Source: a virus
UHGV virus genome: UHGV-0234540
Length of the DNA: 10,963 nucleotides
Reading direction: 5' to 3' (one strand)
The notes under the pieces: generated by a model
The model's input: only the letters and a program-made list of their open reading frames with translations
The model's database searches: none
What the model was told of the DNA's origin: nothing
Translations under genes and position numbers: made by a program
Shown here: positions 1-10,963 of the stretch, piece by piece
How positions within the stretch are numbered: position 1 is the first letter of the stretch
Layout: every line of letters starts with the position of its first letter

Positions 1-126
1 CGACATAATCTGAATCTGAGACAACATCTGGCAAGGCTGGGACGGAAGTCGCTGTCGTTCTCAAAATCGGTGGAGCTGCATGACAAAGTCATCGGGCATT
101 ATCTGAACATAAAACACTATCAATAA
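1..126 (+). CDS. 3' end of an ORF entering from upstream (41 codons), product unknown
   Basis: Only + frame 1 is open from position 1 and runs to TAA at 124-126; the other two + frames hit stops within 12 nt. No motif recognised. Confidence 0.25.
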
Positions 127-357
127 GTTGGAGTCATTACCGGGAAACCGCGATATCGTTAATAACGATGTCGTCTTTATTTATCTTGTCATAATAAAAA
201 TGCTTCCCGGAAAAAGTTTTAATAAATGACATTTCGTTCTCCACTTTATATGCGCTGCACCGCGCTGAATTTTGGGAAAAGGAAGCCCTCGCCATCCGGC
301 GATTATTGAGTCAATTACGTTTCAATAGATGCCCCCGCAGGGGCGGTTAGTTTCTCC

Positions 358-446
358 ACAAAACAGAGAAGAACACCTGCGGTGGCAGCCGCCCGGATGG
401 ATTGGGTTATGAGCCCGTCGTCCGGTGATGCTCTTCTCTGTTTTGT
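358..446. repeat. Long hairpin: perfect 15-bp inverted repeat ACAAAACAGAGAAGA (358-372) / TCTTCTCTGTTTTGT (432-446), extended by CACC (374-377) / GGTG (424-427), enclosing a ~46-nt GC-rich loop
   Basis: Arms read directly and checked as exact reverse complements. Lies in a 330-700 GC-rich block where no reading frame on either strand looks protein-like. Confidence 0.5.
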
Positions 447-770
447 AAAAAGAGCGGTGCCAGCCGGAAGCAAGTGTACAAACTGGTACCGCCAAAGCAG
501 TGGCTGTTGTGGTGCCGGGTGCCTCCCGGTGCCTGGCGAAGGTTGCACACCAGGCGGGTGGGTATCCACAGAAGGTCGACTGTCAGCCTCAACCTTAACC
601 CGCGTGCGCTGAGCCGCATTCACCACAACGCTAAGGATTCTCTCTGGTTGAAAATACTTAGCTGTTATGTGCCTGCTTTTAGCCACATCAGGCGAGGTGG
701 ACCTGGTTATTCCCCAACAACAAGGATTCGGTTAATCTTGATACCCCCAATAACATGGTGATTATTTAAG

Positions 771-1274
771 ATGGACAAATTTGATAGAAGTGCACAAAGG
801 CAGTTGTTACAAATACTGTATGATGCTCATCCTTATGAAATTTCTGATGATGCGTTGCAGTCTGTTCGTGACGCATTTGGAGATGATAATGTCCTAATTT
901 CGAACTTAATTTATCTCGAAGAACATGGCTTGATTAAGAATGCTCTTGATTATTACTTGGATGGCATAAATATAAATATTCCTGAATTAAGAATTACTAA
1001 AGATGGAATTGATTTCATTCGTGATGATGGAGGTCTTAAAGCTATTCTTGGGATTATGACAATAAGATTGCATGATGAGACTCTCTGTGAACTTGAACGT
1101 ATCATCAATAGTTCTACTTCTGCCACGACTGAAGATAAGAAGAAATTACTTTCTCAGCTTCGAACGCTTCCTGCCGACGCCATAAAACAGCTGACGATTC
1201 GATTACTTGGTCAGGGGCTTGACCATCTGCCGGACGTATTTCACGTAATTCAAAAAGCCCTCCATTCTCTGTAA
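771..1274 (+). CDS. Hypothetical protein (167 aa), AT-rich moron; possible small winged-helix-type protein (tentative resemblance to DUF2513-like phage proteins, from memory)
   Basis: Clean ORF with ATG at 771 and GGTGA 9 nt upstream. First two-thirds is markedly AT-rich relative to its neighbours. Protein-like composition. Oriented convergently to the repressor gene and followed by an intrinsic terminator. Confidence 0.6.
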   Translation: MDKFDRSAQRQLLQILYDAHPYEISDDALQSVRDAFGDDNVLISNLIYLEEHGLIKNALDYYLDGININIPELRITKDGIDFIRDDGGLKAILGIMTIRLHDETLCELERIINSSTSATTEDKKKLLSQLRTLPADAIKQLTIRLLGQGLDHLPDVFHVIQKALHSL

Positions 1275-1452
1275 ATTCTGATTCTGGTCGGATTAGACAG
1301 AATCGTCCCCATCCGATCTGCTTACTAAGTAGAATCCAGAATTCGTCTTGTTGGTTGGTGCTGATAAAAAATCCATTAGGATGAACGTAAGCACAGAATA
1401 TGACCATAGAACCCTCTTTTGTTACGGGGATACCAGGATTGTTAAAGAGCGA

Positions 1453-1476
1453 AGCGTCCTATAGGGCGCTTTTTTT
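1453..1476 (+). terminator. Rho-independent terminator downstream of the 771-1274 gene
   Basis: Stem AGCGTCC (1453-1459) / GGGCGCT (1464-1470), 7 bp with one G-U pair, loop TATA, then a run of seven T (1470-1476). Confidence 0.5.
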
Positions 1477-1641
1477 GTTGCTAACGAATCATCCGGTCAT
1501 TCATACGCCACCGGCGGCTACTTCGTGGGCGTCCTGCCTGTTCGTTATCTTTGATATAAAATCTAACTTAACTTAGTTATTATGGCAAGAGAAAACACCA
1601 AACTTTTCTTAGTTCGGTGCCTTAGTTAGAGAAGAGAGGTC

Positions 1642-2268
1642 TTAGAGTTCGTATTGAACTCCTTTGACTACACCAATGATAAGGCAATTACCATTGATAG
1701 GGATGTTGGGATACCGAGGATTTAATGGCACTAAAAACTTTTGAGGGCCATCGATGACTAATTTTTTTACTGTAGCTTCGTTTGTTCCATCAAGTCGAGC
1801 GATGACTATTTTTCCATGACGAGGTTCTGCATCTGGATCTACAATCACTGTTGCGCCTTCTGGTATTGTTGGGAGGCCATTAGGGTTAGTCATGGAGTCA
1901 CCTTTAACCTCTAATGCAAATGAGTTATCACCAATCTTTAATGATGTATCTACCCACTTGTCCACTTCACTAAACACTTCTGCTGCCCTGCACTCAGTAA
2001 ACTGCCCAGCCTGAACCCACGATATTACAGGAACTCTGCGCATGTTTGTGACGAGTTTGCCTTCAAACTCAGCACCATAAAGAATGTAATCTATTGACGT
2101 ATTGAAGAACTTCGCTAATTTCGAAAGTGCCTCCCCACCAGGGGTATTGATGTCTTTCTCCCAGTACCCCACAGCAACGTCGCTTACTCCACAAAATTTA
2201 CCCAATTCTTTCTGGGACGTTCTGGTAACTCTTCTCAGAGCTTTTATACGCTGACCAACCGTTTCCAT
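1642..2268 (-). CDS. cI: Prophage repressor, cI/LexA-like (N-terminal XRE-type HTH + C-terminal S24 peptidase autocleavage domain)
   Basis: 208-aa ORF. N-terminal HTH (QKELGKFCGVSDVAVGYWEKD). Probable Ala-Gly cleavage site in WVQAGQF. Catalytic Ser in the KGDSM motif and Lys in ATVKKLV, as in LexA and lambda cI. Divergent from a cro-like gene. Confidence 0.9.
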   Translation of the reverse strand: METVGQRIKALRRVTRTSQKELGKFCGVSDVAVGYWEKDINTPGGEALSKLAKFFNTSIDYILYGAEFEGKLVTNMRRVPVISWVQAGQFTECRAAEVFSEVDKWVDTSLKIGDNSFALEVKGDSMTNPNGLPTIPEGATVIVDPDAEPRHGKIVIARLDGTNEATVKKLVIDGPQKFLVPLNPRYPNIPINGNCLIIGVVKGVQYEL

Positions 2269-2290
2269 AGGAGCACCATTTCTTGAATTG

Positions 2291-2353
2291 CTAAGTAATC
2301 TTAGTTTTTATTGACCAAAGATAGATTTGTAATTAGCATCTAATAAAACTTAG
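2291..2353. promoter_or_regulatory. OR-like immunity control region: operator palindromes CTAAGTAATCTTAG (2291-2304) and CTAATAAAACTTAG (2340-2353); candidate PR -35 TTGACC (2311-2316) and -10 TAGCAT (2334-2339)
   Basis: Two 14-bp sites of the form CTAAG/T-N4-CTTAG in the 97-bp gap between divergent cI and cro. A -35/-10 pair with 17-bp spacing points toward cro. GGAGG sits 4 nt before the cro ATG. Confidence 0.45.
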
Positions 2354-2365
2354 TTTGGAGGGCGT

Positions 2366-2566
2366 ATGACAACTGACGATATCGAAAGCTACTTCGGCAG
2401 TATTGAGAAAGTTGCTGCTTTTTTCGGCATAACAACTGAAGCCGTTTATCAGTGGCGAAACCGTCCGGGCCAGTTAATTCCAAAAGGACGTGCAGCAGAA
2501 GCTGCATATAGAACTTGCGGACGGTTGCCATTTAAACCTGAGCTTTATGAAAAATCTAATGGATAA
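2366..2566 (+). CDS. cro: Cro-like transcriptional regulator (66 aa)
   Basis: Small ORF divergent from the repressor, with an SD. Motif FG...V...FGIT.EAVYQW matches the P22/434-type Cro pattern recalled from memory. Confidence 0.8.
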   Translation: MTTDDIESYFGSIEKVAAFFGITTEAVYQWRNRPGQLIPKGRAAEAAYRTCGRLPFKPELYEKSNG

Positions 2567-2591
2567 ATCGATTAACAGAAACCACAGAACG

Positions 2592-3161
2592 ATGAGGCTA
2601 ACCGTGGGTAAGCATCACTGGAAAGTAGAAAAACAGCCTGAGTGGTACGTGAAAGCTGTCAGAAAAACTATCGCGGCATTGCCGGGGGGTTACGCTGAAG
2701 CTGCTGACTGGCTGGATGTAACAGAGAACGCATTATTTAACCGCCTTCGTGCCGATGGCGATCAGATTTTCCCGCTGGGATGGGCAATGGTTTTACAGCG
2801 TGCTGCTGGCACTCACCACATTGCGGATGCAGTCGCACAGTCTGCTGGTGGGGTGTTTGTATCGCTTCCTGAAATTGAGGAAGTAGAGAACGCCGATATC
2901 AACCAACGCCTGCTGGAGGTCATTGAACAGATCGGCAGTTATTCAAAACAGATTCGTTCAGCAATTGAAGACGGGGTGGTGGAACCACACGAGCAGGCAG
3001 CAATTAACGACGAACTGTACCTGTCAATTTCGAAGCTGCAGGAGCATGCAGCACTGGTCTACAAAATCTTTTGCATTTCAGAAAGTAATGACGCCCGCGA
3101 GTGTGCAGCTCCGGGCGTCGTGGCGTCGATTGCTTCTAATTGTGGAGAAACTAACGCATGA
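2592..3161 (+). CDS. Phage regulatory protein, CII-like (phage 186 CII / CP76 family); start codon uncertain (candidates 2547, 2559, 2592, GTG 2604)
   Basis: ORF directly after cro. The segment [25 protein letters not shown] resembles the recalled CII-family motif. The longest ORF start at 2490 is a GTG only 2 nt after GG and overlaps cro by 77 nt, so an internal start is preferred. Confidence 0.55.
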
Positions 3162-3496
3162 ACAGTTTAACAACACCCTACCGTCGCTCGCAACTGATTG
3201 CGCTTCCTGTACCGGGTGGAAAAGCGAAGGTGGAGTATTGCTATGCAGTGAATGTACCAGGTGACAGGGAAATTGTAACCCACAGCTTTGCAGAGTGGGC
3301 TGTGGGTGATTTCAACCGGCAGAAGGAGACAGTCCTTTGCGACAAGTTAACCGCTGGTTCAAAGATCACTACGGAGTGCCCGTCAGAGTCATTCGTTGGG
3401 AACCGGAAACACAACGGGTTATCTACCTCCGCGAAGGTTATGAGCATGAATGCTTCAGTCCGCTCGAACAGTTTCGTCGTAAATTCAGGGAAATAG
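3158..3496 (+). CDS. Hypothetical protein; only the N-terminal ~60 codons look genuinely coding in this frame (possible frameshifted gene)
   Basis: ATG at 3158 overlaps the upstream stop (ATGA), with GGAGAAA upstream. Translation downstream of ~3335 turns S/N/T-rich and non-protein-like, while the overlapping frame is protein-like. Confidence 0.45.
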
Positions 3497-3516
3497 AGGT
3501 CGGTCATGAGCACTAA
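3337..3516 (+). CDS. Cryptic small ORF (59 codons, TTG start) or the true 3' portion of a frameshifted 3158 gene
   Basis: Frame 1 is open 3310-3516 and translates to a balanced sequence ([59 protein letters not shown]). Consensus AAGGAG (3323-3328) lies 8 nt upstream of TTG 3337. The stop at 3514-3516 overlaps the next gene's ATG at 3506. Not in the ORF track because it has no ATG. Confidence 0.4.
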
Positions 3517-4447
3517 ATTAACCGGCTATGTATGGGATGGTTGCGCTGCATCAGGCATGAAGTTATCCAGCGTGGCAATTATGGCCCGCCTGGCTGATTT
3601 CAGTAATGACGAAGGTGTGTGCTGGCCATCAATTGAAACCATTGCCCGTCAGATTGGCGCGGGGATGAGTACCGTCAGAACGGCTATCGCACGGCTGGAA
3701 GCAGAAGGCTGGTTAACGCGTAAGGCGCGTCGCCAGGGTAACCGCAATGCGTCGAATGTTTATCAGCTTAACGTTGCGAAGCTTCAGGCAGCGGCATTTT
3801 CTCAACTGTCAGATTCTGACCCGTCAAAATCTGACGCATCAAAATCTGACCCGTCAAAATTTGATGCGTCGAAATCTGGCAAAAAAGCGGGTTTTCACCC
3901 GTCAGAATCTGGCGGGGATCCGTCAGTAAAATCAAAACATGATCCGTCAGATAAAAAACCTTCTCGTCCGGACGCTTCGCAACCGGACACGCAGACGGCT
4001 GAACAGGATTTTTTAACTCGCCATCCTGATGCGGTTGTATTCAGCCCTAAAAAGCGCCAGTGGGGGACGCAGGATGATTTGACCTGCGCACAGTGGCTCT
4101 GGAAAAAAATCATCGCCCTGTACGAGCAGGCTGCCGAATGTGACGGCGAGGTGGTTCGTCCCAAAGAACCGAACTGGACAGCCTGGGCAAACGAAATTCG
4201 CCTGATGTGTGTGCAGGATGGTCGTACTCACAAACAAATCTGCGAGATGTACAGCCGCGTCAGCCGCGATCCGTTCTGGTGCCGTAACGTGCTCAGCCCG
4301 TCGAAGCTGCGGGAAAAATGGGATGAGCTTTCCCTGCGCTTATCGCCGTCCGTCAGCACGTACACCGAAAAACGCGAAGACCCGTACTTCAAATCCAGTT
4401 ACGACAACGTGGACTACAGCCAGATCCCGGCAGGATTCAGGGGGTGA
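3506..4447 (+). CDS. Replication initiation protein, lambda O-like (N-terminal HTH DNA-binding domain, repeat-encoded linker, C-terminal domain)
   Basis: 313-aa ORF at the O position after cII. N-terminal HTH-like segment (SIETIARQIGAGMSTVRTAIARLEAEGWL). Internal DNA iterons encode the DPSKSDASKSDPSKFDASKS repeat. SD GAGG 6 nt upstream. Confidence 0.7.
   Translation: MSTKLTGYVWDGCAASGMKLSSVAIMARLADFSNDEGVCWPSIETIARQIGAGMSTVRTAIARLEAEGWLTRKARRQGNRNASNVYQLNVAKLQAAAFSQLSDSDPSKSDASKSDPSKFDASKSGKKAGFHPSESGGDPSVKSKHDPSDKKPSRPDASQPDTQTAEQDFLTRHPDAVVFSPKKRQWGTQDDLTCAQWLWKKIIALYEQAAECDGEVVRPKEPNWTAWANEIRLMCVQDGRTHKQICEMYSRVSRDPFWCRNVLSPSKLREKWDELSLRLSPSVSTYTEKREDPYFKSSYDNVDYSQIPAGFRG
3813..3960. repeat. 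Candidate origin of replication: iterons inside the initiator gene
   Basis: Four tandem ~15-bp units (CCGTCAAAATCTGAC, GCATCAAAATCTGAC, CCGTCAAAATTTGAT, GCGTCGAAATCTGGC; 3821-3880) plus further CCGTCAG-core copies near 3898, 3919 and 3943, ending in an A-rich stretch (3945-3958). Two GATC sites lie in the distal copies. Same layout as ori-lambda inside gene O. Confidence 0.6.
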
Positions 4448-4449
4448 TC

Positions 4450-4938
4450 ATGAGTCTTTTGAATGACGTTCAGAAATTCATTGAAGCCCATCCGGGGTGT
4501 ACTTCCGGAGACATTGCGGATGCTTTTGCAGGTTACTCACGGCAGCGCGTACTGCAGTCAGCAAGCAAGTTACGTCAGAGTGGGCCTGTGGCTCACCGTT
4601 GTGAAGGGGATACACGCAGACATTTCCCGCGCCTGACTGAGAGAGCGCGGGAGCCGGAACCACAACCAGTTCGTGAAACCAGACCTGTGCGCAATTTCTA
4701 TGTCGGCACTAACGATCCCCGGGTGATTTTGTGCCTGACCCGCCAGGCTGAAGAACTGGAGTCAAGAGGCTTATTTCGTCGTGCTGCAACCGTGTGGATG
4801 GCGGCATTCCGTGAAAGCCACTCCCAGCCAGAACGAAACAATTTTCTGGCGCATCGTGAGCGGTGCTTACGGAAAAGCAGCAAGCGCGCTGCATCGGGTG
4901 AAGAGTGGTATCTGTCAGGGAATTACGTGGGGGCTTAA
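4450..4938 (+). CDS. PerC/Pch-like transcriptional regulator with N-terminal winged-helix-like domain
   Basis: The C-terminal segment ELESRGLFRRAATVWMAAFRES matches the PerC-family signature (..RGLWRRAA..W) recalled from memory. ATG 4450 is preferred over GTG 4444 (AGGGGG 6 nt upstream). Its stop overlaps the next start (TAATG). Confidence 0.5.
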   Translation: MSLLNDVQKFIEAHPGCTSGDIADAFAGYSRQRVLQSASKLRQSGPVAHRCEGDTRRHFPRLTERAREPEPQPVRETRPVRNFYVGTNDPRVILCLTRQAEELESRGLFRRAATVWMAAFRESHSQPERNNFLAHRERCLRKSSKRAASGEEWYLSGNYVGA

Positions 4939-5591
4939 TGAGTAATAAATATTGCCGGGCGCTGGTGGAGCTGCGGAACAAACCAGCCCATGAACTGAAG
5001 GAAGTGGGCGATCAGTGGCGCACGCCGGACAACATTTTCTGGGGAATTAACACCCTGTTTGGCCCGTTTGTTCTGGATCTGTTCACTGACGGTGATAACG
5101 CCAAATGTGCTGCGTATTACACGGCGGAAGACAACGCGCTGGCGCATGACTGGTCAGAACGTCTTGCGGAGCTTAAAGGGGCTGCCTTTGGTAATCCCCC
5201 ATACAGCCGCGCCAGTCAGCATGAGGGGCAATACATCACCGGCATGCGTTACATCATGAAACATGCCAGTGCCATGCGTGATAAGGGTGGGCGCTATGTT
5301 TTCCTGATCAAAGCTGCCACCAGCGAAGTGTGGTGGCCGGAAGATGCGGACCATATTGCTTTTATTCGCGGGCGTATTGGTTTTGAACTGCCTGCCTGGT
5401 TTATCCCGAAGGATGAGAAGCAGGTGCCGACAGGCGCTTTCTTCGCTGGTGCTATTGCTGTTTTCGATAAGACCTGGAAGGGACCGGCAATCAGCTACAT
5501 CGGGCGCGATGAACTTGAGGCATGTGGTGAAGCGTTTCTGGCGCAGGTTCGCCAGCAGGCGGAAAAACTGGTCAGGGAGATGGCGGCATGA
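4938..5591 (+). CDS. Phage Dam-family DNA N6-adenine methyltransferase (orphan)
   Basis: NPPY catalytic motif (AAFGNPPYS). N-terminal region typical of phage Dam-family enzymes. Start ATG 4938 overlaps the upstream stop. No adjacent restriction endonuclease. Confidence 0.8.
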   Translation: MSNKYCRALVELRNKPAHELKEVGDQWRTPDNIFWGINTLFGPFVLDLFTDGDNAKCAAYYTAEDNALAHDWSERLAELKGAAFGNPPYSRASQHEGQYITGMRYIMKHASAMRDKGGRYVFLIKAATSEVWWPEDADHIAFIRGRIGFELPAWFIPKDEKQVPTGAFFAGAIAVFDKTWKGPAISYIGRDELEACGEAFLAQVRQQAEKLVREMAA

Positions 5592-5914
5592 CGACGTTAA
5601 CTCAATGCCAGCAGCAGGTGCTGGATATGCTGATTTCTTACCAGAAAGAGCGTGGCTTTCCGCCAACCAATCAGGAGGTGGCAACCATGCTGGGATACCG
5701 TTCAGTGAATGCAGCGGTAGAGCATCTTCGTGCACTGGAGAAAAAAGGCGTCATCACGATAAAGCGTGGCGTGGCCCGGGGGATAACGCTTCATACCGCG
5801 GTGAAGGACGACGACAGCGAGGCGGTCGGGATTATCCGCGCACTGCTTGCCGGTGAGGAAAACGCCAGGCTGCGTGCAGCCCACTGGTTACATGAGAGAG
5901 GCCTGAAAGTATGA
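5588..5914 (+). CDS. LexA N-terminal DNA-binding-domain homologue lacking the S24 peptidase domain (108 aa)
   Basis: Residues 4-68 align with E. coli LexA residues ~4-68 (LTQCQQQVLDMLISYQKERGFPPTNQEVATMLGYRSVNAAVEHLRALEKKGVI versus LexA [53 protein letters not shown]). No Ala-Gly site or Ser/Lys peptidase motifs follow. ATGA overlaps at both ends. Confidence 0.75.
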   Translation: MTTLTQCQQQVLDMLISYQKERGFPPTNQEVATMLGYRSVNAAVEHLRALEKKGVITIKRGVARGITLHTAVKDDDSEAVGIIRALLAGEENARLRAAHWLHERGLKV

Positions 5915-6300
5915 AGCTGATCTTGCCTTTCCCGCCCAGCGTGAACACGTACTGGCGACACCCCAACAAAGGGGCGTTTGCTGGTAAGAGCCTGATAAGC
6001 GAGGCGGGGCGAAAATTTCAGAGCGCGGCGTGTGCAGCAATAGTTGAGCAGTTACGTCGTCTGCCGAAACCAACGTCGGCACCTGCTTCAGTGGAGATCG
6101 TGTTGTTTCCTCCGGATAACCGGATCCGCGATCTGGACAACTATAACAAGGCGCTGTTTGACGCCCTGACCCACGCGGGTGTGTGGGAAGACGACAGACA
6201 GGTGAAAAGAATGCTGGTGGAGTGGGGACCGGTTATCCCGAAAGGGAAGGTCGAGATCACTATCAGTAAGTATGAGAAACCGGCGGGTGCAGCCGCCTGA
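5911..6300 (+). CDS. rusA: Holliday junction resolvase RusA
   Basis: 129-aa ORF. Motif DLDNYNKALFDALTHAGVWEDDRQV matches the RusA catalytic core (DLDN...DAL...DD.QV). SD GAGAGAGG upstream. Nin-region position. Confidence 0.85.
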   Translation: MKLILPFPPSVNTYWRHPNKGAFAGKSLISEAGRKFQSAACAAIVEQLRRLPKPTSAPASVEIVLFPPDNRIRDLDNYNKALFDALTHAGVWEDDRQVKRMLVEWGPVIPKGKVEITISKYEKPAGAAA

Positions 6301-6319
6301 TTAAGAGGAGAAACGAAGT

Positions 6320-7129
6320 ATGAATAATCTGATGGTTATTGATGGTATTGAAGTTCGTCGTGATGTTTATGGGCGTTACAGCCTGAACGATCTGCATCGC
6401 GCAGCAGTAGCATCTGGTGCAAATGCCAGAACCAAGGAGCCAGGAAAGTTTCTTTCCAGCCAACAAACTGTTGAACTTGTTCATGAATTGACCAACACCC
6501 AGAATTTGGGTGTTGACCCGGTGAGTGTGATTCATGGGGGAAATGAACGGGGAACTTATGTCTGCAAGGAACTGGTGTATGCCTATGCAATGTGGATCAG
6601 CCCGTCATTCCATCTGAAGGTGATCCGTACTTTCGATATGGTAACCAGCGCACCGGAAAAATTATCCGGGCAGGCTGCTGACAAGATGCAGGCTGGCGTG
6701 ATTCTGCTGGACTTTATGCGCCGGGAGTTAAACCTGTCTAACTCATCTGTGCTTGGGGCCTGTCAGAAACTCCAGGAGGCTGTTGGCTTACCGAATCTGG
6801 CACCACGCTATGCCATTGATGCTCCTGCTGACGCGCCTGATGGCTCAAGCCGCCCCACGCTGTCACTGAGTGCACTGCTGAAGCAGTATGGTATCCGCCT
6901 GACAGCTAATCAGGCATATCACCAGATGGTGAAGCTGGGGATCGTCGAGCAGCGCGAACGATACAGCCGTACCGCGATTAACAACATCAAAAAATTCTGG
7001 TCGCTGACAGCGAAAGGCTGCATGTTCGGCAAGAATATCACCAGTCCCGCAAATCCGCGCGAGACGCAGCCGCATTTCTTCGAATCCCGATTCCCTGAGC
7101 TGTTAAAGCTGCTCGATACCGTTCATTGA
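6320..7129 (+). CDS. KilA-N domain protein with uncharacterised C-terminal domain
   Basis: N-terminal ~110 aa fits the KilA-N pattern (RYSLNDLHRAA...KELVYAYAMWISPSFHLKVI). Strong SD AGGAGA upstream. Confidence 0.7.
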   Translation: MNNLMVIDGIEVRRDVYGRYSLNDLHRAAVASGANARTKEPGKFLSSQQTVELVHELTNTQNLGVDPVSVIHGGNERGTYVCKELVYAYAMWISPSFHLKVIRTFDMVTSAPEKLSGQAADKMQAGVILLDFMRRELNLSNSSVLGACQKLQEAVGLPNLAPRYAIDAPADAPDGSSRPTLSLSALLKQYGIRLTANQAYHQMVKLGIVEQRERYSRTAINNIKKFWSLTAKGCMFGKNITSPANPRETQPHFFESRFPELLKLLDTVH

Positions 7130-7130
7130 G

Positions 7131-8126
7131 GTGACCGTGAGAGCACTACTGACCCCTGAAATTGCCCCGCGTATGGGGATCGTATTGTTCAGGCCAGGTT
7201 CAGAGTTGATGCCCCTGTTTATGCAGGGGCGTGTCCTGCTGGAGCCTGAGCCGGAACGTTATTCATCTTTCGCCAGTGGTGCAGTTCCGGCGGCATCACA
7301 ACCGCTGGCGGATGATCCTGCCGTTCGGGCCGTGTTCCGCAATGAGGCAGTGATCCGTCGTGCTGGTGGCGTGGAATGTCTTGAAAGCTGGTTACTTCGT
7401 GAAAAAGGCTGCCAGTGGCCTCATTCCGACTGGCACAGCGAGAACATGACCACAATGCGACACGCTCCGGGCGCAATCCGTCTGTGCTGGCACTGCGATA
7501 ACCAGCTGCGCGATCAGTTCACGGAACGGCTGGAATCAATGGCAACGGATAACTGTGCCCGCTGGGTGTTGTCTGTTGTGCGTCGGGATCTCGGTTTTGA
7601 TGACAGTCACGTTGTGACAATGCCGGAACTGTGCTGGTGGCTGATTCGTAATGACCTGGCGGATGCCTTACCGGAAAGTGCAGCCCGTAAGGCACTGAGA
7701 TTACCGAAGCCTGTTGTGCCGTCTGTCTCCCGGGAAAGTGACCTTGTGCCTTCGGTTCCTGCCACCAGCATCATCCAGGATAAGGCGAAAAAGGTGCTGG
7801 CGCTGAAAGTGGATCCGGAGTCGCCGGAGTCTTTTATGTTACGCCCAAAACGTCGCCGCTGGGTTAATGAAAAGTACACGCGCTGGGTTAAGACACAGCC
7901 GTGTGCATGTTGTGGAAAGCCCGCTGATGATCCCCACCACCTGATAGGTCACGGTCAGGGGGGAATGGGAACAAAAGCGCATGACCTTTTTGTGTTGCCT
8001 TTGTGCAGAAAGCATCACGACGAGCTGCATGCGGATACCGTGGCATTTGAAGAGAAGTATGGCTCCCAGCTGGAGCTGATATTTCGTTTTATCGATCGTG
8101 CGCTGGCAATTGGCGTGCTGGCGTAA
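7131..8126 (+). CDS. DUF968 / Ref-like protein with C-terminal HNH-type nuclease motif
   Basis: C-terminus CACCGKPADDPHHLIGHGQGGMGTKAHDLFVLPLCRKHHDELH is a Cys/His HNH signature like the P1 Ref family (from memory). GTG start at 7131 immediately after the upstream stop; start is uncertain. Confidence 0.65.
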   Translation: MTVRALLTPEIAPRMGIVLFRPGSELMPLFMQGRVLLEPEPERYSSFASGAVPAASQPLADDPAVRAVFRNEAVIRRAGGVECLESWLLREKGCQWPHSDWHSENMTTMRHAPGAIRLCWHCDNQLRDQFTERLESMATDNCARWVLSVVRRDLGFDDSHVVTMPELCWWLIRNDLADALPESAARKALRLPKPVVPSVSRESDLVPSVPATSIIQDKAKKVLALKVDPESPESFMLRPKRRRWVNEKYTRWVKTQPCACCGKPADDPHHLIGHGQGGMGTKAHDLFVLPLCRKHHDELHADTVAFEEKYGSQLELIFRFIDRALAIGVLA

Positions 8127-8139
8127 GTGGAGAACGAGC

Positions 8140-8892
8140 ATGAACCTTGAAGCCTTACCAAAATATTACTCCCCAAAATCTCCAAAATTGAGTGATGACG
8201 CACCGGCGACAGGCTCGGGTGGTTTAACAATTACAGATGTGATGGCTGCGCAGGGGATGGTGCAGTCGAAAGCACCGCTTGGGTTTGCCTTATTCCTGGC
8301 AAAAGTTGGTGTTCAGGATCCTCAGTTTGCGATTGAAGGTCTGCTCAATTACGCGATGGCACTGGATAACCCGACATTGAACAAATTGAGTGAAGAAACC
8401 CGGTTACAGATCATCCCTTACCTTGTGAATTTTGCCTTTGCTGATTATTCCAGGTCTGCGGCAAGTAAGGCTCGCTGTGAGCATTGTGCTGGTACTGGAT
8501 TTCATAATGTATTGCGCGAAGTGGTGAAACACTCCAGAAGCGGGGAATCTGTTATCAAGGAAGAGTGGGTGAAGGAACTGTGTCAGCATTGTCATGGTAA
8601 GGGAGAAGTCAGCACAGCGTGCAGAGGGTGTAAGGGTAAAGGTATTGTCCTGGATGAAAAAAGAACCCGGCTTCATGGCACGCCTGTTTATAAGGTTTGT
8701 GGGCGTTGCAATGGAAACCGGTTTAGCCGTTTACCAACCACACTGGCGCGGCTTCATGTCCAGAAGCTGGTACCAGACCTGACGGATTATCAGTGGTACA
8801 AAGGATATGCAGATGTCATTGATAAACTGGTTACAAAGTGCTGGCAGGAAGAAGCATATGCAGAGATACAATTGAGAAAGGTGACAAGATAA
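8140..8892 (+). CDS. Q: Late-gene antitermination protein Q (zinc-finger type)
   Basis: Last gene before the candidate late promoter and terminator and the lysis genes. Four CxxC motifs (CEHCAGTG, CQHCHGKG, CRGCKGKG, CGRCNGNR). ATG 8140 with GTGGAG SD is preferred over the longer ORF start at 8098. Confidence 0.7.
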   Translation: MNLEALPKYYSPKSPKLSDDAPATGSGGLTITDVMAAQGMVQSKAPLGFALFLAKVGVQDPQFAIEGLLNYAMALDNPTLNKLSEETRLQIIPYLVNFAFADYSRSAASKARCEHCAGTGFHNVLREVVKHSRSGESVIKEEWVKELCQHCHGKGEVSTACRGCKGKGIVLDEKRTRLHGTPVYKVCGRCNGNRFSRLPTTLARLHVQKLVPDLTDYQWYKGYADVIDKLVTKCWQEEAYAEIQLRKVTR

Positions 8893-8923
8893 ATGGTTTT
8901 CGCCGAAGATGACGACATGATGC

Positions 8924-8952
8924 TTGCGTTTTTCAAAAAATATGGATAAGAT
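8924..8952 (+). promoter_or_regulatory. Candidate late promoter PR' (-35 TTGCGT 8924-8929, -10 TAAGAT 8947-8952), with the Q-utilisation region expected nearby
   Basis: A -35/-10 pair with 17-bp spacing 30-60 nt downstream of the Q stop and ~50 nt upstream of the intrinsic terminator, as for lambda PR'-tR'. Hexamers are imperfect. Confidence 0.3.
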
Positions 8953-8998
8953 TTTCACAACGATGGGCTTTGTATGTCTACCGTTGATAAGATTTAAG

Positions 8999-9023
8999 AA
9001 CCCGCCACTGAGCGGGTTTTTTT
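8999..9023 (+). terminator. Rho-independent terminator (tR'-like)
   Basis: Stem AACCCGC (8999-9005) / GCGGGTT (9012-9018), loop CACTGA, followed by a T-run to 9023. Confidence 0.7.
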
Positions 9024-9145
9024 GTACCTGTAAACTTGGTGCAGTACAGTAAACACGCTGGTGGTCGTGAATACTGACTTTTTATCTTGCTGGCTTTTTA
9101 GACAAGAGTTACTGGTATGTCATGTTAACCAGAAGGGAAAAAGAC

Positions 9146-9349
9146 ATGCTAAAACAGCAAGATATGACAGAAACCGCCGCCGCAGTCCTTCATTTCTTAC
9201 CTGCTGACAAGTGGGTAACGCCACGCATGATGACGAGAACTACCGGAGTAAGCGAAGCCCGGTGCCAGTTAATACTGACTCAGTTAGTTCTGGCGGGGCT
9301 GGCGAAGGATAACGGCGGGTACGGGAATAAATTCAGACGCTGCCAGTAA
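9146..9349 (+). CDS. Small putative winged-helix DNA-binding protein (67 aa)
   Basis: ATG 9146 with AGAAGGGA SD 7 nt upstream is preferred over ATG 9122. The segment WVTPRMMTRTTGVSEARCQLILTQLVLAGLA has a winged-helix-like pattern resembling the N-terminal domain of the 4450-4938 protein. Confidence 0.45.
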   Translation: MLKQQDMTETAAAVLHFLPADKWVTPRMMTRTTGVSEARCQLILTQLVLAGLAKDNGGYGNKFRRCQ

Positions 9350-9499
9350 TGGCGGTTTCCTGCTGTGAAAATGGGCGGCTGGTGGGTGTTGGTAGCACCT
9401 GCCAGCCATTCGCTCATGCTTACTGGTCACAAGCGAACCACGGCCCACTGCTTTAGCGCAAAAGCAGAGTGAGCCTACCAGAGTTACGCTTACTGATCC

Positions 9500-10552
9500 A
9501 TGAAAAATACTGTAAAAATAAACAGTGTTGATTTAATCAACGCTGATTGCCTGCATTTTATTCAGTCCCTGCCTGATGATTCCATTGACCTGATTGTTAC
9601 CGATCCGCCGTACTTCAAGGTGAAACCCAACGGCTGGGACAATCAGTGGAAAGGGGACGAAGATTACCTTAAGTGGCTGGACCACTGTCTGGCCCAGTTC
9701 TGGCGGGTGTTAAAACCTGCCGGAAGCCTTTACCTGTTCTGTGGGCATCGCCTGGCATCTGATATTGAGATCATGATGCGTGAACGTTTCAACGTGCTTA
9801 ACCATATCATCTGGGCGAAGCCGTCCGGACGTTGGAATGGGTGTAATAAAGAAAGTCTGCGCGCATATTTTCCTGCCACAGAGCGCGTTCTGTTTGCTGA
9901 ACATTACCAGGGGCCATATCGCGGCAAAAGTGACGGCTATGCGGCAAAAGAAAGGGAACTCAAACAGCACATAATGGCACCGCTGATATCGTATTTCAGG
10001 GATGCTCGTGCCGAACTGGGTATAACGGCAAAACAAATTGCCGAAGCCACAGGTAAGAAAAATATGGTTTCCCACTGGTTTGGTGCCAGTCAGTGGCAGT
10101 TGCCGAATGAGGCTGACTATCGGAAGTTACAGGCACTGTTTTCCCGTATAGCGGCAGAGAAGTTTCAGGAACAACAACTGGAACAACCACACCACCAGCT
10201 GGTGGCATCTTATGATTCACTGAATCGCAAATATTCTGAATTGCTGGATGAGTTTAAATCTCTCCGGCGCTATTTCTCCGTATCAGTCTCCGTGCCTTAT
10301 ACCGATGTCTGGATGCATAAACCCGTTCAGTTCTACCCGGGTAAACATCCGTGTGAGAAACCGGCGGATATGCTCAGGCAAATAATCAATGCCAGTAGTC
10401 GACCTGGTGATCTGGTTGCTGATTTTTTTATGGGATCCGGTTCCACAATAAAAGCAGCAATGGCGCTGGGGCGTCGGGCCTTAGGTGTTGAGCTTGAGTC
10501 AGAGCGGTTTAACCAGACAGTGAAAGAGATAAACGAGCTGGTGGGGAAATAA
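9500..10552 (+). CDS. Orphan beta-class DNA methyltransferase (N6-adenine or N4-cytosine type)
   Basis: Motif IV DPPY (LIVTDPPYF) near the N-terminus and motif I FFMGSGST near the C-terminus give the beta-class order. A central insertion (residues ~150-250) contains an HTH-like stretch ([13 protein letters not shown]). No cognate endonuclease adjacent. Confidence 0.85.
9508..9527. promoter_or_regulatory. SOS-box-like palindrome TACTGTAAAAATAAACAGTG (CTGT-N8-ACAG) within codons 3-9 of the methyltransferase
   Basis: Matches the E. coli LexA box consensus TACTGT-(AT)4-ACAGTA at 11 of 12 arm positions with an all-A/T spacer. It is the only CTGT-N8-ACAG found in the window by manual scan. Confidence 0.35.
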
Positions 10553-10558
10553 TCTGGT

Positions 10559-10580
10559 GGCCACGTCAGGTGGCCTTTTT
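10559..10580 (+). terminator. Rho-independent terminator after the methyltransferase
   Basis: Stem GGCCAC (10559-10564) / GTGGCC (10570-10575), loop GTCAG, then TTTTT (10576-10580), 7 nt after the stop at 10550-10552. Confidence 0.55.
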
Positions 10581-10619
10581 ATTTCCATTACACAGCACCC
10601 GCATCTGCGAGGTGGGGTT

Positions 10620-10835
10620 ATGAAATCCATGGATAAGTTAACAACGGGTGTCGCCTATGGCACCTCAGCAGGTAGTGCCGGGTACTGGTTTTTACAGTTG
10701 CTCGATAAAGTCACGCCCTCACAGTGGGCGGCAATAGGTGTGCTGGGTAGTCTGGTATTTGGCCTGCTGACGTACCTGACAAACCTTTATTTCAAGATTA
10801 AAGAAGATAAGCGCAAGGCTGCGAGAGGTGAATAA
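10620..10835 (+). CDS. essD: Class II pinholin, phage-21 S-type (EssD-like), dual-start MKSM motif
   Basis: [26 protein letters not shown]...[19 protein letters not shown] closely matches recalled S21/EssD. Two predicted TM helices. Met1-Lys-Ser-Met4 dual start. GAGGTGGGG SD. The ORF-track start at 10557 is rejected because it runs through the terminator hairpin. Confidence 0.85.
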
Positions 10836-10963
10836 TGCCTCCATCATTACGAAAAGCAGTTGCTGCTGCTATTGGTGGCGGAGCAATTGCTATAGCATCA
10901 GTGTTAATCACTGGCCCAAGTGGTGACGATGGCCTGGAAGGTGTCAGCTACATACCATACAAA
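10835..10963 (+). CDS. rrrD: SAR endolysin (lysozyme), phage-21 R-type (RrrD-like); N-terminal 43 codons, continues past window end
   Basis: [43 protein letters not shown] matches the recalled N-terminus of R21/RrrD including the Gly/Ala-rich signal-anchor-release helix. ATG overlaps the holin stop (TAATG). Confidence 0.85.

Follow-up and report, generated by a model that had tools for sequence, protein, structure and literature searches.

A conserved chain of RNA structures in the probable early-left leader of a lambdoid prophage, and an initiator-tRNA look-alike within it

The block at positions 330-700 of the viral genome UHGV-0234540 (the window, which is the whole stretch of DNA analysed, is 10,963 nucleotides long) is a chain of conserved RNA structures and not a gene. 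It is probably the promoter-distal part of the untranslated PL (early-left) leader of a lambdoid prophage of the SfV/SfII/ST64B/e14 type, carried on the minus strand. The most likely role of the chain would be attenuation and formation of a small RNA at a terminator, t1, with a three-way junction, H2, controlling the processing or translation of the mRNA that reads through.

The block had been picked out in a sequence-only reading for its GC content, its inverted repeats and its lack of a protein-like frame. Its GC content is indeed raised (0.571) relative to the flanks (0.394 at 142-329 and 0.380 at 701-1300), not relative to the phage structural genes (0.515), and that of the whole window is 0.497. 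The perfect 15-bp inverted repeat at 358-372 / 432-446 was found again; only 3 of 500 shuffles of 140-900 matched it, and it lengthens to 25-nt arms with 84% complementarity. A small hairpin, given as GCCCC-CGCA-GGGGC at 330-342, exists as well, 1-2 nt away at 331-344. Folding of the minus strand goes far beyond chance, since 296-705 folds at -172.1 kcal/mol (z = -6.1) and 356-448 at -47.5 kcal/mol (z = -7.1). The block proved slightly wider than 330-700, because the conserved structured region runs from about 331 to 705, and it belongs to a longer leader reaching up to about 1552. The strand, the terminator, the operon context and the tRNA look-alike were absent from that reading.

Features of the leader and its surroundings in the window, by descending position (the direction of transcription of the minus strand)
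Feature	Positions	Strand	Description and basis
cro-type gene	2366-2566	+	beside the cI-type gene
cI-type repressor gene	1642..2268	-	HTH_3 and Peptidase_S24
Candidate PL promoter, TTGCCA-17-TAGATT	1560..1588	-	inferred from consensus and ACTAAG operator-like repeats
L1, conserved RNA at the 5' end of the PL leader	1485..1545	-	AACGAACAGGCAGGACGCCCACGAAGUAGCCGCC-stem-loop-GGAUGAUUCG
boxA, GCUCUUUAACAA	1439..1450	-	identical to the rrnB leader boxA; outside 330-700
Upstream leader hairpin, CCAC...GUGG	683..700	-	alignments, MFE fold; CACCAC/GUGGUG in SfII, e14 and Kosakonia
Small hairpins, 5' part of the block	700-630	-	block anatomy
Conserved single-stranded motif, GGCACAUAAC	664..673	-	alignments; GGCACAYAAC in other genera
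Hairpin P0, 13-bp stem GCUAAGUAUUUUC / GAGAAUCCUUAGC	630..662	-	inverted repeat, alignments, MFE fold
Module A, 124-nt multi-helix RNA	506..629	-	closing 9-bp helix GUUGUGGUG / CACCACAAC; last hairpin CCGGG-AGGCA-CCCGG
Single-stranded linker, AGCCACUGCUUU	494..505	-	alignments; UGCUGUGUGUAGUCUU, conserved, in most relatives
Intrinsic terminator t1	447..493	-	stem 493-483 / 463-454 with one A.C mismatch here; U-run 451-447
H2, 91-nt three-way-junction RNA	357..447	-	RNAalifold; made of P1, P2 and P3
H2 P1, outer stem	447-427 / 377-357	-	the 15-bp inverted repeat noted earlier
H2 P2	425-393	-	bears the apical tRNA-like hairpin
Apical hairpin of P2, GGGCUCAUAACCC	404..416	-	identical to E. coli tRNA-fMet positions 29-41 (metZ sequence)
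H2 P3	392-379	-	variable, 14-45 nt in relatives
Conserved motif (G)GGAGAAACUAACC	345..357	-	directly 3' of H2; alignments
Hairpin GCCCC-UGC-GGGGC	331..344	-	yfdP-yfdQ deletion junction; takes the place of the leader's own hairpin H3
yfdR 5' fragment (5'-deoxynucleotidase)	142..232	-	ATG at 232, SD at 242-237; truncated by IS1
IS1 copy end	1..141		100% identity to plasmid IS1 copies

The block lies between the cI-type repressor gene and yfdR. In SfIV, mEp460 and ST64B it stands immediately upstream of yfdP-yfdQ-yfdR, and the arrangement ahead of early-left genes was also found in loci of 23 species. In the e14 element of E. coli K-12 the block lies under an ORF named ymfH, upstream of xisE-intE; ymfH has been grouped in an intE-xisE-ymfH operon and in the YmfT iModulon (PMC12132413). 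The ACTAAG repeats at the candidate PL promoter also occur between cI and cro. L1 follows at least six different promoter/operator types, and its stem II takes 13-14 sequences, with double changes.

The boxA matches the consensus of nut/rrn-type antitermination sites, on the transcribed strand and downstream of the promoter, and 24 distinct contexts have it at the same distance, +92, from L1. Neither L1 nor boxA matched Rfam, and no conserved hairpin was seen after boxA in the flanks. L1 is upstream of H2 in only 57 of 105 contexts and boxA in only 24, so neither can be a general requirement. As in the lambda nutL/N and rrn leaders, there is an untranslated leader behind PL with a consensus boxA, and a long helix before the first cistron. 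Lambda has an RNase III hairpin between nutL and N. Unlike in lambda, boxA was not seen to be followed by a boxB here, nor was an N-like gene seen, and the boxA is outside 330-700 and in only part of the relatives. Complexes of the rrn boxA type act mainly against Rho. It is established that long untranslated RNAs are shielded from Rho in a boxA-dependent way (PMC7665894).

The 5' part of the block consists of small hairpins. The single-stranded motif among them is found, in one relative (L026), directly behind a PL-like promoter with operator repeats, and other genera have GCGCACUCC / GGAGUGCGC at the position of P0. Module A follows, folding at -56.6 kcal/mol (z -3.1). Its closing helix is common to 41 distinct variants, and comparison with ST64B gives compensatory changes. 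The inner hairpins of A modules diverge among relatives. Module A occupies an exchangeable cargo slot: it is missing or different in 33 of 119 contexts, and one slot variant (L217) scores as a tRNA at 43.9 bits.

Module A has the build of the prophage sRNA STnc100, with a multi-helix core, a long-range closing helix and then an intrinsic terminator. Rfam gave no match at the gathering threshold anywhere in the window; at E<=10 over 140-1500 it gave noise and a partial, sub-threshold match of 629-506 to STnc100, at 35.6 bits against a gathering threshold of 47 (E 9.4e-6), spanning only model positions 31-147 of 206. The shared features are those of STnc100/PasD (RF02076): the closing helix UGGUG...CACCA, the identical terminal hairpin CCGGGAGGCACCCGG, the terminator after the core and residence in lambdoid prophages. 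Helix, hairpin and terminator are all present in 629-506 plus t1, as compared with a true STnc100 (L035, 132 bits). The inner hairpins differ, however, and STnc100 is found in the late region near Q, stx or esterase genes whereas module A is in the early-left leader. The likeness is confined to 629-506 and does not include H2. One study (bioRxiv 10.64898/2026.05.13.724894) describes STnc100 as a PasD-related sRNA family of prophages and gives it seed regions and targets. HnrS (PMC13502914) was also considered and is a different, late-region sRNA.

Behind the linker is t1, a conserved intrinsic terminator with a GC-rich hairpin and a U-run, folding at -16.5 kcal/mol. In 115 of the 119 distinct contexts a T5-7 run stands at a fixed distance before H2, behind a GC-rich hairpin. 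The hairpin at this position takes at least six different stem sequences, and the stems covary. A terminator scan restricted to loops of <=8 nt misses t1, whose loop is longer.

This part of the block could be read in another way, with module A and t1 as a free-standing sRNA gene that has its own promoter and acts in trans through Hfq like STnc100/PasD, H2 being an unrelated 5' UTR element. Such a gene is possible, though not the probable case, and the reading overlaps partly with the leader explanation. The STnc100-like architecture with its terminator speaks for it, as does the expression of STnc100 in lysogens, whose copies in EDL933 are expressed with low ribosome coverage (PMC5331693). 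The conserved single-stranded UGCUGUGUGUAGUCUU just before the terminator in most relatives looks like a seed. The linker in the window, however, is unlike this sequence, and a search with its complement found no consistent target in the window, SfIV, mEp460 or ST64B, giving only weak and inconsistent matches. Upstream of module A in the window there was no convincing sigma-70 promoter, and conservation runs on upstream through P0 and more hairpins, as far as PL in moron-free phages.

H2 is a conserved three-way junction before the first early-left cistron, and it bears out the suggestion that the block could be a structured non-coding RNA. Its 33 pairs are paired in 98.5% of cells, compared with 37-52% in slid controls. 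Nine pairs show double changes, which 0 of 500 shuffles reproduced. This covariation extends over three helices of H2, and the stems of the terminator and of the flanking hairpins covary too. A covariance model of H2 (R1) scores 104.5 bits on the minus strand and 34.4 on the plus strand. The motif (G)GGAGAAACUAACC pairs with the U-run of t1 in the MFE fold and thereby lengthens P1.

Of 5426 complete E. coli genomes, 2776 carry H2, and the element is spread over 23 enterobacterial species, in one copy per locus or phage. It is previously uncatalogued: there was no Rfam match at E<=10, and full-text literature searches for its sequence found no paper. In one relative (L204) H2 comes directly behind PL as the sole leader element, with no terminator, and in two others (L029 and L178) an H2-like element follows the Q gene and a terminator, ahead of the lysis genes. 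These placements tie H2 to the starts of phage operons and not to one gene. The complement of the tRNA-like loop of H2 gave only the antisense self-match and inconsistent weak matches in the window, SfIV, mEp460 and ST64B. The idea that the H2 loop pairs around the start codon of the first gene found no support, as AUGAG starts would fit and the E. coli-type AUGGC starts would not. Rejected as a conserved peptide was a short ORF from an (A/G)UG right after H2 (MEK...): its length, its frame at H3 and its stop position vary, and one relative stops after 3 codons.

A coding role of the block, for one small protein or several, is very unlikely, though the records for SfII_35, SfIV gp34/gp35 and K-12 YmfH have it so. 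There are ORFs of 57-123 codons on both strands, with hypothetical proteins annotated in the records, and in one screen a retron toxin was triggered when the ymfH clone was over-expressed (bioRxiv 10.1101/2020.06.22.160242). The four ORFs in the window, however, have no Pfam match, and every frame is interrupted in some homologue, with shortest stop-free stretches of 16-23 codons; the earlier claim that there is no protein-like frame thus holds. Element lengths of 93, 94, 95, 97, 112, 114, 116 and 118 nt differ by amounts that are not multiples of three. The variable columns number 13, 12 and 18 over the codon positions, with no third-position excess. Compensatory base changes and G.U pairs suit an RNA, and PGAP gives most E. 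coli copies no annotation.

Just as unlikely is a role of the inverted repeat as DNA, whether as a cruciform or as a site for recombination or protein binding, or a role of the block in regulating the neighbouring moron. The perfect 15-bp repeat folds almost equally on the plus strand (-46.2 kcal/mol), and a deletion end adjoins it. Yet with the H2 model the minus strand outscores the plus strand by 70 bits, and on it alone several conserved pairs are G.U. The idea that the block is a regulatory element for the moron found no support: the RNA is on the opposite strand, the homology of other phages to the window ends at about 755, just short of the moron, and the moron is unlinked to H2. Other phages have different morons or none at its place, and the block does not always travel with it, the moron being in 77 complete E. 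coli genomes as against 2776 for H2.

A third suggestion, that the block might be a mosaic junction or remnant, applies to two of its parts, namely the exchangeable slot at 629-506 and the hairpin at 331-344; it does not account for the whole. The same hairpin follows yfdQ in intact phages, which marks it as the trace of a yfdP-yfdQ deletion. Positions 344-296 of the window match the yfdQ-yfdR spacer of SfIV, mEp460 and K-12, and the hairpin H3, whose place it takes here, covaries (58 flanks). The early-left unit in this prophage is a relic, with an opposite-strand moron inside the leader, yfdP-yfdQ lost and yfdR cut by IS1. PL transcripts in this window would traverse the moron in antisense, and this counts against the leader explanation.

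The block was also compared with the put sites of HK022, with putL and putR taken from the HK022 genome and numbered as in the cryo-EM paper. Like them it is a phage-encoded cis RNA in an early operon of an N-less lambdoid phage, with terminators downstream. A put-like processive antiterminator RNA would let RNA polymerase read through the early-left terminators. No N-like gene was seen between PL and the first early-left gene in these phages, a terminator must be passed, and the conserved L1 sits right behind PL like putL. Against this, module A, H2 and L1 have no convincing sequence or structural similarity to putL/putR, which are RNAs of about 70 nt with two stem-loops next to PL and a copy at PR. 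About 900 nt separate the block from PL, and H2, which comes after t1, also occurs where there is no terminator (L204). The covariance model found no second H2 copy on the PR side in complete phage genomes, so that there is a single copy with no partner. A put-like function of the block seems quite improbable.

Other phage leader RNAs offer a looser likeness. P1/P7 C4, P4 CI and Gifsy-1 IsrK are small three-way-junction or tRNA-like RNAs in the leader of a controlled phage operon. The C4 and CI RNAs are excised by RNase P. The block, however, has no Rfam match to C4 or isrK (none at E<=10 to RF01695 or clan CL00128), and no conserved complementary target for the H2 loops was found downstream; mEp460 carries both RNAs elsewhere. 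IsrK is reported to act both as a terminated sRNA and as a read-through mRNA (PMC4825925).

The apical hairpin of P2 copies three G-C pairs and the loop CUCAUAA from the anticodon stem-loop of tRNA-fMet. The exact match is 14 nt long, and none of 3000 shuffles gave one of that length. According to ARAGORN, neither the window nor any of 30 related loci contains a tRNA or tmRNA, and the Rfam tRNA model likewise gave no cloverleaf in the window, the anticodon hairpin alone being copied. The E. coli metY-rimP leader, which has a tRNA-fMet gene, terminators and a processing hairpin, was considered as a relative and is not homologous. The thrS operator of E. coli is an mRNA leader that mimics a tRNA anticodon arm. 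H2 resembles it as a leader hairpin copying an anticodon stem-loop and differs in that it copies the initiator tRNA, is phage-borne and has no linked autoregulated synthetase gene.

From this sequence match, H2 might be a mimic of the initiator-tRNA anticodon arm that binds MetRS, the P site of the 30S subunit with IF3, or an anticodon nuclease of the VapC/MvpT kind, and acts in cis on initiation of the first cistron or as a protective decoy. The identity covers the three G-C pairs and the whole 7-nt loop and is displayed as an apical 3-bp/7-nt hairpin, on the first element made past the leader terminator or right behind PL. The 13-mer GGGCUCAUAACCC is exact in 123 of 128 distinct contexts despite differing repressors and downstream genes, which suggests a conserved host partner of the hairpin, and the K-12 copy, in a cryptic prophage, is without the CAU loop. 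On the other hand, the two tRNA stem pairs beneath the G-C pairs are not retained, a single copy per transcript would make a weak decoy, and the resemblance could be an inherited tRNA fragment retained for structure. We consider the mimic rather unlikely. It is likewise doubtful that H2 stands for a new class of phage RNA, in which a three-way-junction scaffold displays a faithful copy of the anticodon stem-loop of initiator tRNA and which would engage the host machinery reading tRNA-fMet. The mRNAs of early-left operons, and now and then of late ones, would begin with such an RNA. It could gate initiation, either filling the 30S P site or recruiting it, or it could serve as decoy or sensor where a toxin such as VapC/MvpT cleaves initiator tRNA. 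These toxins are of Shigella and Salmonella, hosts of several of these phages.

With the block as the distal part of the PL leader, the following course of events may be proposed. PL transcripts would bear L1 and the rrn-type boxA, which would guard the long untranslated leader against Rho. Part of the transcripts would stop at t1, which would attenuate potentially harmful early-left genes and leave an STnc100-like RNA, and the tRNA-acceptor-like closing helix of module A might permit this RNA to be trimmed out. Transcripts that read through t1 would contain H2, with its outer helix of 21-25 bp plausibly serving RNase III or the stability of the RNA, and with the invariant anticodon arm that resembles initiator tRNA as a possible docking site for a conserved host factor. 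Between them, helix and arm may decide how the first cistron is processed, how stable it is or how it is translated.

This RNA, unannotated or mis-annotated, stands at the head of the early-left operon in about half of the complete E. coli genomes and in prophages of 23 or more enterobacterial species. The operon governs excision, recombination and the take-over of the host. K-12 ymfH and SfII_35 are cases in which the RNA is wrongly listed as a hypothetical protein, and several spurious ORFs could be struck from annotation. The modular leader, with its 5' element, boxA, exchangeable sRNA/tRNA-like slot, terminator and three-way junction, is a testable model of how leftward transcription is controlled in N-less lambdoid phages. 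Such a leader also suggests an origin for the widespread STnc100/PasD sRNAs, in cargo slots of a tRNA-like kind within the leaders of phages. Should the copy of the initiator-tRNA arm prove functional, phage and host would interact through it in a new way, either as translation starts or in tRNA-directed defence.

The DNA at 330-700 is, in all likelihood, the template of a functional structured leader RNA transcribed from the minus strand. A sequence-only reading had described a GC-rich, hairpin-rich block and had offered a structured ncRNA as one guess. Composition and folding bear out the description, with coordinates shifted by 1-2 nt: GC is 0.571 at 330-700 against 0.394 at 142-329, 0.380 at 701-1300 and 0.497 in the whole window; all 15 bp of the inverted repeat 358-372 / 432-446 match perfectly, a length reached in only 3 of 500 shuffles of the region, and the arms of the repeat extend to 25 nt; the small hairpin lies at 331-344; and the minus-strand RNA of 296-705 folds at -172.1 kcal/mol (z = -6.1). 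The guess was right; the corrections concern strand, operon and the way the block is built from modules. Alignments of relatives, from which the anatomy of the minus-strand leader was derived, show a strand-specific, conserved chain of RNA structures in the early-left leader, a conserved terminator included.

Features of the early-left leader and its surroundings in the window
Feature	Coordinates	Strand	Remark
IS1 copy, end	1-141		
yfdR (5'-deoxynucleotidase)	142-232 (fragment; start at 232)	minus	cut by IS1
Junction hairpin	344-331	minus	
Motif GGAGAAAC	357-345	minus	
Three-way junction H2	447-357	minus	
Terminator t1	493-447	minus	
Linker	505-494	minus	
Module A	629-506	minus	
Hairpin P0	662-630	minus	
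Conserved GGCACAUAAC	673-664	minus	single-stranded
Hairpin	700-683	minus	
Moron	771-1274	plus	167 aa, AT-rich, no Pfam match
boxA GCUCUUUAACAA	1450-1439	minus	identical to rrnB leader boxA
L1	1545-1485	minus	~60 nt, highly conserved, outside 330-700
PL-like promoter	1588-1560	minus	TTGCCA-17-TAGATT
Terminator-like hairpin	1619-1587	minus	behind cI
Operator-like repeats ACTAAG / CTTAG	1560-1640 (-) and 2269-2365		both sides of cI, recurring between cI and cro
cI-type repressor	1642-2268	minus	HTH_3 + Peptidase_S24
P22_Cro-type gene	2366-2566	plus	

We take the promoter-like site behind cI to be PL, the early-left promoter, judging by its sequence. With this site on one side and yfdR on the other, leftward early transcription would run through the block on its way from PL to the early-left genes. 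Positions 344-296 correspond to the yfdQ-yfdR spacer of intact phages, in which the hairpin at 331-344 normally follows yfdQ, and both yfdP and yfdQ are absent from the window and from SfII. The mosaic junction or remnant that had also been proposed for the block applies to this hairpin, which by sequence comparison marks a deletion junction. The truncation of yfdR by IS1 and the deletion of yfdP-yfdQ indicate that the left arm of the prophage has decayed.

The block was also considered as a protein gene and rejected: its four ORFs have no Pfam match and their frames are not kept in relatives, in agreement with the earlier reading. On either strand no frame is open in all relatives (shortest stop-free stretch 16-23 codons), the variable columns of H2 fall 13/12/18 over the three codon positions, and H2 measures 93, 94, 95, 97, 112, 114, 116 or 118 nt. 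The hypothetical proteins annotated here (SfII_35, SfIV gp34/gp35 and K-12 YmfH) are probably artefacts. In the K-12 prophage e14 (L258 5070-5381), the annotated gene ymfH (b1142) covers the same stretch as module A, t1 and a decayed H2 (71.5 bits). Published work (PMC12132413) places ymfH in an intE-xisE-ymfH operon and in the YmfT iModulon, which is SOS-linked, and the operon membership fits transcription of the leader together with xis-int. In a screen, a 'ymfH' clone triggered the retron-Sen2 toxin (bioRxiv 10.1101/2020.06.22.160242); because the insert is essentially the RNA leader, this could, speculatively, be an effect of RNA. At another locus, in coliphage mEp460 (L005 33457-33645, plus strand), isrK (67 bits) adjoins a C4 antisense RNA (83.6 bits), both within the annotated ORF of a transcriptional regulator/antirepressor, whose start has probably been placed too far upstream.

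The block matches Shigella phages SfII, SfIV and SfV, coliphage mEp460, Stx2c phages and, at 74% identity, Salmonella phage ST64B, and yfdP-yfdQ-yfdR lie directly downstream of it in SfIV, mEp460 and ST64B. The link that had been suggested between the block and the moron is not supported. Homology with other phages stops at about 755, just short of the moron, and different morons stand there in other phages; ST64B has no moron, only 815 nt of non-coding DNA between cI and yfdP. The terminator-plus-H2 segment is present, mostly unannotated, in 2776 of 5426 complete E. coli genomes, against 77 that carry the moron, every copy at 99% identity or more. The moron is inserted inside the leader in the opposite orientation, and the block is no accessory of it. 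Just upstream of the moron, direct repeats CCCCAACAACAAGG / CCCCAATAACATGG lie 33 nt apart at 712-725 and 745-758 (plus strand); they also occur in SfIV-type phages and may be bound by a protein within the promoter region of the moron.

Rfam gave a single meaningful match in the block, STnc100 at 508-627 on the minus strand (35.6 bits, E 9.4e-6, model positions 31-147 of 206), which falls below the family's gathering score of 47 bits. A canonical member (L035, 132 bits) combines a core closed by GCAUGGUG/CACCAUGC with the hairpin CCGGGAGGCACCCGG and with an intrinsic terminator. Each of these three has its counterpart in the window: a closing helix GUUGUGGUG/CACCACAAC, the identical hairpin, and t1. 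Module A is STnc100-like, a new variant of a known sRNA family that stays short of the membership threshold. STnc100 copies in EDL933 are transcribed with low ribosome coverage (PMC5331693), and PasD sRNAs have been linked to the family (bioRxiv 10.64898/2026.05.13.724894). Among 119 distinct contexts (H2-bearing loci), 41 different A modules of 58-162 nt share a common closing helix, and 33 contexts have no recognisable module. In one viral contig (L217 1077-1203, minus strand) the A slot scores as an Rfam tRNA (43.9 bits, gathering score 29), the shared closing helix serving as acceptor stem and a 64-nt insert in the anticodon region itself holding GGUUCAUAACC with a CAU loop; ARAGORN made no tRNA call for this sequence. 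Given the variety of modules and this tRNA-like content, the slot behaves as an exchangeable cargo position for tRNA-like or sRNA-like RNAs. Upstream of module A, four other leaders (L236, L027, L010 and L202) carry T-arm-like hairpins (GGUCCGUUCGAUUCGGAC, GCAGGUUCAAUUCCUGC then ...CCACCA), but ARAGORN calls no tRNA gene in them; the hairpins may be fragments of tRNAs or T-loop modules.

Downstream of module A, the t1 stem of the window contains one A.C mismatch, and UCUUUUU comes after it. In 115 of the 119 distinct contexts the distance from H2 back to the end of a run of 5-7 T is constant, and upstream of the run stands a GC-rich hairpin (-10 to -25 kcal/mol) whose stem takes at least six unrelated sequences. 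By these sequence features t1 is a conserved intrinsic terminator, ordinary in kind and interesting for its place.

H2 is an uncatalogued and very widespread RNA. A loop-sequence search of one genome per species found it in 23 species, including Citrobacter, Enterobacter, Kosakonia, Mixta, Leclercia, Phytobacter, Erwinia, Pantoea and Klebsiella; Rfam has no match to it at E<=10, and a literature search for its sequence found no paper containing it. For 27 distinct sequences RNAalifold predicts a three-way junction: P1, the inverted repeat noted earlier (19 bp in the consensus, 21 bp in the window's own fold), P2, an irregular arm, and P3, a hairpin of variable length (14-45 nt). Pairing holds in 98.5% of cells, with both-side changes at 9 pairs (46 cells); none of 500 shuffles reached these values, and slid controls were 37-52% paired. 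A covariance model trained on this alignment matches each locus once and only once, at 80-112 bits in the sense direction against 20-42 bits at the same place on the opposite strand, and the complete SfIV and mEp460 genomes contain no further copy. In one locus (L204) H2 follows a PL-like promoter directly, module A and t1 both being absent. Diverged copies of 41-44 bits (L029 4886-4972, minus; L178 7948-8048, plus) belong to the leaders of late operons, where a Q-type antiterminator gene and an intrinsic terminator precede them and holin/lysozyme lysis genes follow. By these settings, H2 marks where the mRNAs of phage operons begin and is not tied to any one gene or terminator.

The tip of P2, GGGCUCAUAACCC, is a G-C stem of 3 bp capped by the loop CUCAUAA. 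In E. coli, the initiator tRNA gene metZ has the sequence ...CGUCGGGCUCAUAACCCGAAG..., identical over 14 consecutive nucleotides with the same stem-loop partition as tRNA positions 29-41. The 14-nt match arose in 0 of 3000 shuffles, and its chance is estimated at roughly 1e-3 after allowing for all tRNAs. On sequence, H2 carries a striking initiator-tRNA mimic. Of 128 distinct contexts, 123 carry the 13-mer without a change, while surrounding stems, repressors and downstream genes are free to vary; the copy in the cryptic prophage e14 has lost the 13-mer and reads GGGUUAAUAACCC. That the tip stays constant in phages whose proteins differ suggests that it has a partner in the host.

Further upstream, L1 directly follows promoters of at least six different, unrelated operator types and lies at the 5' end of the predicted PL transcripts. 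Its second stem shows double compensatory changes in 13-14 sequences, and Rfam has no match to it; it occupies the same place as HK022 putL, but the sequences are not similar. boxA begins 92 nt after the L1 start in 24 contexts, the window among them, just after a hairpin (1451-1472) that on the plus strand is the moron's terminator. Of 105 contexts, 57 have L1 upstream of H2; neither L1 nor boxA is therefore universal. With Nus factors, boxA protects long untranslated RNAs from Rho (PMC7665894).

Altogether these structures point to a mechanism that we consider, as a whole, moderately probable. PL transcripts would be shielded from Rho by L1 and boxA, where present. Part of them would end at t1, which would limit early-left gene expression and leave an STnc100-like RNA that could be trimmed at its tRNA-like helix. 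The read-through RNA would contain H2, and in the full fold the U-run of t1 pairs with the GGAGAAAC motif, so that the outer helix of H2 grows to about 25 bp and may plausibly act as an RNase III or stability element. The lambda N leader has a comparable element. The tRNA-like tip would bind a host factor, and processing, or initiation at the first cistron, would thereby be tuned.

Follow-up and report, generated by a model that had tools for sequence, protein, structure and literature searches.

A candidate mobile pair of antisense-overlapping genes in the early-left operon of SfV/SfIV/mEp460-like prophages

Slots next to phage repressor genes or inside lytic operons carry genes that change the host, with functions in exclusion, defence or virulence. 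In phage lambda, the rexA-rexB module adjoins the repressor gene of the immunity region, in that it lies between cI and OL and shares a transcript with cI. The lambda bor and lom genes are morons in the Hendrix/Juhala sense, that is, extra genes of deviant composition found in only some related phages; they sit among the conserved genes of a lytic operon, read in the opposite direction and have a terminator behind them. A further arrangement, the P22 sieB/esc/sas region, was reportedly described by Ranade and Poteete in 1993: an early-left gene is said to be expressed in the lysogen, a second product to cancel its effect on the phage's own lytic growth, and antisense transcription to decide which sieB/esc product is made. 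Here we compare with these systems a locus found next to the repressor gene in a window of 10,963 nucleotides, the whole stretch analysed, from the virus genome UHGV-0234540. It contains ORF167 (771-1274, plus strand) and, on the opposite strand, a shorter gene designated ORF97.

The cI gene of the window (1642-2268, minus strand) encodes a repressor of the S24/LexA type, as indicated by its HTH_3 and Peptidase_S24 domain matches, and ORF167 is convergent with it, as the first-pass annotation had stated. The same annotation had also placed ORF167 at the position equivalent to rex, and this did not survive the mapping of the operators. Four CTAAnnnnnCTTAG operators were recognised, two at OR (2291 and 2340) and two at 1563 and 1599, with 7 operator matches found against 1.4 expected. 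The latter two (CTAACTTAACTTAG, 1563-1576, and CAAACTTTTCTTAG, 1599-1612) overlap a minus-strand promoter (1588..1560) with TTGCCA as -35 (1588-1583) and TAGATT as -10 (1565-1560), so that OL/pL would lie at 1560-1612 on the minus strand, between cI and the gene pair. This puts the pair within the early-left (pL) operon, in antisense orientation as regards ORF167, and excludes the rex position. As with rexA-rexB, an accessory module adjoins the repressor gene, but here it is found on the far side of OL/pL, is encoded on the other strand and does not share a transcript with cI; in addition, no Rex homology was detected in ORF167 or ORF97 by Pfam or PADLOC. The yfdR-Q-P genes are early-left genes, and an N homolog is missing from this phage group (PMC12315714).

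The limits of the segment carrying the two genes were drawn against phages in which these flanks enclose another gene pair. The blastn breakpoints relative to vB_EcoM-689R6 and SfIV (754/755 and 1418/1419) delimit a swappable cassette at 755-1418 with a GC content of 38.1%. The GC content of ORF167 alone is 37.7% (GC3 29.8%), whereas the window has 49.7% and the part at 2700-10963 has 51.7%; no more than 1.7% of 504-bp windows reach such AT-richness, which bears out the compositional contrast noticed initially. The flanking blocks 333-754 and 1419-1546 are common to SfIV, SfV, mEp460 and SfII, with differing content in between (gp36 in SfIV, orf33 in SfV, gp36/37 in mEp460, almost nothing in SfII), and the alternative cassettes of this slot that were compared are unrelated in sequence. 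This survey of the slot in related prophages agrees with the earlier view of a horizontally acquired element. The cassette itself is present at ≥99% identity in 77 of 5,426 complete E. coli genomes, NCTC86 and ST69 strains being examples of its carriers. Altogether, the sequence comparisons support a horizontally mobile, AT-rich, accessory cassette in a variable slot of SfV/SfIV/mEp460-like prophages. It resembles bor and lom in its composition, its presence in only some related phages, its location between conserved genes of the lytic operon, its orientation against that operon and the terminator that follows, and the homolog in PhiR49_2, with Rz on one side and the terminase gene on the other, occupies exactly a bor-like place. 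It differs from them in comprising two genes on opposite strands instead of one, and in showing no evident signal peptide or membrane feature.

ORF167 starts with ATG and encodes an acidic protein of 167 aa (pI 5.0), annotated as hypothetical protein WP_000357060.1. It matches phrog_3983 over its full length (E 2.6e-59; residues 1-165 align with positions 1-164 of the 165-position profile). A search with the family profile recovered at least 1,135 cluster representatives (50% identity), nearly all of 155-175 aa; the exact protein is found on at least 1,000 contigs, the family on more than 500 IMG/VR contigs, and the isolated phages carrying members infect Escherichia, Klebsiella, Edwardsiella, Pseudomonas, Acinetobacter and Halomonas. 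The gene at 771-1274 is a real one. The N-terminal half of the product is predicted to fold as a winged helix-turn-helix of the PadR/MarR/YjcQ type. An invariant DDGG loop, part of the invariant family motif GxDF..DDGG, and four predicted C-terminal helices come after it; the model is that of a winged-helix protein of the dimer type, its helical C-domain (75 residues) being without any match. Pfam, NCBIfam and PADLOC scans gave no significant match, and hence no catalogued defence component, for either ORF167 or ORF97; in PADLOC-DB 2.0, ORF167 hit only CARF_m5 at E 0.013 and ORF97 nothing. Neither protein had a match in PDB, where a sequence search with the family profile returned only noise (E 0.2 or worse). 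DUF2513 (PF10711) or YjcQ (PF09639) were matched by 3 of 35 ORF167 relatives, at E 9e-5 or weaker, and not by the window protein, the resemblance to these families and to PadR/MarR being at the level of fold only, since the GxDF..DDGG motif and the unmatched C-domain set ORF167 apart. No literature was found on WP_000357060 or phrog_3983, and nothing useful on DUF2513/YjcQ. The original statement that no function can be assigned from sequence still stands, the family (PHROG 3983) being without known function.

What had been described as a one-gene unit turned out to contain a second, unannotated gene. ORF97 (97 aa, minus strand, 1114-1407, with ATG at 1407-1405 and stop at 1116-1114) is convergent with ORF167 and overlaps its last 158 nt. 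A Shine-Dalgarno sequence, AGAGGG (1412-1417, minus strand), lies 4 nt upstream of the ATG, and in the homologs this distance separates GGAG, AGGAG or GGAGGG from the start codon. Both the ATG and the open frame are kept in nine diverged loci. Across the 44 codons outside the overlap, pN/pS is 0.38, against 0.97 and 1.43 in the shifted frames, and differences by codon position number 643/429/948. In the 53 overlapping codons pN/pS rises to 0.95, as expected where the other strand dictates the sequence, and constraint on ORF97 is there inseparable from that on ORF167. Protein identity across genera is 40-60%, at distances where the DNA is barely alignable, and in homologs of low or moderate GC the antisense frame is closed where the ORF97 N-terminus is missing and open where it is present. 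Taken together, the conserved ATG, the Shine-Dalgarno sequence, the pN/pS values and the third-position bias show ORF97 to be a coding gene, and both genes are under purifying selection, ORF97 outside the overlap. An AlphaFold2 model built from a six-sequence alignment predicts a small beta-barrel of five beta strands plus a C-terminal helix (pLDDT 77). PGAP and most gene callers annotate ORF167 and omit ORF97, which is explained by their discarding of antisense overlaps, and a database of 5.8 billion proteins held only 25 matches, none named beyond "hypothetical protein".

The two genes travel together. An ORF97 homolog is located beside ORF167 in 68 of 72 distinct IMG/VR viral loci, and homologs were also found in a further set of loci (L007, L010-L012, L018, L022, L025, L030, L032, L034, L036 and L037). 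The pair occupies at least five different insertion contexts: pL-proximal, as in the window and in Mangrovibacter (L007); in Salmonella, within a P2-like immunity region; in PhiR49_2 and Serratia, between Rz and terminase; in Edwardsiella phage GF-2, within an immI-like region and as part of an operon that includes an Arc/Mnt-like gene; and in Proteus, beside BstA and cI. Orientation against the neighbouring genes recurs as well: each of the nine Enterobacterales loci with ORF97 has a flanking gene on the other strand on at least one side, and six of them on both sides. Of the 72 viral loci, 60 have a downstream flank on the other strand, and 45 have both flanks there. No conserved same-strand partner or neighbour of ORF167 was seen beyond S24 repressors and generic phage genes. 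Distant relatives of ORF167 in Xanthomonadales and Burkholderiales have no clear ORF97 and read in the same direction as their neighbours, which indicates that ORF167 can act alone. On this basis, the module is best read as a mobile two-gene accessory unit of temperate phages, inserted against the flow of a lytic operon, a reading to which we attach a probability of about one half. Expression of ORF167 in the lysogen would fit its orientation and the context of its relatives, namely the regulator operon of GF-2 and the vicinity of BstA in Proteus.

The structured region upstream of ORF167 had been considered part of the module. The comparison with related phages contradicts this for the most part, in that 333-754 is a separate conserved backbone element of which only 664-754 travels with the cassette; the 5' region that accompanies ORF167 (664-770, plus strand) is kept in the different phage context of Salmonella (L030). 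The 420-bp upstream block overlaps the published sRNA-17 (PMC7719688), which was located through that study and phage mEp460. Rfam gave nothing at gathering thresholds, with a sub-threshold STnc100 match at 508-627 (minus strand), within the upstream block and outside the cassette. Closer to the gene there are CA-rich direct repeats (CCCCAACAACA, 712-722, and CCCCAATAACA, 745-755), an inverted repeat (TTAATC 732-737 / GATTAT 760-765) and a weak putative sigma-70-like site (TTGATA 738-743, 16-nt spacer, GATTAT 760-765; 9/12 consensus). Such a promoter would yield a leaderless mRNA, and no Shine-Dalgarno sequence precedes the ORF167 ATG. Across 51 distinct ORF167 upstream regions, no conserved sigma-70 promoter was found at a constant position.

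Downstream of ORF167, a terminator scan and the centroid fold identified on the plus strand a 9-bp hairpin (GAAGCGTCC-TATA-GGGCGCTTT, 1451-1472) followed by the T-run TTTTTTTG, the whole (1451-1478) starting 177 nt past the stop codon. It is predicted to be the intrinsic terminator of the ORF167 transcript, and an ORF167 mRNA ending this far downstream would be antisense to the whole of ORF97, ribosome-binding site included. The cassette had been called self-contained, with a terminator of its own: the hairpin and T-run are indeed there, but they sit in the 1419-1546 backbone common to SfIV-type phages that carry other cassettes, and the promoter reaches just 9/12 of the consensus.

On the leftward transcript, the same hairpin is directly followed by an exact rrn-type boxA, GCTCTTTAACAA (1439-1450, minus strand), the only match in the window, situated 31 nt upstream of the ORF97 ATG. 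It is exact in the Mangrovibacter locus and has one mismatch in the Salmonella locus L030. The boxA consensus is well established from rrn and lambda nut sites, and the present candidate site resembles these in its 12/12 identity to the rrn core GCUCUUUAACAA, in the hairpin before it, as in rrn leaders, and in its place early in the pL transcript. It differs in that neither an N protein nor a boxB consensus was identified with it, and in that most relatives have a plain intrinsic terminator at the place of boxA, the hairpin upstream of their ORF97 being itself that terminator. Further upstream, the conserved 5' leader of the putative pL transcript (1483-1553, minus strand) is kept in SfV, SfII and SfIV although their immunity regions and cassettes differ, and one of its hairpins shows a compensatory change (CCGG..CCGG here, CCTGG..CCAGG in SfV). 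The two-stem put antiterminator RNA of HK022 was considered as a relative of this leader; the position fits and one hairpin covaries, but putL/putR align poorly and the consensus fold is weak (-7.3 kcal/mol). The similarity to putL/putR is not convincing. The scan gave no strong minus-strand terminator between 1642 and 1407, meaning that read-through of cI transcription from pRM could also reach ORF97 in lysogens.

The main reading extends to the expression of the two genes. ORF167, transcribed against the lytic operon, would be made in the lysogen while that operon is silent. ORF97 runs in the same direction as the lytic operon and is here the first gene after pL; standing behind a hairpin (followed here by boxA, and acting as an intrinsic terminator in most relatives), it would be produced only by lytic transcription that resists termination and reads through. 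Given the convergence, the 158-nt overlap and an ORF167 mRNA that covers ORF97 entirely, expression of the two should be mutually exclusive, by transcriptional interference together with antisense pairing. Most likely, ORF167 would serve in lysogeny to regulate or to exclude other phages, and ORF97 would be its lytic-phase partner or antagonist, turning off or replacing this activity upon induction of the prophage. A bolder and somewhat doubtful extension would make the pair an unrecognised, widespread prophage switch, with lysogenic and lytic transcription each making one of two opposite-strand proteins and silencing the other. In such a switch ORF167 might act, in lysogens only, in exclusion or defence or as a regulator, with ORF97 as the built-in antagonist through which the resident phage escapes on induction. 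Such a design would parallel P22 sieB/esc/sas in having an early-left gene expressed in the lysogen, a second product from the same DNA and a choice made by antisense transcription. In P22, though, the second product is reportedly truncated in frame and the antisense transcript a small RNA, whereas ORF97 is a separate protein encoded on the antisense strand, and no similarity to SieB was found in sequence, fold or Pfam match.

A different division of roles is rather unlikely, yet has several features in its favour. The pair could be toxin/antitoxin-like or act in abortive infection, ORF97 being the toxic effector and ORF167 a DNA-binding antitoxin or repressor which, with the antisense transcript, silences ORF97 until infection or induction releases it. 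A helix-turn-helix protein with a C-terminal extension and a beta-rich protein of ~100 aa with a C-terminal helix would suit these parts, the pairing in the viral loci is all but obligatory, and a terminator directly upstream of ORF97 suggests a need for tight silencing. The pair also resides in prophage accessory hot-spots, and only few loci around the ORF167 family have known defence genes, with Septu, RM or PD-T7-4 occasionally near and BstA once. Against type II toxin-antitoxin systems, whose genes are adjacent and co-transcribed, ORF167 and ORF97 are convergent with their 158-nt overlap, and no known toxin fold or family was recognised in them.

It is less probable still that ORF167 is an auxiliary regulator of phage development, such as a Mnt-like second repressor acting on phage or host promoters, with ORF97 an unrelated early gene and the overlap a mere result of compaction. 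The PadR/MarR-type winged helix, with a long helix suiting dimerisation, the inverted and direct repeats upstream of ORF167, and the GF-2 homolog that overlaps the stop codon of an Arc/Mnt-like gene adjoining arc-ant would all agree with it. However, the pair moves as a unit among unrelated positions and phage types while the slots of sister phages hold unrelated genes, which argues against core regulation, and pairing in 68 of 72 loci is hard to explain by compaction. Furthermore, the N-domain is acidic (pI 4.35) and its putative recognition helix is devoid of basic residues. Finally, a single-gene moron with ORF97 as a non-functional antisense "shadow" frame is very improbable: annotation of ORF167 alone by PGAP and most gene callers, the commonness of open frames antisense to real genes and the overlap pN/pS of about 1 would allow it, but selection on the 44 non-overlapping codons in the ORF97 frame only, the conserved start signals, the cross-genus protein identity, the frame interruptions in homologs without the N-terminal part and the compact six-sequence AlphaFold2 fold all oppose it.

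Returning to the mobile two-gene unit, its interest lies in part in a family, that of ORF167, which is large (at least 1,135 clusters at 50% identity) and wholly uncharacterised. The early-left map of this phage group is also corrected as regards OL/pL, boxA, leader and terminator block, which bears on early antitermination in phages lacking an N protein. If the switch reading is true, the ORF167-ORF97 overlap would be among the best-supported long antisense overlaps between two protein-coding genes in bacteria and phages. Should the two products be expressed in opposite states of the life cycle, the pair would show a simple, transferable way of linking a function to lysogeny, and would offer a clean test case for functional antisense-overlapping genes.

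The open reading frame at 771-1274 (plus strand), which encodes the 167-aa protein of ORF167, is a real gene. Its product matches phrog_3983, a family of unknown function, from end to end (E 2.6e-59), and the identical protein is present on at least 1,000 contigs, named "hypothetical" every time. A word-indexed search returned 30 relatives and a full HMM search 1,135 cluster representatives (917 below 1e-10), almost all with 155-175 aa. The first-pass annotation had described an AT-rich, horizontally acquired gene convergent to cI, and all three points hold. The GC content is 37.7% (GC3 29.8%) against 49.7% for the window, with only 1.7% of windows of the same length being equally AT-rich, and ORF167 faces the S24/LexA-type cI (1642-2268, minus strand). 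The limits of the cassette carrying it are sharp blastn breakpoints with related phages: 333-754 is 92-93% conserved in vB_EcoM-689R6 (689R6) and SfIV and partially in SfV, SfII and mEp460; 755-1418 is specific to this cassette; and 1419-1546 is common to the window, 689R6 and SfIV, its part 1483-1546 being found also in SfV and SfII. In SfIV and 689R6 the same slot holds an unrelated gene of 144 aa and its convergent partner of 68 aa; it holds orf33 in SfV and gp36/37 in mEp460, and is nearly empty in SfII. Of 5,426 complete E. coli genomes, 77 carry the cassette, in every case with at least 99% identity, and more than 2,800 have the block flanking it. These breakpoints, alternative slot contents and patchy occurrence therefore sustain the reading of a horizontally acquired cassette.

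The window is a portion of an E. coli lambdoid prophage of the SfV/SfIV/mEp460/CPS-53 kind. Its left end (1-142) is an IS1 terminus, marked by its terminal inverted repeat, and the insertion there cuts yfdR (5'-deoxynucleotidase; 137-295, minus strand; phrog_318). As in SfII, yfdQ and yfdP have no counterpart, these genes lying in most relatives between yfdR and the 333-754 block; a 12-nt hairpin sequence (333-344), found in relatives on either side of the yfdQ-yfdP module, may mark its junction. The immunity region comprises cI, a P22-Cro-like cro (2366-2566) and a CII/YmfL-like gene. A further gene of the LexA family, short (5588-5914, 108 aa) and apparently limited to a DNA-binding domain, is part of the replication/nin region, 3' of an adenine methyltransferase gene; PGAP labels its counterpart in one relative a LexA family regulator.

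The structured block upstream of ORF167 had been joined with the gene in one module, a view that has to be abandoned, as 333-754 is a flank common to phages with other cassettes. It consists of 420 bp of non-coding sequence (read on the minus strand; 55% GC), conserved at 92-96% in SfV, SfII, SfIV and mEp460 and in the more than 2,800 E. coli genomes that have it. For this block Rfam returned only STnc100, at 508-627 and below threshold (35.6 bits against a gathering score of 47). Positions ~439-522 match the 3' part of sRNA-17, a 193-nt RNA of E. coli K1 whose deletion derepressed yfdP 2^6.6 (PMC7719688), and a minus-strand hairpin at ~456-490 followed by GCUCUUUUU looks like the sRNA-17 terminator. 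A probable role for the block, which is separate from the cassette, is that of a terminator or leader RNA in the early-left region.

Opposite the 3' end of ORF167 lies a second gene, ORF97, a 97-codon frame running from 1407 to 1117 on the minus strand, with AGAGGG 4 nt 5' of its ATG and overlapping the last 158 nt of ORF167. Its first sign was a similar protein in three other loci when the neighbours of ORF167 homologs were clustered. Matches were then found by tblastn opposite the 3' ends of ORF167 homologs in E. coli, Mangrovibacter, Citrobacter, Dryocola and Xenorhabdus, opposite homologs in Providencia, Symbiopectobacterium, Salmonella, Serratia and Proteus, and more weakly in Achromobacter and Luteibacter; the isolated phages PhiR49_2 and GF-2 also carry it, unannotated. 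The gene is rarely called (7, later 25, matching proteins in 5.8 billion, all at most "hypothetical protein"), and a homolog is found in the same overlapping arrangement in 68 of 72 distinct IMG/VR loci. Nine diverged loci share a start ATG at equivalent positions, each followed by an open frame of 96-118 codons, and correctly spaced Shine-Dalgarno sequences stand ahead of the homologs. The 44 codons not shared with ORF167 have a mean pN of 0.33 against a mean pS of 0.87 (ratio 0.38), and differences by codon position number 643/429/948; for the same codons the ratio is 0.97 in one shifted frame and 1.43 in the other, and stop codons interrupt all five other frames. Within the overlap pN/pS is ~1, as expected where the ORF167 frame dictates the sequence, and this value is uninformative on ORF97. 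The antisense frame is closed in low- and moderate-GC ORF167 homologs that lack the N-terminal part of ORF97. From the conserved start, frame and Shine-Dalgarno sequence, the ratio of 0.38 and the 68/72 pairing, it is concluded on comparative grounds that ORF97 is a genuine gene which forms a two-gene unit with ORF167.

The pair occupies at least five kinds of insertion place: adjoining pL (window and Mangrovibacter); a P2-like immunity region in Salmonella, where the module's own extent shows in the stretch common to that region and the window (664-1450); the interval from Rz to the small terminase gene in PhiR49_2, or a site beside terminase in Serratia; an immI-like region in Edwardsiella phage GF-2, where an Arc/Mnt-like gene, itself divergent from arc-ant, ends in a stop codon overlapped by the ORF167 homolog; and beside BstA and cI in Proteus. 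The Proteus prophage (L034; 833-1330, 2840-3745) has an upstream, diverged tandem ORF167 paralog (28% identity), and the abortive-infection gene bstA lies between the pair and cI. All nine Enterobacterales loci with ORF97 have one or more flanking genes on the opposite strand, and six of them have both there; the downstream neighbour is opposite in 60 of 72 viral loci, counts in which some plus-strand left neighbours are spurious ORFs in the non-coding block. These flanks indicate that ORF97 always runs along the local lytic operon and ORF167 always against it. A Pseudomonas phage carries the ORF167 homolog antisense between cro and cII, and in the more distant relatives from Xanthomonadales and Burkholderiales the gene points the same way as its neighbours and no clear ORF97 accompanies it. 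The great majority of neighbours are phage genes (S24 repressors, tape measure, terminase, portal, antirepressors), with occasional known defence genes (one type IIG RM, one Septu, one PD-T7-4).

In phage lambda, rexAB lie between cI and OL and are read jointly with cI, and a rex-equivalent position had been proposed for ORF167. The motif CTAAnnnnnCTTAG occurs at four places in the window (seven matches over both strands against a chance expectation of 1.4): the interval from cI to cro has two (2291 and 2340), and two more stand directly downstream of cI (1563 and 1599), the latter pair overlapping a leftward promoter-like site at 1588..1560 (TTGCCA, 17-nt spacer, TAGATT) and read together with it as a putative OL/pL. 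The phage group lacks an N homolog and has yfdR-yfdQ-yfdP as its early-left genes (PMC12315714). The putative OL/pL therefore falls between cI and the cassette, which, unlike rexAB, is past pL and inside the pL operon, before the early-left genes, with ORF167 antisense to it; the rex-equivalent assignment is thus withdrawn.

A 9-bp hairpin at 1451-1472 followed by TTTTTTTG, found by a terminator scan and retained in the centroid fold, makes 1451-1478 a good predicted plus-strand terminator for ORF167. The gene's "own" terminator is thus real as a structure, but it belongs to the 1419-1546 segment shared with 689R6 and SfIV, which carry a different cassette. As it lies 177 nt beyond the stop codon, ORF167 mRNA would complement the whole of ORF97 together with the ribosome-binding site of that gene. 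Read leftward, on the minus strand, the hairpin is directly followed by GCTCTTTAACAA (1450->1439), the rrn boxA core and the sole such site in the window, exact in Mangrovibacter and with one change in Salmonella. This candidate boxA stands early in the inferred pL transcript of the group, which lacks an N homolog, and could be its early signal for antitermination or anti-Rho activity. At the corresponding place Providencia, Xenorhabdus, Symbiopectobacterium, Serratia and GF-2 have an intrinsic terminator that acts on transcription towards ORF97 and ends 10-20 nt ahead of the Shine-Dalgarno sequence. In either arrangement transcription entering ORF97 would be hairpin-gated, which fits its expression from termination-resistant lytic transcription only; in the window, cI read-through might feed it too. 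The first ~70 nt of the inferred pL transcript (1483-1553, minus strand; 2895-2958 and 1564-1627 in relatives L003 and L006) are conserved despite different immunity regions and cassettes, and include a leader hairpin with a compensatory change (CCGG..CCGG vs CCTGG..CCAGG), alike HK022 putL in position but unconvincingly so in sequence and structure.

A promoter candidate for ORF167 at 738-765 (9/12 match) would place the RNA start at the ATG, and it was not conserved at one position across 51 distinct upstream regions. Direct repeats rich in CA (CCCCAACAACA, 712-722; CCCCAATAACA, 745-755) also precede ORF167, as does an inverted repeat (TTAATC 732-737/GATTAT 760-765; perfect TTAATC..GATTAA in Salmonella), and CCACAACA-like repeats precede the Proteus and Serratia homologs and the unrelated SfIV-type cassette gene. 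Operators are one possible role for these repeats, and an element acting in translation or of Hfq type another.

AlphaFold2 modelled ORF167 from 25 sequences (mean pLDDT 77; 86-91 over the first 80 residues) as a predicted winged helix (residues 6-84), an invariant DDGG loop and four helices, the family's invariant residues including R6, Q9, Y48, L49, G79, D81, D86 and G88. The predicted fold makes DNA binding plausible; the charge gives no sign of it, since the protein is acidic (pI 5.0, N-domain 4.35; family median 5.6). ORF97 is modelled (six sequences, pLDDT 77) as five strands and a C-terminal helix, and comparison of this structure found no informative neighbour.

The geometry of the pair speaks for a toggle between life-cycle states. 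While the prophage is repressed, the lytic operon would be silent and ORF167 could be made; upon induction or infection, pL transcription (late transcription in other contexts) would cross the hairpin, ORF97 would be made, and the lytic transcript would collide or pair with that of ORF167. The preferred reading is of ORF167 as a lysogeny-specific activity and ORF97 as its lytic-phase partner or antagonist, and we infer each of its elements, namely timing of expression, antisense control, interaction and biological role. Its logic resembles that of P22 sieB/esc/sas, the sequences being unlike. The same overlapping arrangement could also be a toxin-antitoxin-like pair; alternatively, ORF167, with its predicted winged helix, could be an auxiliary regulator and ORF97 an unrelated neighbour. 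A single-gene moron with a shadow ORF on the antisense strand is now unlikely. In 689R6 the alternative cassette (3940-4552 of that locus) likewise has two convergent genes, of 144 aa (plus) and 68 aa (minus), overlapping by 29 nt and with no sequence relation to ORF167 or ORF97; convergent-pair design may be a property of the slot. Literature and database searches found ORF167 and ORF97 described in no paper or entry. The kind of element, a moron, is already known; what is new, as far as these searches show, is its obligatory antisense-overlapping partner and the insertion of the pair against lytic operons.

Follow-up and report, generated by a model that had tools for sequence, protein, structure and literature searches.

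What lies between ymfL and the replication-initiator gene in the early-right region of a lambdoid E. coli prophage of the e14 type: one gene that has been broken, or two genes, the second of which starts inside the first? The prophage region is carried on the stretch of virus DNA that was analyzed here (UHGV-0234540; 10,963 nt; referred to as the window); it matches the closest of the complete E. coli genomes at 99.3% identity (locus L001), and related DNA is found in 2771 of 5426 complete E. coli genomes, about half of them. The question was posed by an inspection of the letters of the window alone: an open reading frame starting at ATG 3158 looked protein-like only as far as approximately 3336 and Ser/Asn-rich beyond, just where frame 1 began to look coding. 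Two explanations were offered in that original prediction: a single gene for a protein of ~119 aa that had lost one nucleotide in the T-run at 3336-3338, or a separate 59-codon gene starting at TTG 3337. The separate gene has held up; the broken one has not. The elements of the locus, in a gene order (ymfK-ymfT-ymfL-ymfM-initiator) that is common to the window and to K-12 e14, are these:

2604-3161, + strand: ymfL, gene of a CII-like regulator (PGAP coordinates of locus L001 transferred to the window)
3144-3147, + strand: GGAG, putative Shine-Dalgarno sequence of ymfM, read from the sequence, 10 nt upstream of ATG 3158
3158-3496, + strand: ymfM, ORF of 112 aa, orthologue of K-12 e14 b1148 (by K-12 identity and PHROG 1170)
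3158-3336, + strand: N-terminal part of ymfM, under purifying selection for amino acids in the ymfM frame (by variant counts)
3323-3328, + strand: AAGGAG, putative Shine-Dalgarno sequence of the DUF4222 gene, 8 nt upstream of its TTG
3337-3516, + strand: DUF4222 gene, 59 codons, TTG start, frame -1 relative to ymfM (Pfam PF13973, RefSeq WP_071789194.1)
3338-3493, + strand: dual-coding stretch in which the ymfM frame is free of amino-acid constraint and free of stops (by variants and stop counts)
3494-3499, + strand: TAG stop of ymfM (3494-3496) sharing one base with GAGG, the Shine-Dalgarno sequence of the initiator gene (3496-3499), in a conserved GAA-ATA-GAG-G
3506-4447, + strand: O-like replication-initiator gene with an HTH domain (PHROG 391, Pfam HTH_36, PGAP)

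The two flanking genes are readily assigned. The product of ymfL matches the NCBIfam YmfL model (E = 9e-51) and also Pfam Phage_CP76; that of the initiator gene matches PHROG 391, "replication initiation O-like" (E = 8e-136), and Pfam HTH_36. Between them, the third reading frame is full of stops. (A technical note: a 6-nt length polymorphism that might have been counted as part of the ymfM/DUF4222 region maps instead to the 3' end of ymfL.)

Is the switch of coding frame real? Homologous loci were gathered from viral contigs and genomes, and every variant was classed by frame; the neutral expectation for the synonymous fraction is 0.25-0.29, and the binomial test was run against 0.30. In the E. 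coli type (67 haplotypes), the variants found within 3158-3336 are predominantly silent in the ymfM frame: 20 synonymous vs. 8 non-synonymous (p = 7e-6). In the overlap, the preference is inverted: the ymfM frame registers only 3 synonymous vs. 18 non-synonymous changes, radical ones such as G87E, G87V and C74Y among them, and the frame that starts at TTG registers 16 vs. 5 (p = 2e-5). Since the haplotype variants change their frame preference at 3337, the coding-frame switch near that position is confirmed, far beyond chance. The impression of an ATG frame that is protein-like up to ~3336 and then Ser/Asn-rich (10 Ser and 5 Asn in 53 aa) was accordingly sound, with 20/28 variants synonymous before the switch and 3/21 after it, as was the impression that frame 1 is coding from 3337 on (16/21 variants synonymous). 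In an independent clade of Citrobacter type (32 haplotypes) the overlap behaves alike, with 23 synonymous vs. 11 non-synonymous variants in the DUF4222 frame and 5 vs. 29 in the ymfM frame; constraint on the N-terminal part of ymfM is weak there (8 vs. 8). Between genera, that N-terminal part differs most often at the third position of ymfM codons; one example has 23 differences there, vs. 10 at the first position and 9 at the second.

The ORF at 3158-3496 can be identified from its sequence and surroundings as the orthologue of K-12 ymfM (b1148, labelled "cell division inhibitor YmfM" in NC_000913.3): window and K-12 differ at 4 of 359 nt over 3158-3516, and the gene occupies the same place between ymfL and the replication-initiator gene. 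Its product matches PHROG 1170 over its full length (E = 3e-68). Of 107 distinct haplotypes, 99 have an ORF of 112 aa and a further six one of 111-114 aa; in the L211 clade, which was examined separately, it is 108 aa long. YmfM-like proteins of 68-100 aa, considered as possible short forms, turned out to be products of rearrangement junctions or contig ends. The start of ymfM is tied to the end of ymfL: the TGA stop of the latter (3159-3161) shares bases with the ATG of the former in the sequence ATGA. The junction motif GGAGAAACTAACGCATGAAC is found in every examined clade (Atlantibacter having GTGA in place of ATGA), the GGAG Shine-Dalgarno sequence is kept in all lineages, and an N-terminal motif of the protein ending in W.VGD is conserved across genera.

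The second frame is equally well marked. Its AAGGAG, 8 nt upstream of TTG 3337, and the T-run at 3336-3338 are just as had been described; AAGGAG is present in 67/67 E. coli-type haplotypes, and the nearest upstream in-frame stop is TGA 3307-3309. One detail stands corrected: the stop of this frame had been said to overlap the ATG of the initiator gene, but TAA 3514-3516 and ATG 3506-3508 have no base in common, and what the two ORFs share is 11 nt. The 59-aa product scores 67.3 bits against Pfam PF13973, DUF4222 (cutoff 27; E = 8.6e-19), covering model positions 3-52 of 53, and also matches PHROG 1343 (E = 2e-34). PGAP annotates WP_071789194.1 at exactly the coordinates of the TTG ORF in RefSeq E. 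coli genomes. At the homologous position the start is ATG in Phytobacter, Atlantibacter, Raoultella and Citrobacter, with a GGAG-type motif 8-10 nt before it; DUF4222 homologues of 59-70 aa in several genera have their Met aligned to TTG 3337. All of this indicates a separate 59-codon DUF4222 gene that starts at TTG 3337 behind AAGGAG, a small stand-alone protein whose start coincides with the boundary of the domain, as the original prediction had allowed. The DUF4222 family has no known function; AlphaFold2 confidently gives the protein five strands and a helix (pLDDT 82), and its best PDB neighbors by Foldseek are weak matches to KOW/SH3/Tudor barrels (E >= 0.027, TM 0.6-0.65). The product is thus predicted to be a small SH3/KOW-like β-barrel. 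A sequence search of solved structures gave no match for either YmfM or the DUF4222 protein.

Must there be two genes? One alternative keeps a single gene that is short of one nucleotide in the T-run at 3336-3338, either as a pseudogene or through an error of homopolymer sequencing. Joining the frames does give a continuous sequence of 119 aa, and a search of 5.8 billion proteins with this restored protein does return full-length matches, a handful of fused proteins of 102-119 aa in public assemblies, but these are singletons with differing junctions: P0001-P0005 come from single Logan or ENA contigs, each with its own point of frame change, and P0049 (JGI) traces to a contig that has two indels and on which the gene caller picked a GTG start. 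As each switches frame elsewhere, these fused ~118-aa proteins look like sporadic indels or assembly errors. Single-frame homologues are not the norm, and the indel difference that a deletion would leave is absent: each of the 55 haplotypes in the initial set has exactly 359 nt and no indel, and CCTTTG is found in 67/67 E. coli-type haplotypes. The -1 two-frame layout is moreover kept in five other genera, making six in all: Phytobacter, Atlantibacter, Raoultella and Citrobacter have a ymfM-like ORF of 111-114 aa whose ATGA or GTGA start overlaps the stop of ymfL, and the offset between the starts of ymfM and DUF4222 is 179 nt across genera (176 in Raoultella). With the Pfam DUF4222 model beginning at the TTG, and homologues having Met and a Shine-Dalgarno sequence there, the comparative data refute the broken single gene. 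One could instead retain the continuous protein and make it by programmed -1 ribosomal frameshifting, fusing the N-terminal part of YmfM to DUF4222. The -1 relation of the DUF4222 frame to ymfM and its conserved offset are what such a device would require, and -1 frameshift genes such as lambda G/GT and dnaX likewise keep two frames in -1 relation within one transcription unit. The ymfM/DUF4222 pair differs from these in having neither a slippery heptamer (there is no X XXY YYZ between TGA 3307-3309 and 3340) nor a conserved fusion. The junction stretch is not conserved between genera, the local RNA fold is no better than that of shuffled sequence (z = -0.58; neither at the TTG nor at the ymfM stop did RNA folding exceed the shuffled controls), and for the second frame a start codon and Shine-Dalgarno sequence of its own are conserved. 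Frameshifting is accordingly a most improbable explanation.

The remaining alternatives would dispose of one gene or the other, and each has an annotation on its side. The K-12 reference NC_000913.3 annotates ymfM only, and filamentation has been attributed to ymfM; on that reading the TTG ORF would be a chance occurrence. The embedded DUF4222 ORF is, however, intact in K-12 and its protein identical to that of the window; the E value of 8.6e-19 for the Pfam match, the synonymous excess in the TTG frame (16 vs. 5 and 23 vs. 11), a confident fold, an inter-genus protein identity that is higher for DUF4222 than for YmfM, and the occurrence of DUF4222 genes without a ymfM partner in other phages leave the notion of a chance ORF with next to no probability. 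PGAP takes the opposite view, leaving 3162-3336, the 175 nt that separate ymfL from the TTG, without annotation in RefSeq genomes, and this, according to which ymfM is only an ORF in the spacer between ymfL and DUF4222, untranslated or without meaning, deserves more serious consideration. No Pfam or NCBIfam family matches YmfM; AlphaFold2 gave no usable fold for it (pLDDT 40, from a shallow alignment of 18 sequences); its C-terminal half is without amino-acid constraint. (In the PHROGs, the 112-aa ORF, its first 63 residues alone and the 59-aa protein each have a family to themselves, none of known function.) Against this stand the 20 vs. 8 excess of synonymous changes over 3158-3336, the conserved ATGA coupling and Shine-Dalgarno sequence, the N-terminal motif shared across genera, and two properties of the overlap that are taken up next: its avoidance of stops and the fixed position of the ymfM stop. 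Together they make it unlikely that DUF4222 is the only real gene. The reading that is favored here, and that can be held with good confidence, is that of two real genes in out-of-frame overlap in the early-right operon of an e14-like prophage, each with its own translation start.

If the ymfM frame is under no amino-acid constraint beyond 3337, why is it open at all? The number of stops to be expected there was estimated by synonymous resampling, given the DUF4222 amino acids and local codon usage. In nine lineages 19.5 ymfM-frame stops are expected in the overlap and none is observed; the other alternative frame, which serves as the control, has 34 stops in the same nine lineages vs. 32.6 expected. 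Resampling keeps the ymfM frame open in only 1-10% of trials per lineage. The nominal Poisson p of 3e-9 for stop avoidance is an overstatement, because the nine lineages are related, and the direction of the result is nonetheless clear. With one close pair excepted, degenerate codons differ synonymously between lineages in 33-70% of cases. The avoidance can be followed to individual dicodons: where Val, Leu or Ile precedes Asn, Ile or Lys, and a stop is accordingly at risk of arising, only GTT, GTC, CTT, CTC or ATC is used, varying among lineages, and the commonest codons, GTG and CTG, never occur. DUF4222 genes that have no overlapping partner supply a comparison. In the ymfM-equivalent frame, BZS1 (Serratia) has 3 stops vs. 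3.2 expected, KpnBHU6 3 vs. 2.7, SaltyDalty 1 vs. 1.6 and LMessi 1 vs. 1.6, and in each of these the DUF4222 gene directly follows another gene; the fifth, Yersinia YeP1, has 0 vs. 1.6 expected. Since four of the five partner-less genes carry stops as expected, stop avoidance is specific to loci with an overlapping partner. The ymfM frame in the overlap is thus, to judge by these counts, selected to stay open and not for its amino acids, and because selection keeps its frame open, the Ser/Asn-rich half of YmfM is not simply meaningless read-through. Stop avoidance without amino-acid constraint offers a clean and testable example of selection on translation through dual-coding DNA.

Where the open frame ends is also conserved. 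What creates the TAG of ymfM is ATA, a rare codon for Ile in the frame of DUF4222, which every genus retains; variant haplotypes that read GTAGAGG or TTAAAGG also stop ymfM at the same position, by TAG or TAA. The geometry at both ends of ymfM is that of translationally coupled genes, and it is conserved: ATGA at the start, a stop 9 nt before the initiator ATG, and a DUF4222 ORF that reaches 11 nt into the initiator gene. The conserved distance from the ymfM stop to the initiator ATG suggests translational coupling.

One can think of the locus as operating in the following way. Ribosomes arriving from ymfL would restart at ATG 3158, ymfM initiation being coupled to the ymfL stop through ATGA, and the first ~60 codons would yield a conserved peptide. 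Other ribosomes would initiate independently at TTG 3337 behind AAGGAG, making the 59-aa DUF4222 protein. From 3337 on, the DNA would be selected for the amino acids of DUF4222, and in the ymfM frame for openness only; the Ser/Asn-rich tail of YmfM would then be a by-product of DUF4222 codons, because nothing but openness is selected in its frame. Ribosomes in the ymfM frame would run on to the stop at 3494-3496, next to the Shine-Dalgarno sequence of the initiator gene, and their transit would either link translation of the replication gene to that of ymfM or avert polarity by keeping Rho away. The coupling role of ymfM-frame translation is what we infer from this arrangement; alternatively, YmfM may require a tail but be indifferent to its sequence.

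Among the out-of-frame embedded gene pairs of phages is lambda Rz/Rz1, in which both protein sequences are functional. The ymfM/DUF4222 pair resembles it in the internal start of one gene, which is out of frame with the other and has a Shine-Dalgarno sequence and a start codon to itself, and differs from it in that one frame of the overlap is constrained for amino acids and the other only avoids stops. Many members of the DUF4222 family, such as that of Serratia phage BZS1, instead lie immediately behind another gene and have no partner ORF overlapping them. Closer at hand are orf37 of Shigella phage SfV ("immunity region", 279 aa) and the Rha/Ash antirepressor genes of E. coli prophages, which have an ATGA-coupled start after a ymfL-like gene. 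The orf37 frame, like ymfM, reads stop-free through the DUF4222 gene in its +1 frame; the window's frame ends 9 nt before the replication-initiator gene, whereas in SfV, as in E. coli strain A33, the ymfM-equivalent frame is unstopped and continues into an Ash/Rha domain. As the SfV-type frame runs into the Ash/Rha gene, the reason for keeping the frame open may differ between lineages.

The arrangement bears on a question of cell division. The ymfM gene of e14 has been proposed to be SfiC, the SOS-inducible division inhibitor, from work in which the ymfM ORF was cloned into pBAD24 and ymfM was also deleted (Ansari et al., bioRxiv 10.1101/2020.11.19.390815). In earlier screens, the recovered fragments spanned ymfL to ymfN. 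By geometry, the ymfM ORF includes AAGGAG, the TTG and, with 53 of the 59 codons of DUF4222, the whole Pfam domain, and a deletion of ymfM removes DUF4222 too. The DNA used in experiments that name ymfM as the long-sought sfiC thus also encoded essentially the whole DUF4222 domain, and since the published constructs and deletions carried both ORFs (again by geometry), credit for SfiC is ambiguous between YmfM and DUF4222. That the filamentation comes wholly or partly from the 59-aa DUF4222 protein, with the 3' half of ymfM selected only for ribosome transit into the initiator gene, is a tentative suggestion, and rather a doubtful one.

Each gene is known singly, ymfM in the K-12 reference and DUF4222 in PGAP-annotated genomes; no examined annotation shows both. 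Searchable papers never mention DUF4222 together with ymfM, or the overlap; a literature search combining ymfM with ribosome profiling had no matches, and the papers returned for DUF4222 were irrelevant. The conserved dual-coding arrangement, and the ambiguity about SfiC that results from it, thus appear not to have been described before. K-12 e14 itself departs from the arrangement at its downstream end: its initiator gene is truncated and fused (oweE/ymfN), and that of the window is full length.

The frame occupied by ymfM does not always close near the end of the DUF4222 gene that overlaps it: at three loci, listed here with their own coordinates, it runs stop-free through the DUF4222 gene and on into an Ash/Rha antirepressor-like gene.

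Loci whose ymfM-equivalent frame continues through DUF4222 into an Ash/Rha-like gene
L228, 1052-1888: phage SfV, orf37
L221, 2553-3704: E. coli A33
L220, 2434-3290: E. coli MDP9-27

In GenBank the SfV locus carries a single gene of 279 aa, with DUF4222 not called; at loci of this Ash/Rha type PGAP calls DUF4222 together with a shorter Rha/Ash gene, the two overlapping by ~70 nt.

The N-terminal part of ymfM itself comes in at least four divergent versions (the loci include L211-L219, 1501-1827, and L222, 2553-2891), of which two begin MNSLTVNNRLPQLRGIPV and MNSVNRFRPAKQFRCLPLVG. These versions have little in common besides Q-x4-P-x2-G...Y; in every one of them the overlap that follows is the same, and so is the position of the stop.

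Homologues of DUF4222 also lie in unannotated gaps of several deposited phage genomes, directly 5' of replication gene O.

DUF4222 homologues in phage genomes
L224, 1156-1368: Yersinia phage YeP1
H95-H99: Stx2c phages

In YeP1 the +1 frame (the ymfM-equivalent frame relative to DUF4222) is also open, for 89 aa. Elsewhere one partner of the overlapping pair is damaged. The Phytobacter sp. V91 locus (L007, 1680-1859) has an in-frame stop, W7*, in its DUF4222 gene, despite which its ymfM-like ORF of 113 aa is intact; in an Atlantibacter MAG (L009, 1501-1728) the DUF4222 core has been lost by deletion and a ymfM-like ORF of 75 aa remains. Both look like instances of one partner decaying in a resident prophage.

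At 3322-3339 the DUF4222 Shine-Dalgarno sequence, AAGGA, can pair with a UCCUU located just before and overlapping the TTG start, and the minimum-free-energy structure contains the resulting hairpin of 6 bp. Shuffled sequences fold just as well (z = -0.58), and genera whose DUF4222 starts with ATG have not conserved the pairing. A consensus scan of 1500-4600 finds 10 terminator-like hairpins, compared with 3.1 +/- 1.8 in shuffles; six of the 10 are minus-strand hairpins that lie within genes of the plus strand.

Upstream of its immunity genes the closest relative, L001, compared with window 1-2300, carries yfdP, yfdQ and yfdR. These genes are of the CPS-53 type, not the e14 type, which by this comparison makes the window a mosaic prophage and not e14 itself. 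The start of its ymfL is placed at a GTG at 2490 by mechanical ORF calling (2490-3161, 223 aa) and at 2604 by PGAP (185 aa); at the 3' end of this gene (about 3126-3140), E. coli strains differ in length by 6 nt, in frame.

Follow-up and report, generated by a model that had tools for sequence, protein, structure and literature searches.

An excess of Chi octamers in one orientation in the early-right arm of an SfV/mEp460-like lambdoid prophage

The octamer 5'-GCTGGTGG-3', the Chi hotspot of E. coli RecBCD, was matched exactly at 12 positions of a 10,963-nucleotide stretch of the virus genome UHGV-0234540 (the window, which means the whole stretch analysed), nine of them on the + strand and three on the - strand. 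This raises the question of whether so dense and so one-sided an array is a by-product of coding, composition or descent, or whether it is maintained because of what RecBCD does at these sites.

Annotation of relatives, together with Pfam and PHROGs marks on its open reading frames, identifies the window as the early-right arm, from cro to holin, of a lambdoid prophage like SfV and mEp460. The alignment places it on the + strand of mEp460, in the standard lambda orientation, and it has the lambdoid order of immunity, replication, nin, Q and lysis. The genes of the arm are cro, cII-like ymfL, DUF4222, an O-like replication protein, PerC-like yfdN and a Dam-like methylase, followed by a LexA-DBD protein, RusA, KilA-N, DUF968/HNH, the Q antiterminator, a small hypothetical protein, an N6/N4 methylase and the holin. 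The replication protein of this module was indexed in 5,929 blocks of a public collection, and the best-matching complete E. coli genome covered 91% of the window with 97.7% identity. An IS1 element occupies positions 1-141, interrupting the leftward operon at 141/142, and yfdQ and yfdP are deleted from that operon. Because of this insertion and deletion, the prophage copy may be a decaying relic, possibly defective, in which case its Chi sites would be relics as well. The relevant features were as follows.

2366..10835, + strand: predicted early-right arm of the lambdoid prophage, the Chi-rich region (annotation of relatives, Pfam, PHROGs)
2844..2851, + strand: Chi in the cII-like gene, read GCT GGT GG (Ala-Gly-Gly)
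4961..4968, + strand: Chi in the Dam-like methylase gene, read G CTG GTG G
5317..5324, - strand: Chi in the Dam-like methylase gene, read GCC ACC AGC (Ala-Thr-Ser)
5911..6300, + strand: rusA, predicted gene for a RusA Holliday-junction resolvase (PHROGs, annotation; PF05866 in relatives)
6213..6220, + strand: Chi within rusA, read G-CTG-GTG-G
7362..7369, + strand: Chi in the DUF968/HNH gene, read GCT-GGT-GG
7633..7640, + strand: Chi in the DUF968/HNH gene, read TGC TGG TGG (Cys-Trp-Trp)
7762..7769, - strand: Chi in the DUF968/HNH gene
9057..9064, + strand: Chi, intergenic, downstream of Q
9378..9385, + strand: Chi, intergenic, 122 nt upstream of the methylase gene
10192..10199, - strand: Chi, left half of a palindrome
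10198..10205, + strand: Chi in the N6/N4 methylase gene, read G-CTG-GTG-G, right half of the palindrome
10537..10544, + strand: Chi in the methylase gene, at its 3' end, read G-CTG-GTG-G

Exact counting of the octamer reproduced all 12 positions and strands listed in a first-pass annotation of this DNA. The reading frames that it had assigned to the seven coding + strand sites were confirmed codon by codon, the two sites that it had called intergenic (9057 and 9378) both fall into gaps of the gene annotation (the Q gene stops at 8892, the small hypothetical gene spans 9146-9349 and the methylase gene starts at 9500), and the palindromic double Chi that it had described at 10192-10205 is present there as CCACCAGCTGGTGG.

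The excess is real. Chi was the top-ranked octamer of the window (nine copies on the + strand, with five for the runner-up), and dinucleotide-preserving shuffles contained a mean of 0.45 Chi with both strands pooled (maximum three), 12 being reached in 0 of 200. The 24 one-mismatch neighbours of Chi had a mean of 0.29 copies and a maximum of one in the window, the 168 permutations of the same letters had a mean of 0.30 copies with three for the next-best, and the 7-mer GCTGGTG had G as its next base in 9 of its 10 occurrences. The density of one Chi per 0.9 kb, which had been put above that of E. coli in the first-pass annotation, is about five times the host average, given for E. coli K-12 as one per 4.6 kb (Zheng et al. 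2025, PMC12315714), and the Poisson probability of at least 12 copies at an expectation of 2.38 is 8e-6. With nine top-strand and three bottom-strand copies, the window alone falls within the published class of at least eight Chi in the top (active) orientation and at most six in the opposite one (Zheng et al. 2025, PMC12315714).

Amino-acid and codon usage (Leu-CTG, Val-GTG, Gly-GGT, Trp-TGG), together with a G-rich skew of the coding strand, could in principle generate such a pattern, as seven of the nine top-strand sites are coding and use frames with common codons, and GC skew is positive throughout the arm. Synonymous-codon shuffles within genes, however, yielded a mean of 1.49 + strand Chi (sd 0.97, maximum 6) against the seven observed, which none of 5000 shuffles reached, and a mean of 0.20 - strand Chi against the three observed, which 1 of 5000 reached. 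Over three kinds of codon-preserving shuffles, 0.5-1.5 + strand sites were obtained versus seven observed coding sites. A codon-shuffled control had been proposed in the first-pass annotation as one way to refute the excess; because the shuffles failed to reproduce either density or bias, the excess survives it. The same was concluded from an analytic test of usable contexts: in the window, each of the seven peptide contexts that allow sense Chi does have it (1.19 expected), whereas the equally long cro-Rz region of lambda offers six such contexts and uses none. For antisense Chi, three of four contexts are used in the window (0.14 expected) and four of seven in mEp460 (0.28 expected). A codon or composition artefact was thus ruled out by three shuffle schemes and the context test. 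A coding-strand effect was ruled out by the leftward operon of mEp460, in which top-strand Chi is antisense to the genes and is nevertheless enriched (3 of 4 contexts used versus 0.10 expected). Chi polarity therefore tracks the genome, not transcription. Since two of the sites are also intergenic, and Zheng et al. concluded likewise from codon tables (PMC12315714), the codon explanation retains next to no probability.

The octamer might instead be the recognition site of another phage or host factor, such as a regulator or the target of a methylase or nuclease, with its match to Chi a coincidence, and the arm does encode two methylases, an HNH-type protein and several DNA-binding proteins. 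Against this, no conservation beyond the eight bases of Chi was found among the window sites, the sites occupy all three reading frames as well as intergenic DNA, and the octamer is enriched in unrelated modules as well as in LLS and P1, in correlation with a missing Rec module. The octamer is known to act with RecBCD only (Zheng et al. 2025, PMC12315714), and a different reader is highly improbable. Between 8800 and 9600, promoter-like and terminator-like signals did not rise above shuffle background and no Rfam family was found, so that another function for the intergenic sites at 9057 and 9378 was rejected on these grounds. A or G at positions +4 to +7 is the favourable 3' context of Chi (Taylor et al. 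2016); purines filled 21 of the 36 such positions next to the top-strand sites of the window versus a purine background of 0.536, which is no clear enrichment. Individual context scores ranged from 4/4 (sites 6213 and 7362) to 1/4 (sites 2844, 7633 and 10198).

Counts in whole genomes of relatives gave the same orientation. Top-strand and bottom-strand Chi numbered 13 and 3 in vB_EcoS-569R4, 16 and 4 in mEp460, 17 and 5 in SfV, 16 and 3 in an Stx2c phage, and 20 and 3 in LLS, the last equal to the published count, and 0 and 0 in lambda. The range over complete relatives is thus 13-20 Chi on the top strand and 3-5 on the bottom strand, densest in the last 10 kb before cos. In mEp460, the right 27% of the genome contains 11 of the 16 top-strand Chi (binomial P 7e-4), in SfV the right 29% contains 13 of 17 (P 6e-5), and right-arm clustering was also found in LLS (P 7e-3); this clustering toward cos is a measurement on the relatives. 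The excess is confined regionally: the early-right and lysis genes of mEp460 hold nine Chi versus 1.68 expected (P = 7e-5), and its structural genes (22.4 kb) hold two versus 1.18 expected.

The excess also recurs in sequence that does not align to the window, and its positions turn over. Right-arm DNA without alignment to the window (40.2 kb, non-redundant) contains 19 top-strand and 5 bottom-strand Chi. In the cII-like gene, Chi occurs at four different alignment columns across alleles, certain alleles carrying it 42 columns upstream of 2844 instead of at that site. Single-base losses in individual relatives were seen at 4961, where MS6198 has GCTGGTAG, and at 10537, which is replaced by ACTGGTGG in SfV. 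The site at 9378 is found at the same offset in LLS, with 89% local identity, and that at 10198 is kept in LLS at 72% local identity, while at the place of 10192 LLS has TCACCAGC, which is not Chi.

These comparisons bear on whether the array arose by host-like amelioration, in which a prophage of long residence, perhaps a defective one, takes on the oligonucleotide usage and replication polarity of the host, or by unselected mosaic spread of one Chi-rich module. The degraded appearance of the window copy (IS1, deletion) would suit such an origin, and Zheng et al. 2025 (PMC12315714) warned that cryptic prophages may gain Chi as the chromosome does. Among relatives of 95-100% identity most window Chi descend together as one block, so the nine sites are not nine independent events, and a host segment with type II secretion genes in the mosaic relative L016 has four Chi in 6.2 kb, which indicates that host Chi density can be locally high. 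However, the same sites are present in the phage genome records mEp460, SfV and vB_EcoS-569R4, the density is five times the host average, there is no excess in the structural genes of those genomes, and the non-aligning right-arm DNA has a like bias (19 to 5). Chi positions turn over with density maintained, and the replacement segments of the mosaic L009 (5.2 kb, including lambda-type Bor and Nu1 genes) contain no Chi. Amelioration or hitch-hiking is accordingly very improbable, and the one-directional excess looks selected.

What could be selected is suggested by the recombination genes. No RecBCD inhibitor was found among the window open reading frames with Pfam and PHROGs, and no gene for a strand-annealing protein, an exonuclease, an SSB or an anti-RecBCD protein was found in the retained part of the IS1-cut leftward operon. 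Searches by tblastn with lambda Exo, Bet, Gam, NinB and NinG gave no homologue in the complete relatives L001-L006 and L008, and no Rec-module genes appeared in the annotations or Pfam marks of these relatives and of the mosaics L009-L016. The first-pass annotation had expected a phage without Gam and had proposed a search for a gam homologue; the search with lambda Gam found none in these complete relatives, and the expectation holds for them and for the window open reading frames, the window's own leftward operon being cut by IS1 at 141/142.

The window is probably, and with good confidence, an SfV/mEp460/LLS-type prophage arm whose Chi array recruits RecBCD-RecA recombination. Phages of this type would have neither a Red/Erf-type recombinase nor a Gam/Abc2-type RecBCD inhibitor. 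Terminase would cut cos, with the left end remaining covered and the right end free, and RecBCD would load at the free right end and move leftward, encountering the series of top-strand Chi from the 3' side within about 1-11 kb. Recognition of any single Chi would change RecBCD from degradation to nicking and RecA loading, and the phage DNA would then recombine with a sister copy, giving packageable concatemers and avoiding degradation. Chi is recognised at roughly 20-40% per encounter. Many Chi would be needed because a single one is recognised only part of the time, and selection would therefore maintain high density and single polarity while individual sites turn over. By analogy, the Chi sites of this prophage are inferred to act as in LLS; Chi activity, packaging type and RecBCD dependence of the module are taken from LLS and lambda. 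The action of top-strand Chi on RecBCD from the right end was argued and tested for LLS, and the pattern and mechanism are the same in LLS and 62 other phages (Zheng et al. 2025, PMC12315714). The orientation argument of the first-pass annotation, with RecBCD entering at the lysis/cos-proximal right end, is the one tested for LLS.

Chi attenuates the RecBCD nuclease. It is thus conceivable that the sites serve solely as self-mimicry that blocks RecBCD destruction of linear phage DNA, with recombination irrelevant to growth, and their polarity and closeness to the exposed right end fit such shielding as well as they fit recombination. Shielding alone predicts equal or better growth without RecBCD, yet growth of LLS was slower in a recBCD deletion host than in the wild type and was good in recD hosts (Zheng et al. 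2025, PMC12315714), which argues that Chi recruits RecBCD-RecA recombination for concatemers and does not only block degradation. The RusA resolvase in the module likewise suggests that junctions form and need resolving; RusA is a plausible candidate for a phage-encoded partner that would resolve RecA-made junctions. Pure shielding is therefore unlikely. The first-pass proposal of Chi-mediated protection stands as regards selection, and its emphasis on protection over recombination was incomplete, as the growth of LLS suffers when RecBCD is missing.

The excess of bottom-strand Chi is not predicted by a model of RecBCD action in one direction. The use of antisense contexts (3 of 4 in the window, 4 of 7 in mEp460) and the palindromic double Chi would support selection of bottom-strand Chi for two-directional control of RecBCD in the replication-to-lysis region, a doubtful and rather improbable reading. 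If true, such control might rescue rolling-circle tails whatever their polarity, or might let breaks made by restriction or CRISPR be repaired from both ends, with RusA resolving junctions. It would go beyond the model already published, where the right end is the sole entry point of RecBCD.

The Chi trait is already published for lambda-like phages without recombination genes of their own, which depend on the RecBCD of the host (Bobay, Touchon & Rocha, PLoS Genet 2013, PMC3784561; Zheng et al. 2025, PMC12315714). What is added here is small: synonymous use is saturated, bottom-strand Chi is in excess, and a RusA resolvase is linked to the array. These quantitative details (usable-context saturation, bottom-strand excess, RusA link) are what remains of value, and no new question is opened. 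An independent and very common prophage module thereby confirms that Rec-less phages tune synonymous and intergenic DNA to exploit host RecBCD-Chi. For annotation, a dense one-polarity Chi array between replication genes and cos may mark a RecBCD-reliant lifestyle, indicate packaging orientation and predict RecBCD-dependent growth.

Among known systems, LLS shares with the module the lambdoid layout, a yfdR/yfdQ/yfdP-type leftward operon (in intact relatives), a replication module with an O-like protein only, an mEp460-type cI/Cro pair, and many top-strand but few bottom-strand Chi clustered toward the right end, with 9378 and 10198 positionally common to both. It differs in that most remaining Chi positions are not the same, that RusA lies in the nin region of the module, a region in which LLS reportedly lacks any recombination gene, and that LLS is a virion genome whereas the window copy is an IS1-disrupted prophage. 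In Bobay et al. 2013 (PMC3784561), Chi is over-represented in lambdoids lacking both recombinase and RecBCD inhibitor, and in Rec- lambdoids it clusters in the stretch from the replication origin (gene O) to cos, the region that the window spans. That study worked with Markov-model expectations for whole elements and, in the passages searched, does not treat orientation, whereas polarity and synonymous-site saturation are given here for one module.

In the lambda red gam chi+ mutants of classical Chi genetics, as proposed here, top-strand Chi acts on RecBCD that comes in at the right cos end, and it rescues growth of phage without Red and Gam; those sites are single mutations obtained in the laboratory, in a phage whose natural count is 0/0, whereas the array here is natural, is maintained and has at least nine. 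Phage P1 carries 50 Chi on its 94.8 kb and requires both RecA and RecBCD (Zheng et al. 2025, PMC12315714). Chi is its most frequent octamer and it depends on host RecBCD, but it is not lambdoid, packages by headful with terminal redundancy, and uses Chi for cyclisation of incoming DNA. The E. coli chromosome uses the same octamer and enzyme, with one orientation dominant and the other still above random, but at about one Chi per 4.6 kb versus one per 0.9 kb in the window, and its polarity tracks replication direction whereas that of the window tracks the cos end.

The window aligns at 95-98% identity to phages vB_EcoS-569R4, mEp460 and SfV, to Stx2c-converting phages and to many E. coli prophages, and a gene map was built from the annotation of these relatives together with Pfam and PHROGs. 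Since the mEp460 record begins with the terminase genes and the window aligns to its + strand, the + strand of the window corresponds to the top strand of the lambda map as conventionally drawn. The lysis/cos end therefore lies on the right, as the first-pass annotation had assumed, and its reading of the Chi orientation holds. The mapped features were:

1-141: right end of IS1, 100% identical to copies annotated 'IS1 family transposase'
142-295, - strand: first ~31 codons of the yfdR 5'-deoxynucleotidase gene, abutting IS1
near 333-344: deletion of yfdQ (DUF2303) and yfdP relative to E. coli F3 and vB_EcoS-569R4
771-1274, + strand: 167-aa ORF (phrog_3983) between the leftward operon and cI
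1642-2268, - strand: cI-like repressor
3506-4447, + strand: O-like replication protein
4938-5591, + strand: Dam-type methylase (PF05869 in relatives)
9500-10552, + strand: N6/N4 methylase (N6_N4_Mtase, PF01555)

The + strand gene order is cro, cII-like ymfL, DUF4222, O-like replication protein, PerC-like yfdN, Dam-like methylase, a LexA DNA-binding-domain protein, RusA, KilA-N, DUF968/HNH, Q, a small ORF, N6/N4 methylase and holin. The leftward operon is interrupted because IS1 inserted after ~31 codons of yfdR, and the IS1 end accounts for thousands of plasmid and chromosome matches to the window. The alignments flanking the yfdQ/yfdP gap (142-344 and 333-754) overlap by 12 bases, which suggests that these genes were lost by deletion at a short repeat. 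The 167-aa ORF matched no Pfam family. Relatives carry a different gene, of the ECs1072 family, at this position, and a copy of the ORF with 99% identity is present in some E. coli prophages, MS6198 among them; the ORF is possibly a moron or exclusion gene. A 108-aa protein encoded at 5588-5914 (+ strand), just upstream of rusA, has the DNA-binding domain of LexA (PF01726, E = 3e-19) as its sole domain and lacks an S24 peptidase. The replication module (3506-4938) consists of the O-like initiator alone, followed by the PerC-like protein, with no P-like helicase loader or helicase, an unusual arrangement noted for phage LLS and 34 other lambdoid phages (Zheng et al. 2025, PMC12315714). The index of a public collection lists the O-like protein in 5,929 blocks.

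Exact search found the Chi octamer, GCTGGTGG, 12 times, nine on the + strand and three on the - strand, at the positions reported in the first-pass annotation, whose codon frames, two intergenic sites and palindrome at 10192-10205 were also correct. Dinucleotide-preserving shuffles (n = 200) gave a mean of 0.45 copies and a maximum of three, both strands summed. Chi was the top-ranking octamer of the window, with nine + strand copies against five for the runner-up; G follows 9 of the 10 copies of GCTGGTG and precedes 9 of the 10 copies of CTGGTGG. One-mismatch neighbours (n = 24) averaged 0.29 copies (maximum 1) and letter permutations (n = 168) averaged 0.30 (next-best 3), and the signal is therefore specific to the Chi octamer rather than a general G-rich or CTG-rich bias. 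No enrichment of the preferred 3' flank described by Taylor et al. 2016 was detected at the Chi sites, and no promoter, terminator or Rfam element was found to account for the intergenic sites.

The codon-shuffle control proposed in the first-pass annotation was carried out. When synonymous codons were permuted gene by gene in the 14 genes of the + strand (5000 shuffles), the seven sense Chi in coding DNA, against 1.49 in the shuffles (sd 0.97, maximum 6), were reached in none, and the three antisense Chi, against 0.20, were reached in one. Expectations were lower still when codon usage was pooled across genes or codon order was permuted. An analytic test over 7,785 coding bases is more telling: all seven peptide contexts capable of encoding a sense Chi are used, against 1.19 expected, while lambda cro-Rz (7,800 bases) uses none of six. 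Opportunities are the same in the proteins of both phages; the difference is entirely one of synonymous choice. The Chi feature is thus real and looks selected, as had been proposed.

The link drawn earlier between Chi and the absence of Gam also stands. No match to a RecBCD inhibitor or strand-annealing protein was found among the window ORFs, the leftward operon being cut by IS1, and tblastn detected no lambda Exo, Bet, Gam, NinB or NinG in the window, in relative loci L001-L006 or in L008, which lacks gene annotation and was searched in this way. In L001-L006 and L009-L016 the leftward operons encode integrase, excisionase, DnaQ-like exonuclease, DUF551, YfdR, DUF2303/YfdQ and YfdP, with no Rec module by annotation and Pfam marks.

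These properties are those of a published class. According to Bobay et al. 2013 (PMC3784561), Chi is over-represented in lambdoids without recombinase and inhibitor and concentrated from gene O to cos. Zheng et al. 2025 (PMC12315714) described LLS, in which a leftward operon of yfdR, yfdQ and yfdP occurs together with replication genes of the O-only kind and a cI/Cro pair that is closest to mEp460_4F5. Its Chi, 20 in the active orientation and 3 in the inactive one, are concentrated towards the right end. The authors also listed 62 more Rec-less lambdoid phages with at least eight active-orientation Chi and excluded codon usage and G+C content as causes. LLS grows more slowly without RecBCD and well in recD hosts, so that the recBCD+ versus recD comparison suggested earlier has already been made for this phage. 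RecBCD was proposed to enter the free right end and to be activated by Chi for concatemer-forming recombination (same study). The window is an ordinary member of this class, whose published description already accounts for the finding. The first-pass interpretation, protection of linear DNA by Chi, is right in outline, with an incomplete emphasis, since RecBCD benefits LLS and is not merely tolerated. Small additions to the known class are the measure of context saturation, the enrichment of top-strand Chi even antisense to genes, the recurrence of Chi in modules without alignment to the window, and an association with RusA.

Whole-genome counts (top/bottom strand) were 13/3 in vB_EcoS-569R4, 16/4 in mEp460, 17/5 in SfV, 16/3 in an Stx2c phage, 20/3 in LLS and 0/0 in lambda, the last two matching published values. 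Chi clusters in the right arm (binomial P = 7e-4 in mEp460, 6e-5 in SfV and 7e-3 in LLS); the mEp460 structural genes (22.4 kb) hold 2 against 1.18 expected, and its early-right and lysis genes 9 against 1.68 (P = 7e-5). The first site lies ~1.0-1.4 kb from the right end, followed by about one per kilobase to 10-11 kb. Close to the left end, the terminase genes also carry top-strand Chi (mEp460, 662 and 1130; LLS, 689; relative locus L001, 16480 and 16948), so that on a concatemer the Chi-rich zone spans cos, from ~11 kb before to ~1 kb after. In relative locus L016 (14597-20942), the prophage stops within the DUF968 gene or immediately beyond it and adjoins opposite-strand type II secretion genes; this host segment has four bottom-strand and no top-strand Chi in 6.2 kb, and host DNA can thus also be locally Chi-dense, with opposite polarity.

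That Chi polarity is tied to transcription was considered and rejected. In the mEp460 leftward operon, whose genes lie on the bottom strand, top-strand (antisense) Chi occupy 3 of 4 possible contexts against 0.10 expected, and bottom-strand (sense) Chi none of three; polarity follows the genome, not transcription. Bottom-strand Chi exceed codon expectation in the window (3 of 4 contexts) and in mEp460 (4 of 7), unlike in LLS (1 of 6, not above expectation). This excess represents a few events, because sites are co-inherited among close relatives.

Eight more loci are mosaic and carry different immunity, Q, lysis and terminase modules. Across all relatives, right-arm DNA not aligning to the window (40.2 kb, non-redundant) holds 19 top-strand and 5 bottom-strand Chi. 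The replacement segments of one mosaic, L009 (5.2 kb, not aligning to the window), have no Chi. Those at 13972-15911 and 17876-20942 (about 5 kb) encode another Q accompanied by two genes on the reverse strand, followed by spanin, lambda-type Bor and Nu1. The lack of Chi is consistent with the published proposal that modules acquired by exchange from Rec-proficient phages come without Chi. Among alleles of the cII-like gene, Chi occurs at four different alignment columns: at column 279 in the window and SfV, where EcF3 has GCAAATGG; at column 237 in EcF3, 569R4 and L009, where the window has GCTGCTGG; and at neither of these two in mEp460. Single-base changes remove the site at 4961 in MS6198 and that at 10537 in SfV, and the sites at 9378 and 10198 are kept in LLS at local identities of only 89% and 72%. 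Chi density is maintained while single sites turn over.

Both methyltransferase genes of this rightward arm carry Chi on both strands. The palindromic double Chi at 10192-10205, CCACCAGCTGGTGG, encodes His-His-Gln-Leu-Val-Ala in the methylase, and its centre, CAGCTG, is a PvuII site. At this position the Stx2c homologue is without either Chi half, and LLS has the top-strand half alone, TCACCAGCTGGTGG, whereas the window has both.

Follow-up and report, generated by a model that had tools for sequence, protein, structure and literature searches.

The gene yfdN, lying within a window of 10,963 nucleotides (the whole stretch of DNA analysed here, from UHGV virus genome UHGV-0234540), encodes a two-domain protein in which a predicted winged helix is followed by a helical core of the PerC type. 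Taking its position, architecture and relatives jointly, we consider the best explanation to be, by a modest balance of probability, that yfdN is an accessory early gene of a lambdoid prophage and that its product modulates the transcription of silenced, horizontally acquired DNA. The features on which this reading is built are collected in Table 1.

Table 1. Parts of yfdN and neighbouring features in the window.
Feature	Position	Strand	Remarks
yfdN CDS	4450-4938	+	162 aa plus stop; the ORF from the alternative GTG at 4444 gives 164 aa (RefSeq)
N-terminal winged helix-turn-helix domain (predicted)	4450-4632	+	aa 1-61; AF2 and Foldseek, weak HMM matches
Pro/Glu/Arg-rich interdomain linker	4633-4716	+	aa 62-89; predicted disordered
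Three-helix PerC/ANR-type core	4717-4893	+	aa 90-148; Pfam PerC match aa 98-149
Motif RGLFRRAATVW	4765-4797	+	aa 106-116; end of helix 1, turn and start of helix 2 of the core
C-terminal tail	4894-4935	+	aa 149-162; motif W-x-L-(S/A)-G-x-(Y/F)-x-G; predicted disordered
cI-like repressor	1642-2268	-	HTH_3 and Peptidase_S24
pR-like sigma-70 promoter consensus match	2311-2339	+	TTGACC-17-TAGCAT, between the cI-like gene and cro
cro	2366-2566		P22_Cro
cII/CP76, then DUF4222 ORF	between cro and initiator		
O-like replication initiator	3506-4447	+	HTH_36 N-terminus; PHROG 391, E 8e-136; lambda-O-like C-terminal domain
Iterons	3808-3916		in the middle of the O-like initiator gene
Dam N6-adenine methyltransferase	4938-5591	+	Pfam Dam PF05869, E 9.6e-46
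LexA DNA-binding-domain protein	5588-5914		
RusA	5911-6300		
KilA-N, then DUF968/HNH	between RusA and Q		
Q antiterminator	8098-8892		

The open reading frame spans positions 4444 to 4938 of the plus strand. Its ATG at 4450 is preceded by AGGGGG and lies 3 nt past the TGA stop of the upstream initiator gene, and at the other end its TAA stop (4936-4938) overlaps the dam ATG (4938) in the junction TAATG. Pairwise comparisons with the homologues of K-12, phage Ayreon, Shigella and Citrobacter gave dN/dS ratios of 0.11-0.35 and, because of these ratios, yfdN is at the level of sequence a gene under purifying selection and no chance reading frame. The same values argue against the view that yfdN has lost its function and is decaying as a passenger in cryptic prophages, which we regard as barely credible. 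It is true that databases contain many frameshifted or truncated variants (P0087 and P0101, for example, and numerous partial clusters). In the cryptic prophage CPS-53 (KpLE1), where K-12 yfdN (b2357) resides, the neighbours are the same as in the window, an O-like gene before yfdN and a methyltransferase gene after it, but these two genes, yfdO and yfdM, are truncated remnants, whereas the initiator and Dam genes flanking yfdN in the window are intact. Against decay, both protein domains persist across genera in homologues with as little as about 25% identity, and the gene stands in the phage genome records of SfV, mEp460 and Ayreon.

In the window lies the early region of a lambdoid prophage of the SfV/mEp460 type. 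A preliminary description of this DNA had placed the gene inside an early operon, and the ORF map, the junctions and the neighbouring families all agree with that placement, with cI, cro and cII upstream and Q downstream. At every junction from the initiator to RusA, stop and start codons overlap or abut. The transcript carrying yfdN probably starts at the pR-like match, an assignment made by position, since the promoter scan as a whole was not enriched over shuffles. The overlapping stop and start further suggest that yfdN and dam are simply co-translated and do not form a separately regulated unit. Rfam at gathering thresholds and ARAGORN returned nothing on the window, and the PADLOC defence models gave no match.

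The identity of the gene is clear. YfdN of the window shares 96% amino acid identity with E. coli K-12 YfdN over 164 aa, the two being separated by 7 substitutions, and SfV orf40 is the equivalent gene in that phage. At the DNA level, yfdN is 100% identical to a gene of E. coli MS1679, to which RefSeq gives the name 'PerC family transcriptional regulator', and 95-98% identical to the copies in SfV, mEp460 and the Stx2c phages. The protein matches PHROG 1324 ('transcriptional activator') over its full length (aa 1-161, E 1.3e-76), and both full-length similarity and two-domain layout make it a member of the YfdN family. This family is widespread. Of 5426 complete E. coli genomes, 2674 contain yfdN-like DNA, some with as many as four copies, and so do 49 phage records, among them SfV, mEp460, Ayreon, phiSTEC1575-Stx2k and 15 Stx2c-converting phages. 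A protein-database search returned thousands of near-identical proteins of the same name, besides relatives from Salmonella, Citrobacter and Hafnia.

In order to describe the architecture of the protein, an AlphaFold2 (AF2) model was built on 22 homologues (mean pLDDT 76). Its N-terminal domain consists of helices at residues 3-13, 19-25 and 31-44 and a beta-hairpin at 47-52/55-60, with pLDDT of about 80-90, and this topology of H1-H2-H3 and beta-hairpin wing superposes on solved winged helices. When the PDB was searched with Foldseek, the N-terminal part matched winged-helix DNA-binding domains only, from the ArsR/SmtB, MarR/MepR/SlyA, BlaI/MecI, PerR, DsrD and SSV1 F-93 families (entries 6j05, 3cuo, 3eco, 1smt, 1sd6 and 1tbx). 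These matches cover 56-69 columns at an rmsd of 1.6-3 A and a probability of 1.00; the E-values, 2e-3 to 0.1, are modest owing to the small domain. Against viral models, Foldseek gave generic winged-helix matches only. By sequence, the window protein has no Pfam HTH match at E <= 1, and its likeness to HTH proteins is confined to sub-threshold matches (the MarR-type PHROG 1687 at 2.9e-4, and BilQ at 4.9e-3). HTH profiles were also matched by some of its 29 aligned two-domain relatives, namely Penicillinase_R by four, MarR_2 by three and HTH_24 by two, and weak matches to PaaX and F-93_WHD were seen among the relatives as well. A search of PDB sequences with YfdN gave nothing meaningful, the best hits being ClpC N-domains at E >= 0.3. 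Model topology, Foldseek matches and the weak HMM matches in relatives together support the additional winged-helix-like domain that had been suggested at the N-terminus.

The linker is modelled with pLDDT < 50 at residues 63-84; in the family alignments this stretch is poorly conserved, variable and rich in indels. The tail likewise has pLDDT < 50, at residues 150-162. Its residue G157 hardly varies across the 29 divergent aligned members, which also keep the motif L-A/S-G-x-Y/F-x-G at identities as low as about 25%. The tail is possibly a docking peptide.

The core itself is formed by helices at residues 90-105, 109-122 and 126-148, with pLDDT > 90 in the AF2 model. Its score for Pfam PerC (PF06069) is 32.9 bits (E 7.9e-8), above the gathering score of 22.6, and the match takes in profile positions 5-56 out of 90; this profile search upholds the PerC-family assignment first proposed from the motif RGLFRRAATVW. 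The assignment is correct; it was also already known and already annotated. YfdN shares with PerC and PchA the helical core A-x2-LE-x-(K/R)G-x-(Y/F)RRAA-x2-W ... ER ... R-x2-C-x2-K. The PerC core motif within it, LE-x-(K/R)G-x-(Y/F)RRAA-x2-W and then ER...R-x2-C-x2-K, is found in YfdN as LESRGLFRRAATVW ... ERNNFLAHRERCLRK. For this comparison we aligned perC from pMAR2 of EPEC E2348/69 and pchA, pchD and pchE from O157 Sakai. The residues invariant across YfdN, PerC, PchA and PchE include A100, L103, E104, G107, R110, R111, A112 and A113, and further W116, R129, R136, C139 and K142. Two of these, R111 and A112, do not vary among the 29 divergent aligned members either, and A113 is kept in 90% or more of them.

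The likeness to PerC extends over the core and stops there. YfdN aligns only to the first 45-52 residues of PerC and the Pch proteins, with identities of 35% to PerC and 39% to PchA over 44-46 aa, and of 37% to PchE over 52 aa. In the alignment, the C-terminal 35-40 aa of PerC/Pch (Pfam positions 57-90) have no counterpart in YfdN, and the segment DN-x2-DIKQAV...EMG...F/W-RNY of PerC, PchA and PchE is missing from it. YfdN, at 162 aa, thus neither covers all 90 positions of PF06069 nor has the single-domain size of about 90-105 aa. PerC and the Pch proteins are single-domain proteins of 89-104 aa, whereas YfdN has an added winged helix and linker. The genetic contexts differ too. perC lies in the plasmid per operon (pEAF/pMAR2) and pchA is a stand-alone gene in the late region of a lambdoid prophage, while yfdN stands in a phage early operon. 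PchD (ECs1388) belongs to the island SpLE1 and PchE (ECs1588) to the satellite-like element Sp7, neither of them in a lambdoid early operon. We considered PchD and PchE as possible long forms of the YfdN type and rejected them, both being 89-90 aa in length and encoded in other elements; none of PchA to PchE is of the long type, all having 89-104 aa. A four-way alignment puts the terminal aromatic-x-NY of PerC/Pch on the GNY of YfdN, which is a hint only.

An exhaustive HMMER scan of 1.84 billion representatives yielded 97 matches. Some of these are full-length relatives with two domains, the most divergent at about 25% identity, and in their alignment both domains and the tail motif persist. 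Pfam PerC was matched by all 29 aligned two-domain relatives, and the NCBIfam model ANR_neg_reg (NF033650) by 19 of the 29 at E <= 0.01, the best at 4e-9. The YfdN of the window itself scores 19 bits against this model, for which the cut-off is 32 (E 9.6e-4 over aa 96-129). Because the relatives reach 4e-9, these matches indicate that the YfdN core is homologous to ANR, yet YfdN is no member of the ANR family. ANR proteins such as Aar and Rnr have three helices and less than 10 kDa, without a DNA-binding domain (PMC4983702); in YfdN, by comparison, the three-helix module common to both is part of a protein of 162 aa with a winged helix. The authors of the EcCIMP1 study (PMC11773190) had independently remarked that PerC and ANR overlap. 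Aar/ANR anti-activators bind AraC-family regulators and H-NS (PMC4983702, PMC5570504), and Pch activates LEE1 by displacing H-NS and so relieving silencing (PMC4764244). Because of these two activities, the shared three-helix module looks, by analogy, like a protein-interaction unit of regulators that act on silenced, horizontally acquired DNA, and YfdN may act in a manner similar to the relief of H-NS silencing by Pch.

Given this family, the question arises whether YfdN is a functional equivalent of PerC and Pch that would activate LEE1 (ler), so that early prophage transcription would switch on LEE type III secretion, a coupling of the kind raised in the preliminary description. PerC membership in Pfam speaks for it, as do the residues G107, R110, R111, A112, A113 and W116 common to YfdN, PerC, PchA and PchE. 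The gene also meets LEE in some hosts. Stx2c phages of O157 carry a copy 97.3% identical to that of the window, and in 15 Stx2c-converting phage records and Stx2a_1447 (from an O157:H7 strain) the copies are 96.5-97.3% identical. Uhlich et al., who termed yfdN 'the K12 unique PerC homologue', removed it from their K-12 ler-lacZ reporter strain before testing Pch proteins (PMC5931665). However, the second half of PerC is missing from YfdN, and in the first half the identity, over some 45 aa, is 35-39%. Its distribution does not follow LEE: the 4.9-kb escU-ler segment is present in 697 of the 5426 complete E. coli genomes (13%), against about half (2674) for yfdN, and yfdN is also carried by LEE-negative K-12 and, as relatives, by Kosakonia, Enterobacter and Citrobacter. 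The active Pch genes, moreover, stand alone in the late prophage region and not in an early operon.

The short family members weigh further against LEE activation. PchD has no effect on ler and PchE one of less than 2-fold (PMC5931665), and the PerC-like EcCIMP1_025 silences LEE1 (PMC11773190). These three have the same core as YfdN, yet are short (89-90 aa) and single-domain; PchD and PchE are thus nearer to PerC in architecture and already fail. PchE represses csgD/curli. It has also been reported as a regulator of flagella (PMC7369912). From the behaviour of PchD, PchE and EcCIMP1_025 it follows that PerC-family membership does not predict ler activation. Since half of PerC is missing, the gene is distributed beyond LEE and the family is no predictor, LEE activation is unlikely as a general role of YfdN, and we hold its equivalence to PerC/Pch as a LEE1 activator to be improbable.

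A second line of evidence on function comes from the place of the gene. Related loci were found with a 13-member subset of the divergent alignment. Those from Shigella, Citrobacter, Enterobacter and Kosakonia all have the yfdN-like gene, with 18-81% identity in the single domains, immediately behind the initiator, and the same slot is seen in MS1679, K-12, Ayreon and loci L006-L017 (four genera). In every yfdN-carrying locus examined, the junction with the initiator overlaps or leaves 3 nt, and the slot is kept even where the initiator has an N-terminal domain of another type, as it is in relatives as distant as about 25% identity. On the 3' side of the yfdN-like gene stands either a methyltransferase gene, its family differing between loci, or the LexA-like gene itself, and in most loci RusA comes after. 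The methyltransferases at this site belong to different families, Dam, D12-type, C5 and N6_N4.

In lambda, the C-terminal domain of O is its P-binding part. The initiator of the window has a C-terminal domain homologous to that of lambda O (40% identical to O of lambda and phage 21), and no homologue of P, DnaC or DnaB was found in the window. Together with the constant place of yfdN directly after the initiator, this would suit a replication accessory in the slot of lambda P, which would bind the O-like initiator and help to recruit the host DnaB helicase. The divergence of YfdN also tracks that of the initiator C-terminal domain, but physical linkage of neighbouring DNA would account for such co-variation just as well. 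Prophage vB_EcoS-733R5 and phage HannyBb share this initiator type, their C-terminal domain and tail being 59-66% identical throughout, but both lack a yfdN-like gene behind the initiator; in the full 733R5 record no yfdN-like gene was found and no tblastn match was better than E = 0.5. Initiators carry the conserved tail ...VDYSxIPxGFRG both in loci that have yfdN next and in loci that lack it there. Homology to helicase loaders was not detected by Pfam, PHROG, PDB sequence or Foldseek searches, and the likeness of YfdN to lambda P is one of position, with no detectable similarity of sequence or fold. We therefore doubt strongly that YfdN occupies the P slot in function. Since 733R5 has the same initiator type (66% identical in the C-terminal domain) without yfdN, the gene is accessory and dispensable for that initiator type, and we describe it as an accessory early gene of lambdoid prophages of the SfV/mEp460/CPS-53 type.

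The same loci bear on the possibility that YfdN is a local, C-protein-like controller of the orphan DNA methyltransferase or of downstream early genes, binding in or near its own operon. A methyltransferase gene comes directly after the yfdN-like gene in the window and in loci L008 and L013-L017, the annotation of SfV places a predicted dam promoter within orf40, and the predicted winged helix of YfdN is consistent with such a role. But L006, L009 and phage Ayreon have no methylase, the LexA-like gene following directly, and 733R5 has a methylase without yfdN. The overlap of stop and start codons, which suggests simple co-translation, is a further point against this control, and we rate it as quite unlikely.

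Returning to the reading that we favour, in which YfdN is a transcriptional modulator and yfdN an accessory early gene, we propose the following course of events. yfdN would be transcribed from the putative pR, and YfdN would be made upon inactivation of the repressor, or constitutively in decayed prophages that lack repression. Fold and homology suggest that the winged helix could tether the protein to DNA, and that the PerC/ANR-type module could contact nucleoid-associated proteins or transcription regulators. The latter contact, with H-NS or with a regulator, is proposed from what characterised relatives do, Pch displacing H-NS and Aar binding both H-NS and AraC-family regulators. YfdN would in this way modulate transcription of silenced, horizontally acquired DNA, of phage or host, and would be a regulatory add-on, neither an essential replication factor nor a LEE-specific one.

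There is an outside chance of something more specific, namely that proteins with a winged helix, a PerC/ANR module and a docking peptide make up a distinct subfamily that remodels H-NS-silenced or AraC-regulated transcription at induction, or else serves as a replication adaptor docking on the initiator. If the remodelling reading were true, SfV-like and Stx2c-type prophages would alter host and phage transcription at induction, and in EHEC O157 the induction of Stx2c phages would be linked to the control of LEE, curli or motility.

These findings also bear on the name of the protein. Its label 'transcriptional activator' derives solely from homology to half of PerC, and YfdN is better described as a two-domain regulator, under a name that leaves sign and target unstated. 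The practical value of our analysis is limited, the gene being already labelled by RefSeq and in the literature. What is added to the existing annotation is that only the core of PerC is present, that this core is shared with ANR, that an unannotated winged helix precedes it, and that yfdN keeps a conserved slot after an initiator type for which it is dispensable. In the literature we found no functional study of YfdN, the reports there being the precautionary deletion mentioned above and hits in overexpression or expression screens. In nitric-oxide data from CFT073, yfdN is among the strongly changed genes.

Within the gene for the O-like initiator we found a cluster of iterons, followed by an A-rich stretch. 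The repeats are translated: in the initiator protein they form its repetitive SDPSKSDASKSD linker. On this analysis, the iteron region is most likely the replication origin of the phage, lying within its own initiator gene as in lambda. The window initiator (4400-4447) and the initiators of the related loci L008, L009, L013-L015, L017 and L019-L021 share the C-terminal peptide ...(Y/F)x(N/G/D)VDYSx(I/P)PxGFR(G/S/T)-COOH. Proteins with this ending differ in their N-terminal and central domains, and the ending is kept with or without a yfdN-like gene next to the initiator. A host replication protein may use this peptide as its docking motif.

Features of the prophage early region and its flanks (window positions)
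Feature	Position	Strand	Details
IS1, terminal 141 bp	1-141		100% identity to plasmid IS1 copies
Truncated ORF	137-295	-	Adjoins IS1 end
Non-coding stretch, ~430 nt	~330-760	-	Conservation and folding
167-aa ORF	771-1274	+	Between structured non-coding region and cI-like repressor
Iterons, five to six, 15-bp	3808-3916		GTCAAAATCTGAC(C/G)C; inside O-like gene 3506-4447
Dam-type methyltransferase	4938-5591	+	Early operon
LexA DNA-binding-domain protein, 108 aa	5588-5914	+	PF01726, E 2.9e-19
Q antiterminator	8098-8892		
N6_N4 methyltransferase	9500-10552	+	PF01555; between Q antiterminator and holin

The conserved non-coding stretch contains no credible ORF along its ~430 nt, and is kept at 74-98% identity in SfIV, mEp460, PhiR49_1 and Stx2c phages. 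Compared with shuffled sequence, its minus strand folded far better (z = -5.4), with a perfect stem of ~25 bp in the predicted structure; the corresponding value for the plus strand was z = -1.9. In Rfam, the minus strand gave a sub-threshold match to the sRNA STnc100 at 508-627 (35.6 bits, E 1e-5; the gathering score is 47). The stretch is probably a structured RNA carried by the leftward (pL-side) transcript. The adjacent 167-aa ORF had no match in Pfam or PADLOC. In MS1679, an E. coli genome with an identical yfdN copy, the corresponding position is taken by a BRCT-domain gene, so it looks like a variable cargo slot.

At the left end, thousands of plasmids carry an IS1 identical to the window terminus, labelled 'IS1 family transposase'. 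Homology to SfV-like phages begins at exactly position 142, and therefore IS1 is inserted in the left arm of the prophage, beside the truncated ORF.

The prophage encodes two DNA methyltransferases. The early-operon enzyme is swapped for other families (D12-type, C5 and N6_N4) in related loci; the second occupies the slot between Q and the holin, which is the location of stx in Stx phages. The LexA-like protein consists of the LexA DNA-binding domain only, without the S24 autocleavage domain. Produced from the early operon, a putative non-cleavable binder of this LexA-like kind could interfere at SOS boxes. Its gene is kept in most related loci and, where RusA is present, lies directly upstream of it.

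Follow-up and report, generated by a model that had tools for sequence, protein, structure and literature searches.

A predicted LexA operator within the first codons of a phage late-operon DNA methyltransferase gene

The stretch of viral DNA analysed here (10,963 nucleotides of UHGV virus genome UHGV-0234540; hereafter the window) includes an antiterminator Q gene (8140-8892, + strand; Pfam Antiterm PF03589, E 9e-53; coordinates after the Ayreon annotation). On the same strand follow a pR'-like promoter, TTGCGT-17-TAAGAT (8923-8951), read by eye and assigned as such by inference, and a hairpin that folds as the strong intrinsic terminator tR' (9000-9025), with a terminator annotated at the equivalent place in Ayreon and SfV. 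A second, terminator-like GC hairpin with a U-rich tract (9339-9362, +; fold -11.9 kcal/mol) adjoins the 5' edge of a structured leader RNA, and most homologous loci, their otherwise unrelated flanks notwithstanding, carry an equivalent hairpin and U tract directly 5' of their leader. The DNA methyltransferase (MTase) gene with which this report is concerned (9500-10552, +) has pR'/tR' upstream of it and the holin gene (10629-10835) downstream, and just past its own stop codon an intrinsic terminator of hairpin and T-run (10558-10587, +; fold) occupies a place where Ayreon and SfV annotate one as well. Measured against the features of a phage "moron", the gene has the downstream terminator but not a promoter of its own: neither an excess of promoter matches (7.49 versus 7.55 in shuffles) nor a recurrent site was found upstream of the leader. 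The window also encodes a CI-type prophage repressor on the opposite strand (1642-2268, -; matching phrog_4, transcriptional repressor, at E 1e-55 and UmuD-like PHROGs over residues 111-205), and its UmuD/S24-like C-terminal domain implies that the prophage is induced in a RecA-dependent (SOS) manner.

The product of the MTase gene is a predicted beta-class N6/N4 DNA methyltransferase of 350 amino acids resembling M.EcoGI and M.EcoGII (PF01555, E 2e-42; PHROG DNA methyltransferase). Fold and similarity place it in the M.EcoGI/GII family, the kinship with M.EcoGII running through the enzyme of phage 1720a-02, which is 81% identical to that of the window and has been named as very similar to M.EcoGII (PMC5778455). 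Enzymes of this family lack sequence specificity, are toxic, doing harm under constitutive expression, and stay silent in lysogens (PMC5778455, PMC6602927). Like M.EcoGI and M.EcoGII, which stem from prophages of E. coli O104:H4 (PMC5778455), the window enzyme is a prophage-located PF01555 protein of ca. 350 amino acids; those two are non-specific adenine methyltransferases, a type characterised by adenine methylation in any sequence context, whereas the non-specificity of the window enzyme is putative and assigned by family. The silence of M.EcoGI and M.EcoGII in lysogens has been attributed simply to prophage repression, and the paper on M.EcoGII contains no occurrence of LexA, SOS or a leader RNA (PMC5778455). 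M.EcoGII-type genes are located in prophages of 1,113 out of 5,426 complete E. coli genomes (around one-fifth) and also of many other Enterobacterales. Enzymes of this type are widely used as non-specific tools for m6A labelling.

No Shine-Dalgarno sequence precedes the ATG of the MTase gene (9500-9502), and the DNA in front of it encodes a conserved structured leader RNA of ca. 130 nt (9364-9499, +) that was recognized by fold and covariation. Its stems P1 (9372-9376/9443-9447), P2 (9377-9407) and P3 (9409-9414/9432-9437) form a three-way junction and are followed by the folded hairpins P4 (9448-9467) and P5 (9468-9494), all on the + strand. The minimum free energy (MFE) of the leader is -62.9 kcal/mol (z -4.8), compensatory changes were seen in 16 of its 34 pairs, and 62 cells are changed on both sides compared to 14.4 in shuffles; covariation and G-U pairs place the selection for this structure on the + strand. 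Searches against Rfam 15 returned no match to the leader or box region at E <= 1 (8800-9700) and only noise at E <= 10 (9340-9540), and a tRNA scan found none. The leader is a candidate for a new family of cis-regulatory RNAs. Between leader and ATG lies a GATC (Dam) site (9495-9498, no strand assigned), 10 bp upstream of the box described below, the columns of which are invariant in one alignment of homologous loci (A1) and which is present in 23 of 24 rows of another (A2; L230 has TTTC).

Several other candidate features of this region were rejected. The motif CTGTGAAAAT at 9363-9372 could be read as an extended -10 element of the leader, but its spacing varies among homologous loci, and it already contains the start of the P1 stem. 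An upstream open reading frame coupled to the ATG through a conserved TGA (9494-9496) has, as read by eye, no start codon in its frame, and two minus-strand open reading frames (9284-9448 and 9280-9417) extend into the non-homologous flank and are not regarded as conserved genes.

Codons 3 to 10 of the MTase gene (N T V K I N S V; nucleotides +9 to +28 of the reading frame) contain a candidate LexA (SOS) box, TACTGTAAAAATAAACAGTG (9508-9527, no strand assigned), with a CTGT-N8-ACAG core at 9510-9525. The A/T-rich spacer of this core reads AAAAATAA, and the core is palindromic as in gammaproteobacterial SOS boxes. The first-pass annotation had described a near-consensus box with perfect CTGT-N8-ACAG arms, lying 8 bp after the MTase start codon and unique in the window, all of which we could confirm from the sequence: the 20-mer begins at nucleotide +9, and the window holds no second exact match, though sites with at most one mismatch are in excess (10 versus 3.9 +/- 2.1 expected). 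For scoring, we used a matrix of 20 positions reconstructed from 29 E. coli operators (Lewis 1994; Fernandez de Henestrosa 2000). Being a reconstruction, it gives approximate absolute values of the heterology index (HI), but neither the ranking of sites nor the presence of the CTGT-N8-ACAG core hinges on it. With this matrix, the box scores an HI of 5.0-5.3, in the same range as the boxes of recA, lexA, uvrB and uvrD and inside the span of 1.1-9.6 covered by the 29 known operators, and the second-best site of the window comes to 11.9. In phage phiNP, used as a positive control, the matrix finds paired boxes directly 5' of a gene that is dinI-like and annotated as "DNA damage inducible". The homologous gene of phage 1720a-02 carries the same box with an HI of 4.0.

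How often such a site should arise by accident depends on what is counted. The earlier estimate of 0.17 occurrences is correct for the bare arms in 11 kb but understates the case: at HI <= 8, a first-order Markov model of the window's composition yields 0.006 sites per window, and at HI <= 5.3 none were seen in 20 Mb of such sequence, corresponding to fewer than 0.002 per window.

The comparison of homologues speaks more directly to selection. Our set comprised ca. 44 species-level homologues with 60-93% protein identity from Enterobacteriaceae, Erwiniaceae, Morganella and Proteus, counts that overstate the number of independent events because the homologues are related. The box recurs in them at the same register, amino-acid changes notwithstanding, and always as CTGT-N8-ACAG or CTGT-N8-CCAG, of which ACAG and CCAG are the two common right arms of LexA sites. 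Among 9,216 synonymous encodings, the codons of the window give the best LexA fit (weighted P 1e-4), and the natural codons of the homologues are likewise usually the best among thousands. Across 43 homologues, only five of 290 codon columns (codons 2, 4, 6, 7 and 8) are free of any synonymous variation, and the Ser9 codon is AGT in 42 of the 43. Reduced synonymous variation is common at the 5' ends of genes for translational reasons, and codon 2 (AAA), which lies outside the box, is invariant as well. Per-position conservation follows the information content of LexA sites (Spearman 0.72, P 3e-4) and shows no codon periodicity. In Gilliamella, the box has been retained even though the start codon has shifted into its spacer (ATA to ATG). 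Neither the box nor the leader has survived in the homologues of Photorhabdus and Xenorhabdus, from which we conclude that the arrangement is dispensable.

The first-pass annotation had left open that the palindrome is a mere accident and had proposed to look for its conservation at synonymous positions in homologous genes. This conservation is clear from the recoding, the invariant columns and the information content alike, and it both excludes chance and strongly supports the operator reading. The number of bare arms expected in 11 kb and the excess of one-mismatch matches would agree with a functionless palindrome in A/T-rich coding sequence, but every comparative test contradicts this idea, which is effectively refuted by synonymous-site conservation across genera and to which we assign a negligible probability. 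The 20-mer is thus very probably a selected LexA-type operator maintained at the level of DNA.

An alternative that acts on RNA would see in the same codons an AU-rich, weakly hairpinned translation-initiation element serving a start codon without Shine-Dalgarno sequence, with a coincidental likeness to LexA sites. Such a role would suit the A/U-rich surroundings of the ATG, the invariance of codon 2 outside the box, the ability of the box to fold into an 8-bp hairpin of -7.1 kcal/mol and the fact that the box always accompanies the leader RNA, the covariance model of which matches in every box-bearing locus. However, the stem of the box shows no compensatory changes and its substitutions only break pairs, the alternation of ACAG and CCAG fits LexA sites but not a stem, and conservation tracks LexA information content. 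Among synonymous encodings, moreover, the codons are ordinary for MFE and accessibility of the AUG (around the 20th percentile, P ~0.2) yet optimal for LexA (P ~1e-4), and a coincidental match of this quality would be as rare as calculated above. We therefore regard an RNA element as very unlikely.

If the box is an operator, the question is which protein occupies it. The first-pass annotation had offered host LexA or a phage-encoded relative of its DNA-binding domain, and a protein of the latter kind is indeed encoded at 5588-5914 (+; 108 amino acids; Pfam LexA_DNA_bind, E 3e-19; phrog_362 "transcriptional repressor"). This paralogue is 43% identical to residues 1-90 of LexA with a similar recognition helix (RSVNAAVEHL versus RSPNAAEEHL), in which it retains Ser39, Asn41, Ala42 and Glu45, presumably the residues by which LexA contacts bases, but it has neither an S24 peptidase domain nor a dimerisation domain. 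One could thus imagine that the box mainly serves this uncleavable LexA mimic from the early nin region, with the timing of MTase expression controlled independently of host LexA. The similarity of the DNA-binding domains, the kept recognition-helix residues and the absence of any other good SOS box from the window would agree with this proposal, as would the presence of the box in all 52 paralogue-bearing viral loci examined, though closely related E. coli phages dominate this association. Against it, a paralogue is missing within 10 kb in 70 of the 122 viral loci that carry the box, and the box is equally well kept in phage phiNP, the complete genome of which encodes none; strong binding to a palindrome is also not assured for a protein without the LexA dimerisation domain. 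The presence of the box thus does not call for the paralogue, and of the two earlier proposals the one for host LexA is both the simpler and the likeliest. From these distributions we consider host LexA a likely binder of the box, while an operator mainly for the paralogue appears quite unlikely; the paralogue may nonetheless also bind the box in this phage. The prophage's own CI was ruled out as the binder, given that phages whose immunity regions are unrelated to one another have the box in common.

The position of the box sets it apart from classical SOS operators. In its motif, it is of the same 20-bp TACTGT-N8-ACAGTA class as the canonical boxes of recA, lexA, umuDC, sulA and uvrB and shares their HI range. 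Those operators overlap the -35 element, the -10 element or the start of transcription, whereas the box of the window lies inside a gene, without a detectable promoter of its own or a conserved sense promoter nearby; its late operon is antiterminated by Q, and the nearest possible start of transcription lies over 130 nt 5' of it. To our knowledge, nearly all characterised LexA operators lie in promoters, and this one does not. The only recurrent candidate for a sense-strand MTase promoter is an extended -10 element (TGtAAAAAT) that any LexA box mimics; it was rejected because transcripts from it would begin around +27, past the ATG, and would offer no usable in-frame start codon ahead of the catalytic DPPY motif. 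Covariation supports a P1 stem from 9372 onward, so that the RNA should start further upstream, at least 136 nt before the box and with no promoter found in between, and the box appears to be positioned like a roadblock operator, downstream of the transcription start. Its location outside a promoter means that the mechanism must differ from classical promoter occlusion.

A conventional operator would be regained if the box controlled a promoter on the opposite strand. A weak antisense candidate does overlap it (9504-9531, -), with a -35 element TCAACA (9526-9531), a -10 element TATTTT (9504-9509) and a 16-bp spacer that coincides exactly with the core of the box; transcription would start around 9497 and run leftward into the leader. 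Upon cleavage of LexA, this promoter would produce an RNA of ca. 130-150 nt complementary to the leader, which would modulate translation or stability of the MTase transcript or act in trans as an sRNA. A spacer filled by the operator is classical LexA geometry, the candidate is present in 26 of 44 homologous loci (59%) including the window, and convergent sRNA genes are known from the late regions of prophages (PMC4104026). Yet it agrees with the consensus at only 8 of 12 positions and falls below the threshold of a promoter scan, and in the other 18 of 44 loci its -10 element is destroyed (codon 3 being AAC, AGT or AGC) while the box is still perfect. The selection on leader structure acts on the + strand, the minus-strand reading frames continue into the non-homologous flank, and an SOS-induced antisense RNA would lower the amount of enzyme at the very moment at which the phage requires it. 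On this evidence, we hold an operator for a leftward promoter to be unlikely.

We rather favour a roadblock by host LexA. The MTase would be transcribed as part of the late transcript from pR', through tR' and the second hairpin and then through the structured leader. In a lysogen, host LexA bound to the box would stop the sparse polymerases that leak through these terminators from a constitutively firing pR', and it would do so just where polymerase reaches the ATG, keeping the enzyme off. DNA damage would destroy LexA simultaneously with the CI-type repressor, opening the block as Q-modified polymerases arrive in dense trains. Against this stands that a single LexA dimer of nanomolar affinity should obstruct polymerase less than LacI does, and that polymerase modified by Q is made to disregard signals for pausing and termination. 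We infer LexA occupancy, the roadblock effect, its physiological rationale and the resulting link between MTase expression and the SOS state; this explanation as a whole is the one we consider somewhat probable, and roadblocking as the specific mode of action is a tentative proposal that we rate slightly below even odds. A further point against the roadblock is that lytic infection without an SOS response leaves LexA intact, which might hinder an enzyme that the phage presumably needs.

Roadblocks of this kind have precedents, and blocking is stronger at low polymerase flux (PMC10310618, PMC4132739). The sites of PurR in purB (He and Zalkin 1992) and of GalR, CodY, CcpA and the C-protein of the Kpn2I restriction-modification system (PMC10310618, PMC6237814) resemble the box of the window in lying well 3' of the transcription start in transcribed or coding DNA, and they are expected to halt elongating polymerase and to work best at low polymerase flux (PMC4132739), as we propose here. 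Different from PurR-type roadblocks, the regulator would be LexA and the obstructed RNA a Q-antiterminated phage late transcript, and the block itself is a proposal. A further parallel is the LexA-controlled cargo of mobile elements such as the dinI homologues of Gifsy phages, tum of coliphage 186 and colicin genes: the window, too, belongs to a mobile, SOS-induced element, and the presumed shared logic is to keep a costly function off until DNA is damaged. Our search of the literature on the box, the paralogue, the leader and LexA roadblocks found no report of LexA binding or SOS derepression, and the literature on LexA or SOS boxes in connection with prophage methyltransferases, with Stx, Q or late genes, on LexA-DBD phage proteins and on prophage sRNAs near Q yielded no earlier description of such an operator.

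Taken together with the leader, the box might form part of a two-key lock on the MTase, a joint arrangement that is to date undescribed and that we put forward as speculative and rather improbable in its entirety. The first key would be the operator in the first codons, which would affect polymerase during elongation instead of at a promoter, and the second the new three-way-junction leader, governing translation from a start codon without Shine-Dalgarno sequence. As options on this lock, in phages like the present one the LexA-DBD mimic, being uncleavable, could take over SOS boxes once host LexA has been destroyed, and the MTase could modify adenines within its own operator and thereby keep LexA from binding again, resulting in a one-way switch; such self-methylation is conceivable because the enzyme would, like its family, methylate adenines in any context. 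The synonymous single-base changes ACT to ACC at Thr4 and AAC to AAT at Asn8 are expected to destroy the operator while leaving the protein unaltered.

Until now, the silence of so dangerous an enzyme has been explained only by general prophage repression. If the reading proposed here is true, the box would connect a late gene of a phage directly to the SOS response and would be a clear example from nature of LexA at work within a transcription unit, and it would mean that a regulatory site shapes the choice of synonymous codons across genera.

The window comes from a lambdoid prophage, whose early-right and late-control region it covers, with mEp460, Ayreon, cdtI, and SfV as relatives (identity up to 99.6%). 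It encodes a CI-type repressor with an S24/UmuD-like domain (1642–2268, minus strand), a Dam-family methyltransferase (4905–5591), a 108-aa paralogue of LexA that has only the DNA-binding domain (5588–5914, plus strand), then in order RusA, a KilA-N protein, and a DUF968/HNH protein, and antiterminator Q (8140–8892). Behind Q follow a pR'-like promoter read by eye (TTGCGT-17-TAAGAT, 8923–8951), a strong intrinsic terminator (tR', 9000–9025), a 75-aa ORF of phrog_331 (9122–9349, plus strand; function unknown, no Pfam match), a weaker hairpin with a U-rich tail (9339–9362), and a PF01555 N6/N4 methyltransferase (9500–10552) with a terminator at its 3' side (10558–10587). Its position behind Q, the pR'-like promoter, and intrinsic terminators makes this methyltransferase a late gene in need of Q antitermination, and the first-pass annotation, which had assumed late expression, thus agrees with the signals that flank the gene. 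The P21-type holin was placed at 10629–10835 by comparison with Ayreon; an ORF called mechanically from GTG at 10557 (to 10835) contains the 10558–10587 terminator. Relative to the window, Ayreon (locus L001, ~1640–2420) and mEp460 carry an extra ~680 bp between tR' and the small ORF that holds one or two small ORFs and a terminator, which illustrates a hotspot of moron insertion downstream of pR'.

Well within this transcription unit, at the very start of the methyltransferase gene, lies a predicted LexA operator of excellent index. A motif search of the window bore out both its location at 9508–9527 (TACTGTAAAAATAAACAGTG) and the earlier claim that it holds the sole exact CTGT-N8-ACAG. We scored sites by a heterology index (lower meaning closer to an operator) with a LexA matrix of 20 positions, rebuilt on 29 E. 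coli operators of Lewis 1994 and Fernandez de Henestrosa 2000; absolute values are approximate. By this matrix, the box (5.0–5.3) falls in the range of the recA, lexA, uvrB, and uvrD operators, and the second-best site in the window has an index of 11.9. No site with an index ≤5.3 occurred in 20 Mb of first-order Markov sequence of window composition, and an index ≤8 is expected 0.006 times per window in this simulation. As a control, the matrix recovered the paired boxes immediately 5' of a dinI-like "DNA damage inducible" gene of phage phiNP; LexA is known to target dinI homologues of prophages (PMC8072944).

A protein-guided scan of one genome per species yielded 80 homologous loci (methyltransferases 56–93% identical), and 43 of them carry a box in the same register (+9 of the ORF) with an index of 3.6–8.1, in genera including Enterobacter, Klebsiella, Citrobacter, Salmonella, Kluyvera, Buttiauxella, Trabulsiella, Kosakonia, Mixta, Rosenbergiella, Erwinia, Morganella, Proteus, and others. 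CTG-N10-CAG is invariant in these box-bearing homologues although the encoded peptide differs, and wherever Ser takes the place of Asn8 (AAC), it is encoded by TCC, yielding CCAG, the second most common LexA right arm. When the peptide NTVKINSV was recoded, only 4 of 9,216 synonymous encodings equaled the observed index, itself the lowest attainable (codon-usage-weighted P 1e-4), and most homologues are likewise optimal when their own peptides are recoded. Across the 290 scorable columns of a codon alignment of 43 distinct homologues (60–93% identity), synonymous entropy is zero in only five (codons 2, 4, 6, 7, and 8), and the Ser9 codon is AGT in 42 of 43, while six-fold codons have a median entropy of 1.87 bits. 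Conservation among 18 distinct box variants correlates with how much information the LexA matrix holds at each position (Spearman 0.72, P 3e-4) with no codon periodicity (1.48, 1.70, and 1.52 bits at codon positions 1, 2, and 3), and the T of CTG and the C of CAG, both at third codon positions, never vary. Translation frequently constrains gene 5' ends, and codon 2, which lies outside the box, does not vary either.

Gilliamella (Orbales) has lost the upstream ATG and retained the box DNA as TACTGTAAAAATGACCAGTA, in which the Ile7 codon ATA has become an ATG start within the spacer, so that the box outlives a change of its coding role. In Photorhabdus and Xenorhabdus homologues, the box is gone (index 16–23) and the ORF starts at the codon equivalent to Val5, which in several cases follows a conventional Shine-Dalgarno sequence. 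Some Xenorhabdus loci (L128, L129, L131, L132, L134, L136, L137, L143, L154, and L155; ~1501–1510) retain the ancestral ATG with an in-frame stop at codon 3 (ATG GAA TAG), and their predicted starts evidently lie at a GTG or ATG further downstream; box loss therefore goes together with a moved start codon. Because the homologues are related, counting sequences exaggerates the number of independent events; the recoding, entropy, and register-shift arguments stand on more than counts. Conservation of the palindrome at synonymous positions, which the first-pass annotation had proposed to examine, was positive in four tests that agree (recoding, synonymous entropy, information content, and the register shift in Gilliamella), and we consider it very likely that the box is a selected LexA-type operator.

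Selection might instead act on the mRNA, in which the box can form an 8-bp hairpin (-7.1 kcal/mol). Unlike the covarying helices of the adjoining leader RNA, this helix has no compensatory change across 18 diverse sequences, in which all changes break pairs. Compared with 1,500 synonymous recodings, the native sequence has unexceptional local folding energy (23rd percentile) and start-codon accessibility (~19th), though the same coding stretch is the optimum for LexA fit. These results favor selection on double-stranded DNA and make an RNA-level element highly improbable.

As for the protein that would bind this DNA operator, the paralogue is 43% identical to LexA residues 1–90 and could recognize CTGT because its recognition helix is LexA-like (RSVNAAVEHL versus RSPNAAEEHL in LexA). 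It is found in 61 phage records, its start codon shares an ATGA with the stop codon of the preceding Dam gene, and an "AGE" motif (residues 88–90) aligns with the Ala84-Gly85 cleavage site of LexA, with no peptidase domain. From 160 viral loci with 10-kb flanks, obtained with divergent methyltransferase queries, we evaluated those 131 whose upstream flank reached 6 kb or more: box and paralogue occur together in 52, the box occurs without the paralogue in 70, nine have neither, and the paralogue never occurs without the box. In Citrobacter phage phiNP, whose genome is complete, the box is present (index 5.0) and the paralogue absent. An operator specific to the paralogue would suit its recognition helix and the lack of loci with paralogue and no box, but the 70 loci and phiNP keep the box without it, indicating independent maintenance, and the paralogue is devoid of the S24 domain, the source of dimerization and cleavage; we thus find this reading very unlikely. 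Host LexA, present in all these hosts, would be the simpler binder and probably binds the box, and the paralogue may additionally do so in this phage.

A consensus scan of both strands found nothing sigma-70-like close to the box, and only two -35/-10 pairs recur across 44 homologous loci, in 26 loci each. An extended -10 mimicked by the box cannot serve the methyltransferase because transcription would start at ~+27, past the ATG. SOS-induced antisense RNA could come from a weak antisense promoter candidate, recurrent in 26 of the 44 loci, whose 16-bp spacer is the exact box core, but its -10 is lost in 18 loci, where codon 3 is AAC, AGT, or AGC, and we regard such an RNA as unlikely.

The methyltransferase ATG has no Shine-Dalgarno sequence and is preceded by a 136-nt leader RNA (9364–9499, plus strand) conserved across families, with a predicted three-way junction (P1, P2, and P3) followed by two hairpins (MFE -62.9 kcal/mol, z -4.8) and G-U pairs favoring the plus strand. 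When 47 distinct sequences were aligned on a model of this fold, compensatory changes appeared at 16 of 34 pairs (pair 51/79 is CG in 20, AU in 9, UA in 7, and UG in 4), and both-side changes occupy 62 cells versus 14.4 ± 3.2 in shuffles and 4–17 in slid controls; no Rfam family matched this candidate new cis-regulatory RNA. When loci were found by the leader pattern alone, 107 of 109 evaluable viral matches had a box-bearing methyltransferase downstream, so that leader, box, and gene form one cassette; the exceptions are viral contigs with a holin-like ORF instead of the methyltransferase after the leader junction (L423) or an internal deletion fusing the leader to the 3' part of the methyltransferase (L341). 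The segment of leader and gene start occurs in 1,113 of 5,426 complete E. coli genomes. The C-terminal half of the 75-aa ORF (…ARCQLILTQLVLAGL…) is common to the ORF preceding the cassette in many other genera, and this ORF may be part of the same module. An invariant GATC (Dam site, 9495–9498) between leader and ATG, 10 bp upstream of the box, is kept from Escherichia to Proteus and absent in the box-less Photorhabdus and Xenorhabdus homologues; the phage has its own Dam-family gene. Flanks upstream of the leader are unrelated among loci, mostly end as a GC hairpin and U-tract adjoining it, and have no promoter-like excess (7.49 versus 7.55 in shuffles). Since the outermost leader stem, supported by compensation, begins at 9372, the transcript must begin further upstream, and the cassette appears to rely on transcription arriving from pR'.

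Very strong SOS boxes (index 2.5–5.7) were also seen in phages 1720a-02 (L163: 39531, 1292, 1320) and phiNP (L165: 35267): the cI-like repressor genes of both contain one, each ~165 bp into the ORF, as further intragenic LexA boxes in prophages, and another pair adjoins the 1720a-02 integrase gene. The window has no equivalent. LexA control of prophage cargo is well known. The enzyme studied here shares 81% identity with that of Stx phage 1720a-02, a methyltransferase whose gene has the same box (TACTGTAAAAATATCCAGTT, index 4.0) and which the M.EcoGII paper (PMC5778455) describes as highly similar to M.EcoGII. Both M.EcoGI and M.EcoGII methylate adenine regardless of context, are deleterious if constitutively expressed, and are unexpressed in lysogens (PMC5778455), and activity of homologues was not detected in an O111 STEC methylome (PMC6602927); neither paper mentions LexA.

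In lysogens, pR' is constitutively active (PMC7547250), and a few polymerases would leak past tR'. On the reading with the best support, LexA at the box would roadblock elongation and stop these few polymerases at the ATG, a leak filter for a harmful enzyme. Upon DNA damage, RecA* would inactivate LexA and the S24-type prophage repressor together, so that the filter would open as Q-modified polymerases arrive. Repressors bound within genes are known to roadblock transcription in the cases of PurR, GalR, CodY, CcpA, and a restriction-modification C-protein, and roadblock proteins are said to include LexA (PMC10310618). LacI roadblocks stopped 96% of sparse polymerases versus 73% in dense trains (PMC4132739), the behavior required of a leak filter. 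One LexA dimer might hinder polymerase only modestly, notably the Q-modified form, and in a lytic infection without SOS, intact LexA might hold back an enzyme that the phage presumably needs. We propose roadblocking tentatively, with slightly less than even confidence. Against the literature on the site, paralogue, leader, and LexA roadblocks, and as far as our searches could show, the leader RNA is undescribed and a promoter-less operator lying within the opening codons of a late gene is new, as would be its apparent shaping via synonymous codon choice across several Enterobacterales families and the predicted tie of a LexA operator to the M.EcoGII family.
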